A DNA stretch of 64,000 nucleotides from a virus. The DNA lies in IMG/VR virus record IMGVR_UViG_3300045988_054550, positions 7,976 through 71,975 of that record; one strand, given 5' to 3'. The notes beneath the pieces were generated by a model that was not told the DNA's origin, searched no databases, and saw nothing but the letters and a program-made list of their open reading frames with translations. Positions 1 to 64,000 of this stretch are shown here, one piece after another. Position 1 is the stretch's first letter; every line of letters starts with the position of its first letter. Both the position numbers and the translations under genes were made by a program.

Positions 1-434
1 TAATCATTAGCTTTCATCTCCTCCAGCTTCTTCTCAGCCTCTTCACGGGTAAGAAATACAGTTTTACCAAATCGGTCAACATAAGTGCTTACAGTTATAG
101 ACGAAAGATAAGTTGGATACACATAATATTCTTTTTTACTATCACATTCGTATTCACAGCCACTACAACTGTATTCATCAAATCTTGAACCACATTCTGA
201 GCAGACTGTCCATCTGGAAGAGATAATATATATTTCTTTATTATTAGCTGGCAACCTCACAAATAAGCCCTGTTCTTCTAAGTCTTCATAAGTGGCAAGC
301 TTTTTAATCATATTCTCTACTGTTTTGCAATTTCCTGCACCATGTGAGCAGCTATCGCAATATTCACCACACTCAAACTCTCGTTTTTCGTTATATGTGA
401 TACCATCATCTTCCCATTTTGTTAATCTCTCCAT
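1..434 (-). CDS. hypothetical Cys-rich phage protein (3' end runs off window)
   Basis: Hand translation from ATG 432-434 (AGGAGGTGA RBS upstream) is open to position 1: MERLTKWEDDGITYNEKREFECGEYCDSC... Not in the ORF track because there is no stop in the window. Confidence 0.6.
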   Translation of the reverse strand, partial: MERLTKWEDDGITYNEKREFECGEYCDSCSHGAGNCKTVENMIKKLATYEDLEEQGLFVRLPANNKEIYIISSRWTVCSECGSRFDEYSCSGCEYECDSKKEYYVYPTYLSSITVSTYVDRFGKTVFLTREEAEKKLEEMKAND

Positions 435-729
435 CTACTTCACCTCCTGCAATCTCATCGATGCACTGATTTCGACCATCGACCATACCGCACTGATAAT
501 CCGTCATATCATTCTCTGTAGTGCTCTTCTCCGGCAGTGGCTTCAATGGACACCAATCAGGTTTACCTTGACAATATCCATATTCACAATCAATCTTCTT
601 CATGAGACTTGCGTCTTTATCGTCATCTGAGATTGAACAACATGCTTCAACACCTTCATCTGTTTCATAACAGAATCTACAATCTAAGCAATTCTCTGGC
701 GTATCTATCACTAACACTGATTTACTCAT
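406..729 (-). CDS. hypothetical Cys-rich protein
   Basis: 107 aa ORF with several Cys pairs, tightly packed in the minus-strand operon. Confidence 0.5.
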   Translation of the reverse strand: MSKSVLVIDTPENCLDCRFCYETDEGVEACCSISDDDKDASLMKKIDCEYGYCQGKPDWCPLKPLPEKSTTENDMTDYQCGMVDGRNQCIDEIAGGEVDGEINKMGR

Positions 730-922
730 TTTCTTCCTCCTTAAAACTAGACCACACGCTCATACTGTCAACTTCACAATCGCAGTTATTGTAGTCAATA
801 TCTTCTGATGCCCGTGTTTTTGCTATTTCCTCAGCTTCTTCTTTTGTATCGGCTTCAATATCGTCATAATCAATTGATAAGCTCATTCCGACACTTACAT
901 ACCATTTACTCATTCGCTTCAC
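722..922 (-). CDS. hypothetical acidic protein
   Basis: 66 aa ORF whose ends overlap both neighbouring genes. Confidence 0.45.
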   Translation of the reverse strand: MKRMSKWYVSVGMSLSIDYDDIEADTKEEAEEIAKTRASEDIDYNNCDCEVDSMSVWSSFKEEENE

Positions 923-1148
923 TTCCTCTCAGCATCAGGCTCAAAGTATTGTACCCCGGACAAGTCCTGACTCCATTCCTGGTATCTCTTAACAATACAC
1001 AATAAGGATATAACGTCATAACCTCATAGACGTGTTCTGTGGCATCTTCGCCACGCTGGTCGATGTATTTGAAGCACTTTCCTGGTCTGAGAAAATATCT
1101 TGCGCATACATATGCTTTTGTCCCGAATCTTACGCTTGCACTACTCAT
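906..1148 (-). CDS. hypothetical protein
   Basis: 80 aa ORF in an operon-like overlap chain. Confidence 0.4.
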   Translation of the reverse strand: MSSASVRFGTKAYVCARYFLRPGKCFKYIDQRGEDATEHVYEVMTLYPYCVLLRDTRNGVRTCPGYNTLSLMLRGSEANE

Positions 1149-1426
1149 TCAATTCCACCCTCCTTCATGATTTTGATCAAATCATCAATAAGTGCATCTG
1201 AACAATCTTCACTGCATATTGTTTTTCCATCATCATTGTATTCACATGATCTACAATCAAAACTTGCTCTTCTGTATTCAATTTGGTTAATAACCTTGTC
1301 CACATCAAAAGCTGTCGACTGATTATCAATCAACATTTGTGCCGCATTTCTTGTGTCTTGCGCAAATTCACTTGCACCAACAAAAACTTCGTTAAAATCG
1401 ATCTTATCTGCATCAATCAGTCTCAT
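1145..1426 (-). CDS. hypothetical protein (start refined to MRLIDADK)
   Basis: Internal ATG at 1424-1426 preceded by GGAGGAG. The upstream part of the tracked ORF is better explained by a separate small ORF in another frame. Confidence 0.45.
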   Translation of the reverse strand: MRLIDADKIDFNEVFVGASEFAQDTRNAAQMLIDNQSTAFDVDKVINQIEYRRASFDCRSCEYNDDGKTICSEDCSDALIDDLIKIMKEGGIE

Positions 1427-1556
1427 ATTCTTCACACTCCTCCGCATATTCATAACTGTCCGTATCATCACATCTGCATTGGCAGGAATCCTGTTTAGTA
1501 CAGCAGATGCAGCACTCTCTTTCACCATCCGGACAATCTAATTTACATCTTCCCAT
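1413..1556 (-). CDS. small Cys-rich protein (47 aa)
   Basis: ATG 1554-1556 lies directly after the TAA of the upstream gene, with AGGAGGA RBS. Sequence MGRCKLDCPDGERECCICCTKQDSCQCRCDD... Confidence 0.4.
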   Translation of the reverse strand: MGRCKLDCPDGERECCICCTKQDSCQCRCDDTDSYEYAEECEEYETD

Positions 1557-1706
1557 TTAGTCCTCCTGAAGCTTTATCCCTCTTAAATGCTCGATAACTT
1601 TCTTCTGTTTCTCTTCTGTCTTGCAATGTATTACAATGTCATAAGTATCATCATATGCACCAAATGTGTCATCTTTGTTCTGAACAAGCGTCATTTCATC
1701 GCTCAT
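1557..1706 (-). CDS. small hypothetical protein (49 aa)
   Basis: ATGA start/stop overlap with the 1703..2041 gene. Below the 60 aa cutoff of the ORF track. Confidence 0.35.
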   Translation of the reverse strand: MSDEMTLVQNKDDTFGAYDDTYDIVIHCKTEEKQKKVIEHLRGIKLQED

Positions 1707-2041
1707 ATTTCTACCTCACTATCCTCTGGCATCTGAAATATCATTTTTTTCATAAAATCTTTTCTAATAGTTTTTGCAATTAATGTATTATCTTTTCCCC
1801 TCTGAGATTCATTAGCCGATTTGCAGACATCAGGAAGAAGAATTTCATTTAATTTTGCATCTCCATAGGCTTCCTGAATCATATCCAGTACCTTAATAAT
1901 CTTTTCTCTGCTAGAATAATTGCCGATAAAATACAAACTATCAATAAATATTGCGAAGCATTTTCCTCTTTCGCAAATACCAATAGTTTTTACAAAATCA
2001 ATATTCAATAACTGTTCTTTATCCTGACTTCTTATTAACAT
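1703..2041 (-). CDS. hypothetical protein
   Basis: 112 aa ORF. Confidence 0.5.
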   Translation of the reverse strand: MLIRSQDKEQLLNIDFVKTIGICERGKCFAIFIDSLYFIGNYSSREKIIKVLDMIQEAYGDAKLNEILLPDVCKSANESQRGKDNTLIAKTIRKDFMKKMIFQMPEDSEVEI

Positions 2042-2073
2042 ATTTCTCTCCTTTGAAATGCCAAATTCTTCTA

Positions 2074-2274
2074 CTAGCTCAATTTCTTACCACACATAGG
2101 GCAATAATTAATTTTAACAACCAATCCATTTGAATCATATCCATGAATATCATATCCGTATGCAATAAGTTTTCTATGATATTGAATTGCTATACCATAA
2201 TCATTAGTTTTACCTATTATAAGTGGAACACCTTTATCACAATATTTACATTTATTCATTTTTTTATTTTCCAT
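2074..2274 (-). CDS. small zinc-ribbon protein
   Basis: 66 aa with CKYC...CPMC pairs. Confidence 0.5.
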   Translation of the reverse strand: MENKKMNKCKYCDKGVPLIIGKTNDYGIAIQYHRKLIAYGYDIHGYDSNGLVVKINYCPMCGKKLS

Positions 2275-2573
2275 TATTCAATACTTACTTTCTTTCCAGA
2301 ATACATTTTCATCCGCTTCATCTTTTTAAGAAATAGTTTCATTTCATATCCTGTAAGACCAACACAAGTATTTCCAATTCCTTTATCATCTCCTAAATCT
2401 GGATCATATGACTGTAAAATATGTCTACCAGATTTTTTGTGTTCAATGACAACTTTTTGTGTAAAATTATATTTCTTATCTTTTCTTTTATATACACACC
2501 CATACTTGTCTTCTTTTTCTTTTGTAAATCCAATTTCTGCTAATTTCTCATCTACTGTTTTAAATAATTTCAT
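2274..2573 (-). CDS. hypothetical protein
   Basis: 99 aa ORF with abutting and overlapping gene junctions. Confidence 0.5.
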   Translation of the reverse strand: MKLFKTVDEKLAEIGFTKEKEDKYGCVYKRKDKKYNFTQKVVIEHKKSGRHILQSYDPDLGDDKGIGNTCVGLTGYEMKLFLKKMKRMKMYSGKKVSIE

Positions 2574-3012
2574 TTTGTGTCCTCCTTATCTTCATAATTC
2601 ATCACAATTGTAATTACCTGTACCAGAACTTTCTGAATCTGGTCGTAAATGTAATGATCGTCAGTTCCGAAATGAGAGCATAACACTGCGTTTCGTACAC
2701 CTTCTGCGTAACAATCAGCCATAAAATCAGTACTGTACACATCGTCTTTATTGTCAAGCTGTCCGTATTCTATCCACTGAGCTGTAATAAAATCTTCTAC
2801 TTTTTCATCCACTACATCGTAGCTGTTTTTGTCTCCGTTAATATGTCTTACGCAACAGTCAATAAATCCTAATCTGTCGCAATCTCTATAATCTTTTGTT
2901 GTCTCCTGTGTATATTCTCCAAATACACGATTGATTTCTTCGCAAAGTTATCTGGTAAATTAAAAATATCCACTTCCAGTCCTCTTGGAAGATTTATTGT
3001 GTAGCTTCTCAT
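2570..3012 (-). pseudogene. hypothetical gene split by a 1-nt frameshift near 2938-2946
   Basis: ATG 3010-3012 has an ATGA overlap with the upstream stop and opens MRSYTINLPRGLEVDIFNLPDNFA. The reading continues sensibly only in the -1 frame (EEINRVFGEYTQ...VVDEKVEDF...), which is the tracked 80 aa ORF. Confidence 0.45.
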
Positions 3013-3365
3013 TTTGTGTCCTCCTGATTTTTAAATTCCATCTTCAAATCGTAGACAAACTGGCAAAGCTTCTCTGCAACCTCATCCGCATTCTCTACAT
3101 TTGAAAGCTGCCTAACATACTGCTTACCGCAGATAACACAAGTCAACTTTCTGATTGTTTCCCAAACCTGCCATGAGATAATGGGAGAATCAAAAGCATC
3201 CGTCATCAGAGAATTTGCTCCGTGTCCATTCTCATCTTTGAACCACTTTTCTCTCGGTGCTTTTAATGTGGTTGCAACATCTTCTCTGGTAAGACAACCT
3301 TTGTATTTTTCGTCAATGCGCTTTTCCAGTTCATCCAGAAGTTCCTTCTTTTCCTGTTCTGTCAT
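3009..3365 (-). CDS. hypothetical protein
   Basis: 118 aa ORF. Confidence 0.5.
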   Translation of the reverse strand: MTEQEKKELLDELEKRIDEKYKGCLTREDVATTLKAPREKWFKDENGHGANSLMTDAFDSPIISWQVWETIRKLTCVICGKQYVRQLSNVENADEVAEKLCQFVYDLKMEFKNQEDTK

Positions 3366-3377
3366 TTTTATCCCCCT

Positions 3378-3617
3378 CTATTTAATACTGTCCAGAAATT
3401 TCTTAACCGCTTTATTTCCGCATTCACGGCTTGCCTGATCAACAATCCTGTCAATAATACGTTCTTTATCCTGATAGATAATCTCTCTGACGCATTCCTT
3501 AACAACTGTATCGGTTCTTCTTCTATCTGCCGAATACTCAGATTTATAGTCTCTAGCAACTATATTGAGAATTTCGTTTTTTAATTCTTCGTCAGAAATC
3601 TCGACTGTTATTTTCAT
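3378..3617 (-). CDS. hypothetical protein
   Basis: 79 aa ORF. The TAG stop is followed by a GGGGGA RBS for the next gene. Confidence 0.5.
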   Translation of the reverse strand: MKITVEISDEELKNEILNIVARDYKSEYSADRRRTDTVVKECVREIIYQDKERIIDRIVDQASRECGNKAVKKFLDSIK

Positions 3618-3680
3618 TTTCTACCCTCACTTTCCCCATGTAAGCAACTGACACGCTATTGTGCAGTCTTCCATGATTTC

Positions 3681-5063
3681 TTATCCAAATGCTACCTGCC
3701 CATTATTCTGCATGTAAATCATCGGCGCAGCTTTTCGCTCTCCGACTTTCAGATACGGGCAATTAGCTTTCACAAGTGCTTCTGCCATAACCGGCACAAC
3801 GCTGTTTCCAATTCTCGCTACTTGTTTTGCAATCGGGTAATTTCTCCATTTATAGTCCCGATCAATAATGTAATCTTTTGGAAATCCCTGCATCACCTTT
3901 AATTCTTCCGGCTTTAGCATTCTGAGAAAAATATCTGATATGATGTATTTCTCTCCATGAATATCAACCAGAACGTTTACCAGTCCGAACCTGTCTTTTG
4001 TGGTAATAGTCCCTAGTGGCTCGTTAAGCACCTGTCCGCATCCTGTTCCATAATATTTGACCAAGAATGCAGATATCACGCCGAAGTGCCCGGGCGATGT
4101 GGTTATTGTATGGAGCGGTTCGTCACATCCTTGACCGATTCCGGTCTTGTAATACTTTGTAATGAATGCAGTTACAAGTCCGTATCTGTTTGAGGTATCA
4201 ATGGTTTTTATCGGTTCAGTCAGCAATTGTCCTCTGGAATCACCTTGTCTGGTTTCTCCATGATACTGAATGATAAATGCCAATGCATCTTTGTTCTTTA
4301 CAATGTACGGTTCTGGATTATCGACGATATATTTTTTGATTCCATTTGCAATGCGCTTCTGTGTTGCTTCTGCCAGTGGTTTCGGACGGTCAAATATACT
4401 TTTACCTAAGTCTGACCAATCAATGTAATCTCCGCATTGCTCGTATGGCTTCAGACCGTCTGTCCCAAAACGATTATGTGTAGGCTTTGGCCATACTATC
4501 TGCTTTCCATCCATACGAAACACTGCGTACCACCTTTTTCGTGTCGTTGGTGCTCCATAATCTGCCGCTACTAATTCCCGGCTATCAAATTCATAGCCAA
4601 TGGATTTCATAGCTGCTATGAATTTGTTATAGTCTTCACCTGCTCTGCTCTTAATTGGCTTTCCTGACTCATCCAGAGGCCCACACTGCTGTATCTCCTC
4701 TACATTTTCCATAATGATTACATCTGGAAGAATCGCCTTTGCGTGCTTATATACAGCCCACGGAAGAATGCGAAGCCCCTGCTTTCTCGGCTGACCTCCT
4801 TTTGCTTTTGAATGGCTCGTACAATCCGGGGAAGCCCACATCAACGCTACGTGCTGGTTTCCGACATATTTCTGCAAGTCTACTTTGAAAATATCTTCTG
4901 TCAGATGCAGTGTTCCAGGGTGATTCGTCTTGTGCATCAGGATAGCGTCAGGGTCGTGATTGATTGCTATATCTACTGATCTGCCGAGCGCCATCTCAAT
5001 TCCTACTGAAGCGCCACCTCCGCCTCAGCCTGCGAAACAATCAATTATTAACTGTTTCTGCAT
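3681..5063 (-). pseudogene. DNA (cytosine-5)-methyltransferase interrupted by in-frame TGA (5025-5027) inside motif I
   Basis: Motif IV-like SPDCTSHSKAKGG and motif VI IMENV are present. Upstream in the same frame: ATG 5061-5063, MQKQLIIDCFAG-TGA-GGGGASVGIEMALGR, which is the AdoMet-binding FxGxG motif. The tracked ORF (3681..4994) would lack motif I. Confidence 0.75.
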
Positions 5064-5505
5064 CTGGCATCACCTCGCTTTCTCCGAACCCAAATTCCTT
5101 GTTAATATCAAAAGAATCAAATTCGATCTGTAATCCCATTTCTTCCTTAATTTCCTCGTATGCTGCTTCAACGCCGATTTCCTCAACATATCTTTCGGCT
5201 TCGGTAATCTTATCGATGAAATTCTGGTTTGCTTTCTTAAATCCCCATGCTTTCTTGATTGCAATTACAGAAATCAAAATATTTGCCACAGCAATATAAT
5301 CTTCTGCTTTCCACAGCTTTTCCTGTGATTCTTTGATAAGTTGCTCTTTAATTTCCTGCTCTCTGGCGTTCAAATATGCTTTAAGAGATTCAATTTTTAC
5401 TCCGGTCTGTCTGGATATCTGTTCCATTGTAAAATTGGTTACATTAAGTGGCGCAGGGATTGAGTTCTTTTGGATTTTTGGTTTTTTGATCTTCAATTTT
5501 CCCAT
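5041..5505 (-). CDS. hypothetical protein
   Basis: 154 aa ORF with a Lys-rich N-terminus. Confidence 0.5.
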   Translation of the reverse strand: MGKLKIKKPKIQKNSIPAPLNVTNFTMEQISRQTGVKIESLKAYLNAREQEIKEQLIKESQEKLWKAEDYIAVANILISVIAIKKAWGFKKANQNFIDKITEAERYVEEIGVEAAYEEIKEEMGLQIEFDSFDINKEFGFGESEVMPDAETVNN

Positions 5506-5750
5506 CCGACAGCCCTCCTTATTTTGCCTGTCAGAGCATCGAACTCCATCAGCATCCTCATATCGTTTTTATTTGATTTGCAGATTGTGTCCCGCCCATC
5601 GTACACAATCGCATATCTTTCATCGAGCAGATAGGCTGAATAAACCGCCCTTGATACCTGGCTTCTTGTTTTTCCTGTCAATTCTGATATTTCAGCAAGC
5701 GTCAGCTCCCCAATATACTTTGAACCGTCGTATACGTCATAAAGTTTCAT
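5493..5750 (-). CDS. small putative HTH protein
   Basis: 85 aa. The LTLAEISELTGKTRSQVSRAV segment looks like a helix-turn-helix. Confidence 0.4.
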   Translation of the reverse strand: MKLYDVYDGSKYIGELTLAEISELTGKTRSQVSRAVYSAYLLDERYAIVYDGRDTICKSNKNDMRMLMEFDALTGKIRRAVGWEN

Positions 5751-6000
5751 GTTTCTTTACTCCTATCAGTTCATATGTCCTGTGCGAGCCGTACCCGTTA
5801 AATGCAATCAGTCCATCTTCTTCAAACTGTCTCAGATGCCTCTGAACGGCGCTAACACTGATATCAAGTTCTTCGGAAATCTTCTTTGTTGGCGGCGTTG
5901 TTTTATGATATTTCGCATATTTTCTGATGAAGTAATAGATGTCCTTGCGGTTCTGCATACATTGCATGTGTTTTTGATGCCTTAATTCATCCATATTCAC
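5737..6000 (-). CDS. winged-helix DNA-binding protein
   Basis: 87 aa. KKISEELDISVSAVQRHLRQFEEDGLI resembles a MarR/LexA-N type wHTH. Confidence 0.5.
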   Translation of the reverse strand: MNMDELRHQKHMQCMQNRKDIYYFIRKYAKYHKTTPPTKKISEELDISVSAVQRHLRQFEEDGLIAFNGYGSHRTYELIGVKKHETL

Positions 6001-6593
6001 GATTCCTTTTCGTATGTTTTTTCATCAATCAAGTTCTGGAACTTTTCAAAAGCCCGAATTGATACTTTGTTATTCTGTTTCTCTGGCTTCAAAGAAACTT
6101 GCAAGTGCGTGTCTATGATATGCGACAGCTCTCTGGCAAGAGTTTTCTTTCCCTGCTGTACGCCTTGCATATATGTCTTTGGCGGTTTATACTGTCCTGT
6201 TACTTGCTTTCCTGTAGACTGCCCACCTGCTGTGATGTTATACATCTGAAAACCTTTGTCGGCAAAAGATTTGATCGTTTCAATTTCTTTCTGGTCGAGT
6301 TCACTTTTTTTGCACGTCATATATGTAAGCTTCCATCCAGTGGGGTTACTTTCACTGTAAAATTTATGTTTTTTAAGACTTAACGCTATGTGATCGTATT
6401 CTCCTAAATGGCTCGCGCATCTCTCACAAAGGCTAACTGCCTGCCCTACGTAGCTTCTTCTTATTCCTGCTTCATCTGTTCTGTAAAAAGCATATATGCC
6501 GCTTGAATATGGAATACCCGGGCATATTTCTTTTATTTTTTTCTCACGTTGACTTTTCATCATATAAATTTGTCTGTAATTTATTTTTTTCAT
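5997..6593 (-). CDS. GIY-YIG nuclease family protein (start uncertain)
   Basis: SGIYAFYR...SYVGQA matches the GIY...YVG motif. The 5' part of the tracked ORF overlaps the GATACCA operator array, so an internal Met is preferred. Confidence 0.6.
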   Translation of the reverse strand: MKKINYRQIYMMKSQREKKIKEICPGIPYSSGIYAFYRTDEAGIRRSYVGQAVSLCERCASHLGEYDHIALSLKKHKFYSESNPTGWKLTYMTCKKSELDQKEIETIKSFADKGFQMYNITAGGQSTGKQVTGQYKPPKTYMQGVQQGKKTLARELSHIIDTHLQVSLKPEKQNNKVSIRAFEKFQNLIDEKTYEKES

Positions 6594-6636
6594 TATTAAA
6601 AACTTATCACCTCGATTCATTCTTTGGTGTATTTTT

Positions 6637-6753
6637 GATACCACTATGATACCACTATGATACCATTTCAACACCTATATTGCAAGATAAAATGGTATCA
6701 CTTTGGTATCACTTTGGCATCTAATTGACACCGATAGACAAAAATGCTACAAT
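6637..6753. promoter_or_regulatory. operator array (3 direct + 3 inverted GATACCA-type repeats) plus TTGACA-17-TACAAT promoter
   Basis: gataccactat x2 plus gataccattt at 6637-6669. Inverted ggtatcacttt x2 plus ggcatc at 6694-6721. TTGACA at 6725-6730 and TACAAT at 6748-6753. Confidence 0.7.
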
Positions 6754-6780
6754 GTTCTAAAAACAAGGGAGGGATTTCAT

Positions 6781-6933
6781 ATGGCTAGCAATTCTGATAA
6801 GACCAGAACTAATATCACGTTCCCGATACAGCTCAAAGAACAACTTGAGCAGATTGCCAAGCAGGAGAACAGAAGTTTCAATAATCTGGTTATTACCATT
6901 CTCCAAGATTTTGTAAAAAGTGCCGATAAATAG
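6781..6933 (+). CDS. ribbon-helix-helix (CopG/Arc-like) repressor
   Basis: 50 aa. TNITFPIQLKEQLEQIAKQENRSFNNLVITIL has the typical RHH beta-alpha-alpha pattern. Sits downstream of a consensus promoter. Confidence 0.65.
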   Translation: MASNSDKTRTNITFPIQLKEQLEQIAKQENRSFNNLVITILQDFVKSADK

Positions 6934-7010
6934 TCGGTGCTTTTTAATTTTCCCTGTATGGTTCCGGGATTTCCATTTCCTGTCTGTTGTGTGTGCTGTT
7001 CCTCCCTTGC

Positions 7011-7280
7011 TTATGAAGTTGTGTTATTTTCTTTGTTATCCTCAATAGCTTTTCCAATACAAGCCATGACTGGCACAAAATCAAGCAAACATTCTCTTTC
7101 TACTGTTTTCGTTCCGCCTTTGTTGTGCCAACGTCCAACAATGTACAGACTTGCATTTGCAGTCAGAATATCTGTTTTCATATCCCAATAGTTGATGTGG
7201 ATTTCATATGCGCACCCCGGACTAATTGGATACACATAAATCCCTAATGTTTTCTCTTTCCAATTTTCAAATTTTTCCAT
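7011..7280 (-). CDS. hypothetical protein
   Basis: 89 aa ORF with AAGGAG RBS. Confidence 0.5.
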   Translation of the reverse strand: MEKFENWKEKTLGIYVYPISPGCAYEIHINYWDMKTDILTANASLYIVGRWHNKGGTKTVERECLLDFVPVMACIGKAIEDNKENNTTS

Positions 7281-7292
7281 AATTATCTCCTT

Positions 7293-8030
7293 TCAAAACG
7301 GGCATAAATTCAAATCAACATCCAGTCCCGGTCTTGCGATCTGCACCAGAACATCATCTCCTGCAACGTCCTGTATCTCTTTCTGCATCACTTCCGGATT
7401 CCCCCATCCCTCTGACAGGTGACATAGCGTTATAGTCCTGAGCGAAGCGGTCTTGTTCACTCGAATAATCTCTTTTACAGTAGATAAACTGCTGTGCCCC
7501 CGGATGGAGTGTTCAAACTTAAACGAATCCTGTTCTGGCGATTCGTCCAGATGATTGCATTCTATAAGGAAGTGATTTATTCTCATGTTCTTAAATGTGA
7601 ACGGCAAATATGAGAAGTCTGTCGCATATATCAGTCGCCCGCATTCCTCATGCGATATCAGGTACGCGAAGTTTGGTGTATTGTCGTGTGGGACGTAGAA
7701 CGGCGTTACCCGGAACGAACCTATGTCTTTTGGTTTCTTTTCTGGCAATCCGATCATCAGCTCCCCAGAGATTGCGTTTACGCTCTCAACCGTCTCGTCA
7801 TTGGTGTAAATCTGAATACCGGACTGCATAAGATTCTGAAATGATTTCAGGTGATCTCCGTGTCCATGGGTCAGCAGACAGCCCGAAACATCTGATATCC
7901 TATAAGAAATTCCTTTTAAAATCTCTGAATACTTGCATCCACAATCCAAAAGCAAGATTTCGCCGGATTCGGTCTTGAGCGTATAGCAGTTTCCGAGTTG
8001 ACTGCCTGTGTTTATCACTCTCATGAACAT
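7293..8030 (-). CDS. metallo-beta-lactamase fold hydrolase/nuclease
   Basis: LLTHGHGDHL matches the HxHxDH motif. Sits next to the recombination genes. Confidence 0.75.
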   Translation of the reverse strand: MFMRVINTGSQLGNCYTLKTESGEILLLDCGCKYSEILKGISYRISDVSGCLLTHGHGDHLKSFQNLMQSGIQIYTNDETVESVNAISGELMIGLPEKKPKDIGSFRVTPFYVPHDNTPNFAYLISHEECGRLIYATDFSYLPFTFKNMRINHFLIECNHLDESPEQDSFKFEHSIRGHSSLSTVKEIIRVNKTASLRTITLCHLSEGWGNPEVMQKEIQDVAGDDVLVQIARPGLDVDLNLCPF

Positions 8031-8045
8031 TTCGCCACCTCACTT

Positions 8046-8666
8046 TCAATACTCAAAATCCAAATTGCTTATGAAATTCACGATTTTCCCATCTTCGATC
8101 ACGACAAATTCTGTAACAAATTCATCAACCTGATTAAGACCAGTTTCTATATATTCATCTTGCTTATCATCGTATTTTTCAAACCATCTTTCTACGCCGT
8201 CATCAACAGAAGTGTTCTTCATTACAAAATACGGTATATCTTCCGATAACAGCTCTATTGCACTAGCAATCTTTTCGAATCTTTCAATGATGTGCTCTCT
8301 TTCTAGCACCGGGATATTATCTTCGGTGTCTCTGCAATAATTATTATTTTGCTTAATAAAGTCTCTTATTGCATTTGCCACACAGCTCTTATCTTTTGTG
8401 AAGAAAACCTGTTGTCCAGAAAATTCCCAGCAAATCCTGTCTACCGCATTGTCACAATTGTTAATTTCATTGTTTACTTCGTTCCAAAGAGAAGTATCAT
8501 GAATGATATTTCTCTTAAATCCATGACTTATTAATTTACTTGGCGGGATATATTTTTCTGTCAAAACATCCCACACAATAGGTGCAAACAGCCATGAATT
8601 TCCGAACTCTTCTATAACCTCTCCTTTGTAATCCTTATCAATTCCATATAAACTGCTATAACTCAT
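8046..8666 (-). CDS. hypothetical protein
   Basis: 206 aa ORF. Confidence 0.5.
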   Translation of the reverse strand: MSYSSLYGIDKDYKGEVIEEFGNSWLFAPIVWDVLTEKYIPPSKLISHGFKRNIIHDTSLWNEVNNEINNCDNAVDRICWEFSGQQVFFTKDKSCVANAIRDFIKQNNNYCRDTEDNIPVLEREHIIERFEKIASAIELLSEDIPYFVMKNTSVDDGVERWFEKYDDKQDEYIETGLNQVDEFVTEFVVIEDGKIVNFISNLDFEY

Positions 8667-8678
8667 TTTTTATACCTC

Positions 8679-9020
8679 TCAATCCTTTGGAAATCTGAAT
8701 ACAATGTTTGCTGGTTCGAATTTCACATCTGGGCTGTTAACCATTGTTTTGATGATTCCAAAACCTCTTGCAGCCATTTTTATGCATTCCTCGTAATCGT
8801 CATCGCTCATTTCAACGTTTTGCGCAAGAAACATTCCTGCATACACTTTATGCAAGGCTTTCATAGCTTTTTGGGCTTTTCCATTTGTCGAATAACGAGC
8901 TATAATTGTTCCTTTTTCACCAACTATCGGCACATATGCTATTATGATATTTCCTGTTCTACTTAATGCTGCGATTTCATAAGGAACATCAAATTCCCCG
9001 TTCTGACTTACTAATCTCAT
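8679..9020 (-). CDS. hypothetical protein
   Basis: 113 aa ORF. Confidence 0.5.
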   Translation of the reverse strand: MRLVSQNGEFDVPYEIAALSRTGNIIIAYVPIVGEKGTIIARYSTNGKAQKAMKALHKVYAGMFLAQNVEMSDDDYEECIKMAARGFGIIKTMVNSPDVKFEPANIVFRFPKD

Positions 9021-9022
9021 CT

Positions 9023-9628
9023 TTATTCCTCCGCCTTAGATACAAAGATATTAGATTTTAAGATACAAACTGGGCGAACACCATTACAGTCGTCGCAAAT
9101 GTAGCTATTGACATTGCCTGAAAGGGAAACAACGACCAAGGCTTTCCTCCATCCACGTTCTTTCGTTGACCATGGCGATAATGTCCAATACCAGTCGTTC
9201 AGGTCATTGTTCGGTGTAATATCTGTGTATTCTCGTGCTTCATCAAACGTAATCGGTCGAATTTTACAATCAACAGTCCCCAATTTCTGTCCATCCGCAG
9301 TGATAATATCTGCTGTGTGTGTTTCGATATTTTCTGCATCGAATTCTTCTTCGAAGTCTTTCAGAATTTCAATGTCACACAGTTTCTTTACCTTTGATGT
9401 TTTGTAATCTGAGGTATCACCAAACTCTACATTTTCTTTCACCAGATCAAGCGAAATAATTTTCGTTGTATCTCCATACTGTTCCAGAACCTTGTATTTA
9501 CGCTTTCCAGTGGTCTGAAACACATCTCCTCGTTTCAGTGTTGACAACTCAACCTTTCCGGTTTCTTCCTGTTTTTCCAGAAGTTCAACCAGTTCCTTTG
9601 CTTTCTGTAAAATTTCTTTATTGTTCAT
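9023..9628 (-). CDS. hypothetical protein (DUF6273-like C-terminus)
   Basis: 201 aa. The WYWTLSPW...GVRPVCIL pattern recalls DUF6273. Recognition is weak. Confidence 0.35.
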   Translation of the reverse strand: MNNKEILQKAKELVELLEKQEETGKVELSTLKRGDVFQTTGKRKYKVLEQYGDTTKIISLDLVKENVEFGDTSDYKTSKVKKLCDIEILKDFEEEFDAENIETHTADIITADGQKLGTVDCKIRPITFDEAREYTDITPNNDLNDWYWTLSPWSTKERGWRKALVVVSLSGNVNSYICDDCNGVRPVCILKSNIFVSKAEE

Positions 9629-9629
9629 A

Positions 9630-10727
9630 TCACATTTCCTCCTGTTTCATAAAATCTGGGATGCTTGGCTCCTGTCCTGCTGCCGAAACTGGTTCTTTCT
9701 CGGCAGTCTTTACGAATTCTGCGACCGTTGGCTGCTTAGGTTGTTCTTCGATTGCTGCTGGTTCATCTCGGATAAATTCTTCTGCATTGGCGTTCTGCTC
9801 GATTTCTTCCTGCACTTCTCTGTATGTGGCATCCATCATGTTGTATTCGTAAGCCTGCACCGGATTATCCCATCTTTTAGGAATGGACTTCATAATGTTG
9901 TTTCGCATCTTACGAATAATCATTGATTCTCTTGACTGTGTTTCATAATAAGACGGTGAAATATATGGTCTTAATTCTTCACAATCAATGATTGCTTCCA
10001 GTTCTCCGATCTCAGCAACCTTTTTCATGATTTCTTTTTTCTTTGCTTCAATTTGGGCTTTCTGCGCATCTGTAGCTTTATATCTATCTGCACAAATTCC
10101 AAAAGTTTCATTCTGGAGATTATTCTTGATGTGCGCTGCAAGATTTTTCAGTACATCTGCTCTTTCACATGAAAGATATTCAATATGTCCGTCCTTATAC
10201 TGAATCGGATATACGATACGAACTACTTTGCCTACGCCAGATTCTTCCCATTCTGGTGGTGTAATTTCCACGCCTTTATGTCTTGGCGGTGTATACTTAT
10301 CACCCTCTCTAACCTTCCAGTACGGGAACACTTTAGCCACATTGACACCATATCTGCTTACAAGAGCGTCATTTCCATCGCCCTCAATCGCAAATTCGAT
10401 TTTCTTCTCCCACTGTGCCGGTTTTCCTTTTCCTGCTACGTTTACGTTTCTGATCTGGAAATAGCATTCTCTTGGCTGTGCATTTGCGTTCAGTTTCAAT
10501 GCTGCTACTTTCTGCATAACAGACTTTAAGTTTGATGTATTTACCGATTTCATATCAGTTCCACTTTCGTGAATCATCTGATAAATAGCCGCCATTGCTG
10601 ACACTACGCATTCTTTTGAATAAGAGTCGAACTCCATTCCTCTTGTTTCTAAATCTTCCTTCATCAGGTCTACATAACTGTTTGTCCATACTGAAAGAGT
10701 GGTGTTAAATGTTTTTGTTTCTGCCAT
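9630..10727 (-). CDS. recT: RecT-family single-strand annealing protein
   Basis: 365 aa with a RecT-like core (ALKLNANAQPRECYFQIRN...IEGDGNDALVSRYG). Flanked by an ATPase and a nuclease. Confidence 0.65.
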   Translation of the reverse strand: MAETKTFNTTLSVWTNSYVDLMKEDLETRGMEFDSYSKECVVSAMAAIYQMIHESGTDMKSVNTSNLKSVMQKVAALKLNANAQPRECYFQIRNVNVAGKGKPAQWEKKIEFAIEGDGNDALVSRYGVNVAKVFPYWKVREGDKYTPPRHKGVEITPPEWEESGVGKVVRIVYPIQYKDGHIEYLSCERADVLKNLAAHIKNNLQNETFGICADRYKATDAQKAQIEAKKKEIMKKVAEIGELEAIIDCEELRPYISPSYYETQSRESMIIRKMRNNIMKSIPKRWDNPVQAYEYNMMDATYREVQEEIEQNANAEEFIRDEPAAIEEQPKQPTVAEFVKTAEKEPVSAAGQEPSIPDFMKQEEM

Positions 10728-10745
10728 AACAATTCTCCTTTTCTA

Positions 10746-10982
10746 TTAATCGCAATAAGTTCTATTGCAAAACGGGCATCCTGTAATTAATTCCTTTGAT
10801 GCTCTCTCAACAGAAATTCCATTCCATTCTTTTCCACTTCTTGTTCGTCCTTTTTCGGAATAAATATTCTGCCCACAATCAAAGCATTTTCCACTACGCG
10901 GTGCAAAATGCGGATAACCTTTTTCCATGCAATATTTTTCCTGTGCTTTTGTTGCTTTTGAAATGTCATAAGTTTCTGCCAT
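10746..10982 (-). CDS. small zinc-binding protein
   Basis: 78 aa with CFDCGQ...CPFC. Confidence 0.5.
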   Translation of the reverse strand: MAETYDISKATKAQEKYCMEKGYPHFAPRSGKCFDCGQNIYSEKGRTRSGKEWNGISVERASKELITGCPFCNRTYCD

Positions 10983-11007
10983 TTTTATTCTCCTTTTCTG
11001 ATAATTA

Positions 11008-13035
11008 TTAAACTTCCGTTACTGTCATATCTCCCTCAGCAACTTTCAGGAAAATCAACTGTGCATCTGCCTTAATACCTGCCAGGCTGCTATTGTCCAG
11101 TTCTGCTGCACAGTCTATGAATATCGGATAACTCACGCCGTAAAACTTCTGCAAACCATCCATGATGGCAATTTTTCCTTTCATCATGAGGGCTGTATTG
11201 GCATTCCCGATCAGCTTTTTCCAGTTACCGTCCTTGTCCTGCACGTGCCAGATACAAGCGTCTACGACCTCACCGTTTTTCTGTGTATCGAACAGTTTCA
11301 CTTTAACTCCGTCAAAATACCGGTTTACTGCATCTTCAAGAGCTGTATTCTTCGCCATGCTCAGGGATTTTAGTTCATCCAGAATCATCTGCGCATCAGC
11401 TTTATTTTGCGCGTACTGTTTCTGGCTTTCCTGAAGCTTCTCGATCTGTTCGTCGATTCGGATGTTATTATTGGCTTCTCCGATTCTCTGATTTACTGCT
11501 GCCAATTCCTGTTTCTTGCCGGATAACTGCTCTGAAAGCTGTTTCTTTGCTTCTTCGCCATCGTCCAGAGAATTAAGCTCCTGTTCTTTCTCTTTGATTG
11601 TTGTAAGAATCTGCTGATATTCGGCGTTTTCTGAGAAATCTGGCTCTTTCGGTATAGCTTCCAGATTCTTGTTTTCTGCGTCCAGAGAAGTCTTAATCTG
11701 CTCTAATTCCCCTGCAAGTTTGGAAATCTCAGATGTGAGAGTTTCTTCCTGCTTATGTGCTTCTTTCATTCCGGCAGACGCTTTGTTGCCAGCCTGAATA
11801 ACTTCATCAAGTTTACGCTTCTTGTCCTGCTCCCAATCTTCCTGAGCTTTCAACTGCTGATTGATTCTTTCCTGTTTCTTCTGCTCGAATCTGCTCTTTA
11901 ACTGCTCAATCTGCTCTGATGGAAGATTCTGGCCGCAAGTCGGGCAAATGGTATCTGCATCATTGAATGTCTCAGATTCAATATTTTCCAGAACTGTGTC
12001 GTCCCATTCTGTGTCCTTGATTTTGGGATATTGCGTTCTGGCGTTCTGCAATTTTTCAAGAAGATCTTTTTTCTGTGCTCTCAGGTACTCCAATGCAGAA
12101 GCCTTTCTGTTCAACTCTGATGTTTTGATATTCCTGTCTAATTCAAGAGTGTTAACTTTATTGCAAACCGATGATTTCTGCTCTAACAAGTCCGCTTTAG
12201 CCTTTGAGTCTATCTCTAACAGTTTGGTTCTTAATCCTGCCAGTTCCGTTTTAATCTCTCCGGCTTTCTCGTTCCCTGCCTGTGCAATCTGCTTTTCGAG
12301 GTCAGAAATCTGTTCCTGCAAGGCGTTCTTCTGCAATTCCAGTTCGGCAACATCAGCGTCAACCTTTGACTGCTCCATGCCGATAATCTGGTTTGGAATG
12401 GCTTTCAACTGTTCCTCTGCCTTTTTCAGCGTTGCGTTGTTCATGGATTTGATTTCGTCTGCCTTATAAGTTTCCAGAAGTGGCACCAGTTCGGCACAGT
12501 CTGGAACTGTCTTGGCAATCTCTAAATCCGTTTTCCCGGCACCATCTGACATGGCGAACAGAATCTTTCTGGCATCTGCATCTTTCAAGTCTGTGAAGAT
12601 TTCCATATGCGACAGCATAAGAAAATTATCAAAGTCAAATCCTCGCTCTTTTAAATCAGCTTTAAAATCTCTTTCGGCTTTTGGAACGCCATTGTTTTCG
12701 TATTTGTTAGATAATGCAACCTTGCCCGGTTTTCCGTCCTTTGGTTTACTTTCTGTACGTTTCTGGAACTTCGCTACGCTTACCGGCTTTCCGTCAATTA
12801 CAATGTCAATATCGACTCTTGGCAGGCATTCTCTGCCATCATCCGGCCTTATATCTGGGTTGCTATTTAAACTGTAGTCCTTATCACAGAACACCCACAT
12901 AAAAGCGTCTGCCAGTGTGGTTTTCCCACATCCGTTCTTGCCGGAAACGATTGTTCTGTGTCCGAACCCTATTTTCTTTTCTGACTGACCTTTAAAATCG
13001 GTCAATCTAATCTCTCTTACTTCGATTTTCTTCAT
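11008..13035 (-). CDS. SbcC/Rad50-like AAA ATPase with long coiled coil
   Basis: Walker A GKNGCGKTT and a CPTCGQ zinc-hook-like motif in mid coiled coil. Start refined to MKKIEVREIRL. Confidence 0.7.
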   Translation of the reverse strand: MKKIEVREIRLTDFKGQSEKKIGFGHRTIVSGKNGCGKTTLADAFMWVFCDKDYSLNSNPDIRPDDGRECLPRVDIDIVIDGKPVSVAKFQKRTESKPKDGKPGKVALSNKYENNGVPKAERDFKADLKERGFDFDNFLMLSHMEIFTDLKDADARKILFAMSDGAGKTDLEIAKTVPDCAELVPLLETYKADEIKSMNNATLKKAEEQLKAIPNQIIGMEQSKVDADVAELELQKNALQEQISDLEKQIAQAGNEKAGEIKTELAGLRTKLLEIDSKAKADLLEQKSSVCNKVNTLELDRNIKTSELNRKASALEYLRAQKKDLLEKLQNARTQYPKIKDTEWDDTVLENIESETFNDADTICPTCGQNLPSEQIEQLKSRFEQKKQERINQQLKAQEDWEQDKKRKLDEVIQAGNKASAGMKEAHKQEETLTSEISKLAGELEQIKTSLDAENKNLEAIPKEPDFSENAEYQQILTTIKEKEQELNSLDDGEEAKKQLSEQLSGKKQELAAVNQRIGEANNNIRIDEQIEKLQESQKQYAQNKADAQMILDELKSLSMAKNTALEDAVNRYFDGVKVKLFDTQKNGEVVDACIWHVQDKDGNWKKLIGNANTALMMKGKIAIMDGLQKFYGVSYPIFIDCAAELDNSSLAGIKADAQLIFLKVAEGDMTVTEV

Positions 13036-13036
13036 A

Positions 13037-13669
13037 TTACAAAATCTCCAATCTTTTTGCTGATACATCCAGTTCCGTGATTCTCTCCTGTTTCTCTGAG
13101 CACCATCTTTCTCGGCTCTGGAATCTTCCGAATACCTTTAACTTCTGCCCTTTCTCAAGTTTTCTGACGGTCTCAGCGTTCTCATTCCAGACAAGGCATG
13201 AAATACAGTCTGATTTCTGGTGCCCGTTACGTCTCTTAGCTCTCTTAACGCTTAACAGGACTCTGGCAAGAATCCAGTTTCCTTTTTCTTCTCCCTCTTC
13301 TTTTACTACTTTCAGCGGGATAATGTTAATCACATCTCCGATCAGGTATACTTCGTTTGCATCCTTTTCTTCCGGTCTGTCAAGATAATCTATTCCCAAC
13401 GCCGTGACATAATCTACTGTAAGTTTATGGTCCTTCCGGCTTCTCATTTCTCCATACACGGAAACGGTAAAATCAGTTCCTCTTTTCACCATTTCTTCTG
13501 TGGTAATTACAGGAATAACGTCGTAAATACAGTTGTCTCGGAAAATGTGCATTTCTCCGGTATACATCTTCCTGCCATTATGGTTTTCATGTGTCTGGAT
13601 AAATCCCTGCGGAATATCTCCTGACAAAAGAACCTGATTTTCGCTACGCATTTTCATTTTCCGAATCAC
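13037..13669 (-). CDS. OB-fold SSB-like protein
   Basis: C-terminal ISCLVWNENAETVRKLEKGQKLKVFGRFQSRE matches the SSB OB-fold signature. Confidence 0.45.
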   Translation of the reverse strand: MIRKMKMRSENQVLLSGDIPQGFIQTHENHNGRKMYTGEMHIFRDNCIYDVIPVITTEEMVKRGTDFTVSVYGEMRSRKDHKLTVDYVTALGIDYLDRPEEKDANEVYLIGDVINIIPLKVVKEEGEEKGNWILARVLLSVKRAKRRNGHQKSDCISCLVWNENAETVRKLEKGQKLKVFGRFQSRERWCSEKQERITELDVSAKRLEIL

Positions 13670-13829
13670 CCTCTTTCAAAATCTTTGTAAGCATCAAACC
13701 GAGTGTTACGACTGTTTCTCTGAGATTCTTGTTTTCGACTTTAAGTTTCTTTCTTTCTTCCTCAAGGTCGGAAATGATCTCGCTTGCAAGTGTTGGCGTT
13801 TCTGTGTTCTGGATGTGTGTTTTTGACAT
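13644..13829 (-). CDS. small coiled-coil protein
   Basis: 61 aa ORF with GGAGGG RBS. Confidence 0.45.
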   Translation of the reverse strand: MSKTHIQNTETPTLASEIISDLEEERKKLKVENKNLRETVVTLGLMLTKILKEGDSENENA

Positions 13830-13960
13830 AAAAAATGCCCTCCTAATTATTTATTTGATAAATACAGGAAGGTGTGTTATACTTGTCCTGTATTTAACTT
13901 ACCCAATTAAGTTAGATACGCGGCTCCGTGTGGTATTTCCGGTACCCATGGAGCCAACTT

Positions 13961-14107
13961 TTAATCTGAGTCGAGACCTAACATGGCGATGCAAATTTTC
14001 TTGTCAATGATTACGCTCTCGCTAGAGTTGAGGTATGCTTTGAACGCCTTTAGTCTGCCAACTAATTCGGCGTATTCCTCGGCTACGGTCTCTGCTCTGA
14101 AATCCAT
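13961..14107 (-). CDS. small hypothetical protein (48 aa)
   Basis: Hand-translated MDFRAETVAEEYAELVGRLKAF... The start lies 1 nt after the upstream TAA. Confidence 0.35.
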   Translation of the reverse strand: MDFRAETVAEEYAELVGRLKAFKAYLNSSESVIIDKKICIAMLGLDSD

Positions 14108-14108
14108 C

Positions 14109-14405
14109 TTATTTTCTTTCTCCATCACAATCCTCCTCACAATACGGACATTTGTTATCCATCAAAATTTTGTTTAAATGGTCAGTTGCTTTCTTCGCAT
14201 TTTCTTCCTGCTGATAACCGCCCTCTGCAATGCTATACATATCAAACTCTCTTAATGATTCTTTCTTATATATGTTGATGTGCAAGCTGCATCCGATCTT
14301 GTAGTTTGCAAAATGAAATGCTACCGTTCTACCAGTTTCTTTCTGAACTCTCCTGCATAACTGGTACAGTTCATCTACGGTCTTATCAAAATCATTTATC
14401 TTCAT
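14109..14405 (-). CDS. hypothetical protein
   Basis: 98 aa with CPYCEEDC at the C-terminus. Confidence 0.5.
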   Translation of the reverse strand: MKINDFDKTVDELYQLCRRVQKETGRTVAFHFANYKIGCSLHINIYKKESLREFDMYSIAEGGYQQEENAKKATDHLNKILMDNKCPYCEEDCDGERK

Positions 14406-14637
14406 CGAAAAGCCCTCCGAATAAATCTTTAATAAGCGTTGTTACAGGTTCCTTGATTTTTTTGTTAAATTCTTCTTCGTTCATCAATCCGACTTTGACT
14501 GTTTTGTCAATATCCTGCTTCACAGATTCCTCTGTTTCTTTGTTGTCTTCCATAATAGTTACTTTGATTCCCCGAACGATAACAGCTAAGTCAGATATTA
14601 ATTCTGCTTTACTGCCTTCGAGTGTGATTTTTCCCAC
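14392..14637 (-). CDS. hypothetical protein
   Basis: 81 aa ORF with a GTG start and weak RBS. Confidence 0.4.
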   Translation of the reverse strand: MGKITLEGSKAELISDLAVIVRGIKVTIMEDNKETEESVKQDIDKTVKVGLMNEEEFNKKIKEPVTTLIKDLFGGLFDEDK

Positions 14638-14648
14638 TTTTGTATTAA

Positions 14649-14822
14649 TTATCTTTCTTTTCCTCCTATTTTCTTTGCTTCATCCGGGTAAATAACCACG
14701 AATGATAAGATAAACATTATGATTGCTACTGCAACCGGCTGTGATGCGCTGTCAAATCTCCAGAACGGCAGGTACGGTGACATACCGCCGATCAGAGCTG
14801 ACAGGATTAATGCTTTTGCCAT
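14649..14822 (-). CDS. small hydrophobic membrane protein (57 aa)
   Basis: GGAGGG RBS then ATG 14820-14822. MAKALILSALIGG...VAVAIIMFILSFVVIY. Preferred over the overlapping tracked ORF 14752..14940. Confidence 0.45.
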   Translation of the reverse strand: MAKALILSALIGGMSPYLPFWRFDSASQPVAVAIIMFILSFVVIYPDEAKKIGGKER

Positions 14823-14995
14823 TTTTGTGTCCCTCCGATTTTTTTAAGTCGTGAATTGGAACATGCTTATTTTGACGATGCTCATATTTGCCAAAAGTAT
14901 TTTCAAATTCGCAAAGAGTTCTCTGAACTTCTGGAAACACACGATGAACACTTTTTCTTAAATTTGGGAAAGAAATAAAATGTTCATCCAGTGTT

Positions 14996-15268
14996 TCAAA
15001 TGCCTAATCTGCGTGCGTTAGACAAAACATCAAGGGCATAGGCAAGATATGGTTCATCTATGCCCTTTTTAATATTTTCTTCCACCTGTTCTCCAAGGCT
15101 GAATGCCAGGCTTGCGATTATATCTTCCAGATACACTTCTTCACCATTTTCCTTTCGGACGAAATACTTTGCATTTCCGAGTTCGTTATCTCCACGCATC
15201 AGTTTTCCCGATTTAAGATTTCTGACAATTTTTAATTCTGTCACTTTCTCACCTCTTATGCTATTCAT
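14996..15268 (-). CDS. hypothetical protein (start refined to MNSIRGEK)
   Basis: The internal Met leaves room for the divergent promoter at 15269-15310. Confidence 0.4.
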   Translation of the reverse strand: MNSIRGEKVTELKIVRNLKSGKLMRGDNELGNAKYFVRKENGEEVYLEDIIASLAFSLGEQVEENIKKGIDEPYLAYALDVLSNARRLGI

Positions 15269-15310
15269 TCCCTTTTGTGGTATAATTTCCCCAGAAGGGA
15301 GGTGTACAAT

Positions 15311-15484
15311 ATGGATAATGCTCAGATCGCTTCTGTTTATGCACTTGCTAAAATCTGCGGATTTTCTGGTTCTTTTAATAATTTCAAAATTATGTACGAC
15401 CAATACTATTCCGAAGCTATTAAGAATCTTGAAAAGCAGTCTGACAATCATGCAGAGGTAAAAGCTTTCAAGCGTCCATTCTAA
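15311..15484 (+). CDS. small plus-strand protein (57 aa) with own promoter
   Basis: Extended -10 tgtggtataat, GGGAGG RBS and ATG at 15311. Opposite orientation to the surrounding operon. Confidence 0.5.
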   Translation: MDNAQIASVYALAKICGFSGSFNNFKIMYDQYYSEAIKNLEKQSDNHAEVKAFKRPF

Positions 15485-15487
15485 TTT

Positions 15488-15691
15488 TTACTCAGATGTG
15501 TTCTGCGTTGTTCTACCGATGTAGAGCACATCTTCATGTTTGAACTGGATTTCAAACTGGACTTTTTCGATATTCCATCGAAGTTCTACAACTCCTGCGT
15601 CGTCAAAAGTTATTTCATCGTACGCTTCATATGGTAAATACAATATGCGACCGTTTTTAAAACAGATTATTGTTTCATTGTCTACTTTCAA
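15488..15691 (-). CDS. hypothetical protein
   Basis: 67 aa with TTG start after AAAGGAGGA. Confidence 0.5.
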   Translation of the reverse strand: MKVDNETIICFKNGRILYLPYEAYDEITFDDAGVVELRWNIEKVQFEIQFKHEDVLYIGRTTQNTSE

Positions 15692-15706
15692 CTTGCATCC
15701 TCCTTT

Positions 15707-15949
15707 TCAATCATCAGCAATGCTTAAGTCCTCCCTGACCGCAAATGGTTCAGTGACAAACACGCCAGATTCTTGAATGATGACATCAATCTCAACATGG
15801 TGTTCATTCGTAAACTTCAATGAAAGTGTCGGTTCTTCTGGACTTCCACTTATGCTTGCTGATATATCGACAAGTTTAAAACCGATAATAGAATGAAAGA
15901 TTTCATCATTGTCACCGGGTATGTGCAATCGGCTATCAATATTTTTCAT
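15707..15949 (-). CDS. hypothetical protein
   Basis: 80 aa ORF. Confidence 0.5.
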   Translation of the reverse strand: MKNIDSRLHIPGDNDEIFHSIIGFKLVDISASISGSPEEPTLSLKFTNEHHVEIDVIIQESGVFVTEPFAVREDLSIADD

Positions 15950-15960
15950 TTGTTTTCCTC

Positions 15961-16665
15961 CTAGTCAGCTAATCTTCCCTGTGCATTGCAGTCTCGAATC
16001 ATAATCTTTGTATTTGCACATGGCGTCCATTCCTTGATATATTCAACTGCTTCCTGATACCTCAGTTTTGGAATGTTATTCCGGGCATTTACATCAAAGT
16101 AAGTTTTGACATCCCGGTTGCATTCTGCAAATACTTTCTTCCCGATCTCGTCGTAAGCATTGGATTTCTTGCCACCTAGCACTTCGATTACTACTCTGGA
16201 AACTAAATCTCCAAGATATTTCTGCTGTCCGTAGTCGATGGTCATTGTATTCTCAAGTTTCTCGATTCGTTCCTCATGGTCTTGATTGCCCTGAGCCAGT
16301 AACTGAATCTGTTCTGCTACGGTCATCGGTTTTCTGGAATCTTTCTCGAAATACTCATCCACCAGTCTGTCATACACTTCCCATGCCTTATCGGTGTTCA
16401 GTGACTTGGCATGGAGGAAAGCTCCTTTTTCTGTCCAGAGGTAGAGTTTATTGATTCTTGACGAAAGGTCAAATTGTCCTGTCGTCTTAAACTCTTTTAA
16501 TTCATTTCCTTCAAGGCAGATGAAATGCTTTCCTTCTAAGTATCTCTCCTTGTTGCGGTTAAAGTTCTTCGTGATTACTTCGGTTCCTGTCCCGTATGCT
16601 TCCGCAATCTGCTGAGTAGTCAGAACTCGGATGTCCTTATACTCTGTAATTTTCAATTCGTTCAT
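15961..16665 (-). CDS. phage antirepressor (ORF6N/KilA-N type N-domain)
   Basis: IRVLTTQQIAEAYGT...NFNRNKERYLEGKHFICLEG...LYLWTEKGAFLHAKSL is the ORF6N-domain pattern. Confidence 0.65.
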   Translation of the reverse strand: MNELKITEYKDIRVLTTQQIAEAYGTGTEVITKNFNRNKERYLEGKHFICLEGNELKEFKTTGQFDLSSRINKLYLWTEKGAFLHAKSLNTDKAWEVYDRLVDEYFEKDSRKPMTVAEQIQLLAQGNQDHEERIEKLENTMTIDYGQQKYLGDLVSRVVIEVLGGKKSNAYDEIGKKVFAECNRDVKTYFDVNARNNIPKLRYQEAVEYIKEWTPCANTKIMIRDCNAQGRLAD

Positions 16666-16756
16666 ATATCTCCTTTCTGTTGAGTTTGACTTCTTATCTC
16701 TTTATAATGTAAGTACAGGCACCGACATGCCGAGTAACTTGAAAGGAGATAAGAAT

Positions 16757-16933
16757 TTGATATTGCTTCCTTATATGGATGGTTTTTACCGCTCTGGTGA
16801 AAAAGTATCCGAAACTACTGTTTTCGCTTGTTGTAATTGCAACTCTAAAAGAACTGTAAAATCTGGTAAGTCCATCCCTAAGTGTTCAAAATGCAACGAT
16901 TATACCTATTGGTTTAAAATCGTAACGCTTTGA
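16757..16933 (+). CDS. small zinc-ribbon protein
   Basis: AAGGAG RBS plus TTG at 16757 (or ATG at 16775). CCNCNS...CSKCND. Confidence 0.4.
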   Translation: MILLPYMDGFYRSGEKVSETTVFACCNCNSKRTVKSGKSIPKCSKCNDYTYWFKIVTL

Positions 16934-17157
16934 TTACTTTCAATATCCGCAAACATTGTTTCTGGGTGATATTCATTCTTTAAATCACTGTTTTCATAAT
17001 CTATGGATTTCACTCGGAAACAAATGCTTGCACCGTTTTCGGTATTAAATACTTTTAAGTACTTATTCCCACCTTTTGAAAAGCACATCACTCTTGTTTT
17101 ATCTGGAACTCTGATGATTTGTGGTGAGAATAAATGCTTGATGATTCTTTTTAGCAT
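16906..17157 (-). CDS. hypothetical protein
   Basis: 83 aa ORF. Confidence 0.45.
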   Translation of the reverse strand: MLKRIIKHLFSPQIIRVPDKTRVMCFSKGGNKYLKVFNTENGASICFRVKSIDYENSDLKNEYHPETMFADIESNQSVTILNQ

Positions 17158-17169
17158 TATTCTCCTTTC

Positions 17170-17331
17170 TTAATCGCTATCTGTTGATGCTTCAACTTCT
17201 TTATGTTTTTTGCTCTCTACAGTATCGGCTACTCCATTCATATACCCTAAAATGTAGTGCTGTTTATCTTCTGGGAGCTTATTGATTCGTGTTGTTACAT
17301 CTCTGATAAGCTGTCTCTTTTCTTCTGACAT
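17170..17331 (-). CDS. first early-operon gene, 53 aa
   Basis: GGAGGTGAACAA RBS. MSEEKRQLIRDVTTRINKLPEDKQHYILGYMNG... Lies immediately downstream of the leftward promoter. Confidence 0.45.
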   Translation of the reverse strand: MSEEKRQLIRDVTTRINKLPEDKQHYILGYMNGVADTVESKKHKEVEASTDSD

Positions 17332-17365
17332 TTGTTCACCTCCATCTCTCTTACGTTATGAACGT

Positions 17366-17445
17366 ATAATATCACATCTGTAACGCATTGTCAACGTGTT
17401 TTTAAATATTTTTACGTTGACAACGTATTTTAAAAATGTTATACT
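17366..17445. promoter_or_regulatory. back-to-back divergent consensus promoters with ACGTTGACAA operators
   Basis: Rightward: TTGACA 17417-17422, 17 nt spacer, TATACT 17440-17445. Leftward: TTGACA (complement of 17389-17394), 17 nt spacer, TATTAT (complement of 17366-17371). Both -35 boxes are embedded in inverted (a)cgTTGACAa(cg) sites. Confidence 0.75.
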
Positions 17446-17477
17446 GTTACCATAAAATAAAGAAAGGAGGTGAGTAA

Positions 17478-17834
17478 ATGGGCGAGCGGTTGAAAGAGCT
17501 GCGAAAATACTTAGGACTTTCAAGAGAAGACTTTGCAAAAAAACTTGGTTTAAAAAGCCGTGGTAAAATTGAAAATATAGAACTTGGAAGAACAGTTCCA
17601 GATGATGATTTTCTAAAATTGATCTGTACTACTTATAAGGTTTCTTATGACTGGCTTGTGAGCGGCGACGGTAACATGTTTATGGATGACGATGGCGATG
17701 CGCAGGCTATCGTAGATTCGGTAATGACCGGGGATAATGAATTTGCTAAAAAAATCCTTGTAAAGTTCGCAAAGCTTAGCGAAGAGCATTGGAAGCAGCT
17801 TGAAGAAATTTTGACCGAATTAGAAAGCAACTAA
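17478..17834 (+). CDS. XRE-family HTH repressor (CI-like)
   Basis: LKELRKYLGLSREDFAKKLGLKSRGKIENIELGR is a classic XRE HTH. Divergent from the early operon. Confidence 0.8.
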   Translation: MGERLKELRKYLGLSREDFAKKLGLKSRGKIENIELGRTVPDDDFLKLICTTYKVSYDWLVSGDGNMFMDDDGDAQAIVDSVMTGDNEFAKKILVKFAKLSEEHWKQLEEILTELESN

Positions 17835-17835
17835 T

Positions 17836-17872
17836 AAAAAAAGGACTGGGGTAAAAATCCCGGTCTTTTTTT
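17836..17872 (+). terminator. rho-independent terminator
   Basis: ggactgggg..tcccggtc hairpin followed by a T-run. Confidence 0.55.
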
Positions 17873-17939
17873 GCGTTTTAACTATACTATCAGTCTTTTG
17901 TGTATTATAATATATAAAAAATCACCAAGGAGGACTTAA

Positions 17940-18089
17940 ATGAGAAAAAGAAAAACTATCGACAAAATTACCAGAAAAATAAAATGCCCGGCAATCACTT
18001 GTCGGAGCGCCAATGTGCAGATAATTAGCAGGGGTTTCTTTTCTACTAAATATCAATGCAAAAAATGCGGGCGCGTTTTTAAGGGATAG
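17940..18089 (+). CDS. small zinc-ribbon protein (49 aa)
   Basis: AAGGAGGA RBS. CPAITC...CKKCG. Confidence 0.45.
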   Translation: MRKRKTIDKITRKIKCPAITCRSANVQIISRGFFSTKYQCKKCGRVFKG

Positions 18090-18292
18090 TCCAAAAGCCA
18101 AATATATATTGGTGGGGTAACATCTTTACGGAGTATAAGAAAACTAAAGTAGGGGATTTGGAATTTGGAGAAGAAACGGGAACTGCCATTACGGGCAAAA
18201 TCAATGAAATGATAGGATCAAAATATGATGTTCTGAGTTCGGATATTATTTTTCGGCTTCTCCAGATGATTTAAAAACAGAATAACAAATTT

Positions 18293-18322
18293 GCCCCTGT
18301 AAACGCAGGGGCTTTTATTTTT
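18293..18322. terminator. bidirectional terminator
   Basis: GCCCCTG-taaac-GCAGGGGC followed by TTTTATTTTT. Confidence 0.65.
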
Positions 18323-18501
18323 ACTTTTCTTTTAAATACAAATATTCTAACAGTTTATATACCCGTTTTAATGTTTCTTCTGTTTTAACCTTTTCTAATA
18401 AAGCCATTATTTTCCCTTTATAATCCATAAATAGCCCTCCCTGTCACAACTACCACCTATACCACAGTATATGTCCGGCTTGTGGGAAATAGAACCGAAC
18501 A

Positions 18502-18822
18502 TTAGTTCGTTTTCATCATTATACCACCGATATTCCCCCTTGGCAACTGCCAAATATATACATGGACTTTTGTTATTTCATAGGCAAACTTCGCAATTTC
18601 CAAGAAAATTATGCTTTCGCGAATATAACATCTGACATTGCAAATTTTCTTGATCTCGCTCAACTCCTGCATCTGGACGGAATAAATTTGTTCCGCAGCT
18701 TTTTTTGTGATCTGCGCATCTCTGCGGTGACGTTCTGTTATATCATGTGACGGTATATGCACCGCACAGAATATTTCGCAAAATATCAGGATGAATACGA
18801 CTATCCTGTATCTGTTCTTCTC
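18502..18822 (-). CDS. hypothetical single-pass membrane protein
   Basis: Tracked 110 aa ORF with hydrophobic N-terminus RIVVFILIFCEIFCAV. Coding status is uncertain. Confidence 0.3.
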   Translation of the reverse strand, partial: EKNRYRIVVFILIFCEIFCAVHIPSHDITERHRRDAQITKKAAEQIYSVQMQELSEIKKICNVRCYIRESIIFLEIAKFAYEITKVHVYIWQLPRGNIGGIMMKTN

Positions 18823-19006
18823 CATTACTACCAACTCTTTTCTAAAAATATATCACGCATTATAGCACAAATTTGTGTAGTTTTTCTGGCAAGCGCAAAA
18901 TCATGGAGTTTTTCTGCAAAAATAATCTACTTTTTTGATATTTTACTATGCATACTTTGTATGAGATGGTATAATATTGTAAAATTTTAACAAGGGAGGG
19001 GATTGT

Positions 19007-19255
19007 ATGAGCAAAGGCGAAAAGAAGAAAGATTCAACCCTGAGTGTCATTTCTTGTATTCTGGCAGGCGTGGCATTCATTCTTCCGTTGCCAATTATCC
19101 TGTCGTTTCCTCTGGCTCTGGCAGGAGCAATTGTAGGATTAGTAGATATTGGCACAAAGAAAGAGGAATATAGGCATATTGGCTCATGGTTCGGAATTAT
19201 TGTCGGAATCATTGAAGTAGTTTTTATTGTAGTGCAGTATATGAGATTTATTTAA
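19007..19255 (+). CDS. small multi-pass membrane protein
   Basis: 82 aa with GGGAGGGG RBS and two to three hydrophobic helices. Confidence 0.6.
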   Translation: MSKGEKKKDSTLSVISCILAGVAFILPLPIILSFPLALAGAIVGLVDIGTKKEEYRHIGSWFGIIVGIIEVVFIVVQYMRFI

Positions 19256-19275
19256 GAACAATTGGAGGGCATGAT

Positions 19276-20016
19276 ATGAAGAAAAAGATTATTGCATTAG
19301 TTTTATGTGGTGTTATGGCTCTGAGTGTCCCTGTATACGCCAAAGGCGGAAGCGTTTCGCTCAGTTCTGATGAATTGCAAGTGCCAAAAACAGAGCAGAA
19401 AAAAGATAAAAAAGAGAGTAAAAAGAAAAAGAACCAAGATATTACTGTAACGCAGAGCGGTTGGACTATTCAGACAAGTGATTATGATAACGACCGATAC
19501 GTTGCATATGGAGCTAAGGTTACTAACTCTAGTTCTAAAAAATATGGATATGTAACTTTAAATATTGTCGTAAAAGATGCTAACGGTAAAATATTAAAGA
19601 GCACTGATGATACATTTTCATCTATTGTTCCGGGAGATACTGTATTTTCGGCAGATAAAATTTACATTGGTCAATATGACCCAGCGTCTGTCGAGTTTTC
19701 TGTTTCATATGAAGACTCAGACTTTTTAGAGTCCGTTTCTGGCGACTCTGGAACGGATGCTTTTTCATTGTCAAACTTATCCGAAATGACAGACGAATAC
19801 AGTTACACCACAATTACCGGTGAGATTGAAAGTGAAGCCCCTGATAGCTGCACTTCCGCTTGCGTGACTGTTATTCTTAAACAAGGTGATGATATTGTCG
19901 GCGGTTTTTATGGCTATGTTGACGTGACAAGTGGCGAAACAACAGCTTTTGAAATCTCTGATTATGATCTGCCAGAACATGATAACGTAGAAATTTCAGC
20001 ACGTCCAACATTTTAA
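19276..20016 (+). CDS. secreted protein with two beta-rich (DUF4352-like) repeats
   Basis: Signal peptide MKKKIIALVLCGVMALSVPVYA. Repeated ...VTNSSSKKYGYVTLNIVVKDANG... and ...TGEIESEAPDSCTSACVTVILKQGDD... Confidence 0.6.
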   Translation: MKKKIIALVLCGVMALSVPVYAKGGSVSLSSDELQVPKTEQKKDKKESKKKKNQDITVTQSGWTIQTSDYDNDRYVAYGAKVTNSSSKKYGYVTLNIVVKDANGKILKSTDDTFSSIVPGDTVFSADKIYIGQYDPASVEFSVSYEDSDFLESVSGDSGTDAFSLSNLSEMTDEYSYTTITGEIESEAPDSCTSACVTVILKQGDDIVGGFYGYVDVTSGETTAFEISDYDLPEHDNVEISARPTF

Positions 20017-20039
20017 AAAGCAATTAACAAGAGGGGCAA

Positions 20040-20068
20040 CCGCCCCTCTTTCTCTTTGCCTGTCGTTC
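20040..20068 (+). terminator. rho-independent terminator
   Basis: GAGGGGC-aacc-GCCCCTC followed by a T-rich tail. Confidence 0.65.
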
Positions 20069-20278
20069 TTACAGGCAGTCTCTCTATCCACACATCCTTT
20101 CGGACACAGAAACCATATTTTGCGAATTTTGTCAAACTTTAATGCTTTACACTAACAATTTTAAGTGCTACACTTTGTTTGTGGGACAATAATACCACAA
20201 ACAGGAAGAAAAATGTGTGTACTGTCAAAATCATTGCGTATTTTGACAAAATTGAGACTACGAAAGGAGGGCGCGCAT

Positions 20279-20980
20279 ATGAGAATAGCCATATGTGACG
20301 ATAATCAGCTTGAAGTTGACTTGTTTAAAGAGCACATATCGGGATTCTTGCGGCGCAAAGGAGATTACCGGTATGAAATTAGCGAATATTCGGCGGGCTA
20401 TCCGCTTGTTGAAGATGTGAAAGAGGGTAAATGGTACGATGTAATTGTGCTGGATATGATTCTGGAAAATGAGAACGGTTTGGAGATTGCGAACCGGCTC
20501 CGGAATATTGGATATGATGGAAAGATTATATTCTGGACAGCCGACGATTCTCATTTGCAAGAAGCATTTGACGTCGGTGCTATGCAGTATGTGGTCAAGG
20601 GCAAGGAATACGGCAGAATATACCGAGCTATTGACGAGATTCTGTCACAGATGAAAGATGAAACATTGACGTTCAAATTCCGCGGGCAGATTAACCGGCT
20701 CAAATATGATGAAATCGAGTACATTGAAAGCCAGGCAAGGGTCTGTCATATTTTTGCGACAGATAACCGATGTTTCGTGACCACTTGCAAGCTGAACGAT
20801 CTGGAAGAAAAGCTGTCTGATAAGCGATTTTTGCGTTGCCATCAGAGCTATCTGGCGAACATGGATCACATTCAGTCGGCAGGTGATAATTTTGTCATGG
20901 ATTCCGGGGATGTTGTTCAGATAAGAAAAAATGGGGCAAGGGAAATCAAAGAAAAATATGAAAATTACATAATGAGATAA
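20279..20980 (+). CDS. LytTR-family response regulator (REC + LytTR), orphan
   Basis: MRIAICDDN, VIVLDMIL (phospho-acceptor Asp) and C-terminal LytTR pattern IEYIES...RCHQSYLAN. AAAGGAGGG RBS and ATG at 20279. Confidence 0.8.
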   Translation: MRIAICDDNQLEVDLFKEHISGFLRRKGDYRYEISEYSAGYPLVEDVKEGKWYDVIVLDMILENENGLEIANRLRNIGYDGKIIFWTADDSHLQEAFDVGAMQYVVKGKEYGRIYRAIDEILSQMKDETLTFKFRGQINRLKYDEIEYIESQARVCHIFATDNRCFVTTCKLNDLEEKLSDKRFLRCHQSYLANMDHIQSAGDNFVMDSGDVVQIRKNGAREIKEKYENYIMR

Positions 20981-21096
20981 ATAAAAACCGCCAGCGTCCG
21001 GAGGGAATTAACCGGGCTTACTGGCGGTTTCTGCTCACAAAGGGTGAATGTATGGAACAAAATTATTATATCATTTTGCCTGTTATATTACAAGCG

Positions 21097-22527
21097 TCAT
21101 TTGGCCATTTCTGTGATTCTTTTAAATGTTCCTTTTGGGATAAATTCAAAAACAAATCCCTCATCATTCGGATAAGGGATTCTGACAAAGTACCATCTTA
21201 ATCCTTTACTGTCAGTTTCCACATACTTCATAACTTCCACAACTGCACCTTTTTTCAGCTTTGGAAACAGTTTAGATGGGCTGTTTTTGTTTGATTCCAC
21301 ATAACATTTTGTGTCTTTTTTAATCTGTGCAATGTAGGCTCTGGTGTTCTGTTTTTTGACTGTATCTGAGTCTGAAGCTGGTGTTGTATTCTTAACTAAA
21401 CTGTAGTTTGGAGTGCAGAATTTTGTTCCCGGGAGGTTGCTGTTGTAGTAACTTTTTTGGCACACACCACCGCCATTTGCAATGATTGTAGAGCCACTAG
21501 AAGTATTTCCTTCGACTGTCCAGAACCGATCTCCTGACACTTTTATTACGATTCCAGTGTGTGTAAATGTGCCATTTCGATAAAAAATAACAATATCTCC
21601 AACTTTTGGATTGCTGTTCAGAGTAAACAAATCCGCCATTGTCGGACAATAAACGTATGGCCAATGTTTTAAGAGCTTCTTTGCTGTATCTAAACCAAAT
21701 GCTTTCATCATGCACCACGAAACAAACGCTGCGCACCACGGCTGTCCCTGATAATCCGGCTTAATATCTCGCCAGTATTTTGTATAATTATTTTCTCCGG
21801 CGTTTGCTGTCTTGCTGTCAAGCTGGCTATTGCTTGCTTTTTCAAGATATCCAACTTCATTCTTTGCGATCTGGATTAATTTGTCAATTGCGTTCATGCT
21901 CTTATCCTCACTTTCTGGAAAATATGTCTTTAATGCGTTATAAACAAATCTCTGCCGGCTCTTATATGCCCCGACCTGGTTCCCTGTATCGATCTGGCAG
22001 GCTGCATAGAGATTATCGAGTGTATATGGTTTCTGAGTCTTTGCCAGAATCCTCGTTACTGCTCCCTGTCCGCCTTGGTGCCTAAAGTTCACGCACATAG
22101 CTTGCCCTCTAGCGTCCGTAACGCCCTTTTTAAGGGCTTCTTCTGCGTAGATAGCTAATTGTTCGTCCATGAGGTTATCTTGGCATTTAACGCCGGTTTT
22201 GGACGATATGAGCCGTACGATTAAATTTGCAAACTGGCTGTTTCTGGAAATGTTAAAACAAGACCAGTCTGCCTCCTGCACCTGCTCCCATAATCCGATA
22301 CTGTCCAGTCTGTCCCATTGTGCCGTATCTGCATCATGAATCCGTTTCAAAAGCGTTTGTGCTTCGGTTGCGTACCACTGTCCGGCACCGATTGTAATTG
22401 CGTGTTCTTCAAAAGAATTAGTGTAGGCTTCTGTGAAGTCCGAATAATCCTGCTGTCCGTAAACCTGTCCGCCAGTTTCGACTGCATAAATAATCTTTCT
22501 GAGAACTGCTTTCTGCTCGTTTGTCAT
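21097..22527 (-). CDS. endolysin: N-terminal putative glycosidase + CHAP + SH3b-like
   Basis: CHAP signature QPWCAAFVSW...FTHTGIV...EGNTS. C-terminal SH3-like segment. N-terminal VETGG domain is unassigned. Confidence 0.75.
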   Translation of the reverse strand: MTNEQKAVLRKIIYAVETGGQVYGQQDYSDFTEAYTNSFEEHAITIGAGQWYATEAQTLLKRIHDADTAQWDRLDSIGLWEQVQEADWSCFNISRNSQFANLIVRLISSKTGVKCQDNLMDEQLAIYAEEALKKGVTDARGQAMCVNFRHQGGQGAVTRILAKTQKPYTLDNLYAACQIDTGNQVGAYKSRQRFVYNALKTYFPESEDKSMNAIDKLIQIAKNEVGYLEKASNSQLDSKTANAGENNYTKYWRDIKPDYQGQPWCAAFVSWCMMKAFGLDTAKKLLKHWPYVYCPTMADLFTLNSNPKVGDIVIFYRNGTFTHTGIVIKVSGDRFWTVEGNTSSGSTIIANGGGVCQKSYYNSNLPGTKFCTPNYSLVKNTTPASDSDTVKKQNTRAYIAQIKKDTKCYVESNKNSPSKLFPKLKKGAVVEVMKYVETDSKGLRWYFVRIPYPNDEGFVFEFIPKGTFKRITEMAK

Positions 22528-22639
22528 ATCACGTTGCTCCTTTCTGTTAAATATACCTTGTAAGCTCCGTATCTGCCCCTAAAATCAATTTTTATATATC
22601 ATTCAATGATTTTATCGAATTACACATAAAATCGTTATA

Positions 22640-23040
22640 TGGGTCAAATACAAGGTTGCTAATAAAAATGGTTCGATTCGGGCTGAAACGAATTAAGAAT
22701 GTCAGGGTCAAATAAGCCTTATTTGACGATTAATATATATCTCGTATATATATTAATTATATTCTTATTCTATTTCTTATTCTTATTCTATTGCGTTACA
22801 TTGCGTTACTGGTAACGTTATTGTAACGTTACATCGAGATATTATGTAAACGAAAATTGCTTGTTGACAGAAAACTTTCATCTGATTTTTTATAATTTCT
22901 AAGATGATTGATTTATTCTGAAAACAAGCAAAATTTACGTTTACAAATTATTCATTTTTTATTTTTAATATAGTTACATTTTAGTACGGTCAGGGCTGAG
23001 ATTTTGAGGTTATTTCGGCGAATAAGGGCTTATTTCTATT
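22640..23040. repeat. repeat-dense AT-rich non-coding block
   Basis: 21 bp palindrome 22707-22727. ttcttattcta tandem repeats 22761-22790. TTGCGTTAC x2 then GTAACGTTA x2 at 22791-22831. ~21 bp imperfect inverted repeat 22846-22866 / 22923-22945. GTCAGGG...AATAAGnnCTTATTT motif repeated at 22701 and 22989. Confidence 0.8.
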
Positions 23041-23066
23041 ACTCTGTATAATACACTTTATATATT

Positions 23067-23696
23067 TCAATCCGCTTTTAACCAAGCTTTCATTTCTTCA
23101 AGGTCATAGAAAAGTTTTGCCCCGTCTGTTGTTACAATTTTCTTTACATTGCTGACAGGTAGGTAATCGGTATAATATGTATGATGGAATTGTATATAAT
23201 GAAAATGCAAATTCATAAATGTATAGTTCCCGTTCCAAGAATATATCCCGTCTGAGTCTTTTTTCACTGCGGGTATCCCAGAAAACGAATATTGATCTGG
23301 AAGTTGTCCTTTACACGAATCATGTGGAATAATCCAAGGAGCGTCATCAGATACCGCCCCCATTGCAACGCTATAGACATCTGTATCAGGATGTTCTTTC
23401 GGCCTATATATCTTAACACAATACGCCATTTTTTTTGGAAGAATAGCGTCCACTGATGCGCGCATGTGATACCCTGCTTCATCAGTGGTTAATACTGGTG
23501 GTTGAACAATTCCTCCTATCGGGTCCATAACGTAAATACCTTTTTTAAACAAGAAGCATATGCCATATCTTACCGGTGGTATAATATCGTCTTTTCTCCA
23601 CAATAAGGTATTCCCGCCCCATATTTCTTTTGTTTCCTTACCTTTGACAGGAAATCCAGTGATTTCCTGTCTGTTCAAAAACGCCTTATATATCAT
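23067..23696 (-). CDS. hypothetical tail-tip associated protein
   Basis: 209 aa, last gene of the tail operon. Confidence 0.45.
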   Translation of the reverse strand: MIYKAFLNRQEITGFPVKGKETKEIWGGNTLLWRKDDIIPPVRYGICFLFKKGIYVMDPIGGIVQPPVLTTDEAGYHMRASVDAILPKKMAYCVKIYRPKEHPDTDVYSVAMGAVSDDAPWIIPHDSCKGQLPDQYSFSGIPAVKKDSDGIYSWNGNYTFMNLHFHYIQFHHTYYTDYLPVSNVKKIVTTDGAKLFYDLEEMKAWLKAD

Positions 23697-23700
23697 CTAA

Positions 23701-26700
23701 TCAGCCCTCCTCGAATGTGAAATACAATGTATCTGCCCGGTCAGTTCCTGCGGCTACAAGAGCGTCATAATCGGCTTTTTTTATTCGCTTTACGCACCTT
23801 AATTGTGCCTTTTTCAATTGCTCAGAAGTGCTACCAGAGCCACCAGAACCGTCCGTAAAATCATCGATCGTTGCTAGAGAAAATTCAGAATCCGAACCAT
23901 CTGTAAACTCTGCATAGCTGATTGTTGGCATTTCTGATCGGGTGCGGTTGACAGTTGCGGATATCTCAGGAGTATATTTTCCCAACTGCTGACTGTTACT
24001 ATTGAACGGCGCATTGTTGGCAGAATAGGTGTCTATCATGTCTGTAACGCCGATTTTAAGAATTCTACTCATGATGTATGAATGAACGTACCATTGCAGT
24101 TCTGTAGGCTCCTGATCATCGTGCTGAATCTGCTTTTTGTAATAAAGTTCGACTGCCTGTCCTACCATGTTCAGCGGGTTACCCTGAACCTCGACGGTAT
24201 ATCCCTGCGCACGATAATATTTCCGCAAATCTTGATTTACAAATACACCATAGCAAATTTTTATAATCGGCTCAGCCCTTGAAATACCGCCGTATTCATC
24301 AGCATCCCAAACGTAATTCAGCCAATCTTCATTCCCAACAAAGAAACTATTTCTGTTGTAATAAACATTGTTATCATACGCTTCTTGCGCTGTATAGTCG
24401 CCTTGCGTAAAGCCGAAGGCTCTATTCGGGTCAGGGTCACAAAATATAACATTTGGGAACCAAATTCTACCCTCTTTTGCGGTAAAACTTTTGAATGTAT
24501 CAAGATGTACTTCCTCGTTGTTGTAGTATTTATAAATATTCTGATTACTGGTGGTCTCTCCGTATTTGTAACTGTTCTGACGAAGCTTCAAATACTCAAA
24601 TTTTCCATCTCTATTCATCCATCCAAAGCGGTCATTTTGCAAGCATAAATCTTTCAAAATATTGACTACATTCATCTCGTTTGAGTTATTCGTATCAGGG
24701 ACATAGGTGTCGTCCCAATGCAGTTTTGTACTGACTTGTTCAAGCCCCAAAAACTCAAATAATTTATCCCTGAATTGCTTTTGAGTCAGCTTTTTCTTCT
24801 TATCAGTCGTCTGGTTTTTATACCACCGTGCAATGTCAGTATTTCGTAATTTATACAAATAATCATATGCAATAAAATTACGTGTTAATGAGTTTGCTTT
24901 TCGCTCTGCACTGTCGATTTCACCTGTAAAAATTTTAATTCTTGTTCCTTTTCTCTCGATGTAAACTTCTATTTTTCCAGAGGGATAAAACTCTTCCGAA
25001 GTGCCATTGAACTGATCGTGGTGAGCCTGAAACGTTATCTGATTGCAGACACAGCCGCCGAAAATGAAATAACTTTCAGAACAAATAGACTCCTGCAAAG
25101 TAAGCGTATTCTGGTCGATATTTTCATTTGTAAGGTCAGCAAATTCGCCGTTAATCCAGTGCACTGTAACATTGATCGGTTCAGTTTTTTCTTCTTCAAC
25201 TTCACCAGAGCCGCCGCCAGAACCGCCACTTGAACTATCATCAAATGGGTTTTTCCCGTCGTTCGTGACTTTAATTTGAAAGCTGTCAGAACCAACGAAT
25301 TTGGAAACTCCGTTGACCGTGGAATTATAAGAAACTGTGATGGTCTTAGAACCTGCGGTGGAACTATCGAAGCCAGAAATATCATAATCTGTAATTTCTT
25401 CTTCTGTTCCGTCCTGCCTTACCGATGCAACAGTCAGCCCGGACGGGTCGAATGTTTCTCCGATTTTGTAATAAATCTTGGATGGAAAACTTGTGATTCT
25501 TATTCCCGAAAGATCGTATACGGTCACTTTAAAAGTAGCGGTATGTGTTTTATAGGTTACTGTGATCGTCTTTTCACCAACGGAACCGCTATCAAAACCA
25601 GATATTTCGTAGCCAGTTGTTTTTATTTCTGATGTGCCGTCGGTATATTTAACAAGGATGGATAATCCGGTGGAATCAAAGCTGTCGCCGGAATAATATT
25701 TCAACTTGCGTGGGAGTGTTTCAATTTCAATTCCATCTATATCAATTGCTAAAACGTCAAAAGATGCACTTTGTTCATCGAATTCAAAAGTTATAGTATT
25801 ATTTCCACGTTTTGTGAGAATGTTCGGAAATGAAGAATCAATACTTCCTATTGGTACCAGTCCAGATGTATTGTTGTTGTAATACGCAGTAACTACAAGC
25901 CCTGTACTATCAAAAGCCTCACCAATAAGATATTTAACCTTTGTTGGCATGTGAGTAATTTCGAGTTTTTCCACTCGGACTAACCACGTAATTGTACCTG
26001 TGGCTCCCCATGGGGAACCTGAGATTTCATTGGTTTTTTTATTTAGAGCGATATTTGTCGTCACTTTCGTAGAAAAGGCGTTTTTGTCGATTTTAATCAC
26101 ACTCGCAGGAATCAAAACATTGGCAAGCTGAGTATTAGAAAATGCTAACTTCCAAATGAATTTAACGCCGTTTGCAATCTCTAAATTTTTAAGTGAGGTG
26201 TCCGAAAATGCACTTTCTTCAATACTTGTAACACTTGCAGGAATAGTAATTTCTGTGATTTTGCTACAGCTCGAAAAACAATATGCTGGTATTCTAGTTA
26301 TTCCGTTTTCTAGTGAAACACTCGATAATTTTGGGCATGAGTAAAATTGTCTAACTCCATTCAATTTTACACTTCCGGAAAGAGTCAGATTTTCTATTGT
26401 GCTATTATTATAAAATGCTCCATTATCTATGGTGCCGCCACGAATAACTGTATTCTTTGCTGATATGTTGTTTATATAAGTGCTTCCACTGGTTGCAAAT
26501 AGCGCACCATCTCCCCCTATTTCCAAGTGTTCAAGTGTACTCCCTTGAAAACTATATTGCATATTCTTTAATGTGGACGGAAGGGATAATTCAGTAATTA
26601 AAGGGCATTCATTAAAAGCTACAGGTGATATAGTTTCAAGTCCCTCGTGAAAGATAACCTTTTTTAAACTTGAGAGATTTGAAAAACTACTTGAACCAAT

Positions 26701-27393
26701 TTCTAAAACTGAATCGGGAATCTCCAGTGAAATCAGCGCACTACTTGAGAAACAGGATTGACCGATTTTTTTTAATGACTGTGGGAACACAATTTGCGTT
26801 ATTTTTGTTGAATAAAAGTTTCCATCGCAAATTTCTTCCAAAGTATTGGGAAATGAAATATCTTCAAGATTTTCATTCCCCCCAAATGCGCTAACTGGAA
26901 TTTTCGTAATTCCATTCCCAATATTTACTTTTTTAATTCTCGTTTTTATTGAACTTGGCGTGTTTTTTATATTGGAAAACGATAAAAATTCGCCTGTCCC
27001 AGTTACTTTTAGGAGACCAGTTTCGAGGTCAAATGTAATGTTTACATCTTCTAAATTTGGGGTTCCTGCCTGCACATTATACGAATCGACTACAGTAACT
27101 GCAAGTTCTGCAGTCAGTCCAGAATATTCAACTATTGAAATCTTTTCTCCTGCCTCAGATGTATCTACCTGCGATACTGTATATCCGCTTTTTATTGTCT
27201 CTGTAGTTCCATCGTCATAAGTCACTTCTATGCTTCTTACTCTTACATTACTTTTATCTCCAACGAAATAGCTTGTTCCATAATAACTTTTTGGTAAAAT
27301 ACTTATAGGCGTAGCCATAATCTCTCTCCCTGTTTCAGTAGTAAAAGAGCACATGAGCTGTGACACCCATGCACTCTGGTTTTTAGTATTCAA
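23701..27393 (-). CDS. tail tip protein: BspA-type LRR + three Ig-like repeats + Tal-like C-terminal half
   Basis: 1230 aa. LRR units (ITKIPVSAFGGNENLEDISFP...LEIPDSVLEIGSSSF...). Repeats xxPxKxxYxxGExFDxxGLxV. G/S linker. Sits after the tape measure and Dit. Confidence 0.7.
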   Translation of the reverse strand: MNTKNQSAWVSQLMCSFTTETGREIMATPISILPKSYYGTSYFVGDKSNVRVRSIEVTYDDGTTETIKSGYTVSQVDTSEAGEKISIVEYSGLTAELAVTVVDSYNVQAGTPNLEDVNITFDLETGLLKVTGTGEFLSFSNIKNTPSSIKTRIKKVNIGNGITKIPVSAFGGNENLEDISFPNTLEEICDGNFYSTKITQIVFPQSLKKIGQSCFSSSALISLEIPDSVLEIGSSSFSNLSSLKKVIFHEGLETISPVAFNECPLITELSLPSTLKNMQYSFQGSTLEHLEIGGDGALFATSGSTYINNISAKNTVIRGGTIDNGAFYNNSTIENLTLSGSVKLNGVRQFYSCPKLSSVSLENGITRIPAYCFSSCSKITEITIPASVTSIEESAFSDTSLKNLEIANGVKFIWKLAFSNTQLANVLIPASVIKIDKNAFSTKVTTNIALNKKTNEISGSPWGATGTITWLVRVEKLEITHMPTKVKYLIGEAFDSTGLVVTAYYNNNTSGLVPIGSIDSSFPNILTKRGNNTITFEFDEQSASFDVLAIDIDGIEIETLPRKLKYYSGDSFDSTGLSILVKYTDGTSEIKTTGYEISGFDSGSVGEKTITVTYKTHTATFKVTVYDLSGIRITSFPSKIYYKIGETFDPSGLTVASVRQDGTEEEITDYDISGFDSSTAGSKTITVSYNSTVNGVSKFVGSDSFQIKVTNDGKNPFDDSSSGGSGGGSGEVEEEKTEPINVTVHWINGEFADLTNENIDQNTLTLQESICSESYFIFGGCVCNQITFQAHHDQFNGTSEEFYPSGKIEVYIERKGTRIKIFTGEIDSAERKANSLTRNFIAYDYLYKLRNTDIARWYKNQTTDKKKKLTQKQFRDKLFEFLGLEQVSTKLHWDDTYVPDTNNSNEMNVVNILKDLCLQNDRFGWMNRDGKFEYLKLRQNSYKYGETTSNQNIYKYYNNEEVHLDTFKSFTAKEGRIWFPNVIFCDPDPNRAFGFTQGDYTAQEAYDNNVYYNRNSFFVGNEDWLNYVWDADEYGGISRAEPIIKICYGVFVNQDLRKYYRAQGYTVEVQGNPLNMVGQAVELYYKKQIQHDDQEPTELQWYVHSYIMSRILKIGVTDMIDTYSANNAPFNSNSQQLGKYTPEISATVNRTRSEMPTISYAEFTDGSDSEFSLATIDDFTDGSGGSGSTSEQLKKAQLRCVKRIKKADYDALVAAGTDRADTLYFTFEEG

Positions 27394-27808
27394 TCAGTGC
27401 GATTCTGATTTTGTTATACAAAATGTTATTTTCTACAACTCTGATAGGTTTATACTCAATATCAGGCATATAAAAAACACCTGTTTTGTAGGTGTTTTCT
27501 TCATCGTCCCAGTATGTGACCTTGTACTTCCGCTGTGCCTTATTGACTAAGCCCGATTTGAAAACAGACTGCATCTTTATTTTGTCCGGTAACCACATCG
27601 GTCGTGTGTTGAAGTCTATTTTGGTCTTAAAATTTGGGCTTGTGTCTCTGTGCAAGAGGTTATTCAAGTCTCTGTACGCTTCTATCTCTGTTCGCTGATT
27701 CGGAGTTGCGGAGTAATCATTATAGGCTAAGAATTTGTTCGGGAAAACACTTCCCCCAAACTTTAAAAAATAACCTTGGAAACTGCTTCCTGAAATAAAG
27801 TCACTCAT
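27383..27808 (-). CDS. distal tail protein (Dit)-like
   Basis: 141 aa, immediately after the tape measure gene (positional call). Confidence 0.45.
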   Translation of the reverse strand: MSDFISGSSFQGYFLKFGGSVFPNKFLAYNDYSATPNQRTEIEAYRDLNNLLHRDTSPNFKTKIDFNTRPMWLPDKIKMQSVFKSGLVNKAQRKYKVTYWDDEENTYKTGVFYMPDIEYKPIRVVENNILYNKIRIALIEY

Positions 27809-27816
27809 TCTATCAC

Positions 27817-30800
27817 CTACCCTTCAAATATTCCGTAGCCATTACGATTTCTGAACTGCTGATTTTCTTCTTTCAGATATCCGATCAGATGTCCGTCTGC
27901 ATAGATCGCCATGCCGTTCAGAGCGTTTTTGACCGCCTGTCCGATCATCTGGTTATTGTCAAACGTATTACTGCTGATTGCCATGACTTCTTTCCGAATG
28001 TCGTCAACAAAATCATCTGTATCAACTGACATTCTGCTTTTTACTTCCTGATAGGTCGTGCTCTTTGTGATAATGTCTGCGGATGGCGTATTGATCTTTT
28101 GTACTTCTGCGCTTATGTCATTGATAGTTGATTCGACTTTTGGAAGCATATTTTGCATACCAATTTGGAATCCCTCAACGGTGAATCCGCCGAGTTCCAT
28201 CATCACCTGTGATGGGCTATGGATCTTTAAAGCACTTCGAAGCCTGTTTTCTATGTTGTGAGCAATTGCTTCTGCGTTTTTGTACAGATGTTGGTTAGCT
28301 GCAGCAATCATTCCGTTATTTAAACCAATAATCGCATTCCATCCAATTGTATAGAGTCTTCTCATAGAGTTTAAAACTACGTCAACAACACCATTCATAG
28401 CTTTTGAGACATTCAGTTTCATTGTACCATTTATGTATGATACAATCGCTTCTCCTGCCTGTTTCCATTTGGCAACCATAATATCGTGTTGAGTTGTAAA
28501 ATGAGTTCTGACATTTGTGTCCATGAGAGTAAGCTCTGCTACCGTATCAAGACGCATCTGGTGTACTTTTTCTTTTACATCTTTTGCAACTTTTTCATAA
28601 TTTTCAGTCGTGGTTCCGCTTACTTTTTTAGAATTAGATGTAGAACCTGAGCTGTCTTGATCTTTACCGGTGATTTTATTCCATAAGGATTTGATTTTTG
28701 AAGTTATTCCATCCAAAATTCCTGTTATGTTTTCTTTGAGATTAGTAAACACATCAAGAGCACCTTGCATAGCGCCGCTTACTCCGTCCTTCAAGCCCTC
28801 TATTAAATATCCGCCAATGTCAGCAAATACTGTAGATGGGGAATGAATGCCGAAAAGATTTTTTACATTACTGATAATTTTATCAACAACATTTTCTTTA
28901 AACCATCCTCCGATATCTTTAGCAGCATCTTTTACACCACCAAAGAGTCCGAGTATAATATTTTTCCCGATATCCCAAATACTACCAAGAATATTCTCGA
29001 AAGCTCCAACAATATCAGAAGCTAAATTCACGAATCCCTCTCCGATTTCGCTAAAATCTAATGTAAGAAAACCATTTATGATTTTAAACACATCGGAAAT
29101 TACGTCTATTCCGCTTTGTAAGATACTAATTAATCCAGAGAATGCGTCACCTAAAATAGCTATGCCTGTTGATATAACAGTTCCGCCAACTGATACAGCC
29201 AATGTTTCAAAGAACGAAACTATTGATTTTAACCCGCTGTTGGCATAGAAATTGTATAATTGACTTCCGAGATTAACAAACGCTTCGCCGAGCGGTGATA
29301 TTGCAGTTTTGACTTTTTCAAAAGCTCCAACAATACTATCCTTGATTTTCTCAAATGCAATTCCAACAGTGTTCCTGAAAGACTCAGATGTATTCCAAAG
29401 ATCAACAATCGAAGCTATAACGCCTGCTACAGCTGCTGCTATTCCTGCGGCGGCAACTCCTACTGGAACTGAAAGGCCTGTTAAAGATGATAAGGCACCT
29501 GCAAGCGAAGCGGATGCCGAAAAGAACGCTTCGTAAACAATGCCACCTTCCTGAAATAATCCAATTGCTCCAGAAAAGGCATTTGCAACAGAACTTGTGA
29601 TTTTGCTTGCTAATGTAGTAGAAGCAAATACAGAACCGATACTGGTAACAACAGGAAGTAATTTTGCGGCGATTCCAAATCCTATGACGGCTTCTACAAA
29701 CTTACCGGCAGATGTTTCGCCAAGCCCTGACCATATTCCACCGAAAACGTCAAGTAACACCGTACCAAGTTTCTGTAGATTTGTCCCCCAGTCAATCTGG
29801 CTCAGGAACGTTCCAATATTTCTTCCAAATTCCTCCCAGTCTACTTTTCCTGAAATACTAATAAGCGCATCTAGCAAGTCTGAAATGAACGCATTTAATG
29901 ACTGCCCGTTTTGTGTCCAATCAAATGTAGCGATGAAAGTACTTATTCCATTGGAAATATTGTCAACAAGCTGTTGCCAGTCGAAACTTTGAGTCCATGC
30001 GAGAAGCGCTTGAAAAGCACCATTCAGCCCGGTGGATAATGTATCTGCAATATTCGAAAAAGAAATGGTGGAAAACATACCGTTCATAGCGTCTGCCACT
30101 GATTTTCCAATATCAGAATACGGGAGATTATCAACAAACCCTCTGAATATTTCCCATGTGAGCATGAATTTATTTCCTAGGAGTTGTCCTAGATTATTCC
30201 AATTTACCTCATCAATCAGTCCGCCGATACCTTCTGCAAATTTCTTCCCGAGGTTATACCAGTCTATCCCGGTAATCAACAGGTTTAGCGTATTGACTAT
30301 GGTGTTGAACCCGGCTCCTATTGTTCTTCCAAACAAATTCCAGTCGATGTTATCCGCAAGGCTATTGAAAGTCTCTGTGAATGCTTCACAAAATTCTGTA
30401 ATCTTCGGTCCGACTTTTTTCCAATTGATTGCATCGTAGACCTTTTGTAAGCCAATATTTATCATATCAGCAATAGTTTTTCCAAGCCCTTTCCAATCCT
30501 GACTCAAAAATGCTTTACGGATTTTTTTTGCCCACTTATTGATCGGTGTTTCTTCGTCTGGAAGAGCACTATCAAGTTGATCTGAAATGTCACCAAGTCC
30601 CAAATCATCAAGACCAGAAGCGCCATTCTTCCCTTTCTTATTGCTAAGACTCGCCGTATCATCTGACAGATTCTTTGTAAGCACGTTTAACTCATCAAAT
30701 GGCATAAGTGAAAGAGAATCTTTTAATTTCTTAGCAGATTTCGAAGCCTTATCAAGTCCACTGGAAATATCGTCACCAGAATCTTTTAATCCACTTAAAT

Positions 30801-32550
30801 CCATGGAAGCATCGTCTAATCCAGCAAATTCATTCACGACCCCTTTGGCTGAACCTTTTATTTTCTTTCCACTTAAAACATACATGAAGTCACGGAATGA
30901 CTCCGCCGCTTTTGTAAGTTTTGCAATAAAGGCATTAAGGGCTTGGATAGCTGGAAGAATTGCTGATATCAAGCCTTGACCGATGACAGAGGAAAGAGAT
31001 TGAAAATTTAATGTTAACAATCTCGTCTGATTAGCCCAGCTTCCAGAAGTTCTAGCGAAATCTCCTTGTTGATCTCCTGTAACTGACAAGAGGTAATTAT
31101 ATCTAAGCATGACCTTTTGTGCTTGTGTCATGGAATTGTATGAAGTTGTGATTCCTTGGGACAGGGCATACGCTTCCATGTTGGCTACTGAAAGGTTTAT
31201 ACCCAACTGTCTTAAAGGCATAACCTGACCTGAGATGCCGGCACGAATTTTGTAGAATGCAGTATCAATGTCAATGTTGTAAAAAGAAGCTAAATCGCCG
31301 GCTAATCCTGCAAGTGTTGTTGACATTTCCGCGGCAGAATCTTGCGCTACGCCAGAAGATTTCAACATTGCCATCATAGTTCCTGTGTAATTCTTTGCAG
31401 CTAATTCAGATAATCCAAATTGCTTTGTGGCTACTGATGCAAATTCATAAGCTTTGTTAGCCATGCTTCCGAAAGCTACATCAACAATATTCTCAACTTC
31501 TGTGATGTCGGAACCGAGTTCCATAATCCCTTTCCCGTTCATAGCCTGATTAAATTTGCTCATAGCCAAAGAAGCTGTTTTTAAGCCTAGAACAGTTTTT
31601 ATAAATGAACCGACATTTGAAGTTGCTGACTCTAATCCATTACTACTACTTATAAGGTTTGAAAATCCTGAAATCAAGAAATTTATCCCGCTTTTGGCTT
31701 TATTCACACCATTACTAAGCAATGAAGAAATTCCTCTAATAATAGAAGAAAGCTTGCTAAATGAATTTGAAACTGTGTTTGTTGCAGTAGAAATTCTTCC
31801 GCCTGACGATGCCAGACGTGAAAGAGCTTCTGTCATTCTTATTATATTTTCACTTACTTCAGGAGCGTCTTTCATGGTTTCAAAGAAATCTTTTAATTCT
31901 TTGGCAAGAGTTCCGAGATTTCCAGCAGTCTGTCCGGCTTTATTTCCCGCATTTGCAAGTTGTGCTATTGATTGTGTGAACCTGTTAACGGATTCAGAAA
32001 TTTCGCTTGCACTCGAAAGTGTTCTTGCTGCCTTTTTTAATTGGTGTGCAAGATTGCCTATTCCAGATGTAGTCTGGTCAATTTTTGTACCTGCATTCGC
32101 CAATCTTGCCAATGAAGAAACAAATCGGTTCACATTGTTTGATACATCTGGAATACTGCTAAGACCAGATAATTCGGAAATCATGTTCTGAATCTTTCCA
32201 GACACATCACCTGTGGAGTTTAATGTTTCGTTCAGTCTGCGGATTGCATTTACGAATGAGTTTAATCCGTTGTTTCTCAAGTTCAGGCTACCGAGCCCAC
32301 TCATAGACTGAACAAACTGTTGCAATTGACTGTTTATCGTTGATAAATCAAGCCTGTCTAATTTAAGTGCTTGAACAGCAGAATTGACCGTGCCTACGGA
32401 AGCTGAAAAGTCTCTAAGATACTTGATACTCTCAGACATACGGCTACTCAGACGATTCAGTTTATTGCATAAATCATCAATGGATTTACTTGCATTTGAT
32501 ACGTTACTGCTGACCTCTATCGCAAGGCTATCTATTGTGTTGTCAGGCAT
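27817..32550 (-). CDS. tail tape measure protein
   Basis: 1577 aa, helical and repetitive, with G/A-rich hydrophobic central segments. Follows the chaperone pair. Confidence 0.9.
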   Translation of the reverse strand: MPDNTIDSLAIEVSSNVSNASKSIDDLCNKLNRLSSRMSESIKYLRDFSASVGTVNSAVQALKLDRLDLSTINSQLQQFVQSMSGLGSLNLRNNGLNSFVNAIRRLNETLNSTGDVSGKIQNMISELSGLSSIPDVSNNVNRFVSSLARLANAGTKIDQTTSGIGNLAHQLKKAARTLSSASEISESVNRFTQSIAQLANAGNKAGQTAGNLGTLAKELKDFFETMKDAPEVSENIIRMTEALSRLASSGGRISTATNTVSNSFSKLSSIIRGISSLLSNGVNKAKSGINFLISGFSNLISSSNGLESATSNVGSFIKTVLGLKTASLAMSKFNQAMNGKGIMELGSDITEVENIVDVAFGSMANKAYEFASVATKQFGLSELAAKNYTGTMMAMLKSSGVAQDSAAEMSTTLAGLAGDLASFYNIDIDTAFYKIRAGISGQVMPLRQLGINLSVANMEAYALSQGITTSYNSMTQAQKVMLRYNYLLSVTGDQQGDFARTSGSWANQTRLLTLNFQSLSSVIGQGLISAILPAIQALNAFIAKLTKAAESFRDFMYVLSGKKIKGSAKGVVNEFAGLDDASMDLSGLKDSGDDISSGLDKASKSAKKLKDSLSLMPFDELNVLTKNLSDDTASLSNKKGKNGASGLDDLGLGDISDQLDSALPDEETPINKWAKKIRKAFLSQDWKGLGKTIADMINIGLQKVYDAINWKKVGPKITEFCEAFTETFNSLADNIDWNLFGRTIGAGFNTIVNTLNLLITGIDWYNLGKKFAEGIGGLIDEVNWNNLGQLLGNKFMLTWEIFRGFVDNLPYSDIGKSVADAMNGMFSTISFSNIADTLSTGLNGAFQALLAWTQSFDWQQLVDNISNGISTFIATFDWTQNGQSLNAFISDLLDALISISGKVDWEEFGRNIGTFLSQIDWGTNLQKLGTVLLDVFGGIWSGLGETSAGKFVEAVIGFGIAAKLLPVVTSIGSVFASTTLASKITSSVANAFSGAIGLFQEGGIVYEAFFSASASLAGALSSLTGLSVPVGVAAAGIAAAVAGVIASIVDLWNTSESFRNTVGIAFEKIKDSIVGAFEKVKTAISPLGEAFVNLGSQLYNFYANSGLKSIVSFFETLAVSVGGTVISTGIAILGDAFSGLISILQSGIDVISDVFKIINGFLTLDFSEIGEGFVNLASDIVGAFENILGSIWDIGKNIILGLFGGVKDAAKDIGGWFKENVVDKIISNVKNLFGIHSPSTVFADIGGYLIEGLKDGVSGAMQGALDVFTNLKENITGILDGITSKIKSLWNKITGKDQDSSGSTSNSKKVSGTTTENYEKVAKDVKEKVHQMRLDTVAELTLMDTNVRTHFTTQHDIMVAKWKQAGEAIVSYINGTMKLNVSKAMNGVVDVVLNSMRRLYTIGWNAIIGLNNGMIAAANQHLYKNAEAIAHNIENRLRSALKIHSPSQVMMELGGFTVEGFQIGMQNMLPKVESTINDISAEVQKINTPSADIITKSTTYQEVKSRMSVDTDDFVDDIRKEVMAISSNTFDNNQMIGQAVKNALNGMAIYADGHLIGYLKEENQQFRNRNGYGIFEG

Positions 32551-32596
32551 ATAAGCACCTCCTTTATTTCAAAAAAATAAAGGGCAAGCAAGACTA

Positions 32597-32977
32597 CTAT
32601 TCATCCTGCTTGCCCTCTTTATTGCCTATTTCAGATATATTTGCATTTGCCTGCCTGATAAGAAGTTCGTAGTAACGTTCTTCTTGTCTTAGTTCTGCTT
32701 CTGATTTCTTTGGCGTATTTGGATTTTGTTTGACCCAATTATTTTGTTTTTCCTGCGTAATTGGTTTGCTCGGATAACTAACCTTTCTTGGAAATAATGC
32801 GCACGAAATACTCGTCTTGACATACAATCCGGTCAGCCATGCCTGATAGTCCATGTTTATTAACTGCGACTGAATTTCTTCATTTTTTGAGATCCCATAT
32901 TGTTCTATGCGGATTCTCAGGTCTTTCAGGGTACTTCTGAGAAATTCTTTTCTTGACATCCCAATACGCACAGCCAT
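32597..32977 (-). CDS. tail assembly chaperone, T-like part (frame open upstream to ~33060; probably made as a G-T fusion)
   Basis: The -1 frame relative to 32998..33483 stays open across the G stop codon. Confidence 0.55.
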   Translation of the reverse strand: MAVRIGMSRKEFLRSTLKDLRIRIEQYGISKNEEIQSQLINMDYQAWLTGLYVKTSISCALFPRKVSYPSKPITQEKQNNWVKQNPNTPKKSEAELRQEERYYELLIRQANANISEIGNKEGKQDE

Positions 32978-32997
32978 TGGGTATAATTCATCCCAGA

Positions 32998-33483
32998 TTA
33001 TTTCGCTGTAGCTTTTTTCAAATGATCTGTCGGCTTCTTCGGCGTTTTCTTCGCTTTCACAGAGTCCATCGCCGCATTCAAGTTGTCCATGAACGTTTCC
33101 AGACCTGTTAACTTGAAAAAACCATCTTCCTCCATCTGTTCAATGCACATAGAAAACAGACCGTAGAAGTTTCCCTGCTCATCATCTTTATGCTCAGACA
33201 TATACTGCGCTGCAAGTTTTTTGGCAGTATCTAAATCCGGGACAGTACCATCACCATCAGGATGATTGCCATGATATTGAAGTAATCCGGCATAAAACGC
33301 ATTGAGTGCAGTATTCGGGATGCTACTCATTCCAGAAACCATCTCCCTGAGACTTTTGTCCGTTCCGCCGCTTGCGGAAACTAACATATTCATCACAGAT
33401 TTCACGCAATCATCAAACAGTGATGCTTCAATCCCATATTCAAGTTTGTAGTCTTTGCCGCCGATTTTTAAAACTTTATACAT
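32998..33483 (-). CDS. tail assembly chaperone (G-like)
   Basis: 161 aa, between the major tail and tape measure genes. Confidence 0.65.
   Translation of the reverse strand: MYKVLKIGGKDYKLEYGIEASLFDDCVKSVMNMLVSASGGTDKSLREMVSGMSSIPNTALNAFYAGLLQYHGNHPDGDGTVPDLDTAKKLAAQYMSEHKDDEQGNFYGLFSMCIEQMEEDGFFKLTGLETFMDNLNAAMDSVKAKKTPKKPTDHLKKATAK
33013..33019 (-). promoter_or_regulatory. candidate -1 programmed frameshift site (G AAA AAA)
   Basis: TTG AAA AAA GCT lies near the end of the G-like ORF. The -1 frame continues SYSEIIWDELYPMAVRIG... Confidence 0.5.
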
Positions 33484-33506
33484 ATTATTTGTCCTCCCAA
33501 ATATGT

Positions 33507-34001
33507 TTAAATGCCGCTGTCAGTTGGAGTTATTGCGTCGCCCGGTCCGACATATTCATTGATAGTAAGAGACATTTCAACGGTTAACAGTCCGTTCTGA
33601 TCTCTTGCTGGTTTAGGAATGATTGTCGGCGGCTCGATTTTGGTGAAGAACGCTTTCTTAAGAGACGGGAAGTATTCTTCATACCACATAGATTTTCCAT
33701 CTGCTTTTGCTGTTTTGTATTCGCTGATTAAGGTTTCCCATTCAGCGATAGTTTCATCAGTTACGTTCACAGTTACGTTGAATGTGCCACCTGTAGAACC
33801 ACGTCCTGCAATAGTTCTTTCGACTTCATCTTCAAGTGCGGAAGCATCGATTGTTTCTACATCAATTTTAATTTCATCAGAAGCATTGATTCTGTGAAGA
33901 AGTTTAAAAACTGTCGGTTTAGTACCTGCTGTTGTTTCAACTGCATATCCGGTAAGCGAACCAACGGTACTTACGCCTGCTATATTTCCTTTATCTGCCA
34001 T
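33507..34001 (-). CDS. major tail protein
   Basis: 164 aa. Position and size are typical of phi13/TP901-like major tail proteins. Confidence 0.7.
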   Translation of the reverse strand: MADKGNIAGVSTVGSLTGYAVETTAGTKPTVFKLLHRINASDEIKIDVETIDASALEDEVERTIAGRGSTGGTFNVTVNVTDETIAEWETLISEYKTAKADGKSMWYEEYFPSLKKAFFTKIEPPTIIPKPARDQNGLLTVEMSLTINEYVGPGDAITPTDSGI

Positions 34002-34035
34002 ATTCGGCTCCTTTCTGCTTTTCAGCTATAAAATC

Positions 34036-34061
34036 ACAATAAAAAAGAGCCATGTGGCTCT
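34036..34061 (-). terminator. intrinsic terminator inside late operon
   Basis: AGAGCC-ACAT-GGCTCT followed by TTTTTTATT on the minus strand. Confidence 0.6.
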
Positions 34062-34106
34062 GATGCGTAACCCTGCATCCGGGAGATAAAAGGATCACCG
34101 TCCTTT

Positions 34107-34319
34107 CTATTCATCTGTGCCTGTTTTCAGTTCTGGAAGCCCTGCTACAGATGTAAGCAAGGATAAAACGCCGGAAAGAACGGACGCGGATACGACCATC
34201 TTCCAGTCAACGCTTCCAAGAACTGTCGCGGTTCCGATTGTTGCAACAGCTGTCTGAGCAATTGTCTTAACAGCTCTGATTCCCGCAGCTTTCAGCCAAT
34301 GTAATTTATCTTTACTCAT
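34107..34319 (-). CDS. holin-like protein (LL-H/r1t holin family pattern)
   Basis: 70 aa. IRAVKTIAQTAVATIG...VDWKMVVSASVLSGVLSLLTSV. Confidence 0.55.
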   Translation of the reverse strand: MSKDKLHWLKAAGIRAVKTIAQTAVATIGTATVLGSVDWKMVVSASVLSGVLSLLTSVAGLPELKTGTDE

Positions 34320-34359
34320 AGGAACTCTCCTTTCTTTTTGGTATAAAAAATAGAAGCTG

Positions 34360-34767
34360 TTACGCTTCCAATAATTGCCCGGTGTAAATTCTGCTGTACC
34401 GGCTTATGATTCGTTTAAAACTTTTTTCAGAGTTTGCAACTTCTTCTGGCCCGTATGTTCTTCGGAATCCCATAGAAATCATGGCTTCATGACTCTTACT
34501 GTCGATTTCGTACGCTGTTGACAAGGCTTTTACACCTGATGCGTAGCTCTCAGTTTGAAACGAAAGCACAGTCGCGCATTCACTTCCATCAAGGCTAGAT
34601 GATTGTGTTGGATTTCCCATCAAAAACAACCGGGCATATTTCTTTTTGTCTGTCGCTATTGTCTGGCTTTTTTCCATGGAGTAATTGCCTTTGCCGACAA
34701 ATGCTCCAACAATCTTGCTCCAACGTAAAAGTGCTTCCTCTACTGGAGGATAGATAACAGTCGGCAT
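34360..34767 (-). CDS. tail completion/terminator-like protein (positional)
   Basis: Start refined to MPTVIYPP after AAGGAGGTG. Confidence 0.35.
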   Translation of the reverse strand: MPTVIYPPVEEALLRWSKIVGAFVGKGNYSMEKSQTIATDKKKYARLFLMGNPTQSSSLDGSECATVLSFQTESYASGVKALSTAYEIDSKSHEAMISMGFRRTYGPEEVANSEKSFKRIISRYSRIYTGQLLEA

Positions 34768-34784
34768 AGGGCACCTCCTTTTGA

Positions 34785-34873
34785 GCATGAAAAAAGCACC
34801 CACCGCTCAGGTAGATGCTTTTATATGTTACAGTATATCATTTTTCGATGTATGTTTTTGTATGGGATTTTTA
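34785..34873 (-). repeat. conserved intergenic element, copy A
   Basis: Shares a 25 nt identical box (TAAAAATCCCATACAAAAACATACA, overlapping the upstream TAA), a -10-like box, a hairpin and GGTGCTTTTTTCATGC with 48225-48316. Confidence 0.8.
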
Positions 34874-35398
34874 TGAAGAAAATACTTCTTTTGCAATTTT
34901 CCTAATGTTCTGCATAATCTTCATGATTGCCTTATATACCGGCATGGTAGCTTCGGTACCATAAGAGCGTACCCACTCGCCAGAATCGGCATAATAAACC
35001 CACGATTCATTCTTGCCATTCCCTTGCCCGTATGAACCGATTGTGTAACCAAAATCTTGCCCCTTGGGATGCGGACTGGTTCCTGCCGGAGTGTTGTAGT
35101 GAATACCCGACCCAAATTCAATGAACAAAAGGTCAGAGCCTTCACACACAAGCGTCGCCTGAGAATAGCCGCCAAAGTTATTGATTCTGATATAGGTGTT
35201 ATGGTTTTTGTCAGAATCACCTTGTGCCAATGCTATGTTTTCATCTATGACCGGGATTCCAAGTTCTGCTAGCCTGCGGACAAATTCCTCATTTTTACTC
35301 ACAAGCGACTTCTGGTACGCTCTGAGCTGCTTTATTGTGTCCTGTATAGATTTATGCGACAATTCCATTTTAATGCTCTTATTCGCCATCTGAGCCAT
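34871..35398 (-). CDS. HK97 gp10-like head-tail component
   Basis: 175 aa. LLFIEFGSGIHY resembles the gp10-family EFGT motif. Confidence 0.45.
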   Translation of the reverse strand: MAQMANKSIKMELSHKSIQDTIKQLRAYQKSLVSKNEEFVRRLAELGIPVIDENIALAQGDSDKNHNTYIRINNFGGYSQATLVCEGSDLLFIEFGSGIHYNTPAGTSPHPKGQDFGYTIGSYGQGNGKNESWVYYADSGEWVRSYGTEATMPVYKAIMKIMQNIRKIAKEVFSS

Positions 35399-35753
35399 CT
35401 CCTATATACTTGATGCCATATCGTGCCACATTTCCTTTCTGAGTATCAAGAATCTTTTTTAGACGATAGTCTGGCGGGACTGTAGGCTCTCCAGATTCGT
35501 TCAATTCCGGTTTGCAGTCTATCCAGAATACATCTGCAATCTGTGGTTTAAAGCTACGGTCAAAATTCGTGATGTACCTATCGTAATCAGGGACGTACCC
35601 GGCAGATAATTCTTCCGGCGTTCCGGCTGTTGCTGACACGGATAGGCAATGCAGTTCTGGATTCTGATATTTCTTGATTGTGTCTATTCCGTCAAGTTCT
35701 TCTGTCACCCTAGACCAGTATATTGTTTGTTTTTGACGTTTTAGTCCTCTCAT
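35379..35753 (-). CDS. head-tail joining protein (positional)
   Basis: Start refined to MRGLKRQ after AAGGAGAAC. Confidence 0.35.
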   Translation of the reverse strand: MRGLKRQKQTIYWSRVTEELDGIDTIKKYQNPELHCLSVSATAGTPEELSAGYVPDYDRYITNFDRSFKPQIADVFWIDCKPELNESGEPTVPPDYRLKKILDTQKGNVARYGIKYIGDGSDGE

Positions 35754-35960
35754 ATAGTTCTCCTTAAATAACATATTTATGATGATTGTATCTGACCGAT
35801 TCTTGATTAACCTTTGCGCTGTTCCTTATAAATAGGTAGAGGTTTTACGAAAGTTTTCCATTTTTTAATGAATTAAATGGGAATAAATGCTTTAGCAATA
35901 ATTTTGAATTTGTTATAAGTCCCTGTTTCGACATGTGCAAGAAATACTTTTGATGCCTTA

Positions 35961-37031
35961 CTATTTAATCGGAATAATTACAGTCCCATATAAAAATGGA
36001 TATGGACAGTATATATCAATATTGCCATCTACCTTAATTTGAATATTTCCAATATTAGTATTACCGTCTTTAACTAAGGCGCTTCTGTATGCACCAATAG
36101 AATCCTTCAATATATATATATCCGGTAGTTGGGCAATGTTTGTTTGAGCAATTTGCGAATCTTTAGCATTTCCATTGAATTTGCAGTACAATAGTTTGCC
36201 AACAGCAAAAGTAGCTAAAACACCATATTCACCGCAGGTGATATATCTGATATTATCAATTTTTACTTTACTATTTAATTCATTAATCGCTCCCAGAATT
36301 GTTTTGTCGTTCGTCTGAAGCTTTGCAAACACTTTATCAGCGATTTTATTAAGGACAAAGTCTGACAGCTTGCTCAGCACACCCCTTTTCATTCCTGTAC
36401 CATCATTAATCAGAAACGCATCAGAATCAGCTAATGTACCTCTGTCGGTGTAATTCGCAGATTCCAGATTTTCCGTTTTGGTTTTCAAGGATGTTATGAT
36501 CTCGGAATCCTCTCTCAAGTATGGTGCCATATCAATAGCCGGTCCAAGAGTGTCCCATATTTCTCCCGTCCATGCTACATTCATGCCTGCCTCTCCATAA
36601 ATAGATTTTTCAGATATATTATACATCCATCCAATCTTAGGAGATAACGGGAGCTGTGAAATATTTGATACGGAACCTTTGTATAAAAGTGGTGTTGCAA
36701 TTCCCTCTACGTCTTCTGATACCTGCTGGATTTTTCCGTTAAGAACACCATATACTTCAATCGGTGTTACTTTGCTTTGTTCGATCTTATCAGGTTTATA
36801 CCACAATTTCTTACTCTCATCAAATTTGTAATACTCTCCTGTATCGGTCATAAAACATGATGAATTGTTAGCAACGTACAGAGGGAGTTTGTCTGAATCT
36901 TTCGCAAGTCCTTCATAATGACGTTTACCACCATCTTTGAAAACTCGGTGAATACTGCCAAGTTGCGGAAGCTGTTCGCCTGGCTTGTATTCTACATCAT
37001 CAATGATTACTGTATTTTGTGCAACTGCCAT
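35961..37031 (-). CDS. fibre-like protein, fused paralogue of 39067..39309 + 37320..39053
   Basis: N-terminus VIIDDVEYKPGEQLPQLGS...YEGLAKDSDKLPLYV...WYK, followed by LLYKGSVSNISQLPLSPKIGWMYNIS..GEAGMNVAWTGEIWDTLGPAIDM. Start at MAVAQ after GAAAGGAGAAC. Confidence 0.6.
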   Translation of the reverse strand: MAVAQNTVIIDDVEYKPGEQLPQLGSIHRVFKDGGKRHYEGLAKDSDKLPLYVANNSSCFMTDTGEYYKFDESKKLWYKPDKIEQSKVTPIEVYGVLNGKIQQVSEDVEGIATPLLYKGSVSNISQLPLSPKIGWMYNISEKSIYGEAGMNVAWTGEIWDTLGPAIDMAPYLREDSEIITSLKTKTENLESANYTDRGTLADSDAFLINDGTGMKRGVLSKLSDFVLNKIADKVFAKLQTNDKTILGAINELNSKVKIDNIRYITCGEYGVLATFAVGKLLYCKFNGNAKDSQIAQTNIAQLPDIYILKDSIGAYRSALVKDGNTNIGNIQIKVDGNIDIYCPYPFLYGTVIIPIK

Positions 37032-37152
37032 AATAGTTCTCCTTTCACTTATCAATTCAAAATATAATCTTTTTCTTCCTTTGTAAGAATTGAGAGATTT
37101 TCTATCTTTTCTTTTGTAATTTTGCGAATTGCTTAACTAAAGCACAATTTAG

Positions 37153-37317
37153 TTAATTAGTTTCCACTTTCGGTTCTTCTTCCTTATTAACATCCATCAG
37201 CTCATTATACTGTTCCTCAGTAATTCTGCCCGTTGCGAAGAAAATATCAATCTTATTTTTCAAATCATCTGTCAGACCGTTTTTCTCTTTAAGTTTTAGT
37301 AATGTTCTATATAACAT
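37153..37317 (-). CDS. XkdX-family small protein
   Basis: 54 aa. FFATGRITEEQYNELM is the XkdX signature. Follows a fibre gene as in PBSX-like elements. Confidence 0.6.
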   Translation of the reverse strand: MLYRTLLKLKEKNGLTDDLKNKIDIFFATGRITEEQYNELMDVNKEEEPKVETN

Positions 37318-37319
37318 AA

Positions 37320-39053
37320 TCATACCTCCAATTCTGTTAATGCTACTGCGTATTCACTGTTGACGTAGGCTTCTGCCGCCTGCAAATCAGTATCCTGAGT
37401 ACGTGCATCCATATCATAGATATAATTTCTCGTATCGCCTATCTGCTGTTTTACATAGTTCCAACCGTTCTCCATTGAAATCGGATAATTGAATACTGTA
37501 TATCCGTCAAGCTGTTCGGAATTGATAAATATATTTGTGACTGGATAATAGGTTGCAAGTGATTTGAATGCGGCAATTTCTTCGGGTGCGAGGTCGATTT
37601 CTGTTGGATTGGCTAATTGGTATATAATTCTTGTTCCATACACTTCATTTTTAAACGCACTCAAATCGTCTGTATTAGAATGAAATGCGATTGGTTTGAG
37701 ATTATCATGCGTTGATAGCCAACATCTATAAATATATTTGTTATCTGTCCTATCTACTAAAGCTACGCCTTGATATTTAGTAGTTTGCAGTCTTGCTATA
37801 TCATCGCTGTTATCACTTATTACAAATACATCATCCATTCCATAAACAAAAAATGTATTAGTAGTAATTCTCGTAATTTGATTCATGTCAGAGATAACAC
37901 ATTCTCCAACCATCCTCACCAATTTCCCTCTCTCCACATCCACATAATCCGCAATATACTGCTGACCATCGATTGTGACGTTACCACCTGAGTTTACAGG
38001 GATTGCATTCAATGTGTATGGGAGGGCGACGGTCTTAAATTGTGTTCCATCTTCATTTGATAATTTTACAGTCGGATTCACCACGCTCTTAATCTCCTGC
38101 GGATAGTCAGGATTTGGGCTTGGAATACCGCCGGTGTAGGGTTCGTAGGATGTAGCTTCAAGATTTTTAGTTAGCATAATCTCATTCGTTTCATTTGATG
38201 TAGTATTTGAATATCTGATAGTAAGACATACTTCTGTTTCTTCATCAAGCGTAAATGTCGTATCAGTTTTTCCTTCTGAAATCGTAGCGATAGCTGAATA
38301 ATCTCTTTTGGATAATCCTATTTTCAACGCAGAAATATTTTTCAATAGCATTTTATAGGTTCCTGGCGCAAGAGTTATATATCTATTAGTTGAAGTATAG
38401 CCACCTGCGCCTGAAATTGTGCCACTTACTGAATATCCAAATTTTGTACTGGTTATTCTTGCGCCATTATATGTTTGAGAATAATCTTCATAATCCATAT
38501 AATAAATATTATCCCCACTATACTGTTTCTGCTCAGACTTCCCATACAGCATCATATCCATAATTTTGCCGCTATCAGAATCGGCAAGATGGGTTTCGCC
38601 TTGTGAACTTGCATAGAATTTGGCGATTTTGGTGGATATATCTTCCTTTAGTGAACCAGTTTCCGTTTTCAGTGAAGCAATGTCTGTCTTGTTCTGCTCA
38701 ATCTGCTGTGCCTGTTCTGTCGTGGCTCCAGGCTTGACTGGATTCTTTTCAAAATATTCCGTAACTAATCTTTGCATTACCGTCTCTGCTTCTTCTTTTG
38801 TGAGATACAGTGACATATCAATTGGAGCGCCCATAGTGTCCCAAACTACGCCGTTCCATGCCACATTCATTCCTGCTTCGCCGTAGACCGACTTAGACTC
38901 GATATTGTACATATCGCCAATGTCTGGATTTAATGGAAGCAAATCAGCAGTCGCAACTGTACCTCTGTATCTTACAGGGCTATTTAATTTTGCTTCCATA
39001 TCGGAAATCTGGCGTTTTAATATTGCATATACTTTCTTTGCTGTTAATGCCAT
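37320..39053 (-). CDS. fibre protein (577 aa)
   Basis: Start at MALTAKK after AAGGAGAA. RYRGTVATADLLPLNPDIGDMYNIES..GEAGMNVAWNGVVWDTMGAPIDM is shared with 35961..37031. Distinct C-terminal domain. Confidence 0.6.
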   Translation of the reverse strand: MALTAKKVYAILKRQISDMEAKLNSPVRYRGTVATADLLPLNPDIGDMYNIESKSVYGEAGMNVAWNGVVWDTMGAPIDMSLYLTKEEAETVMQRLVTEYFEKNPVKPGATTEQAQQIEQNKTDIASLKTETGSLKEDISTKIAKFYASSQGETHLADSDSGKIMDMMLYGKSEQKQYSGDNIYYMDYEDYSQTYNGARITSTKFGYSVSGTISGAGGYTSTNRYITLAPGTYKMLLKNISALKIGLSKRDYSAIATISEGKTDTTFTLDEETEVCLTIRYSNTTSNETNEIMLTKNLEATSYEPYTGGIPSPNPDYPQEIKSVVNPTVKLSNEDGTQFKTVALPYTLNAIPVNSGGNVTIDGQQYIADYVDVERGKLVRMVGECVISDMNQITRITTNTFFVYGMDDVFVISDNSDDIARLQTTKYQGVALVDRTDNKYIYRCWLSTHDNLKPIAFHSNTDDLSAFKNEVYGTRIIYQLANPTEIDLAPEEIAAFKSLATYYPVTNIFINSEQLDGYTVFNYPISMENGWNYVKQQIGDTRNYIYDMDARTQDTDLQAAEAYVNSEYAVALTELEV

Positions 39054-39066
39054 ATGTGCTTCTCCT

Positions 39067-39309
39067 TTACAGTTTGTACCATGTATCGGTAGGTTTGTGA
39101 TATTCGTATAATTCAGATGTATCAAGACACAACGCCGAAGAACCACTCTCTACATAATGTGGGAGCTTTGATACATCTTTTGAAAGCCCCTCGTAATCAC
39201 GAACCATACCTTTTGCATCTGTACATACCCAACTACCTAAATCCGGCAATTCATCACCGGGATTGTACTGAATGCCATCAAAAATAATTGTGTTTTCTGC
39301 TTTTGCCAT
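39067..39309 (-). CDS. fibre N-terminal module as separate 80 aa gene
   Basis: Homologous to residues ~10-90 of 35961..37031 (IIFDGIQYNPGDELPDLGS...YEGLSKDVSKLPHYV...WYKL). Confidence 0.55.
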   Translation of the reverse strand: MAKAENTIIFDGIQYNPGDELPDLGSWVCTDAKGMVRDYEGLSKDVSKLPHYVESGSSALCLDTSELYEYHKPTDTWYKL

Positions 39310-39696
39310 CTATGCAATCATCCTTTCTGCCCCAATGGGAGCTACATATGTGAACTGGTTTCCTAAGATATCTCTGGCCGTGCCAATAACAAACTGTCCA
39401 TAGTCTGCCAGAATATTACATACAAATTCCTCCGCGTCCACCCAATACCGTTTCTTAACCATACGATGAAGTTCTGGTAATAGACCATAACTGAACATCA
39501 CGCAATGCCCTAACTCATGAATAAATACACGGTTCAGAAGTTCTCCATATAGGCTATTTGCGATTGAAATAACGTGGGTGGAATAATCCGATACTCCAAG
39601 CGTTCTATTGCCTGTACGGTCAATTAACACGCTGTCATGCGGAGATACAAACTGCACTCTCCATAGGTCACCGTTCATGTAAAATTGTCTTAGCAT
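39310..39696 (-). CDS. HExxH zinc metallopeptidase-like protein
   Basis: FIHELGHCV motif, 128 aa. Confidence 0.55.
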   Translation of the reverse strand: MLRQFYMNGDLWRVQFVSPHDSVLIDRTGNRTLGVSDYSTHVISIANSLYGELLNRVFIHELGHCVMFSYGLLPELHRMVKKRYWVDAEEFVCNILADYGQFVIGTARDILGNQFTYVAPIGAERMIA

Positions 39697-39771
39697 GGCT
39701 TATCACCATCCTTTTCTCAACTAAAAAGCCCCTGCTACATTCCTGTAACAAGGGCAAAATTCATATTATAT

Positions 39772-40398
39772 TCAGTTCATCTGCTGTATGAAACGTGTTA
39801 AGTCAGTCTTCATCTGCTGTCTGATTGATGCGTCTGCATCATCCCACATTTCTTTCATATTGCGGATGATATCTTCTGTATACTCTTTCATGGAATCATC
39901 CATTTTTCTCTTAGACTCAGCGTCTTTGGAATCATGGTAATGTCTGCGATTCTCGCTGTATCTGTCGTAGGTTTCACCATATCTGGACTGCTTATGGTTC
40001 ATTCCGTCCATTCTCATGCCACTACGGTCTGGATGATATCCCATGCGGTACATGTTCTGATCAAACTCTGGATTGATCGGATATTCGCTTATCCAGTCAT
40101 CATCCTGCATATGAAGATATGGCATATATCCCATTCGGCTTCCTCTGCCTTTTGGTGCAAATCTGCCGTTTGCGTAACGATATCTGTCATATCCCATGCG
40201 TCCAAGATACTTCTCTTCCTGCTCGCATTCGTCCATAGCTTCTACGATTCTGTAATCCTTATCTGCACAAATCGCACACTTTACAGCTTCCATGCAGTCT
40301 TTCAAATCGTCCCAGTCTTGAGCGCTGAGATTGTCAAATCCATGTGCTTTGGCTTTTTCCATAGCCCATTTTCCCATTTCCATTGCAACTTTATGCAT
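39772..40398 (-). CDS. low-complexity protein with RMGY repeats
   Basis: 208 aa with GRMGYDRYRY, SRMGYMPY and YRMGYHPDRSGMRMDGM. No family recognised. Confidence 0.5.
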   Translation of the reverse strand: MHKVAMEMGKWAMEKAKAHGFDNLSAQDWDDLKDCMEAVKCAICADKDYRIVEAMDECEQEEKYLGRMGYDRYRYANGRFAPKGRGSRMGYMPYLHMQDDDWISEYPINPEFDQNMYRMGYHPDRSGMRMDGMNHKQSRYGETYDRYSENRRHYHDSKDAESKRKMDDSMKEYTEDIIRNMKEMWDDADASIRQQMKTDLTRFIQQMN

Positions 40399-40823
40399 TA
40401 CATTGCCCCCTTTCTGGCAGCCTGTGTAACAGGTGTGTCTGTCGTTGGGGCTGTGCCATTAATTGCTGTTAAATTGTTACTCGGACTACAAGCCGGATTT
40501 CCTAACATCTTGAATACTCCGCCGGTTACACTTGTAGCTACTCTGGTTGCGTACTTTGTTCTGGTTCTTATTCCGCAAGCCGTAACCTGTGCGCAGCAAC
40601 GATTCTCTAGCGGATACAAAGTTGTTCCTGTTCCTATCTGAATCATTACCGGGGCAGTAATTGTAGTGGCTTCCGGTATGCTTTGCGCAACAACAATACA
40701 ATATTTCTCTCCATTGTTGTAACTGCCTGCCGGAAGTGTGATTACAAGATTGCCTCCTGTAAACGCAACGGCTTGGCTGATTACAAGATGGTTGCAGAGC
40801 TTACAAACACTTTTACAACTCAT
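40398..40823 (-). CDS. Cys/Thr-rich hypothetical protein
   Basis: 141 aa. MSCKSVCKLCNH...RCCAQVTACG. Confidence 0.5.
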   Translation of the reverse strand: MSCKSVCKLCNHLVISQAVAFTGGNLVITLPAGSYNNGEKYCIVVAQSIPEATTITAPVMIQIGTGTTLYPLENRCCAQVTACGIRTRTKYATRVATSVTGGVFKMLGNPACSPSNNLTAINGTAPTTDTPVTQAARKGAM

Positions 40824-40902
40824 ATTTTATACCTCTCAATCAAAATAAGAGGTGAGCCATAACCCACCTCTTAGAATTAGTCAACCTCTAAGGGTGAGTT
40901 AC

Positions 40903-41712
40903 TTAGCAGCATCCACTGTTGCATCCGCATCCGCCGTAATAGGTATTCGGATTCGGAACAACATATGCCGGAATAGCCGCCGGATTAATTGCATTGATTA
41001 ACTGCTGAGTCTGTGAAGCCATAGCAGTTGTAAGCAATGCGGACTGACGATCCTGAGATGCAGCACGTTTCAGATCAGTATTTTCTGCCTGTAATGTTGC
41101 AATCTTATCCTGAGTCAGGAAGTCAAGGATTGCTCTTGTGTTGCTGTTCTGGTTTTCCAGAAGATCTCTGGTGTTGTTGTTCATTGTGTTCTGGAGAGCA
41201 CAAGTGTTGGTAGCAAGGTTGTAGTTAATACCCTGTATAGCTTCTCTTGTTTCACAGCAACAGCTTGCTAACTGAGACTGTAAGGCATTGGTATTCTGCA
41301 TACCTGCTACTGTATCAGCATTGATAGCCTGCTGAACGCCATTGAAGCCCTGAAGCATTCCAACGTTCATGCCATTAAAGCCACTCTGCATGGTATTGTT
41401 AAGAGAATATGTGCTGTCACAGATACCCTGCTGAATACCTCTGATACCATTCTGAATATCATTAAGGGCGAATTCCTCATTAATATCCGCACGTGTGGCC
41501 CATCCTTGGAATCCAGCACCATTTGCACCGTTTCCACCATTGCCGCCAAAGCCGCCGCCCCAGCCGCCAAAACCTCCCCAGCCGAAGATTGCGAAGATCA
41601 GGACAAGCCAGATAAGTGAAAAGCCATCACCGCCCCACATATCATTTGCGCGACTATTAGAGCCTGTAGCAGCTGCAATGTCGCTAAGGCTGTAATTTGA
41701 ACCATTCATCAT
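40903..41712 (-). CDS. Gly/Asn/Gln-rich membrane-anchored protein with C-terminal GGCGCNSGCC
   Basis: 269 aa. TM helix LIWLVLIFAIFGW, then GGFGGWGGGFGGNGGNGANG, N/Q-rich repeats and a CCC cluster. Confidence 0.55.
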   Translation of the reverse strand: MMNGSNYSLSDIAAATGSNSRANDMWGGDGFSLIWLVLIFAIFGWGGFGGWGGGFGGNGGNGANGAGFQGWATRADINEEFALNDIQNGIRGIQQGICDSTYSLNNTMQSGFNGMNVGMLQGFNGVQQAINADTVAGMQNTNALQSQLASCCCETREAIQGINYNLATNTCALQNTMNNNTRDLLENQNSNTRAILDFLTQDKIATLQAENTDLKRAASQDRQSALLTTAMASQTQQLINAINPAAIPAYVVPNPNTYYGGCGCNSGCC

Positions 41713-41808
41713 GTTTTTAGTCTCCTTAAATTTTATTTACAATAGGAGACATCCGCGGCTGTCGTCCCGAATTGTAGCGATTTTTAATCACCCAATTGTG
41801 GGGAAGTG

Positions 41809-42054
41809 TTATAATCCAAGGAATTTCTGGATAATTCCATCTGGTGATAAGTGCTTTTCATTAAATACATTTTGCTGTATTTGATGTAACTGGTCTGTAT
41901 CACCTTTTTTGTATAAATCCAACGCATTCTTCAATGTTGGATTATTTCCTGCAAATTTACTCATATCGTTCATCATGTTGTCAACACTTCCGAACCTCTG
42001 AGAAATCATTCTTTCAAGTTGCTTTTTCATCATGGCGTTTGGGTTGAAATTCAT
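41809..42054 (-). CDS. hypothetical protein
   Basis: 81 aa ORF. Confidence 0.45.
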   Translation of the reverse strand: MNFNPNAMMKKQLERMISQRFGSVDNMMNDMSKFAGNNPTLKNALDLYKKGDTDQLHQIQQNVFNEKHLSPDGIIQKFLGL

Positions 42055-42548
42055 CTCTGCCTACCTCCATTCTGCTTAGGTTCCGATGTCCCCGACATCT
42101 GCGTCGGAAACATATTCTTTATTTCAGAAATCTCCGAACAAACATCATTCCGAAGTTGATTAAACATTGCTTCAATGTCAATCTGCTTTTCATCTTGCTT
42201 AGATTGCTGTTCGTCTGGATTTACGAGTCGGTAAACAAAAATCCTGCTTCTTCCATCGGATTGAAGCTGTTTTCTGTAAATTTCAGTTCCGTCTGTTTTT
42301 GGATAGTAAACAGGATTACCGGACATATCCACATCTTTAGCCTTTACAGTATCAATCCCATCCACCATCTGTCCTTGAAGCATAGGTGATTGTGGAACCG
42401 GCTGTAACTGTTGCATCTGTATTTGACCATAAGGCATTGCCTGCTGATAATTATTTTGCAGTTGAGCCAGCCTGTCCTGATACGGCTGTATCTGTCCGTA
42501 TGGATTGTTTATTATTGGTTGTTGCGGATAATACGGATAACCTGCCAT
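42051..42548 (-). CDS. Gln/Pro/Tyr-rich protein
   Basis: Start refined to MAGYPYYPQQ after GGAGGAAC. N-terminal half is Q/P/Y low complexity. Confidence 0.5.
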   Translation of the reverse strand: MAGYPYYPQQPIINNPYGQIQPYQDRLAQLQNNYQQAMPYGQIQMQQLQPVPQSPMLQGQMVDGIDTVKAKDVDMSGNPVYYPKTDGTEIYRKQLQSDGRSRIFVYRLVNPDEQQSKQDEKQIDIEAMFNQLRNDVCSEISEIKNMFPTQMSGTSEPKQNGGRQR

Positions 42549-42703
42549 AATCTGTTCCTCCTGTCCGGGATTCAAGAATCATATCCATATCATCTATAGA
42601 ACGATGCTTTTCCCATATACCCTCGTAAGGGTTTCTTAACATAATCATTGTGTTTTCTCCTATGATTATATTATATAGGAAGGAACTCTGTTTTTGAACG
42701 TCA

Positions 42704-42958
42704 CTATTTCGCCACGTTTTCGCCACAATACAAAGAAAAGCCCCGACAGTACATCGGGGCAACTTTAGAAATTTTCTTCTTTATTCTTTTATTAATTCGG
42801 TCTATGGTTCTTGGACTATACCCCATAAGTTCAGATGCTTCCCATAGTGTCTTTTCGCCATAGACCCGTAATCGAAACAGTTTTTCTTCTCTGGAATCGA
42901 AGCCTGCTTCTTTTAAATAAAATTTTCTTTCATCTTCTGAAAAGTCTGTATAATTCAT
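42704..42958 (-). CDS. sigma-70 region-4-like HTH regulator (84 aa)
   Basis: Start at MNYTDF after GGGAGGACGGTGGAAAT. EKTLWEASELMGYSPRTIDRINKRIKKKI. Confidence 0.5.
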   Translation of the reverse strand: MNYTDFSEDERKFYLKEAGFDSREEKLFRLRVYGEKTLWEASELMGYSPRTIDRINKRIKKKISKVAPMYCRGFSLYCGENVAK

Positions 42959-42987
42959 ATTTCCACCGTCCTCCCTTACAAGTGGAA

Positions 42988-43299
42988 TCAAACTGGAAGA
43001 ATACCGCTTAACATAAAACCGATAACTGCGCTGACAATAGATGTAATAACACATACAATGATTGTATCGTAACGCTTTCCCGGGACTGCCATGAGAGTCT
43101 TTATATTGTTATTCATCTCATCCACAGTTGACTTGATATGATTCAAGTCGTTTTCACTTAATGCCGTTTTTCTTTCCAGTTCCCCGATACGCTCATAAAA
43201 CTCCTTATGTCGGTCGGATTGTCTTTCTTGCATCTTTCGAAGATTATCTTCTAATTCTGCTATGCGGTGTTCATTAAAACATTCGTGTTCACATCCCAT
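42988..43299 (-). CDS. XhlA-like coiled-coil membrane protein
   Basis: 103 aa. Coiled coil plus C-terminal TM IIVCVITSIVSAVIGFMLSGIL, an architecture like PBSX XhlA. Confidence 0.5.
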   Translation of the reverse strand: MGCEHECFNEHRIAELEDNLRKMQERQSDRHKEFYERIGELERKTALSENDLNHIKSTVDEMNNNIKTLMAVPGKRYDTIIVCVITSIVSAVIGFMLSGILPV

Positions 43300-43412
43300 C
43301 GCCAGTTCCTTTCTTCACTCCCTTAACATTTGCTTTTCCCTACTGAATATAAGCAACCCAGCGGCACTCCGGGAGGACAAAAAATACTGTGCCACGTGAC
43401 CCAACCATCTTA

Positions 43413-43739
43413 TTAAATTAAACTTCCTACAAATGGAAAAACGCCATGACTAATATATATTTCCGTTTCGGATTTCCATTTTCGACTTACTGAATTTTCA
43501 GAATGCGATTCTTGGAACTCGGCTCCCTGTTTCACAAGGAAATAGAGAGCCAGATCAAATATACAATCATAACAGTATTCCATATCGGTATTGATTTTTT
43601 CCTCTGTATATCCAGACGGATAGTTGCGCTTCTTTTTAAATGAACGAATTGCACGCTTCACAGACAAAGAAATCATACCGTCAGTTTCCGCATCATCGGA
43701 TAGATACTCTTTCAGATCATTTACAAGCCGTTCGTCCAT
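43413..43739 (-). CDS. gp6-like head-tail connector protein
   Basis: 108 aa. N-terminus LVNDLKEYLSDDAETDGMISLSVKRAI is typical of this family. Lies directly after the capsid gene. Confidence 0.55.
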   Translation of the reverse strand: MDERLVNDLKEYLSDDAETDGMISLSVKRAIRSFKKKRNYPSGYTEEKINTDMEYCYDCIFDLALYFLVKQGAEFQESHSENSVSRKWKSETEIYISHGVFPFVGSLI

Positions 43740-43934
43740 TTAAGATCACCTACCCTTGCTGAGATAAAATTTCTGAGATAATACCAGCCTTGTTTGTCGA
43801 TGTCAGGGCATAGCCATTGTCACTTGCGAGCTGTTTCAGTTGAACTACTGTCATGCTTGACAGCTCGCTTTCTGTATACTTGCGTTTACTTGCTACAGAT
43901 GGTGACTGGCTGTTCTCGTCAAGACTATGCCCGT

Positions 43935-44972
43935 TTATTCCCCCGCTTTGGTGCCGATTACGATACCACCATTAGCTTTTGGTACAACAGGAACGAACAT
44001 ACCGGATGCTTTTGTCCATACTGCCACAGGGTCTGGAGTGGCCCACATAGACAGTGTTACGAAAGAACGGTTCTCTTCTTGTATAAACTGTCTGTATTCA
44101 AGTTCCTCTCGTGTTACGCCCCAGAGTCCAGTACCAAATGAACCGTTTGGCTCTGCTTCATACAGCGTGAATACATCTTCTTTGAAGTATCTTCCTGTTT
44201 TGAGAGAACCATCCGCTTTTCTGAATCTGAATTTTTCGTCACAACGATCAATTGTGATTCCGTATTCCTGCATAAGCAGATTTGCAAGCTCCTGTTTTGT
44301 TAAGAGACGTTTGTTCGCTGCTCCCAGAACTGCTGTCTGCATTGCAGTGTTGTTTCTCATGTAGTTAATCATTTTAAGTGATGTCAGGGCTTTGTTTACC
44401 ACAAATCCATTATCTTCTGCAATAGCGACCATCTTCTGGATATCACCCATGATATCTGCATCTGGTTTAGACCAGTCTGTCATTTCTACTTTTGCATCGG
44501 ACGGAACGCCATAATCAATGCTCATATCCACATTGTTTTCTTTAATTTTTACAACACCTGTGCTAAGAAATTGGCCTTTCATGACATTTGCTCTAGCAAC
44601 AACTCCTTCAAACAGATTAGCTGCATCATCAAATACAAATTTCTTTAAATTCTCATCATCCGGCACACCATTTTCAATTGCCTGCTGTAATCTCTCAGAC
44701 TGATTGATTTTTCTCTTAATAAAGAGCTTTTCAGTCAGGACTTTTTCGAAGCCCGGTCTTGTTCCGATTTCTGCTTCAGTATCAAGTGCATGAACGAATG
44801 CTACCTCTGGAAGTCTCTGTCCAGCCATAAGTCTGTAGTATTCAGCTTTCAGAAACTGTGTTTTGACATCCGGGAAGATGGTGTCAAGAATGCCCGGCCT
44901 TTTTACGCTGAAATCCTGAGAAAAGTTAAGTCTTTCTTCCGGTGTGATTGATTCTAAAATATTAAATGGCAT
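43935..44972 (-). CDS. major capsid protein
   Basis: 345 aa. Follows the scaffold and decoration-like genes (position and size). Confidence 0.7.
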   Translation of the reverse strand: MPFNILESITPEERLNFSQDFSVKRPGILDTIFPDVKTQFLKAEYYRLMAGQRLPEVAFVHALDTEAEIGTRPGFEKVLTEKLFIKRKINQSERLQQAIENGVPDDENLKKFVFDDAANLFEGVVARANVMKGQFLSTGVVKIKENNVDMSIDYGVPSDAKVEMTDWSKPDADIMGDIQKMVAIAEDNGFVVNKALTSLKMINYMRNNTAMQTAVLGAANKRLLTKQELANLLMQEYGITIDRCDEKFRFRKADGSLKTGRYFKEDVFTLYEAEPNGSFGTGLWGVTREELEYRQFIQEENRSFVTLSMWATPDPVAVWTKASGMFVPVVPKANGGIVIGTKAGE

Positions 44973-44985
44973 CTGCTGTACCTCC

Positions 44986-45330
44986 TTAAAATTCTGGGTC
45001 TGTAGTAGTCACAAAAACGATACCTGCTTTTTCAAGCTCTGTTTTTGCAGTGGTTTCTACTGTTACCGGAAGTCTTTTTTCAAGAACACGTCCTGCAACA
45101 ATAACGGAAATCGGTCTCTTAGCATCGTCCGTCATATCAACATCTTCAAACACGATACCTTTAGCACCAGTTGCATTTGTCGGATATACGGAACCTGCTT
45201 TGATAATCTTCTTAGTTCCAACGGTTTCAGCATTTGTCTGCTCTGCTGTATAGGTTTTAAGTACAAGCCCTACCTCGGATTCAAGGATGTTAGGTGTGGA
45301 TTCGTACTGCTCTGTTTTCATAAAAGCCAT
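44986..45330 (-). CDS. head decoration-like protein
   Basis: 114 aa, between scaffold and capsid (positional). Confidence 0.4.
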   Translation of the reverse strand: MAFMKTEQYESTPNILESEVGLVLKTYTAEQTNAETVGTKKIIKAGSVYPTNATGAKGIVFEDVDMTDDAKRPISVIVAGRVLEKRLPVTVETTAKTELEKAGIVFVTTTDPEF

Positions 45331-45348
45331 AATCTAAATCTCCTTTAC

Positions 45349-45975
45349 TTAAATATTTACTGGGGCATTATCATCTGCCGGTTTATTTTCTGGACACATT
45401 TTTGCTGAGTACGCTTTTGCGTATTCAGATGCTTCGCTTTTCTTTTCTGGTTCTCCACCAGATTTACCGCCACCGGGATTAGGTGTATTTTCAAGTGCTT
45501 CTTTCTCCCAAGCTGCTTTTGCGGTATCAAGAGCGTTTTTATTTTCTACGGAAATTCCATCGACAAATGTCTGGGCTTCTTTGAGAGCATCCTCTGCGTT
45601 CATGTTGGAAAACGCTTTGATTGCTCCTGCATAGGCATCTCCTTTCATTCCTGCATTAGCAAAAATAGAAGTAATTTTGCCTGTCAGAGCTTCTTTCTGG
45701 GAAGTTGCAAGTGCAGATTCAAGGTCAGAAATTCTTTTTTCGTTTGCAGCTTTTTCTTTCTGACGTTCCAGTTCTGCTTTCTCAGCTTCAGTCATGTTCT
45801 GTTTTTTTAATTCTTCCAGTTCTTTTTCCAGTGCTTCTGCTTTATCAGCCTGTTCTTTTGCTTTCTGGGCTTTTGCTTTCTCTTTAGCCACATCAGAATT
45901 TGACTGATTCAGAAAAGAAGTAATCTGGTCATCGGTTGCATCTGGAAAAATCCTTTTAACATCTTCTCTTGTCAT
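45349..45975 (-). CDS. capsid scaffolding protein
   Basis: 208 aa, K/E-rich coiled coil, upstream of the capsid gene. Confidence 0.7.
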   Translation of the reverse strand: MTREDVKRIFPDATDDQITSFLNQSNSDVAKEKAKAQKAKEQADKAEALEKELEELKKQNMTEAEKAELERQKEKAANEKRISDLESALATSQKEALTGKITSIFANAGMKGDAYAGAIKAFSNMNAEDALKEAQTFVDGISVENKNALDTAKAAWEKEALENTPNPGGGKSGGEPEKKSEASEYAKAYSAKMCPENKPADDNAPVNI

Positions 45976-46098
45976 TGAAATCTCCTGTCACCAATACGCT
46001 TTTTTACGCTGTTCGCTCAGCTCAAGGTGTCTCCCATGTTCACGCTATCGGGGTGCATATTTTTTAAATAAAAAGAGACGATTTTACTCGTCCCTAAA

Positions 46099-46458
46099 TT
46101 AACTATATTGAATTGAGCACCGGCAATTCACAATCTCGTCTGCCGAAGCTCCTAATGAGGTATCTTTGGGAAATTGTAGCAAGCTATCTCCAACCGAAAA
46201 CGGCTCATCAATCGGGAGCGTGGTTCCTCCGACTTCAAGATGTGTCTTTCGTTCTCTTTTGTCTCCTACGTCAACCCATTTCTTCTTTGTCTTTCCTGCT
46301 TTTACAGCATTTGAATACTGTCTGTAATTCAGTATCGAATTAGCTTCGCATTCTGAAATAAACATTGCCCGGTCGTTTGACAGGTAATAATCATCAGTAA
46401 TGCTTTTATCTTCGGAAGAAAATCTTTCAAATGTTGCATCAATAATTTGTTGTGTCAC
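46099..46458 (-). CDS. minor head protein, Mu F / SPP1 gp7 domain (C-terminal part)
   Basis: RERKTHLEVGG...PF...EIVNCRCS signature. GTG start, no RBS, in frame with 46471..46752 across a TAA. Confidence 0.6.
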   Translation of the reverse strand: MTQQIIDATFERFSSEDKSITDDYYLSNDRAMFISECEANSILNYRQYSNAVKAGKTKKKWVDVGDKRERKTHLEVGGTTLPIDEPFSVGDSLLQFPKDTSLGASADEIVNCRCSIQYS

Positions 46459-46470
46459 GCCAAGAGCATA

Positions 46471-46752
46471 TTACTTGATATATGTGTCTATAAGCGTATA
46501 CGAAGCAATTACATCCAGATATTTGTCATAAAATTGAGTCTGGATATATTCTCGGTTTGTTTCTCCGCTTTCTATGGTTGTTTCTATCAGCGCCAAAATA
46601 TAAAGGACAACTTCTTCCATTTTTTCGGAAAAAGCTATCCTTTCTTGTTTTTCTTTGTCTGATATCGACATTTTGCTGAAATATTCTTTATATGGTTCGC
46701 TTCTGCGGTTACTGGGTCTGATATTTAATTCATCGTATGATGAAACATTCAT
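46471..46752 (-). CDS. hypothetical protein, possibly the N-terminal part of the minor head protein
   Basis: 93 aa. Same frame as 46099..46458, separated only by TAA plus 4 codons. Confidence 0.4.
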   Translation of the reverse strand: MNVSSYDELNIRPSNRRSEPYKEYFSKMSISDKEKQERIAFSEKMEEVVLYILALIETTIESGETNREYIQTQFYDKYLDVIASYTLIDTYIK

Positions 46753-48203
46753 TCTGAAATCACGTCCTTGTTAAAGCCATTCAGCAAATTTTTCGCTTTT
46801 TGAAGTTCTGAGTCTGGGTCTGCTAATTCCGGGTAAATGGTTCCAAGATATGGTAAACTCATTTCATATACTTTTTGCGGATCACTAAATAATCCGCAAG
46901 TAATCAGTGCAATAAGCGGATGAATTTTATTCTTAAACAGATAATCAAGTGCCTGTGCTTTGACAAGCATGTTATCTGTCGGGTTTCTAGTGATTTTTAC
47001 ATCAAAATCCCTGGTCGAAATATTTACATCCATTGAAGTTTTTCGGATGATATTCAAAATAATTCTGACAGATGCTTTTTCAGCTTCTTTCGTAAATGCT
47101 TCTACCAATTTTGCGTCTCGTTCTGCAAAATCCCAACCATTCCTCAGATATACTGCATTACCAGTATCACCGCCTGTATTGCTTTGCCGGTTTGGCATTG
47201 CTTCTACAATCAGCATATTGTTGTAAATATCATCTTTTGCAACCTGACTCTCTGACTGATTTAGTTCGGCGGTCATTAAATCAACGTCTGATTGTGTTCC
47301 GTTTCCAACGTCTTTTACCGATACCGCACCGAGTTTAACCATCTTTACAAACTCTGCTTCATCAATTTCACAGTTCTTAAATTTCATCAGGGCTTGCACA
47401 AACTGCTCAACACCATTCAACCGATCAGATTGGTATTTGTTAATGGCATCATATGCCGTAATTGAAATTTCAATATCGGAAAGCCTATCAGGATTATTCG
47501 GATATTCATTAATAGGAATCCCGTCAAATCCGTTTATTCCAAATTCTTTAAGTTGTCCATTTTGCACAATAAAATATTGTCTACTGGAAAACAGTAAATA
47601 ATATTGCTCATTATCTTCATCTTTCAGAATCTGAACCGACGCAATAGGTCTTCCGGTTCGACTAGAATAGATAATATATACGTCCCCCGGATACGGAATA
47701 AAAATCTGAAATGGTGGTAAATCACTACCTTCTGTCCAGTCGTCATTCTTAAGAATACACTTATATGCAGTCCCTACCGCACTCTGGTATATTCCAAGCT
47801 GAATATTTCTGGCATCCGCATTTGCTTCGTCCAGGTAATCATTCAATAAGTCAACCTGAGCATTAGTTTCTTTGCTTGCTTTCTTTTTCTTACAAACATA
47901 TTGGATTGGTTCTCCATATATCTGTCCTGCCTTGAATTTTACCGTTTCAAGTGCATGGTTCTCGACGACTTTGTTATTAACTTCGGGCCGAACAAGTTTC
48001 TCGCGATATAAAATCGGCTGATCTCCCTTGTAATATCTGTAAAGATAATCAATCATAGCCCTGTTTCGATTGTGAATTCCAATTGTATTTGAAAGAACCT
48101 GCAATACATTATCGGGTGTAATCTGGTCTACGCCGGTATAAGCAACTTTTCTTCCGAATTCGCCATGGCATAGATCAATAAAGTTTATTTTGTTTCTCCC
48201 CAC
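46749..48203 (-). CDS. portal protein (SPP1 gp6-like)
   Basis: Start refined to GTG (MGRNKINF) after AGGAGGACAGGCA. About 484 aa. Position is after TerL. Confidence 0.8.
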   Translation of the reverse strand: MGRNKINFIDLCHGEFGRKVAYTGVDQITPDNVLQVLSNTIGIHNRNRAMIDYLYRYYKGDQPILYREKLVRPEVNNKVVENHALETVKFKAGQIYGEPIQYVCKKKKASKETNAQVDLLNDYLDEANADARNIQLGIYQSAVGTAYKCILKNDDWTEGSDLPPFQIFIPYPGDVYIIYSSRTGRPIASVQILKDEDNEQYYLLFSSRQYFIVQNGQLKEFGINGFDGIPINEYPNNPDRLSDIEISITAYDAINKYQSDRLNGVEQFVQALMKFKNCEIDEAEFVKMVKLGAVSVKDVGNGTQSDVDLMTAELNQSESQVAKDDIYNNMLIVEAMPNRQSNTGGDTGNAVYLRNGWDFAERDAKLVEAFTKEAEKASVRIILNIIRKTSMDVNISTRDFDVKITRNPTDNMLVKAQALDYLFKNKIHPLIALITCGLFSDPQKVYEMSLPYLGTIYPELADPDSELQKAKNLLNGFNKDVISE

Positions 48204-48224
48204 TGCCTGTCCTCCTATTTTTCT

Positions 48225-48316
48225 GCATGAAAAAAGCACCGGAATAAAATCCAGTGCTTAATTTTACATTTTATATTATACACTACTTTAGTGTATGTTT
48301 TTGTATGGGATTTTTA
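48225..48316 (-). repeat. conserved intergenic element, copy B
   Basis: See 34785-34873. Same 25 nt box overlapping the upstream TAA, TGTATAAT box, hairpin AAGCAC..GTGCTT and TTTTTTCATGC. Confidence 0.8.
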
Positions 48317-48733
48317 AGATTCAAATTTTTTTAATTGGCGAATTACTGAAATTGCGTCTATATGGAGCTGTCTTACCCACTGATAGGCATAACCCAATTC
48401 ATCAGAAATTGCATAAAGCGTTTTCCCTTCGACATATTTTTTGAATAAAATATCATACAAAACCGGATTTTCAACGGAATCAATTGTTCTAATAACTTCC
48501 GTTCTTTTCTTTAAATATTCATCTGTGATATTTCGAATTTCTTTTTGCAAATCAACAATCTCTGCAACTAAATCTCCTGTCTTGTCTTTGTTTCCGGACG
48601 TTTGCACACGCTCGCCGTATGAGAAAGAACTTAATCCAGTTGCATGTGCTTTTAGTTGTTCAATTTCTATGTATTTATTGTGAATTACTCTATCATAACG
48701 TTGAATCTGGTTCAAATATTCTCTCGTGTTCAT
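48314..48733 (-). CDS. ArpU/DUF1492-like (sigma region-4-like) transcriptional regulator
   Basis: 139 aa from MNTREYLNQ (ATGA overlap with the TerL stop). C-terminal HTH TLYAISDELGYAYQWVRQLHIDAISVI. Confidence 0.5.
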   Translation of the reverse strand: MNTREYLNQIQRYDRVIHNKYIEIEQLKAHATGLSSFSYGERVQTSGNKDKTGDLVAEIVDLQKEIRNITDEYLKKRTEVIRTIDSVENPVLYDILFKKYVEGKTLYAISDELGYAYQWVRQLHIDAISVIRQLKKFES

Positions 48734-50472
48734 GCGTATCTCCTTCCCCAAAATGGGTTATGAATGGCTGTTGCTTTTCCACCTAAAGGATTTTGTACGA
48801 ACTCAGCTAACATCGCCAAGCTGTCAGGTCCATCATCATGAGCCACTTTTGCCCTTGTAGTGTATGTGGTTACATTCGCCATAAATAATCCGTAGTCGGA
48901 TTTTGGTTTATACTGGCTCGGATGTAAAAAATAAAAATGTTTTGATATGTAATCAGAGTTTACGAGAATTTTTGTCTCTTTATTTGCTTGCGTAGGTCTT
49001 GTTTCGATATCCGCTCGGCATTTCCCTGAGATTATCTTTTGAATGTTGTGCGCAACACGATTTCCTACGTTATTTGACTCAAATCTGATTTTATGCGGAT
49101 TGTGTTTTATCAAAATATCAGCAGTCTTTCTGTCCAGGATGTCGTAATCTGTAGTATCATCGAAAACAACGTCCGGGATAAAAAATTTATCCCCATATTG
49201 ATATGCAATAGGTAATGATTCAAAATCTGTACCTTTATCTTTTGTATCACATACTGCCCATATCGCATCTGCTTCTCTGTCTGGTATAATTGTGTATTCG
49301 TCCGTGCATCCATCGGGAACGTCTTCTTTGCCAAAGAAAAATCTTTTTAGCTTATCTGGCGGAAGCAATAATCCTTCACGTTCTACTGGTTGTTGCTGAT
49401 AAAGACAGTTATAAGAGATTTCGTCCATGGACTCTTTAGCATCGTTGAAATATTTCTCAGAGAACCCATTTACTGTGAATAAAAAATTGCTTTTGCCATT
49501 CTCATCAAGTGCCGGTACTGCTATGAACCTCGCTCTAGGGTTCCCGGCGTATAACTGCTGTAGCTTTCCGATAGGGTCATGCACTGACCATCTGGTAGCA
49601 ATGTAAAACTCTTTGCACCCTTCAAGTCTACGGGAACGCAAGTCATTTACTACTTTTGTCCATAAGGTGTCCAGTCGATTCTTGTTCAGTGCTTCTTCGA
49701 TACCAGACACAAGGTCATCGGCGGTAAGAAATCTGTTACAACGGGTAGCACCAGTCAGAGAGCCGTCAATTGATCGGAACGTCCATGTTTTAAAACGTCC
49801 GTTTCTTTCAAGATTTACTGTTGTTTCTTTTGCGTTTGTTCCCTGTATTTCGACATTTGGAAAAATCTCATGCCATGTATATTCAACAGGGTCGTTGATA
49901 ATCTCCAATACTCCATCATAGAGAGAGCGAGTCAAAATACTACTATGTGCAGATGATAAATTAAAATCATTAGGAAACCATCCGCCAACAAGTGAAAGAA
50001 AGAAATCTTCAAGAGTCGATTTGCCACAGCCAGGAGGTACGCTCAATGCAAATATGTCAAGCTTATCGTCCATCAAATCTTGTAACGAACCTATGATATT
50101 GTGCTGCATGAATACGTTTCTTCTTGGTTCATAAAATCTTTCTTTTGGAATTCTATTTTTCTCGAGATACAATAACCCGCTATCTACTTGAAGGTTTTGC
50201 GCTTCCATCAACAAATAATCCCAATAAATATCATCGAAATTACCATCGCCGGTAATAGCAGCTTGCCTTTCTGCGATATTGTGTGCATACTGGCTTACCT
50301 TTATTCCCATCTGTTGCGCATCTGGATTATCCTTGAAAGGAAGGTCAATATTCATATTTAACAGCAGATCAAGGCAGTCTTTCTGGTTTTGATAGGCTGT
50401 CATATCGCCATTGATTATTTGATTTAGGATTGCCCGATACCATTCAAGCGAACCTTCTGTGAATTTTTGCAT
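48730..50472 (-). CDS. terL: terminase large subunit
   Basis: 580 aa with Walker A-like VPPGCGKST, plus size and position. Confidence 0.85.
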   Translation of the reverse strand: MQKFTEGSLEWYRAILNQIINGDMTAYQNQKDCLDLLLNMNIDLPFKDNPDAQQMGIKVSQYAHNIAERQAAITGDGNFDDIYWDYLLMEAQNLQVDSGLLYLEKNRIPKERFYEPRRNVFMQHNIIGSLQDLMDDKLDIFALSVPPGCGKSTLEDFFLSLVGGWFPNDFNLSSAHSSILTRSLYDGVLEIINDPVEYTWHEIFPNVEIQGTNAKETTVNLERNGRFKTWTFRSIDGSLTGATRCNRFLTADDLVSGIEEALNKNRLDTLWTKVVNDLRSRRLEGCKEFYIATRWSVHDPIGKLQQLYAGNPRARFIAVPALDENGKSNFLFTVNGFSEKYFNDAKESMDEISYNCLYQQQPVEREGLLLPPDKLKRFFFGKEDVPDGCTDEYTIIPDREADAIWAVCDTKDKGTDFESLPIAYQYGDKFFIPDVVFDDTTDYDILDRKTADILIKHNPHKIRFESNNVGNRVAHNIQKIISGKCRADIETRPTQANKETKILVNSDYISKHFYFLHPSQYKPKSDYGLFMANVTTYTTRAKVAHDDGPDSLAMLAEFVQNPLGGKATAIHNPFWGRRYA

Positions 50473-50538
50473 AAAAATAGAGCCAGATCTCCTTTCTTTT
50501 TAGGATTTAGTCTGGCTCTCATGTGGCTCTTTGACTGC
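50473..50538 (-). promoter_or_regulatory. hairpin enclosing the TerL RBS, followed by a U-run
   Basis: AGAGCCAGA-(23 nt containing AAAGGAGA)-TCTGGCTCT then ATTTTT ATG on the minus strand. Confidence 0.55.
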
Positions 50539-51285
50539 TTATTCTAACCAATCATTATCTAAGTAATAAAATCCAAAAACAACCGTTCCTGTCAAGATAG
50601 CCCATAAAACACGAAATAAAATTAACCATACTCCGGTTTCTAAGAGTTTTACTGTTTCTTCGATATTTTGGTTGTTGTAAAATTTAGTCTTATCACTGAT
50701 TGTTTTGTCTTTTAGTGACGTAAAGATTGTTCCTTTGTACTTTGTCCCAACCCCATAGTACTTGTATCTGATATAACTTGACTCTTTTACCGTATCAATG
50801 TACTCATCATCTGGAAGAACGATTTTATTGCTTTTAAAATCAATTCCGCAGAAATTTATTTTCTTAGCTGTCTTGCTTTCTTTTCCTGCATAATCCCAAG
50901 TCCAATAAGTTTCAGTGGTGTAATAAGTACTTTTTCCAGATTTATGTGCTACTCTTCTGGTGTGCATGGTATATTTTTCTTTAACCTTCTTAACATACAT
51001 GTATTTGCCATTAATTTCTGGGTAAGTAACTGTATCTACAGCCTTTAATTTGCCATACACAAAAGCATTACCGACGTTAGTCTCCATTCCATACTGAAAC
51101 AAATCTGTGGATTGAATTTTTACAGCTTTATTGTATTTATCATTTTGGTTTATCTGCCAGTCAGATATTTTGGAAGAAATCAATGTTCCTATAAGAAGCA
51201 TTACTGCAATGATTGAAATGCTAGCAATAATTTCTCTTTTCGTAATCTCGAAGTTTCCAAAATCCCAACCTCTATCCGTCTTCAT
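50539..51285 (-). CDS. membrane protein with N- and C-terminal TM segments (LemA partner)
   Basis: 248 aa. TM IIASISIIAVMLLIGTLI and C-terminal VWLILFRVLWAILTGTVVFGFYY. Confidence 0.5.
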   Translation of the reverse strand: MKTDRGWDFGNFEITKREIIASISIIAVMLLIGTLISSKISDWQINQNDKYNKAVKIQSTDLFQYGMETNVGNAFVYGKLKAVDTVTYPEINGKYMYVKKVKEKYTMHTRRVAHKSGKSTYYTTETYWTWDYAGKESKTAKKINFCGIDFKSNKIVLPDDEYIDTVKESSYIRYKYYGVGTKYKGTIFTSLKDKTISDKTKFYNNQNIEETVKLLETGVWLILFRVLWAILTGTVVFGFYYLDNDWLE

Positions 51286-51288
51286 ATC

Positions 51289-51837
51289 TTATTCCTCAAA
51301 CAGGTTCTGTGGTGCCGATTCTGGTGCATCAAAATCAAGCAGTTTAAAGTCTTTTTTATCATATCCAAGCATATTCAAGAACGATCTCTGAGGAAATGCT
51401 TTCACATATTTTCGATATGCTTTGACTGATTTATTGTAATTCTCCCTGTATTCTGCAATAAGATTCTCTGTCAAGGAAAGTTCTGTCATAAGTTGCTTAT
51501 AGTTATCAGAAGATTTCAACTCTGGGTACGCTTCACTCACAGCTGAAATTGCAGTAGTAACATTCTCAATATCATTCGAACCAGAAGTCCTTCCGGAAAC
51601 AATAGCTTTTAATGTTTCACTTTCATGCTTATCGTATTGCTTCACACAATCTGCAAGATTATATACCAGATCAACTCTACGTTTTTCCTGTATCTTGATA
51701 TCTGAAGATGCTGATTCCACCTGCTCTTCCAATGATATCGCATGATTCTGGAAACTCTGCACTCCAAAGATTCCAAATATTACAATTGCTATAACTCCTA
51801 CAAGTGAAATTAATAATGCTTTCCATGTGCTTTTCAT
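51289..51837 (-). CDS. lemA: LemA family protein
   Basis: 182 aa. N-terminal TM plus the LemA pattern (IKIQEKRRVDLVYNLADCVKQY...YPELKSSDNYKQLMTELSLTENLIAEYRENYN). Confidence 0.8.
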   Translation of the reverse strand: MKSTWKALLISLVGVIAIVIFGIFGVQSFQNHAISLEEQVESASSDIKIQEKRRVDLVYNLADCVKQYDKHESETLKAIVSGRTSGSNDIENVTTAISAVSEAYPELKSSDNYKQLMTELSLTENLIAEYRENYNKSVKAYRKYVKAFPQRSFLNMLGYDKKDFKLLDFDAPESAPQNLFEE

Positions 51838-51840
51838 GAT

Positions 51841-52483
51841 TTATTCTCCTTTCGCTGGCCATTCAAAGCCAAAATCTGAACGTTTGATTTTGCATTGTGG
51901 GATTCCATCTTTCCAGAATATAATTCCTTCCATATTGCGATTTCTCAAATATTCTCGGATGCCATCGTAAGTTCTAGGGACTGAGATTTCCAGTTTGCCA
52001 TGTGGAATAAGCGTATCAATTCCAAAATCGTACGGATTCCCATTGAAATGTTTTCCAACAGCTTCGTATGTGCCGCACATAGTCGGTTCCACAATATTTT
52101 CAGTACCATCCAGTGTAGTTACATTTACCTTTACCTTATTATCTTCAAGATATCTGTAATAAGCTTTCGCAAACCATTTATCTTCAGGTGCCGGATTTCC
52201 TAAATCAACTTTCACCCAGCATGGAAAATGTCCCGTAACTGGGTCTGGTTTATCCTGACACGAGATTGATCCAAGTGGGACTTTACGCCCCTTTTTGACA
52301 TTCGCATCATATCTTTTAAAAAGGTTTCCATCGGCAATCATGCAACAAGAACCATCCCATTTCACTGTGGCAGTTCCTTTTCATTCAAGAACCCACTCCA
52401 TGCCTTCTGTGACTTCCGGAAGTGTTCTTTTAACTCTATGTCCCTCAAATTCTCGTTTGAATAGTGTTGGTATTTTTTTTCAT
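51841..52483 (-). pseudogene. ATP-dependent ligase-like nucleotidyltransferase with A8 frameshift at start and in-frame TGA (52381-52383)
   Basis: Reading KKIPTLFKREFEGHRVKRTLPEVTEGMEWVLE-TGA-KGTATVKWDGSCC (KxDG motif I), GTYEAVG..GNPY, EGIIFW..CKIKRSDFG. The ATG at 52481-52483 is out of frame by one A of an A8 run. Confidence 0.65.
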
Positions 52484-52485
52484 AA

Positions 52486-52980
52486 TCATTCTCCTTCCAA
52501 TACTTTAATAATAATTTCTTCAATTGCGATAAAATCAGAACACGACATATTGGTTTTATTAGAACGAAAATATATATCAATTTCTTTCAGTAACAATTTA
52601 TGTATCCTGTGTTTCTGGTCATCTGTAAGATAATCTTTTTCGATTGGTTTCTGGTTGTATATATCAGACCATTCTGATGCAGTTTGTTCTATTGTGATTC
52701 CTCGTAATGCATTATTAATTATTAACATCCATTCTGAATAAGGCAGTTCTTCTTTGCATTCTAGTGTTATTTTAGGCGGTACGTCTTCTTCTGCGTTTAT
52801 GAGATCAAATGGAATTATTTTTGAACCAATTTTAATAAGGCATGTATCCCAATTACATATTTTTTGAGATTGGAGTTTAATATATGTAACTTCTTTTTCT
52901 AATGGATCAATTTCAATCCGCGCTTTTACTTCTTCGCCTGTTTCTATAATTTGTACAGGTACATATTCTGTTAAAGTCAT
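52486..52980 (-). CDS. hypothetical protein
   Basis: 164 aa ORF. Confidence 0.5.
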   Translation of the reverse strand: MTLTEYVPVQIIETGEEVKARIEIDPLEKEVTYIKLQSQKICNWDTCLIKIGSKIIPFDLINAEEDVPPKITLECKEELPYSEWMLIINNALRGITIEQTASEWSDIYNQKPIEKDYLTDDQKHRIHKLLLKEIDIYFRSNKTNMSCSDFIAIEEIIIKVLEGE

Positions 52981-53162
52981 GCATTCACCTCAATCTGGAA
53001 TCCCTAACTGTTTATAAGTAAATATGGCTGTATATTTTTTACCACATTTGTAGCATGTTTCCGTAATAGTGCAAGTCTTTTCTTTATCGTCACATTTTGA
53101 TTCTGTATCTGAACTTTTGAATTTACATCCTCCCGTTAGAAAGCATTTGATTCTTTTTTTAT

Positions 53163-53396
53163 TCATACATTCACCATGAACTCTTTCTTACAGTTGCTTC
53201 CCTTACATTTGTACGGCATCCGATGAATTTTTGTAGTAGGAAGTATTTTCAACGCTCTCTTTCCACAATAAGGGCACGATACCCATTTCTCGCCGTTTAC
53301 TGTTTTGATTTGTGCTGTTCCGTCCCACGGCTCAGGTATATTCATGTATTCAGAGAAATCTACGCCTTCTGATTCAAGTGCTGTTTTAATGCTCAT
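53163..53396 (-). CDS. Com-like zinc-finger protein
   Basis: 77 aa. CPYCGKRALKI...YKCKGSNCKKEFMV resembles Mu Com-type fingers. Confidence 0.4.
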   Translation of the reverse strand: MSIKTALESEGVDFSEYMNIPEPWDGTAQIKTVNGEKWVSCPYCGKRALKILPTTKIHRMPYKCKGSNCKKEFMVNV

Positions 53397-53577
53397 TTAA
53401 TTCTTGTCTCCTTTGAAAAAATCTGTTGTAATCTGCGATTGAAAATTTACCTAAGGTTCCATAAATTACTTTTCCTTCAGATTTTGGAATCTTTGACAAC
53501 ATTTCTTTTGAAATTGGTGCTGAACTTTTTACATCTAAATCATCACAGATAAGGTATTTATCGTAATCACGTTCCAT
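53386..53577 (-). CDS. hypothetical protein
   Basis: 63 aa ORF. Confidence 0.4.
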   Translation of the reverse strand: MERDYDKYLICDDLDVKSSAPISKEMLSKIPKSEGKVIYGTLGKFSIADYNRFFQRRQELNEH

Positions 53578-53579
53578 AC

Positions 53580-53864
53580 TTATTTACCATTGTCCTTTCT
53601 GATCAATTCCAAAATCGTCAAATAGTTATCTCCGATATAATCGGAATATTCTGGATTTTTATGAAATAGAACAGTGTTTCCTGCCAGAAGCACATGTTTG
53701 TCTGGATAAAATCTGGTCGGGATGTTCATTCGATGGCATTCTCCCTCAAGATTATATACAGTATCAAAAAATCCAATATCGGTACCTGAATAATTAATTC
53801 TCATAAGCGAATATGTCCCTATCTGGTCGAACTTAAAATGATTTTGTTCTTGCACTGCGGGCAA
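53580..53864 (-). CDS. hypothetical protein (true start probably internal)
   Basis: 94 aa ORF overlapping the upstream gene. Confidence 0.4.
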   Translation of the reverse strand: MPAVQEQNHFKFDQIGTYSLMRINYSGTDIGFFDTVYNLEGECHRMNIPTRFYPDKHVLLAGNTVLFHKNPEYSDYIGDNYLTILELIRKDNGK

Positions 53865-54028
53865 ATAATGTATTTTTTCTTGTATCCGAATCCAGATGGC
53901 ATATTTGTAGCAAAATGATTCTCTATATTTTCATCTTTCACATCTTCGGACTCGTCATAGCTCAATACTGCACCGCATTTGTTACAAGTTGCTTCTTTTA
54001 ATGTACCAGGTTTCAAAATCTTAATCAT
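53819..54028 (-). CDS. small zinc-ribbon protein
   Basis: 69 aa. CNKCG...CPQCK. Confidence 0.5.
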   Translation of the reverse strand: MIKILKPGTLKEATCNKCGAVLSYDESEDVKDENIENHFATNMPSGFGYKKKYIICPQCKNKIILSSTR

Positions 54029-54047
54029 GGCAATCCTCCTTTATCAA

Positions 54048-54755
54048 TCAAGCTGTCTTCTCGAACAACTCAAGAATAAACTCTCGTCCAATCTGTGTGA
54101 TTCGCCTGTGATAGATTACTCTTCCAGAATCCAGAACTTCCTGTTTGATTTCTTCGTACCCACAATTGCTATACTGCGAAAACATCACCCATGTACCATT
54201 GACCTGATACTGAATCTTTTTATCTGCCAGAATCCGGTTTAGCTGCATTGCTGATTTCAGTCCCAGTTCCTTAGCAATCTCAGTAATGGTATAAGTTTTG
54301 TTGACGTGCATCAGAATAGCGTTCTTTCTTTCAGCTTCCACTCTGGCGGCACGTTCCTCTTTTAATTTGGTTAGAAGTTCAATTCCAAAGTCGGGATTGT
54401 TGAGAATGTTATCAATTACATTGTCCGTAGCATATATACCATGCTTGCGGATAGTCTTCAGAATCTCTTTAACTTCTTTCTTAAACTGTTTTGCGATTGG
54501 CTTTCTTGACTGCATCAGGACTTCATAAAGTCCATTCTCGGTAAGCATATTCATTTGCCTGTTCTGACCTGCCCTAAGAATTGTTGAGATCAGCTTTTCA
54601 TCATCGTCAATGCCCCTAAGCATTTCCGTTACGTTGCTATGTTCAATCCAATCGGCTACATCATTGGCCACAAACAACGGTTCTTCTGCTGTTCCGTAAA
54701 CGCGAAACTGTTTTCCCAATACTTCCTGCTCATTCAATACTTTCAGTTCGTTCAT
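54048..54755 (-). CDS. BRO-N / KilAC-type phage antirepressor
   Basis: Start at MNELKVLNEQ. FRVYGTAEEPLFVANDVADWI...MLTENGLYEVLMQSRKPIAKQFKK is the Bro-N pattern. Confidence 0.7.
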   Translation of the reverse strand: MNELKVLNEQEVLGKQFRVYGTAEEPLFVANDVADWIEHSNVTEMLRGIDDDEKLISTILRAGQNRQMNMLTENGLYEVLMQSRKPIAKQFKKEVKEILKTIRKHGIYATDNVIDNILNNPDFGIELLTKLKEERAARVEAERKNAILMHVNKTYTITEIAKELGLKSAMQLNRILADKKIQYQVNGTWVMFSQYSNCGYEEIKQEVLDSGRVIYHRRITQIGREFILELFEKTA

Positions 54756-54913
54756 TTCTCTCTTTTCTCCCTGTGCTTCATCTGGCATCCGATCATCTTT
54801 GCTACATTTTCACGTTCTTGTTTTATTCCATGTCCCTGACGGAATAACTCACATTCAAGGATATTTCCGCATTTAGAACATTCGTCTTTAATTTCTTTTC
54901 CTGCTATTTGCAT
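54752..54913 (-). CDS. small Cys-containing protein (53 aa)
   Basis: Hand-translated MQIAGKEIKDECSKCGNILECE... Overlaps both neighbours at the start and stop. Confidence 0.35.
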   Translation of the reverse strand: MQIAGKEIKDECSKCGNILECELFRQGHGIKQERENVAKMIGCQMKHREKREK

Positions 54914-55179
54914 TCCCATCCATCCTGTACCATTCTAGGTTTGTATATTTTTTCAGTATACCCTTCGCCGTTGCATAAGTCGCAAGTGACTTCTTTTTCT
55001 ACGTAATCATCACAACATTCCCAGTATTGCGCACGATTTACTCTTTTGATAATAGTTCCACTTCCGCCGCACTTCGGACATCTGTGAATTTTGTTTCCTT
55101 GCATTAGTTTCACAAGGTCATCAAGAGTCGTTTCTCCACCATATGTATTTCTCAAACATATTGCCTCATAAATTTTCAT
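54904..55179 (-). CDS. DnaJ-type zinc-finger protein
   Basis: Start at MKIYEA after GGGAGGA. CPKCGGSG...CDLCNGEG repeats. Confidence 0.5.
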   Translation of the reverse strand: MKIYEAICLRNTYGGETTLDDLVKLMQGNKIHRCPKCGGSGTIIKRVNRAQYWECCDDYVEKEVTCDLCNGEGYTEKIYKPRMVQDGWECK

Positions 55180-55315
55180 TTTCTGCGTCCTCCCAAAATT
55201 CGCAAACACAATCTGGTTCCGTAAAATTAGCGCAGTGTTCACTGTCGCCGTTGAAACATACCCATGTAAAATCGTCATGTTTCTTACATGTTTTACAATA
55301 CTTTTCTTTTTGCAT
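55166..55315 (-). CDS. small Cys-rich protein (49 aa)
   Basis: MQKEKYCKTCKKHDDFTWVCFNGDSEHC... First gene after the RNA island. Confidence 0.35.
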   Translation of the reverse strand: MQKEKYCKTCKKHDDFTWVCFNGDSEHCANFTEPDCVCEFWEDAENENL

Positions 55316-55339
55316 AATTAACACCTCAATTTAAAAAAG

Positions 55340-55389
55340 TCCAGTGTGCCGACTTGAACGGCATAAATCTCCCAACGAGAAACACTGGA
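55340..55389 (-). ncRNA. tRNA-like minihelix / branched terminator (acceptor-like 8 bp stem + D-like hairpin + T-arm, no anticodon arm) followed by a U6 run
   Basis: Minus strand: TCCAGTGT TT CTC-GTTGG-GAG ATTTAT GCCG-TTCAAGT-CGGC ACACTGGA C TTTTTT. Confidence 0.5.
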
Positions 55390-55438
55390 ACCGTACGAAA
55401 TAAGAGAAAAAGATTCCAATGATTGCAGTTCATTGGAA

Positions 55439-55575
55439 TTGAAAAGGGAAGATTCGAACTTCCATGTACATCCCATGTCCAAAGACACATACTCACCCAT
55501 TAAGATGTACTATCCTCTGCGTCTGCCTTTCTATCGTATCGGGTTCATCACCGTCAATAGTTCCGCCACTTTTCA
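55439..55575 (-). ncRNA. oversized tRNA-like RNA (137 nt): 7 bp acceptor, type-II-like D-arm, canonical T-arm, expanded centre
   Basis: 5' TGAAAAG TG GCG-GAACTATTGA-CGG ... GGAAG-TTCGAAT-CTTCC CTTTTCA A 3'. The candidate anticodon hairpin TATGT-GTCTTTGG-ACATG has an 8 nt loop. Confidence 0.45.
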
Positions 55576-55607
55576 ATCAGAGCATTATCACTCAATGCAT
55601 CAAACGT

Positions 55608-55722
55608 CCATATAGGAGGGGATTTCCACCCTTTTACTCTCATGCCGCCGGCTAAGGTCACCTAAGTTGTGGGTTTAAACCTATGCTACCACAATAGCGT
55701 CTACGTATTCCGCCACTATATG
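55608..55722 (-). ncRNA. oversized tRNA-Leu-like RNA (115 nt): perfect 7 bp acceptor, Leu-type D-arm, aberrant T-loop
   Basis: 5' CATATAG TG GCG-GAATACGTAGA-CGC ... TTGTGG-(16 nt loop with GGTTTAAACC)-CCACAA ... GGG-TGGAAAT-CCC ..CTATATG G 3'. Starts 3 nt after tRNA-Thr. Confidence 0.45.
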
Positions 55723-55725
55723 GAA

Positions 55726-55797
55726 TCGGAAAGGCAGGAATCGAACCTGCGACACATAGCTTACAATGCCATTGCTCTACCACTGAGCTACATTCCA
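55726..55797 (-). tRNA. tRNA-Thr (anticodon UGU)
   Basis: Hand-folded cloverleaf: TGGAATG TA GCTC-AGTGGTA-GAGC A ATGGC-ATTGTAA-GCTAT GTGTC GCAGG-TTCGATT-CCTGC CTTTCCG A. One U-U mismatch and a terminal U-G in the acceptor. Confidence 0.75.
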
Positions 55798-56088
55798 TAC
55801 CGCCTGTAACGGACAGTTCTCTAAAAAGAAACTGGGTTGATTCCCACATCACATGCTTTCGGACCGGATGAAAATATCCAGATAAACATTAACCTTTCCA
55901 TCGTAAAACACATGAACTAGATGGTTCTTTTAGAATTGCCGACTATCACTTCTCACGGACCGTGGTCTCATCTCTCTAAAAAGTTTTTTACGCAAACGCC
56001 TAGTGAGTTGTACGTTTACGCTCATGCGTAAATCCGCCTGAGGCATAGACCGCCTGTATACAAACAGCTTAATTCTAAGCGGATTAAA

Positions 56089-56160
56089 GTGGAACGCCCG
56101 GAATCGAACCGGAGACTAGGTTACTCGTCCCTATCAGCTTTCCACTAGCTGCACATTCCA
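56089..56160 (-). tRNA. tRNA-like gene with non-canonical anticodon arm (loop ACGAGUA, C33; G-A at stem end)
   Basis: TGGAATG TG CAGC-TAGTGGAAA-GCTG A TAGGG-ACGAGTA-ACCTA GTC TCCGG-TTCGATT-CCGGG CGTTCCA C. Acceptor, D and T arms are good. The anticodon loop violates U33 and the variable loop is only 3 nt. Confidence 0.45.
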
Positions 56161-56491
56161 CATAACCCGGAAACTCCGGGTTAGCAATATGTTTATCGTG
56201 TTATGCTTTCCACTAGGCTGTTTTATGCCGTGCCAGCCCCACGGAGTTGTTTTCGGATTTGGATATTAATGTCTTTGTGTATAACAACAAAACCTTTTAT
56301 ATGTCTCTTGAAAACTTCCTGTCCTCAATGCGCGCTTATTGACGACAATTTAACTCGGAGACTGTGTAGAACGGGGAATTATCTTCATCGAACAGGCTGT
56401 GCCGTTACACACCTTTCATAAAAATAATCCACATACATTCATTCAACAGTTTTTTCTGTCCACAAAACGGATAGACAGCATATGGAAGAAA

Positions 56492-56564
56492 TGGAAACTA
56501 CAGGACTTGAACCTGTGACTTGTCGGTTATGAGCCGACCGTTCTGCCAACTGAACTAAGTCTCC
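56492..56564 (-). tRNA. tRNA-Met (CAU; elongator type, or Ile2 if lysidine-modified)
   Basis: GGAGACT TA GTTC-AGTTGGCA-GAAC G GTCGG-CTCATAA-CCGAC AAGTC ACAGG-TTCAAGT-CCTGT AGTTTCC A. Confidence 0.85.
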
Positions 56565-56756
56565 TAAGCAGAGGGTTATTGCAGTTCAAGAGTAACTTCC
56601 TCTGCTGTTGCGATTCTTGCCCTCTCAGTCGCAACAAAGGGTCCGCTGCTCCACAAAATGTGGAAACCATCCGGGACGTTTGAAGCCCCTTTATTCATCC
56701 CCTGATGGGATAGATGGTATTTCAGAGGAACTATATCATGCCAATGATATAGCTAA

Positions 56757-56828
56757 CTAGGCTAGTGGGATTCGAACCCACGAATTCAGCAGTCAAAGTG
56801 CTGAGCCTTACCGCTTGGCGATAGCCCA
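56757..56828 (-). tRNA. tRNA-Gln (UUG)
   Basis: TGGGCTA TC GCCA-AGCGGTA-AGGC T CAGCA-CTTTGAC-TGCTG AATTC GTGGG-TTCGAAT-CCCAC TAGCCTA G. Confidence 0.85.
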
Positions 56829-57129
56829 TTACTTTCCGGGTTGGCGTTCCCGGAAATGTGATATATTCTGGTGGTTTTAGAAAGCATCATAGCTATTAAT
56901 ATTGTTAAGTCCGCGCCAGTTACTTTTCAATGGGCGGGAAAAGTTATTCTCCATTGAGTTTCACCAACGCAGACCTAAGCTACTCTGGATGCCTCGACCT
57001 GTCAGATTCAAAGGCTTTCCCGAACCTGAGAACGACAGGCTTCTGCTTTTCTTGTATTTTCACCCGTTCAATCAGTATAGTGAACAGGGGAATTTGTATT
57101 GTGAATGCTAACCACATTGGGTTCTCCTC

Positions 57130-57642
57130 TTATTCTGCAAAAATCCAATCATCTGCTAACATATCCGCCTGAGATGCAAGCCATCCCATCTGTACGCCGG
57201 ATGTTTCGACAAAAGCAATGGCTTTATTTCCAATCGCATCATGTTCGCAATTTACGATTTTATTATCAGCAGTTTTATACGAAATCCTGGTAGCAAGCTG
57301 AATGTACTGTTTCTTTCCGTTCCATCCTTTTCTTGCAACCTTGAGTCCACGTTTCATATATTTAATTGCATCTCCAAAAGAAAACTCTGATTCGCCACCG
57401 AGCACCGGGCAGTTTGTTTCGTCTGCAATAATCCATTCATCAGACTGCATATTCATAGTGGTATATTCGACCCTCTGAGTTTTCCTGATGTCAAGTAAGT
57501 CGCCCTGAGTATCGCTATCCTGTGGGCGGCACTGAATCATAATTGTTTCTTTTTCTGCATCCCAATACCAATATCCGCCCCATGATGGAAGTTTTACCTT
57601 CGCTCCCTGTTTCATAAGTTTAAATGCTTCTGAAAATTTCAT
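57130..57642 (-). CDS. tandem DUF2829 (Tad2-like) protein
   Basis: Two repeats: MKFSEAFKLMKQGAKVKLPSWGGYWYW...SDEWII and FSFGDAIKYMKRGLKVARKGWNGKKQYIQL...GWLASQADMLADDWIF. Confidence 0.7.
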   Translation of the reverse strand: MKFSEAFKLMKQGAKVKLPSWGGYWYWDAEKETIMIQCRPQDSDTQGDLLDIRKTQRVEYTTMNMQSDEWIIADETNCPVLGGESEFSFGDAIKYMKRGLKVARKGWNGKKQYIQLATRISYKTADNKIVNCEHDAIGNKAIAFVETSGVQMGWLASQADMLADDWIFAE

Positions 57643-57829
57643 TATTTGTGTCCTCCTTATAATCTAAAAATCACAACTGCATTAACTGCGAAACATATTT
57701 CCATTAATATAAATATTGCTGAAGCTATTGGATTGCTTTTCTTTTCGACTTCGTCCTGTGATATAAGGAATGCCAAGACCAATGTGAAAAATGTAATATC
57801 TAACATGGCTGCTACGAATTTTGCTAAAA

Positions 57830-58210
57830 TCATTCTCTTTGTTCCTCTCCGATCATGAAATCAAGAATCTTACCGGCAGTTTCTTCTTCTGGCTCGAATG
57901 GTAAACCGCAGGTACAATACTTCTCAATTGCTGTTTTAAGGCTTGCTTTGAAGCCATTGTAAACTTCTCCGTGTGTCAGAAGTTCGTGCCTTAAAATGGC
58001 TACTGCGTCGGTTAGTTTCTGTTTTGAAAGGTCAATCTTCACATCTCCATTCAGATCTTCATACGCCGTCGCGTTCCCCAAAAGAACTTTGACTTTATTT
58101 GCTTTAAATATCACGTATCCTTGAATTTTTCCAGGGTCTGGTTTTTCTCTTGTGAAAATCGCTGTTTCATCCATTACATATGCGTAATATACTGGGTCAA
58201 TACTGTTCAT
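57830..58210 (-). CDS. hypothetical protein
   Basis: 126 aa ORF. Confidence 0.5.
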   Translation of the reverse strand: MNSIDPVYYAYVMDETAIFTREKPDPGKIQGYVIFKANKVKVLLGNATAYEDLNGDVKIDLSKQKLTDAVAILRHELLTHGEVYNGFKASLKTAIEKYCTCGLPFEPEEETAGKILDFMIGEEQRE

Positions 58211-58517
58211 TCTTCAAGTCCTCCATTTCTTTCACGCTAATCCCGACTATCCCGGCGCTATCCTTGCTGTCTGTGGCTTTAAAGTGTGCTTTAGGGTGTT
58301 GCGGGTACATGAACTCAAACATAAGGTAATTTGCCGCATCCACAAGGTACTCTGTATTCCCAGTGGAATTATATTTTTCAATGCACCGTTCCATTGTAGG
58401 AAGCGCCTGTACGTTTCCGGTTTTAAAATTCTTCCTGGCAGGACCGTATTTATGATAGCTTACCTCGACTCGATTCTTACGAAGTTCATCAAAGCGTTCA
58501 CTGTATTCTTCTGACAT
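58197..58517 (-). CDS. possible MazG-like / dNTP pyrophosphohydrolase-type all-alpha protein
   Basis: 106 aa. HKYGPARKNF...GNTEYLVDAANYLMFEF resembles phage dATP/dGTP diphosphohydrolase N-domains. Recognition is weak. Confidence 0.3.
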   Translation of the reverse strand: MSEEYSERFDELRKNRVEVSYHKYGPARKNFKTGNVQALPTMERCIEKYNSTGNTEYLVDAANYLMFEFMYPQHPKAHFKATDSKDSAGIVGISVKEMEDLKNEQY

Positions 58518-58567
58518 ATAAAAACCTCTTTTTTATTTTTTTGAGAAAAATTGAGTCGGCGTTTTTC

Positions 58568-58717
58568 CTATCTCTTTCGGAAATATTGTTCCAATGCTTC
58601 TCTGGTGATCTGCGATACACTTTTGCCGGTTCGGTTCTTCTCGGCTATGAGTTTTTGTTCTAGCTGGTACGTGAGACGGATTCTGATTGATTCGCCCTGA
58701 GGGTTATTCTTTTTCAT
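58568..58717 (-). CDS. ribbon-helix-helix protein (49 aa)
   Basis: Hand-translated MKKNNPQGESIRIRLTYQLEQKLIAEKNRTGKSVSQITREALEQYF. Confidence 0.5.
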   Translation of the reverse strand: MKKNNPQGESIRIRLTYQLEQKLIAEKNRTGKSVSQITREALEQYFRKR

Positions 58718-58985
58718 AGGCAGTGTCCATCTTTACTGAAAGAATCGGTTTGTCTCCTGCTTTTGCCAAAAGCGTAATGCCTTTATTATCATCCCAAGAA
58801 GATATTAGTAACTGAATATTCGTGGTTCCTGTTTCATTGCAAATATTTAAAAGCTGGTTAGCTACGTCCATTAACGCTGATCTCAGGTATCCATCATTAT
58901 TTACGATCTGTTTCATTTTTTCGCCTTTCTTGCATATCAAATATGAACCTTTATAATTCTTTAAGTTTCTGATTGGCAATCTCAA
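58704..58985 (-). CDS. hypothetical protein (true start perhaps MKQIVNN at 58916)
   Basis: 93 aa tracked ORF. Confidence 0.4.
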   Translation of the reverse strand: MRLPIRNLKNYKGSYLICKKGEKMKQIVNNDGYLRSALMDVANQLLNICNETGTTNIQLLISSWDDNKGITLLAKAGDKPILSVKMDTAYEKE

Positions 58986-59328
58986 CTTGGAAAGCCAGCA
59001 CGCTAAGCGTAACGTCTCTTATCAGTAATTCATCAAGAGTCATATTCTCTTTTTGAAGCAGTGCTGGAGCTGTAATTACGCGAATCTCTACTTCGAGGTC
59101 GCGAATCTGTCTCCATGTATCTTCGATTTCATTCCTGGTACTTCCAATATCATCCACTCCACAGACAATAAGCAAATCTCCCTTTTTCATTTTGCAACAA
59201 AGAGCTTTAAAATTTTCTTCATCTTCTAAGTCGCGGACAAGTATATCTACATTCTCATGTGAGAGAATCTTTTCCTTATCCGAAAGTGAAAACCAAATTT
59301 TTGAGTTTCTAGCATACCCTATTCTCAT
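58951..59328 (-). CDS. serine-recombinase (resolvase) N-terminal domain-like protein, degenerate and lacking a DNA-binding domain
   Basis: MRIGYARNS... GDLLIVCGVDDIGST... EVEIRVI parallels MxIGYARVS / GDxLVVxxLDRLGR / gvxlxsl, but conserved Arg residues are replaced. 125 aa only. Confidence 0.45.
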   Translation of the reverse strand: MRIGYARNSKIWFSLSDKEKILSHENVDILVRDLEDEENFKALCCKMKKGDLLIVCGVDDIGSTRNEIEDTWRQIRDLEVEIRVITAPALLQKENMTLDELLIRDVTLSVLAFQVEIANQKLKEL

Positions 59329-59839
59329 GTTTATACCTGCCTTTCTGATATCGCCTTGTTATTTATGGCAGAGAAACCATTAAGGCTTATGGCTTGTCAT
59401 GTTGCAATCACTATCTCTGCCATGGGGAACTCTTTTTTTATTTTTTCGAAATTTTTAAGCCTTGCTGTTGGAGAAGGCTTTTTTAATTTTTCGGGAACTC
59501 GGAGTACTTACTCGGCGTGTGTTGAGGCTTATGTAGACCCCCTCCCGGTATCCATGCCGGACGCTACCAGGGAAGCCCGCCGCCCCATGGGTTCCCGCTT
59601 TCCTGGCTTAACGCTGACCATCAAAGGCCTGCGGCGGTGATCAAGGAAGTGCGCGTAGGGGCGCTATTCAGCACGAACATATGTATCTATACAACAAACT
59701 TCAGTTTCTTATATAGATTGACATACACATTGTACAAATACCGCTTGTATAAATTGCGCATGATATACAGTTTGCACAATTTATCTGAATTTATGCCCTT
59801 TTGTCCGCAGTTCACGAACGTTTTCCACGTTTTATTGTG

Positions 59840-60535
59840 TTACAACTCCGGCTTTTCCATCTCTGGAAGCTCCAGCGCTGCCCTGTGCTTGTCCGCGATC
59901 TGCTGCGCTGTCTGCTTTGGCTTTCCATTGTTCTCTTCTGCACTCCGTCCGTTTGGTGCGTTCCATCCAAATTTAGAATTGAGTTTCATTGCCACGCCTG
60001 TGTTATTCTTGTCACTGATTCCAATGTTTGCAAGTGAATGTTCGTCATTCGCATTTAATTTTTTAATTAGGTCAAGGTGTGATGTGCTTGCTATCTCCCT
60101 ATACTCCCCTCTCTTATTCAACTTCCACTCCTGTATATCCTTGATAACATTGCCGTCTGTATCTATATATATCTTTGTCTTATACTCTCCATTTATCCAG
60201 TTGTACATAGTCTGTTCACTAATCTTAATATATTTAGCAAACCCTTGTATATTTGACTCCTTGTTATATACGCCACATATAAATATATAATAGTCGAGTA
60301 TGTAATTGATCAGTTCTGCATTATCACAATCTAATATAGTCTGCCTGTTGTACTTGAGCGTTACGTTTTCAGGCTTTAGAAATATATGATCCCCTGCATA
60401 ACTAAGAGCTGATTCAAATGTGTTCTGAGGCGCTTTCATAAGGTCTTCAATACCATATTCAGCGCAAAATATATCTAAGTATCTCTTTGTATCCTGTTTA
60501 AACGTATCTAACACGCTGTTATCTGTATTCTGCAC
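59840..60535 (-). CDS. terS: terminase small subunit (gp3-package-like)
   Basis: 231 aa. HTH-like IQGFAKYIKISEQTMYNWING and GVAMKLNSKFGWN resemble the TerS IFxLKNxFGW motif. Confidence 0.5.
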   Translation of the reverse strand: MQNTDNSVLDTFKQDTKRYLDIFCAEYGIEDLMKAPQNTFESALSYAGDHIFLKPENVTLKYNRQTILDCDNAELINYILDYYIFICGVYNKESNIQGFAKYIKISEQTMYNWINGEYKTKIYIDTDGNVIKDIQEWKLNKRGEYREIASTSHLDLIKKLNANDEHSLANIGISDKNNTGVAMKLNSKFGWNAPNGRSAEENNGKPKQTAQQIADKHRAALELPEMEKPEL

Positions 60536-60914
60536 TGTATCACCTCCAGATAATTAATATAAATAAAAAAAGTCTGGACCTACTACGACAATACAAACAT
60601 ACAAATCACTTCTGTGATCGTAAAAGTAAAGTCATAGTAAAACCAGACTCGGTAGCATAATTAAAAGTTATAATAAATTATTCTGTTTTTCTCTGTATCT
60701 CTGTTATAGCAAAGATAATATACCTTTGTCAATACCATATTTTATTTTCTTTTATTCTCTTATTACTCCCCCTAGTAATTATATATATTATATCTATACA
60801 GTACTGTATAGCATATATATATTAATAAACTCTAGGGCTTTGGAATCTTGGAGGGGATTATATATAGTTATTATATATTTATACGCCTTGTAATACTGTA
60901 ATTTTCCGGTTATT

Positions 60915-60962
60915 AAACACAAAAAGCCAGACCTTCCGGTACCTTATCCGGCGTGATCTGGC
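60915..60962 (-). terminator. rho-independent terminator
   Basis: Minus strand: GCCAGA-(25 nt with inner CCGG..CCGG)-TCTGGC then TTTTTGTGTTT. Confidence 0.6.
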
Positions 60963-61213
60963 TGCTAAATTCTTATTCTTTTCGTACTCTGGCTGTTGCT
61001 CCCCTCCTGAGTTCCGTCACCTGTCGTTGCTTTAATTTTATCCACATTGGTTTTAAAAATCAAGCCCCAAAATAAAAAAAATTTTGCTTGACAACTTCGA
61101 CGGTTTTGTGCTAAATGTATTTTAACAACTTCGGCGGCGGGGTTGTTCCCCCTCATATTACGCCGCCAAAATAAGACAATAAAAGCCCCGGGATTATCTC
61201 CTAGGGCTTGTTT

Positions 61214-61429
61214 TTATTTCCAACGTTTTACGATGTCCCCATCGTAATGATTGGGCGCGTCTTCATCTGGATTGATGCTTTCCAGCACGTAAAACGCCGT
61301 TCTATGTTTCTTTTCGCACCTTGTTAGATGCTCCCATTGTCCATCCGCTTCCTGAAGGGCTTCTTCTTTGTCCTCAAATTCATCGGTGAAACAATCACCG
61401 TCTGCATAATCCATGATTATATACTTCAT
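61214..61429 (-). CDS. small acidic hypothetical protein
   Basis: 71 aa ORF. Confidence 0.5.
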   Translation of the reverse strand: MKYIIMDYADGDCFTDEFEDKEEALQEADGQWEHLTRCEKKHRTAFYVLESINPDEDAPNHYDGDIVKRWK

Positions 61430-61440
61430 TGCTCTGTCTC

Positions 61441-61674
61441 CTAGTTAATCCCGATAACTTTGACTCGGGTCTGTAAAATATCATCCGCAGGTTCCAGAAT
61501 CTCGAAGTCAACAATATATTCCTCCCCGTCCTGGTACACGGCGATCGCTCCAGACTCTAGCAGTTCCTCGCCGTCCCCGTTTCCGTCCCAGAGCTGACCG
61601 AAATAGTATTCCTCTCCGACCTCTATTGTGTCGTTCTGTCCGTAAACGTAAGATAATGTGTTTAATTTTATCAT
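61441..61674 (-). CDS. small acidic hypothetical protein
   Basis: 77 aa ORF. Confidence 0.5.
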   Translation of the reverse strand: MIKLNTLSYVYGQNDTIEVGEEYYFGQLWDGNGDGEELLESGAIAVYQDGEEYIVDFEILEPADDILQTRVKVIGIN

Positions 61675-61724
61675 TTTTTATTCCTCCTGTCCGCCCCTGC
61701 CCGGGGCTGTGTGATGTGTTTTCT

Positions 61725-62255
61725 TTAACGCATAGCCTGTTTTAAGAAAAATTCTAATTCTTCTTCGTAGTATTCTTTACAATATAATTTTACTTTTGCT
61801 TTGTACTTTTCTTTTACTTCAAAAAAATCGTTAAATTGAGAATTTGCTCGTTTTATATTTCCAAGCTCGTAAGATTCCACTTTGTGATTTACTTTGTTGT
61901 ATCCTTTTTCTGGATTCGTAGAATCAAACATTTTAATCGCCATGTATTCAAAATGTCTTAAATTATGGTCCTTTAAATACTTTGGCAATAGTTCAACCCT
62001 TGTTAGAGGATATGCAATAAATGAATTACCACTATCAAAATCTTTTTGAAAAGTACTTGATGAATGTTTTCCCTTTTTTAGACTATATAAATGCGCTTTC
62101 AATCTCTTACATATGTTTCTGGTTGAACCAATATATACTTTTTGATTGTCCATATTTACAATTATATAGACACCTGGGAAATCAGAATTTTCATTAATCC
62201 TAAATTGTTCTGTTTTCACTGTAACCACTTCCTTTCTATGGTTACAGTATATCAT
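61725..62255 (-). CDS. GIY-YIG nuclease
   Basis: FPGVYIIVNMDNQKVYIGSTRNICKRLKAH is a canonical GIY-(10)-YIG motif. Confidence 0.75.
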   Translation of the reverse strand: MIYCNHRKEVVTVKTEQFRINENSDFPGVYIIVNMDNQKVYIGSTRNICKRLKAHLYSLKKGKHSSSTFQKDFDSGNSFIAYPLTRVELLPKYLKDHNLRHFEYMAIKMFDSTNPEKGYNKVNHKVESYELGNIKRANSQFNDFFEVKEKYKAKVKLYCKEYYEEELEFFLKQAMR

Positions 62256-62690
62256 TTATTAAACTATGCGTCAAGTATTTTATTAAACTATTCTACTAAT
62301 TTTTCATTCTTTCCAATTCTTTCTGTATGCACTCCAGAACGAATGCAGACATCTTGACGCCTTTTAGATCGGCTGCTCTTTTTACGTCTTCCTTGGTTCC
62401 TTTTGGCGCCATTACTGTTATACGGTCGTACTTGTCTTTTTGATATTGTGCAATATATGAAAGTTCCTTTTCTTTCTCTTTAAATGCCATTTTTTAACCC
62501 TCCTGTTATTGTTTGCTTTGATTATATCATTTATTAAACTATGCGTCAATCGGCTATGGGTTTTTATTTCGATATTTTTTATTTCCTATTATATGTGCAG
62601 AAAAAACACTATTTTAAAAATAATACATTTTATTAAACTATGCTATTGACATCATTATTAAACTATGCTATTATATAACCATCAACAGAG
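62249..62690. promoter_or_regulatory. five copies of the ttattaaactatgc operator-like motif, including a 27 bp perfect direct repeat flanking the RHH gene; TTGACA-17-TATTAT promoter
   Basis: tatatcatttattaaactatgcgtcaa occurs at ~62250 and ~62523. Further copies at ~62277, ~62621 and ~62647. TTGACA sits between the last two. Confidence 0.7.
62296..62490 (-). CDS. ribbon-helix-helix (Arc/CopG-like) protein
   Basis: 64 aa. DRITVMAPKGTKEDVKRAADLKGVKMSAFVLECI. Confidence 0.55.
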   Translation of the reverse strand: MAFKEKEKELSYIAQYQKDKYDRITVMAPKGTKEDVKRAADLKGVKMSAFVLECIQKELERMKN

Positions 62691-62733
62691 AACAAACAGC
62701 CAGACGCAGAGCTGGAGGAACGGAGAGAAAAAC

Positions 62734-62952
62734 ATGATTAAATTTTTAGATTTATTCAACACAATGCACTGCGATTTCTTTGAAATCCAGAAAGGCAGAA
62801 AAAGCGAATTTGTAGAATGGGAAATGAGTGGGAAAATGCTTCAGACCTGCAAAAAGTATTTTGATGATCGCGTGATTGATTTCTATATCACAAGATCAAA
62901 TAAGAATAACGAGTTAGGGCTTGTTATTAGATTGGAGGAAATAAAAGAGTGA
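62734..62952 (+). CDS. hypothetical protein (72 aa)
   Basis: GGAGGAACGGAGAG RBS and ATG at 62734. Confidence 0.5.
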   Translation: MIKFLDLFNTMHCDFFEIQKGRKSEFVEWEMSGKMLQTCKKYFDDRVIDFYITRSNKNNELGLVIRLEEIKE

Positions 62953-63107
62953 GATACAACAGATATCTGGGGCTGATTGAAAAAGCCCACACAAAAAGAA
63001 AATTAGAGAAGCTATTAGACCTGACCGGGAACGACTTCGCCGGGATTAACGGCAGGCAATATGAAGCCCTCCGGTTTCTGATTATCTCGAAAATGTATGC
63101 TGCATAG
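62949..63107 (+). CDS. small hypothetical protein (52 aa, GTG start)
   Basis: GTGA overlap with the upstream stop. Confidence 0.3.
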   Translation: MRYNRYLGLIEKAHTKRKLEKLLDLTGNDFAGINGRQYEALRFLIISKMYAA

Positions 63108-63112
63108 AAAAA

Positions 63113-63133
63113 GCCCCAGTAAAACGCTGGGGC
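63113..63133. terminator. bidirectional terminator hairpin
   Basis: GCCCCAG-taaaacg-CTGGGGC between convergent genes. Confidence 0.6.
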
Positions 63134-63209
63134 TCCTGCGGATATTAAATATTTGCTGATATTTTAATAAACGTCCGTAAAACAATTATAACAAGCGAAG
63201 CCGAGGAAA

Positions 63210-63605
63210 TCAACCCCGGCTTCGCTTTTCTTCCGCCATCTCTAAAAGTTTATTGAACCCGTCAGGACCGTACAAGTCAAAAATATCTATTTGATACTTT
63301 GTGCCGCCGGTCAACAATGCGTCTAAATCGACTTTTTCGATATTTTCCGATGTAATCGGTAAATAGTCCCGACTTGCAGGTTTGGACAGTTCTGCGGGCA
63401 TTTCTGGGGCTTGTGTGGAGGTCTGCCGTTCTTCCGCCTTGTTAATTACATCTAATACACAATTAACAATAAATCCGTTTAAGCTGTCGCCTGCGGCGGC
63501 TCTTATGCGTTCCTCGTCTTCTTTTTTAAATCGCACTAAGGTTTTGAAATAATTATTTTTCTCATATTTTGCAGTTGCTTTCATGTGTGCTTTTGTCGTA
63601 GCCAT
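63210..63605 (-). CDS. RHH-like DNA-binding protein
   Basis: Start at MATTKAH after GGGAGGG. FKTLVRFKKEDEERIRAAAGDSLNGFIVNCVLD. Confidence 0.45.
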   Translation of the reverse strand: MATTKAHMKATAKYEKNNYFKTLVRFKKEDEERIRAAAGDSLNGFIVNCVLDVINKAEERQTSTQAPEMPAELSKPASRDYLPITSENIEKVDLDALLTGGTKYQIDIFDLYGPDGFNKLLEMAEEKRSRG

Positions 63606-63630
63606 TTTATACCCTCCCATCATTCTATAT

Positions 63631-63830
63631 TAACACGTTATCATAATATCGTTATCGTGTCAACATCCATTTATTTCAGAGCATTTCGGAATAACACGTT
63701 ATCGTAATATCGTTATCGTGTTATATATTGCACAAATTTGTATTTTCAAAAAGTCTTGATTTTATGCACTATTCCGTCTTGCAAATGTATCGCTAACGTG
63801 TTATTATAATCACATAAAGAACGAGGGAGG
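63631..63830. promoter_or_regulatory. two 30 bp direct repeats plus a partial third copy overlapping a TTGCAA-17-TATTAT promoter
   Basis: taacacgttatcRtaatatcgttatcgtgt at 63631-63660 and 63692-63721 (1 mismatch). aacgtgttattataat at ~63795. Confidence 0.7.
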
Positions 63831-63837
63831 AAACAAA

Positions 63838-64000
63838 ATGGCAAAAGTGATCAATTTCCCGGTTCAACAGTCAACCGGATTCAAAAATTTAAAAGACTTC
63901 TTTGAGGTTGTTACCTCATTCGAGACCTGCGACTTTTATTTGGCAGTCGCAGAAGAAATGAGAGTATCCGGGAAGATCACAGAAAACGAATTCTTGACAC
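63838..64000 (+). CDS. hypothetical protein (5' part; runs off window)
   Basis: GAGGGAGG RBS and ATG at 63838. MAKVINFPVQQSTGFKNLKDFFEV... Confidence 0.5.
   Translation, partial: MAKVINFPVQQSTGFKNLKDFFEVVTSFETCDFYLAVAEEMRVSGKITENEFLT

Follow-up and report, generated by a model that had tools for sequence, protein, structure and literature searches.

We analysed a viral DNA window of 64,000 nucleotides (the whole stretch under study), in which a 115-nt tRNA-Leu-like element occupies the minus strand at 55722..55608. The element sits in a tRNA slot. Its immediate upstream neighbour is a canonical tRNA-Thr(UGU) (55726..55797, minus strand; called by ARAGORN, Rfam tRNA score 59.8 bits), which ends at 55726 and leaves a spacer of 3 nt (UUC), the distance already given in the initial annotation. 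On the other side lies a second tandem tRNA-Leu-like element, C (55442..55573, minus strand), and beyond this tandem copy an intrinsic-terminator-like hairpin of 10 bp with a U run (55405..55439, minus strand) closes the tRNA/tRNA-like unit. A mini tRNA-like hairpin, D (55341..55391, minus strand), follows, and then another U run.

Element C has an acceptor stem UGAAAAG/CUUUUCA, a hairpin of approximately 30 nt within its D loop, a closing stem GUACAUC/GAUGUAC, the 'AU' dinucleotide and a canonical T arm (GGAAG-UUCGAAU-CUUCC). Its D-loop insertion site is that of L278, L315, L348 and L352, the insert shows compensatory G→A and C→U changes in L001 and others, and C diverges by 3.7% per site, against 30–40% in the flanks. 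Hairpin D combines a small D-like hairpin with an acceptor UCCAGUG/CACUGGA and a T arm GCCG-UUCAAGU-CGGC; it resembles the hairpin that follows the related element of phage SPP1, which is tRNA-like too but is listed there as a 'terminator'. A link between the element and an RLIG1-like RNA ligase gene was also considered.

Read on the minus strand, the element begins with the acceptor-stem 5′ strand CAUAUAG (RNA positions 1–7; 55716..55722), followed by U8, G9 and a D arm of tRNA-Leu type, GCGG-AAUACGUAGA-CGC (55697..55715, the D arm proper at 55713–55697), whose D-loop base N1 is C18 in RNA numbering (55705). The variable core (RNA 27–81; 55642..55696) ends 3′ in CAU. The T arm (55616..55641) has a 6-bp stem, GAG and GGG pairing with CCC and CUC, and a T loop UGGAAAU (55628–55622) in which base N2 is G97. 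The acceptor-stem 3′ strand CUAUAUG (RNA 108–114; 55615–55609) and a G at the discriminator position (55608) complete the element (55608..55615), with no CCA encoded at the 3′ end. The perfect pairing of CAUAUAG (55722–55716) with CUAUAUG and the near-tRNA-Leu D arm claimed in the initial annotation were both borne out, and the terminal helix can be extended to 9 bp (UC...GA). A 7-nt bulge, AGUAAAA, splits the T stem of the window copy; it is lineage-specific, and in the close relative L035 the stem (GAUAGG/CCUAUC) runs uninterrupted.

The core contains an optional hairpin, in which UUGUGG (55694–55689) and CCACAA (55672–55667) are able to close a 16-nt loop, together with the motif AUAGGUUUAAAC and the palindromes GGUUUAAACC (55681–55672) and GCCGGC. 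The first palindrome and the change of GCCGGC to GUCGAC prompted the idea of a homodimer; palindromes of such size are not a general trait of its relatives. Folded as a single sequence, the element had an unremarkable MFE z-score of −0.44, and its core has competing folds. As far as sequence goes, what lifts the element above chance is comparison rather than any property of the single copy.

Standard tools did not recognise the element. ARAGORN made no call on it at default settings, whether introns were allowed or not, and Rfam 15 returned no match over 55608–55722 at E ≤ 10. No Rfam family fell on the element in nine related loci either (L005, L016, L019, L029, L039, SPP1, EFDG1, Lenus and BtpYZU01), and the tmRNA, YrlA, ROOL and GOLLD models matched neither the window copy nor the element in any scanned member. 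The tmRNA match in EFDG1 is a gene adjoining the element, not the element itself. We counted as a tRNA anything at or above the RF00005 gathering threshold (29 bits) or called by ARAGORN, and the element was neither. It lacks a tRNA anticodon arm (5-bp stem, 7-nt loop, U33), the sole candidate being the 6-bp stem with a 16-nt loop, and it lacks the elbow bases U54-Psi55-C56-R57-A58 and G18/G19, having UGGAAAU as its T loop and AAUACGUAGA as its D loop. A scaffold-only covariance model (R1) mis-threaded the element because of its long core insert and was not taken as a membership test.

Exact-word scans identified over 150 distinct relatives, some in phage contigs and others in cultured Firmicutes phages. 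A D-arm seed found 42 viral loci, comprising 35 close relatives and seven with distant members, a metagenome scan with the same seed added further members, and T-arm-only seeds yielded 24 and then 86 more distinct members. Cultured carriers include Bacillus phages SPP1 and Grass/BSP9/BSP10, Enterococcus EFDG1 and Lactobacillus Lenus, as well as BtpYZU01, VEsP-1, WC29P3 (Weissella) and TMW 1.1386 P1. The carriers are temperate and virulent Firmicutes phages, and the viromes are from gut, rumen and environmental sources. A representative-genome scan with the ACG-type D arm gave chance coding matches only, which does not imply that cells lack the family; the commoner AGG/UGC type lies outside that pattern, and at least one record derived from a prophage carries it (TMW 1.1386 P1, whose virions came from an induced lysate). 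The family is not described in the full-text literature searched, and the SPP1 genome paper makes no mention of it. In SPP1, where the element lies at about 6645–6765 of NC_004166, 'gene 10' is a dubious ORF overlapping it, and Bacillus phages SPG24 and BSTP3 have 'hypothetical protein' calls under the family match.

All relatives have the 7-bp acceptor stem, U8-G9, a D arm GNGG-AAUA...GUAGA-CNC, a 'YAU', a 6-bp T stem and a T loop U-G-N-A-A-A-U. The T stem ends in GG/CC, YAU precedes the T arm, and the T arm directly abuts the 3′ acceptor strand. The 5′ signature is present in the window copy as CAUAUAG-UG-GCGGAAUA (7-bp helix, U-G, G-N-G-G-A-A-(U/A)-(A/G)), and the 3′ signature, bulge apart, as CAU-GAG[AGUAAAA]GGG-UGGAAAU-CCCCUC-CUAUAUG. 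Members range from 75 to 379 nt, with inserts found in the core, the D loop and the T loop, and tandem copies with different cores occur in L143, L174 and L195. The element is a real, conserved member of a large and apparently unannotated phage RNA family. Relatives keep the same peculiarities and keep the acceptor pairing through compensatory changes, the opposite of what the initial annotation named as refuting it, and the element is not a pseudogene.

We examined covariation at several distances. Close to the window, the acceptor pair A2-U113 is replaced by G-C in L006, L014 and L035, and two T-stem pairs of L035 differ from the window copy on both sides, again compensated. Family-wide, both-side changes were seen at all seven acceptor pairs and at four of the six T-stem pairs. 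Paired cells made up 98.6%, compared with 31–50% when partners were slid, a percentage inflated by ascertainment because membership came from exact-word seeds and scripts that required pairing; this bias does not touch the controls with slid partners, the elbow test seeded from the T arm alone or the SPP1/Grass comparison. Among members found via the T arm alone, the D stem covaries (GCG/CGC, GUG/CAC, GAG/CUC). The SPP1 and Grass elements are approximately 84% identical by BLAST (92% mean column identity in a four-way alignment with BSP9 and BSP10), and five of their seven acceptor pairs differ, every one compensated.

The elbow covaries too. In the T-arm-only searches, a UGCAAAU T loop was accompanied by G at N1 in 65/65 uninterrupted D loops, while UGGAAAU was accompanied by C (four) or U (three), 7/7, and never by G. 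The window copy, with C at N1 and G at N2, is complementary in accordance with this rule, and L086 and L208 have G18/U55 with C19-G56. The T loop UGGAAAU that the initial annotation called aberrant is therefore present, but as a family hallmark covarying with the D loop and not as a one-off. The helices and the tertiary pair of the elbow are under selection; stem covariation and the N1/N2 pairing together show this for the L-shaped elbow. Across 32 close relatives, the element diverged by 1.9% per site, compared with 12% for tRNA-Thr and 30–43% for the flanks. Uncompensated changes do occur in the close relatives L003, L018 and L032, and with the bulged T stem they could mean that the window lineage is relaxing.

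The anticodon arm, by contrast with these retained parts, is dispensable. The region is a 23-nt linker in the shortest member and exceeds 200 nt in the longest one. The small members (75, 80 and 83 nt) have a linker alone or with one hairpin, and in others the core is swapped for unrelated hairpins. Relatives gave no covariation support for the UUGUGG/CCACAA stem, which is broken without compensation by G31→A (L003/L032) and C54→A (L018), and an alternative long hairpin fits the core variants about as well. Thus, the anticodon stem and 16-nt loop with its palindrome described in the initial annotation can form, but they are not conserved, and the arm region is freely replaceable across the family.

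Selection also acts on the structure of the core: L146 and L194 differ in their cores by a compensatory G-C to C-G change. One core is common to unrelated phages of one host, the siphovirus SPP1 and the Nitunavirus myoviruses, which suggests that core type may follow the host taxon more closely than the phage taxon. No k-mer or motif was common to all cores, UAGGUUUAA recurring in a subset only. The idea of UAG repeats forming a TRAP-like site was dropped, no motif being enriched across all cores. The core had no antisense targets in the 64-kb window, where 9–12-mer matches were fewer than in shuffled controls.

Members of the family lie 1–10 nt from co-oriented tRNAs, and about half of the first member set is inside dense tRNA arrays. 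Others lie directly after ArpU/RinA genes and ahead of HNH/terS/terL, with terminators following. These placements, like the membership of the window element, are direct observations. No conserved neighbouring protein was found family-wide, links being confined to subsets (ArpU/RinA, HNH, terS, terL, portal). Member flanks resemble those of the neighbouring tRNAs in having no CCA and AU-rich trailers, and U stands at −1 in 53% of members and 52% of real tRNAs. Position 73 is A in 57%, U in 24%, C in 14% and G in 6%, and −1 and 73 are paired in 55–61% of lineages, compared with 33% of 249 canonical tRNAs.

Bacterial or phage class II tRNA-Leu (RF00005) is among the closest known systems; the family shares with it the 7-bp acceptor, U8, the D arm GCGG-AAU.GGUAGA-CGC, A14, A21, T-loop U54/A58, a D-loop/T-loop elbow pair, the absence of CCA, a U-rich −1 and a location in tRNA arrays. 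It differs from tRNA-Leu in having no anticodon arm, and so cannot decode; in a T stem of 6 bp rather than 5; in G rather than U/Psi at 55 and A at 18; in a freely varying 19:56 pair (G-C, C-G, U-A or U-G); and in accepting large inserts at three sites (D loop, core and T loop).

Phage T4 species 1/2 (rnaC, rnaD) are alike in being small RNAs that end a phage tRNA cluster, are annotated as no more than 'small, stable RNA', a label that names no function, and they are co-transcribed and processed with tRNAs. In our own scan, T4 rnaC ends in an acceptor-like stem and T arm. Its T loop, however, is the canonical UUCGAAU and its 5′ end carries a long extension; CCA is encoded by rnaD, and the tRNA-Leu D arm and the family T-loop signature are missing from both. 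No sequence relationship to these T4 RNAs was detectable: when the entire tRNA region was compared with phage records by BLAST, nothing T4-like matched apart from generic tRNAs.

Partial tRNA folds are also known from YrlA, the tmRNA domain, mascRNA, gammaherpesvirus tRNA-miRNA hybrids, the P1/P7 C4 precursor and engineered scaffolds, where they recruit tRNA-processing or tRNA-binding factors or stabilise another RNA module. YrlA, a bacterial Y RNA, is permuted, so that its ends lie in the Ro-binding stem; tmRNA requires G3:U70, a coding region and SmpB; and eukaryotic tRNA-like RNAs depend on Pol III and tRNase Z. Engineered 'tRNA scaffolds' carry cargo in place of the anticodon arm, exactly the topology of the element family. 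To our knowledge, none of these other tRNA-like RNAs carries the family D-arm/T-loop signature. ROOL and GOLLD are phage or prophage non-coding RNAs of unknown function that cluster with tRNA islands (PMC12286853); they differ in measuring from approximately 580 to more than 800 nt, in not being tRNA-derived, in forming homo-oligomeric cages and in both being Rfam families.

Our preferred reading, to which we assign a probability of roughly 0.55, is that the element is a non-decoding, tRNA-Leu-derived phage RNA that is freed by the tRNA-processing machinery and acts as a stable RNA. From its ancestor it retains the acceptor helix, U8, both the D and the T arm, the elbow between D loop and T loop and, in 'YAU', a junction nucleotide of A15:U48 type. 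The elbow is rewired, with A18/G55 replacing G18/Psi55 and the 19:56 pair covarying freely, the 6-bp T stem gives a 13-bp acceptor/T stack, and a variable, lineage-specific hairpin module has taken the place of the anticodon arm. Transcribed in a tRNA slot, in the window as the next-to-last RNA of the tRNA array ahead of the terminator, the RNA would fold into an L shape, be excised by the host, whether through direct cleavage by RNase P/RNase Z or passively, when processing of its neighbours sets it free, and accumulate as a stable species unable to decode. It is plausible that RNase P and RNase Z process the element together with the tRNAs. These two enzymes and the one that adds CCA measure with a 12-bp ruler, from which the 13-bp stack and the frequently extended terminal helix depart; because of this and of the frequent −1:73 pairing, a direct cut at the foot of the 7-bp stem is not assured.

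We infer processing, stability and action in trans from these features, and the active part might be either half of the molecule: the tRNA-like half could act as handle or decoy towards a host factor that binds tRNA, or the variable core could be host-specific cargo on a tRNA chassis. More tentatively, the family may be a modular RNA chassis made from a tRNA-Leu gene, used as a trans-acting infection effector, decoy or natural 'tRNA scaffold'. A decoy would soak up a host factor or an immune nuclease recognising the tRNA body, and a scaffold would present host-specific RNA cargo. On such an account selection would hold the L-shaped top half and rewired elbow while three loops take arbitrary inserts, the acceptor sequence would be swapped with full compensation even between near-identical copies, and the variable core would move between unrelated phages sharing a host.

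A different, rather unlikely, account makes the element a cis-acting part of the transcript that punctuates or terminates polycistronic RNA, through RNase P/Z cleavage, by shielding the 3′ end of the RNA upstream or by controlling read-through at the next terminator, the excised piece having no function of its own. The element lies between the gp7/MuF-like and scaffold genes, just ahead of a terminator, in SPP1 and Weissella WC29P3; in BtpYZU01, VEsP-1 and TMW 1.1386 P1 it comes after the ArpU/RinA late regulator and before the packaging genes, with a terminator following; in the window a terminator comes after the 115-nt element (B) and element C. A cis role fits such positions within or at the end of mRNA units equally well, and the extended terminal helix would suit an insulated cis module. 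In dense tRNA arrays, however, real tRNAs already provide every cleavage site, and a cleavage signal needs no conserved rewired elbow, no structured cores shared by unrelated phages of one host and no tandem copies with differing cores. Decay or a DNA-level role scarcely seems probable. A degenerating tRNA-Leu pseudogene would agree with the bulged T stem of the lineage and the uncompensated changes in a few relatives, and a recombination or homing-endonuclease target with the GIY-YIG gene present in the window. Homing endonucleases can target tRNA T-loop DNA (SegB, PMC2330249). Both are opposed by RNA-level covariation in three helices and a tertiary pair, by conservation above that of the neighbouring genuine tRNA, and by the spread of the family over very different phages and habitats.

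Two further accounts keep the element closer to a tRNA. It is very unlikely to be an aminoacylatable tRNA-Leu derivative working outside decoding, as a leucine donor for non-ribosomal transfer or a sink for LeuRS or EF-Tu. LeuRS does not read the anticodon, the A15:U48 pair is the Levitt pair in tRNA, and the tRNA-Leu D arm, the U48-equivalent U and tRNA-like flanks are retained; the commoner subfamily keeps a canonical G19:C56, and A is the commonest base at 73 in the UGCAAAU subfamily (29/51). Yet 73 is not conserved, being U-biased in the UGGAAAU subfamily and G in the window, and is often paired with −1; G18 and Psi55 are replaced; and acceptor sequences vary freely, near-identical copies included. 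A 13-bp stack, which is an EF-Tu antideterminant in tRNA-Sec, also counts against aminoacylation. The other account is a decoding tRNA (Leu, Ser or suppressor) whose anticodon loop is enlarged or carries an intron. If 9 nt were cut out of the 16-nt loop, UUUAAAC with anticodon UAA would be left; the loop has U-U-U-N-A-A-C, N being A, G, C or U among close relatives, and the anticodon would then read UAA, UGA, UCA or UUA. ARAGORN at an 80% threshold with introns does draw a tRNA with exactly the element's ends, but this call stands amid numerous false positives from either strand, and the anticodon it gives is a different one. We know of no bacterial excision mechanism for such mini-introns, and harm would follow if the anticodon switched its reading among Leu, Ser and stop from one near-identical phage to the next. 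In relatives the UUGUGG/CCACAA stem carries uncompensated mismatches; elsewhere in the family a 5-bp stem with a 7-nt loop is missing, and some members are without any hairpin. This account is extremely improbable; because its anticodon arm is replaced by variable hairpins, the element is almost certainly not a decoding tRNA.

Stable but functionally obscure RNAs in phage tRNA clusters have a long-known precedent in T4 species 1/2, and ROOL and GOLLD are examples of remarkable RNAs that phages put beside their tRNAs. For the present family both the ancestry, tRNA-Leu, and the structural logic are clear, with the top half retained, the elbow rewired and the anticodon arm replaced. Its genes are missed by tRNA finders and Rfam, and they are present, unannotated, in SPP1 and Grass-type B. 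subtilis phages and in EFDG1-type therapy phages of Enterococcus; since these are genetically tractable systems, function is directly testable. A decoy or carrier role would bring an RNA-based strategy into phage–host conflict, and tRNA-scaffold engineering would have a precedent in nature. If the tRNA-Leu gene has indeed been turned into a modular chassis for a trans-acting effector, viral non-coding RNAs would gain a new functional class, one that model phages such as SPP1 carry.

The 115-nt element is read on the minus strand of the window (55722..55608), its 5′ end lying 3 nt past tRNA-Thr (55797-55726, −), the spacing given in the initial annotation. Other features described there were also present: the acceptor strands pair as CAUAUAG/CUAUAUG, U8-G9 is followed by GCGG-AAUACGUAGA-CGC, nearly the D arm of bacterial tRNA-Leu, and the T loop is UGGAAAU. 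Overlooked at that stage were a T stem in which GAG+GGG pairs with CCC+CUC (six pairs, interrupted by a 7-nt bulge) and a terminal helix extendable to 9 bp. ARAGORN and Rfam both identified tRNA-Thr, together with tRNA-Gln (56828-56757, −) and tRNA-Met (56564-56492, −); on the element, ARAGORN made no tRNA call, introns allowed or not, and Rfam 15 matched nothing at E ≤ 10. Its folding energy, computed for the single sequence, was ordinary (z = −0.44). By itself, the sequence of the element is unconvincing.

Homologues, which the initial annotation had proposed seeking, were found in phage, metagenome and cultured-phage collections. The exact D-arm 20-mer occurred in 42 viral contigs, 35 of them close relatives of the window's ~70-80 kb gut phage. 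The other seven (loci L005, L016/L024, L019, L029/L036 and L039) share the 5′ part, have an unrelated middle of 60-130 nt, and end in a T arm of the same type and a complementary 3′ strand. Adding a degenerate D-arm pattern gave ~30 distinct members across viral and metagenome collections, while T-arm-only seeds gave 24 (...AUG-NNN-GG-UGGAAAU-CC) and at least 86 (...UGCAAAU...). BLAST of the 5′ 34 nt of the element against cultured phages revealed unannotated copies in Bacillus phage SPP1, Enterococcus EFDG1-type phages, VEsP-1, Lactobacillus Lenus, Satyr and Maenad, Brochothrix BtpYZU01 and ADU4, Weissella WC29P3, Latilactobacillus TMW 1.1386 P1, and others; the SPP1 element as query added the Bacillus Grass group (SPG24, Grass, BSP38, SBSphiJ5, BSP9 and BSP10).

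Throughout the family, a 7-bp terminal helix leads into U8-G9, a D stem (G-N-G/C-N-C) with the loop G-A-A-(U/A)-(A/G)-N1-G-U-A-G/A-A, 1-2 junction bases, a variable core, the motif YAU, a 6-bp T stem ending GG/CC with the loop U-G-N2-A-A-A-U, and the 3′ strand of the terminal helix; N1 and N2 are equivalent to positions 19 and 56, and CCA is not encoded. Insertions fall at three sites: the core, the D loop past GGAAUA, and the T loop. The core ranges from a 23-nt AU-rich linker in the 75-nt member L371, through a linker plus a single hairpin in 80-83-nt members, to a few hundred nucleotides elsewhere. Hairpins of 15-95 nt are inserted past GGAAUA in L272, L278, L315, L322, L339, L348 and L352, and L102, L139, L019 and L195 have enlarged T loops. 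Because the core, D loop and T loop vary in this way, the anticodon arm lies outside the conserved design. The UUGUGG/CCACAA stem closing a 16-nt loop with GGUUUAAACC, initially annotated as an anticodon arm, can indeed pair, but is a single lineage's version of the variable core. One base of this loop varies (A/G/C/U) in close relatives and would read as the middle of anticodons UAA, UGA, UCA and UUA; we rejected that reading, which requires a 9-nt excision, lacks a family-wide fit and would be harmful. We know of no mechanism for such an excision.

The core of the window's copy contains palindromes at 55672-55681 and 55647-55652 (−). Most relatives have A or G at the centre of GGUUUAAACC, G still permitting G-U self-pairing, and GCCGGC is replaced by GUCGAC in L035 and by GUCGGC in L030/L031, recalling the covariation of dimerisation sites. 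These palindromes could hint at a homodimer or an alternative intramolecular fold, without generality in the family. The 9-mer UAGGUUUAA (55676-55684, −) is found again within the core or the 3′ tail in at least four independent members, against a chance expectation of ~0.02 occurrences; its carriers (the window, L035, L348, L363 at 2591-2600, and L364) include Weissella and Latilactobacillus phages, and it may be a functional site common to a subset of members.

The fold shows the marks of selection. An alignment of 26 distinct members, stripped of the core, shows two-sided changes at each of the seven acceptor pairs and at four of the six T-stem pairs, and 98.6% of cells are paired, compared with 31-50% when partners are slid by 1-3 columns, although the absolute 98.6% is inflated because the member-picking script demanded pairing. 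The D-stem test, the elbow test and the SPP1/Grass comparison were free of such selection. Members from T-arm-only seeds carry D stems covarying among GCG/CGC, GUG/CAC and GAG/CUC. With the T-arm-only seed UGCAAAU (N2 = C), N1 was G in 65/65 uninterrupted D loops among the matches listed; with UGGAAAU (N2 = G), N1 was C (4) or U (3), never G. The second copy in L143 has a U-A elbow pair, and L086 and L208, which combine G-C-G in the D loop with UUGGAAU, have G18/U55 and the reversed elbow pair C19-G56. N1:N2 corresponds to the tRNA elbow pair G19:C56 and covaries freely, with A18/G55 replacing G18/Ψ55.

Grass, BSP9 and BSP10 are 150-kb Nitunavirus myophages unrelated to SPP1, yet a four-way alignment of their copies with that of SPP1, covering the D and T arms, the core and 25 nt of upstream flank, has a mean column identity of 92% (84% by BLAST for SPP1 v Grass). 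Five of seven acceptor pairs differ between the two types, all compensated (AACACGG/CCGUGUU v UGUGUGG/CCACACG), despite conservation of the upstream flank and interior between SPP1 and L486-L488, the loci of the three myophages (alignment A2). This suggests that the acceptor helix is under diversifying selection or is exchanged in a targeted way. A possible core pseudoknot, CCUC/GAGG, has an extra pair in the Grass group relative to SPP1. A core-stem G-C pair is swapped to C-G between L146 and L194; core structure is, to judge from such changes, also constrained. In the window's own lineage, acceptor pair A2-U113 becomes G-C in L006, L014 and L035, and two T-stem pairs are exchanged in L035. 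Across 32 distinct relatives, per-sequence site differences were 1.9% in the element, 12% in tRNA-Thr and 30-43% in the flanks, the last due partly to mosaic replacement.

Covariation and conservation rule out a decaying pseudogene; the initial annotation had named, as outcomes that would refute it, an ordinary pseudogene with no homologues retaining its expansions, or acceptor pairing not conserved in relatives, whereas homologues exist and their acceptor pairs covary. A decoding tRNA was rejected given the lack of a conserved anticodon arm, the non-canonical elbow and the 13-bp acceptor/T stack, as were tmRNA, YrlA, ROOL and GOLLD, for which Rfam was negative. The window's copy is a derived family member with a bulged T stem. 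Its tandem partner is another atypical tRNA-Leu-like element, 'C' (55442-55573, −), which has a canonical T arm, a ~30-nt D-loop hairpin at the site used by family members with D-loop inserts, and a replaced anticodon arm closed by GUACAUC/GAUGUAC; 'C' is conserved in close relatives, compensatory change included.

About half of the first member set lies within co-oriented tRNA arrays, 1-10 nt from its neighbours. In Grass the element sits between tRNA-Asn and tRNA-Gln, and in EFDG1 it begins 2 nt past a phage tmRNA. That tmRNA is unannotated (2145-2495 in L360, the EFDG1 locus; Rfam, 140.6 bits) and immediately upstream of the family member; the same tRNA array has a weak, sub-threshold YrlA-like match (4068-4168, 28.4 bits). 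In three temperate-type Firmicutes phages the order is late regulator gene, immediately next the element, then packaging genes, the regulator being ArpU in BtpYZU01 (56 bits) and VEsP-1 (130 bits) and RinA in TMW 1.1386 P1 (94 bits). Directly 3′ of the ArpU gene, VEsP-1 (L365, 2067-2130) and BtpYZU01 (L362, 2225-2285) have three direct repeats (TTGGCGG ×3; ACGGAC-like ×3) and, after them, a −10-like box, plausibly an ArpU-dependent late promoter; if so, the element and the next tRNA would lie within the late-operon leader. In SPP1 and WC29P3 the element is flanked by the gp7/MuF-type minor head gene and the scaffold gene. The most frequent neighbours over 139 loci, putatively identified by reading representative sequences, were an HNH endonuclease downstream (21), a large-terminase-like protein downstream (15) and an ArpU-like protein upstream (12), with portal- and small-terminase-like proteins also among them; no constant protein neighbour was found across family loci. 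BLAST with the SPP1 element found no copy in other SPP1-like siphophages, and the element therefore acts as an accessory module common to one host's phages. To our knowledge, SPP1 encodes neither tRNAs nor RNA-repair enzymes; if so, any partner of its element is probably a host factor.

The acceptor/T helix, D stem, junction nucleotides and elbow are the parts of a tRNA read by processing and tRNA-binding factors, and these are the parts kept by selection in the family. U occupies −1 in 53% of members v 52% of genuine tRNAs of the same loci, whose AU-rich trailers and unencoded CCA are likewise matched. The simplest model would be an L-shaped, non-decoding RNA produced in a tRNA slot, released by RNase P/Z cutting the element or by processing of its neighbours, and then persisting as a stable RNA. 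Altered bases at 18 and 55, a sixth T-stem pair and the lack of conservation at 73 would presumably keep the RNA from T-loop modification, EF-Tu and aminoacylation. Positions −1 and 73 are paired in 55-61% of lineages v 33% among 249 canonical tRNAs (two independent sets gave P = 0.0008 and P = 0.004); this pairing and the 13-bp stack argue against an ordinary RNase P/Z substrate.

Within the model of a stable non-decoding RNA, the active part could be the tRNA-like half, as decoy or handle, or the variable core, as cargo. For cargo, unrelated B. subtilis phages have a core in common, some genomes have tandem copies with differing cores (L143, L174, L195), and related scaffolds bear differing cores (L029 v L176); for a handle, minimal members lack the core hairpin. 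The main rival is a purely cis role, in transcript punctuation or 3′-end protection at a terminator. A terminator is commonly found 3′ of the element (L363, L364, SPP1 and the window); we nonetheless consider a purely cis role unlikely.

Other tRNA-like sequences surround the element. A 51-nt 'mini tRNA', 'D' (55341-55391, −), has an acceptor-like stem, a small D-like hairpin and a T arm (GCCG-UUCAAGU-CGGC) followed by a U run. An analogous T-arm-containing hairpin lies directly 3′ of the SPP1 family member (6780-6824; ~1625-1675 in L359, the SPP1 locus), so that an element paired with a tRNA-like terminator recurs in the window and SPP1. The 2018 SPP1 re-annotation, which mentions neither a tRNA nor the element, enters only this hairpin, as a weak terminator of −5.5 kcal/mol (PMC6316719). 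A degenerate tRNA-like sequence, 'A' (56089-56161, −), has a good acceptor, a good D arm and a good T arm (UUCGAUU), but its 'anticodon' stem is of 4 bp and bears a 9-nt loop; it gave a weak Rfam tRNA-Sec match (20.6 bits), an ARAGORN tRNA-Leu(GAG) call solely at lowered threshold, and ~78% identity to DNA in another human-faecal phage record (H2). A 174-aa ORF 3.3 kb downstream of the tRNA region (51841-52365, −) matches the C-terminal two thirds of RNA ligase 1 (RLIG1; 30.3 bits); no adjoining ORF yielded the N-terminal catalytic part, so truncation, a frameshift or divergence of the gene is possible. A Tad2-like anti-Thoeris protein directly upstream of the tRNA region (57130-57642, −), an MBL-fold protein with weak RNase Z/Apyc1 similarity (7293-8030, −), a C5 DNA methylase (3681-4994, −) and a GIY-YIG nuclease (61725-62255, −) together suggest counter-defence and accessory cargo around the RNA cluster.

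RNAs of unknown function that are tRNA-like or encoded in tRNA clusters are already a known kind: T4 species 1 and 2 RNAs are likewise without an assigned function, and ROOL and GOLLD occur near tRNA islands (PMC12286853). No scanned member matched any Rfam family, and no description of the family was found in full-text literature. The family appears undescribed, its defining traits being tRNA-Leu ancestry, a rewired covarying elbow, a 7/6 stack, three insertion sites and presence in SPP1 and other cultured phages, and standard tools miss it.

Follow-up and report, generated by a model that had tools for sequence, protein, structure and literature searches.

The window, the 64,000-nt stretch of viral DNA analysed here, belongs to a tailed phage, with genes for a large terminase, portal, major head protein, tape-measure protein and endolysin-like protein all encoded on the minus strand. 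The gene of interest lies at positions 57130–57642 of the minus strand and is complete, running from an ATG start through 170 codons to a stop, as had been claimed from the letters and as given by both the open reading frame list and the translation. A strong Shine-Dalgarno sequence, AAGGAGG (57652–57658, minus strand), was read from the upstream sequence 9 nt before the ATG. The product, referred to here as the tandem protein, is divided into a short, acidic (pI 4.8) N-type domain with a predicted, divergent Tad2-like fold (aa 1–76; 57415–57642), an inter-domain linker with the conserved motif N-[CT]-P-x-L-G-G (aa 77–86; 57385–57414) and a canonical, basic (pI 9.1) C-type Tad2 domain (aa 87–170; 57133–57384), all on the minus strand. 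Neither a signal peptide nor a transmembrane segment was found in the protein, and a promoter and terminator scan around the gene returned counts no higher than the shuffle expectation. Comparison with 30 orthologues gave dN/dS values of 0.03–0.35 for both halves, with synonymous sites near saturation; the gene is real, conserved and under purifying selection in both domains. The N domain is the more conserved half among distant representatives, and the generalization that this is always so was dropped given that among close relatives dN is often lower for the C domain.

Directly downstream on the same strand are genes for tRNA-Gln, tRNA-Met and tRNA-Thr, placing the tandem gene immediately upstream of a tRNA island as first described, followed in order by genes for a zinc-ribbon protein, an Ant/Bro antirepressor, an RLIG1-like protein and LemA. 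An Rfam scan of the tRNA region returned these three tRNAs and nothing else. The tRNAs (Gln-TTG, Met-CAT and Thr-TGT), the RLIG1-like gene (51841–52365) and the LemA gene (51289–51837) fall within a minus-strand stretch at 50539–56828, and in sister phages the same stretch carries a 400-aa RtcB RNA ligase (contigs L008–L010, about 10140–12307). Together, the tRNAs and the RLIG1-like, LemA and RtcB proteins could represent a tRNA supply and repair module directed against anticodon nucleases.

The tandem gene and the genes that follow it form part of an accessory stretch, which upstream of the tandem gene encodes, in transcription order, a GIY-YIG endonuclease, a weak gp3-like packaging protein, small open reading frames and a 58-aa hydrophobic open reading frame. 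Several small open reading frames between the gp3-like and tandem genes had no family matches. The GIY-YIG homing-endonuclease-like gene (61725–62255, minus strand) is present in some sister phages and absent from others. Two overlapping open reading frames of 126 and 106 aa directly upstream (57830–58517, minus strand), neither with a Pfam or PHROG match, accompany the tandem gene in all four sister contigs examined (L007–L010). The 58-aa open reading frame (57657–57833, minus strand) contains two hydrophobic stretches, possibly membrane-spanning, and ends 14 nt upstream of the tandem gene with its stop codon overlapping the ribosome binding site; it was called as a gene in a single sister contig (L010) and had no Pfam or PHROG match. 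Homologues of DUF6275, holin or endolysin adjoining the tandem gene are absent from the window. At a distance (7293–8030, minus strand) the window encodes a 245-aa metallo-beta-lactamase-fold protein with 47% full-length identity to a protein annotated as PF23023 (anti-Pycsar Apyc1) and encoded, in a related locus (L011), three genes from a relative of the tandem gene; in a Pfam scan the 245-aa protein matched only Lactamase_B and Lactamase_B_2, and its Apyc1 membership is putative. The accessory stretch fits an accessory or counter-defence region without proving one. The anti-defence neighbourhood proposed by the sequence-only reading is therefore plausible for the window but does not extend to the family, the relatives being found mostly in lysis cassettes or head-assembly modules.

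Assignment of the protein to DUF2829 had been made by eye, with an HMM search and a structural comparison to Tad2 suggested as checks, and both bore it out. The whole 170-aa protein matched PF11195 (Tad2-like, formerly DUF2829) in two stretches with E=3.4e-25 and 88.8 bits, against a gathering cut-off of 25 bits, and no other Pfam family, PF13876 and PF21825 included, was matched at E<=1. The two halves contribute unequally. Alone, the C half scored 75.3 bits over profile positions 2–71 of 73, and the N half 21.6 bits, below the cut-off, over positions 1–50 only. When the halves were compared with each other by BLASTP only the first 23 residues were aligned (43% identity, E=6e-5), so profile–profile comparison and structure prediction were needed to judge the repeat. 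Half-domain profiles built from 29 family members aligned end to end in hhalign (1–74 of N to 2–85 of C) with a probability of 95.2% and E=2.9e-8. Against PDB sequences the N-domain profile gave weak matches (E about 0.1) confined to the first helix–strand motif of Tad2 proteins; sequence is thus insufficient to settle the fold of this domain. For the N half on its own, AlphaFold2 gave a confident model (pLDDT 90.9, pTM 0.81) that was compared with the PDB using Foldseek, and the sole credible match was SPO1 Tad2 (8smf_G, E=6.6e-3, TM 0.63/0.62), with the next at E=0.29. This predicted fold match is of moderate strength.

The full-length AlphaFold2 model (pLDDT 89.3, pTM 0.73) gave 24 PDB matches at E<=1e-3, all of them Tad2 structures, and its matches among the viral folds of BFVD were Tad2-like domain proteins. 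The tandem protein is thereby predicted to have the Tad2 fold, which is defined by an N-terminal helix, an antiparallel beta-sheet and a C-terminal short helix plus strand. Sequence searches of solved structures with phmmer likewise returned exclusively Tad2/AcrIIA7 proteins, with the C domain matching AcrIIA7/HgmTad2, SPO1 Tad2, SptTad2 and ModTad2 (E=2e-11 to 5e-8). By profile match and predicted structure, the tandem protein is a member of the Tad2/DUF2829 family with a Tad2 fold in both halves. The two DUF2829-type repeats originally reported thus correspond to two Tad2-fold domains by hhalign and AlphaFold, but they are not like copies, the N half remaining below the cut-off. Both repeats carry the start motif A.K.MK.G.KV followed five residues on by W.G; the proposed end motif is literal in the second repeat (QADMLADDWI), and in the first (TMNMQSDEWII) is limited to a D-[DE]-W-I tail.

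Stand-alone counterparts of both domains were identified. Clostridium perfringens phage vB_CpeS-CP51 gp006 (CP51_006, 68 aa) and C. tetani phage phiCT19406A gp36 (CT19406A_36, 66 aa) matched the N-domain profile with E=1e-33 and E=1e-29, respectively, and contain the WxGYW and DIR[ED]T motifs of aa 1–76. At 27.8 and 31.1 bits across the full profile, both exceed the PF11195 cut-off. They represent the same domain as aa 1–76, differing in that they are single-domain and uncharacterised. Proteins of about 90–100 aa that consist essentially of the C-type domain alone were present among cluster representatives (e.g. P0191, 91 aa). Given that N-type and C-type modules occur independently, the window protein is a fusion of two distinct Tad2-fold subtypes, rather than the result of a recent internal duplication.

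The fusion is common. Homologues of the tandem protein numbered 7,741 in a 90%-clustered database, and among the top 120 nearly all were 164–178 aa in length (a few were 208–217 aa) and matched the query over its full length; identity among full-length homologues ranged from 93% down to about 33%. The architecture has already been clustered as PHROG 1048, which matched the full length of the protein (E=3e-60), and probably also as PHROG 872, whose 172-position profile matched in two stretches; the function of both is listed as unknown. A scan of one genome per species yielded 93 relatives, of which 80 loci were kept. All 80 are from gut-associated Clostridia, including Blautia (87% and 81% identity), many Lachnospiraceae, Oscillospiraceae, Ruminococcus bromii and Anaerovoracaceae, and prophages carrying the gene occur in 80 or more species of gut Clostridia. 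Blautia sp. Marseille-P3087 (NZ_LT635539) is one such carrier. The exact window protein was present in 228 blocks of an assembly collection, on contigs of about 73–139 kb, which indicates that the host phage is a widespread gut phage. Among the isolated phages of INPHARED a search for DNA near-identical to the window returned only a 95-bp match, and the window phage is thus without a close sequenced relative in that collection. Cultured examples of the family include gp19 of Ruminococcus gnavus phage phiRg507T2_3 (169 aa, tandem) and Dorea phage DO134P1.

To place the putative pocket of the tandem protein, residues were aligned to solved Tad2 structures. SPO1 Tad2 (gp34.65; 8SME, 8SMF and 8SMG) is an 89-aa single-domain homotetramer in which both protomers supply W25, N26, W73 and D79 as gcADPR contacts, with S76 and T78 contributing as well. 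The gcADPR residues of HgmTad2 are W21, N22, G23, W87, L88, S90, T92 and D93, and binding is lost in W21A/N22A and S90A/T92A/D93A mutants. In the C domain of the tandem protein the corresponding pocket residues are W107, N108, G109, W154, L155, S157 and D160, with the SPO1 tetrad of W25, N26, W73 and D79 represented by W107, N108, W154 and D160. The sole change from the known gcADPR-contact set is at the equivalent of SPO1 T78, which is an alanine (Ala159). SPO1 Tad2 and the C domain therefore share the HMM, sequence similarity, predicted fold and the W, N, W, S and D contacts to gcADPR, and both proteins are phage-encoded, small, soluble and without enzymatic motifs. The tandem protein differs in the divergent Tad2-like domain added at its N terminus and in the length of its central insertion (about 40 aa, compared with about 24 aa in SPO1 Tad2). 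No other part of the family varies as much as this insertion, which lies at about aa 110–150 and separates the WNG motif from W154. N108 is present in the window protein and every close relative examined, but among 24 divergent tandem representatives only 11 retain it, and the ligand therefore probably varies across the tandem family, a point against the sponge reading given below.

The N domain lacks half of the canonical pocket. Its residues at the tetrad positions are W21, G22, Y60 and N64, that is, the canonical Asn is replaced by Gly22, Trp by Tyr60 and Asp by Asn64. A different set of residues is conserved in this domain, consisting of W21, G23, Y24, W25, W27, D51-I52-R53, T55, Y60, T61, N64, S67, D68 and W70. 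The linker is also conserved, with N77, P79, L81, G82 and G83 kept in 17–22 of 24 divergent representatives, and was modelled with pLDDT above 90.

Given the canonical pocket kept in its C domain and the near-identical proteins found in varied phage slots, the tandem protein is, we think with moderate confidence, a cytoplasmic sponge for immune signals, most likely the ADP-ribose-derived signals of Thoeris. Known ligands of the Tad2 family are gcADPR, His-ADPR, N7-cADPR, cGG/cGAMP and cUMP/cCMP. Sequestration of gcADPR, as proposed from the sequence, thus invokes a known ligand whose contacts are kept in the C domain, although it is one of several that the family binds.

Sequestration of a non-Thoeris signal, such as CBASS cyclic dinucleotides, Pycsar cUMP/cCMP or housekeeping c-di-GMP/c-di-AMP, was considered, with the ligand bound either by the N-type domain or at the second type of Tad2 pocket, which the variable insertion forms. 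HgmTad2 and SptTad2 bind cGG/cGAMP through an insertion of 35–41 residues, in MoTad2 an interface of this kind accommodates cUMP, and the highly variable insertion of the window C domain is of similar size. Furthermore, an Apyc1-like gene is present in the window phage, and one relative (P0096) lies three genes from an Apyc1 (PF23023) homologue. The cGG contacts of HgmTad2 are nevertheless not conserved: R31, P32, D34 and L36, the four that can be aligned, correspond to A117, T118, I120 and Y122 of the C domain, while the further contacts K46, S47, F70 and N85 fall in an unalignable stretch. With none of the four mappable contacts kept and the ADPR-type residues conserved instead, a non-Thoeris sponge appears unlikely.

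The closest solved relatives of the C domain, HgmTad2/AcrIIA7 (8KBI–8KBM and 9KZR) and SptTad2 (8WJD; E=2e-11 to 3e-8), share its insertion length and its W-N-G and W-L-A-S-Q-x-D motifs. DUF2829 proteins have also been reported as anti-CRISPRs that act via tracrRNA binding, and the best solved-structure matches of the tandem protein are AcrIIA7 entries (9kzr, E=2e-11; 8kbi, E=6e-11). The AcrIIA7 tetramer reportedly binds tracrRNA, and a positively charged groove in the core of an analogous oligomer of the tandem protein, for which the C domain is suitably basic (pI 9.1), would similarly capture tracrRNA and keep the Cas9 ribonucleoprotein from assembling. Such an activity is considered extremely improbable given that HgmTad2/AcrIIA7 and other Tad2 homologues showed no anti-Cas9 activity in an independent study, that the similarity is limited to the shared Tad2 core, including the gcADPR-pocket motifs, and that the acidic N domain would disfavour RNA binding. 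The proteins also differ at their N termini, where AcrIIA7 of P. dorei carries a helical head domain and the tandem protein its N-terminal Tad2-like domain.

The positions of the tandem gene across the family fall into recurrent slots. Among the 80 loci, 29 have a lysis-module context, 25 lie between MuF/minor-capsid and scaffold genes and 26 are elsewhere or unclassified. Relatives in the lysis-cassette slot (L001–L006, e.g. L001:9702–11564; L097:1889–4015) are located between holin and endolysin, often with start and stop codons that overlap; the holins are of the SPP1-type, Hol44 and holin_4_1 families, and the endolysins of the Amidase_2+SH3, GH25 and PG_binding_1 types. The head-module slot is located between a head-morphogenesis gene (MuF or minor capsid protein 2) and a scaffold gene, and is filled by the stand-alone N-type genes in CP51 and phiCT19406A (L098:2501–2707; L099:2501–2701). 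A gene for DUF6275 (PF19791), a protein of about 90 aa and unknown function (e.g. L001:10522–10797 and L011:4473–4736), occurs within about 1.3 kb of the tandem gene in 17 of the 80 loci, on the same strand, on either side and mostly adjacent. DUF6275 could be a partner in function or simply another accessory gene, and might belong to the same counter-defence unit.

Most relatives are co-directional members of late operons (holin–X–endolysin or MuF–X–scaffold), which speaks against a sponge. Early expression is usually expected for a sponge. An accessory role in a late module, for example as a lysis-timing factor or head-assembly helper in which the Tad2 fold serves as an oligomerisation or ligand scaffold, would account for this same-strand placement beside holins and/or endolysins (29 of 80 loci) or in the MuF/minor-capsid–scaffold slot (25 of 80). 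It would also suit P0022 (82% identical), which is always located between an SPP1-type holin and DUF6275/endolysin with start and stop codons overlapping the holin and the downstream gene, as well as gp19 of phiRg507T2_3, which is flanked by holin and endolysin, and the stand-alone N-type genes of the C. perfringens and C. tetani phages between head-morphogenesis and scaffold genes. Proteins at least 80% identical nevertheless occupy at least four unrelated slots, including the non-structural region of the window and, for P0084, a position just upstream of the small terminase, a pattern more in keeping with an accessory gene than with a module component. Additionally, the canonical ligand pocket is conserved, a signal peptide and transmembrane segments are lacking, and the endolysin-like gene of the window is about 35 kb from the tandem gene. 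A late-module role was on these grounds judged very unlikely, and the tandem gene as an obligatory part of the lysis cassette was rejected as a general rule (29 of 80 loci). With near-identical proteins in unrelated slots of different phages, and from its phage and prophage distribution, the tandem gene behaves like a mobile accessory gene, or ‘moron’.

Returning to the protein as a sponge for ADP-ribose-derived signals, what we infer for ligand binding, ligand identity, oligomeric state, the role of the N domain and the defence system targeted is as follows. In the solved tetramers of Tad2, two protomers have to contribute the W/N/W/D residues of every ADPR-type pocket, so a canonical pocket in the tandem protein would require an interface between C domains of an oligomer. 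Two C domains from different chains would meet at this interface as in the solved homotetramers, and the C–C' pair would form a Trp/Asn/Trp/Asp pocket enclosing an ADP-ribose-derived TIR signal (1''-3' gcADPR/3'cADPR or a relative). Sequestration of the signal would keep the Thoeris effector off and allow the phage to replicate.

The N domain is the less conventional part of this arrangement, as an acidic domain without the canonical pocket Asn and Asp is atypical for a nucleotide pocket and itself counts against a sponge. Two roles can be envisaged. The domain may form an oligomer of its own and confer a second binding specificity, in the manner of the Acb4-Tad2 and Sequestin-Tad2 fusions, or it may pack against the C domain such that a dimer of tandem proteins resembles a Tad2 tetramer whose pockets are non-equivalent. 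A fixed packing of N against C is slightly favoured by the opposite charges of the domains, the ordered and conserved linker and the pTM of 0.73 for the full-length model. That the N domain contributes to an asymmetric hybrid pocket with the C domain, forming a single-chain ‘pseudo-tetramer’, or else constitutes a separate class of sponge with its own ligand, is a real but lesser possibility. The pocket of the N domain would be lined by W21, Y24, W25, W27, R53, Y60 and N64, and in either case the tandem protein would capture a signal or a pair of signals beyond the reach of homotetrameric Tad2 proteins.

Fusion of sponge domains is already known as a principle. The only Tad2 fusions described in the literature searched are Tad2-Acb4 and Tad2-PF21825 (Sequestin), and the Acb4-Tad2 fusion of Pasteurella phage Pm86 blocks both Thoeris and CBASS. 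Such fusion is an accepted strategy for stopping two signals with a single protein. Like these, the tandem protein combines a Tad2 domain and a second small module in one polypeptide. Its partner, however, is a second Tad2-fold domain and not Acb4 (PF13876) or PF21825, making it analogous to the fused sponges rather than a member of them. A Tad2-fold partner also makes hetero-packing between the halves possible, which it is not in the known Acb4 and PF21825 fusions. The Tad2 proteins described in the literature searched are single-domain homotetramers, as the sequence-only reading had stated, and no description or test of a Tad2–Tad2 tandem, of the N-type subfamily or of DUF6275 was found there. 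Its further claim that a fused tandem is a distinct architecture holds in that no paper on such a protein was found, but the architecture is far from rare, with 7,741 homologues and an existing PHROG (1048), and the sequence family is already known from PHROGs and annotated as DUF2829/Tad2-like.

Tad2 sponges are one main route by which phages silence signalling immunity (Thoeris, CBASS and Pycsar), and the homotetramers described in the literature have symmetric pockets. A covalent pair of different Tad2-fold modules, abundant in prophages of Clostridia that dominate the human gut, such as Blautia, Dorea, R. gnavus and Ruminococcus bromii, could show how duplication or fusion breaks the symmetry of the pocket or adds a second specificity, and could indicate the immune signals of importance in gut Firmicutes, a group whose defence biology has seen little testing. 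Were the tandem protein an ordinary gcADPR sponge, the advance would be incremental, adding one more Tad2 subfamily. A cultured system is at hand in R. gnavus ATCC 29149 and phage phiRg507T2_3, with gp19 as the gene.

Other combinations of the two modules exist. Within the top 150 representatives of clusters formed at 50% identity, the N–C architecture was found in at least 52, alongside three C–C tandems, two three-domain proteins and one 481-aa multi-repeat protein. Canonical C–C tandems are exemplified by P0158 and P0255. The three-domain proteins, P0135 (242 aa) and P0147 (228 aa), form C–N–C and N–N–C arrays, and the multi-repeat protein (P0235), as read by eye, consists of an N-type domain followed by four further DUF2829-like repeats. 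In P0244 (425 aa), about 310 uncharacterised residues precede the N–C unit.
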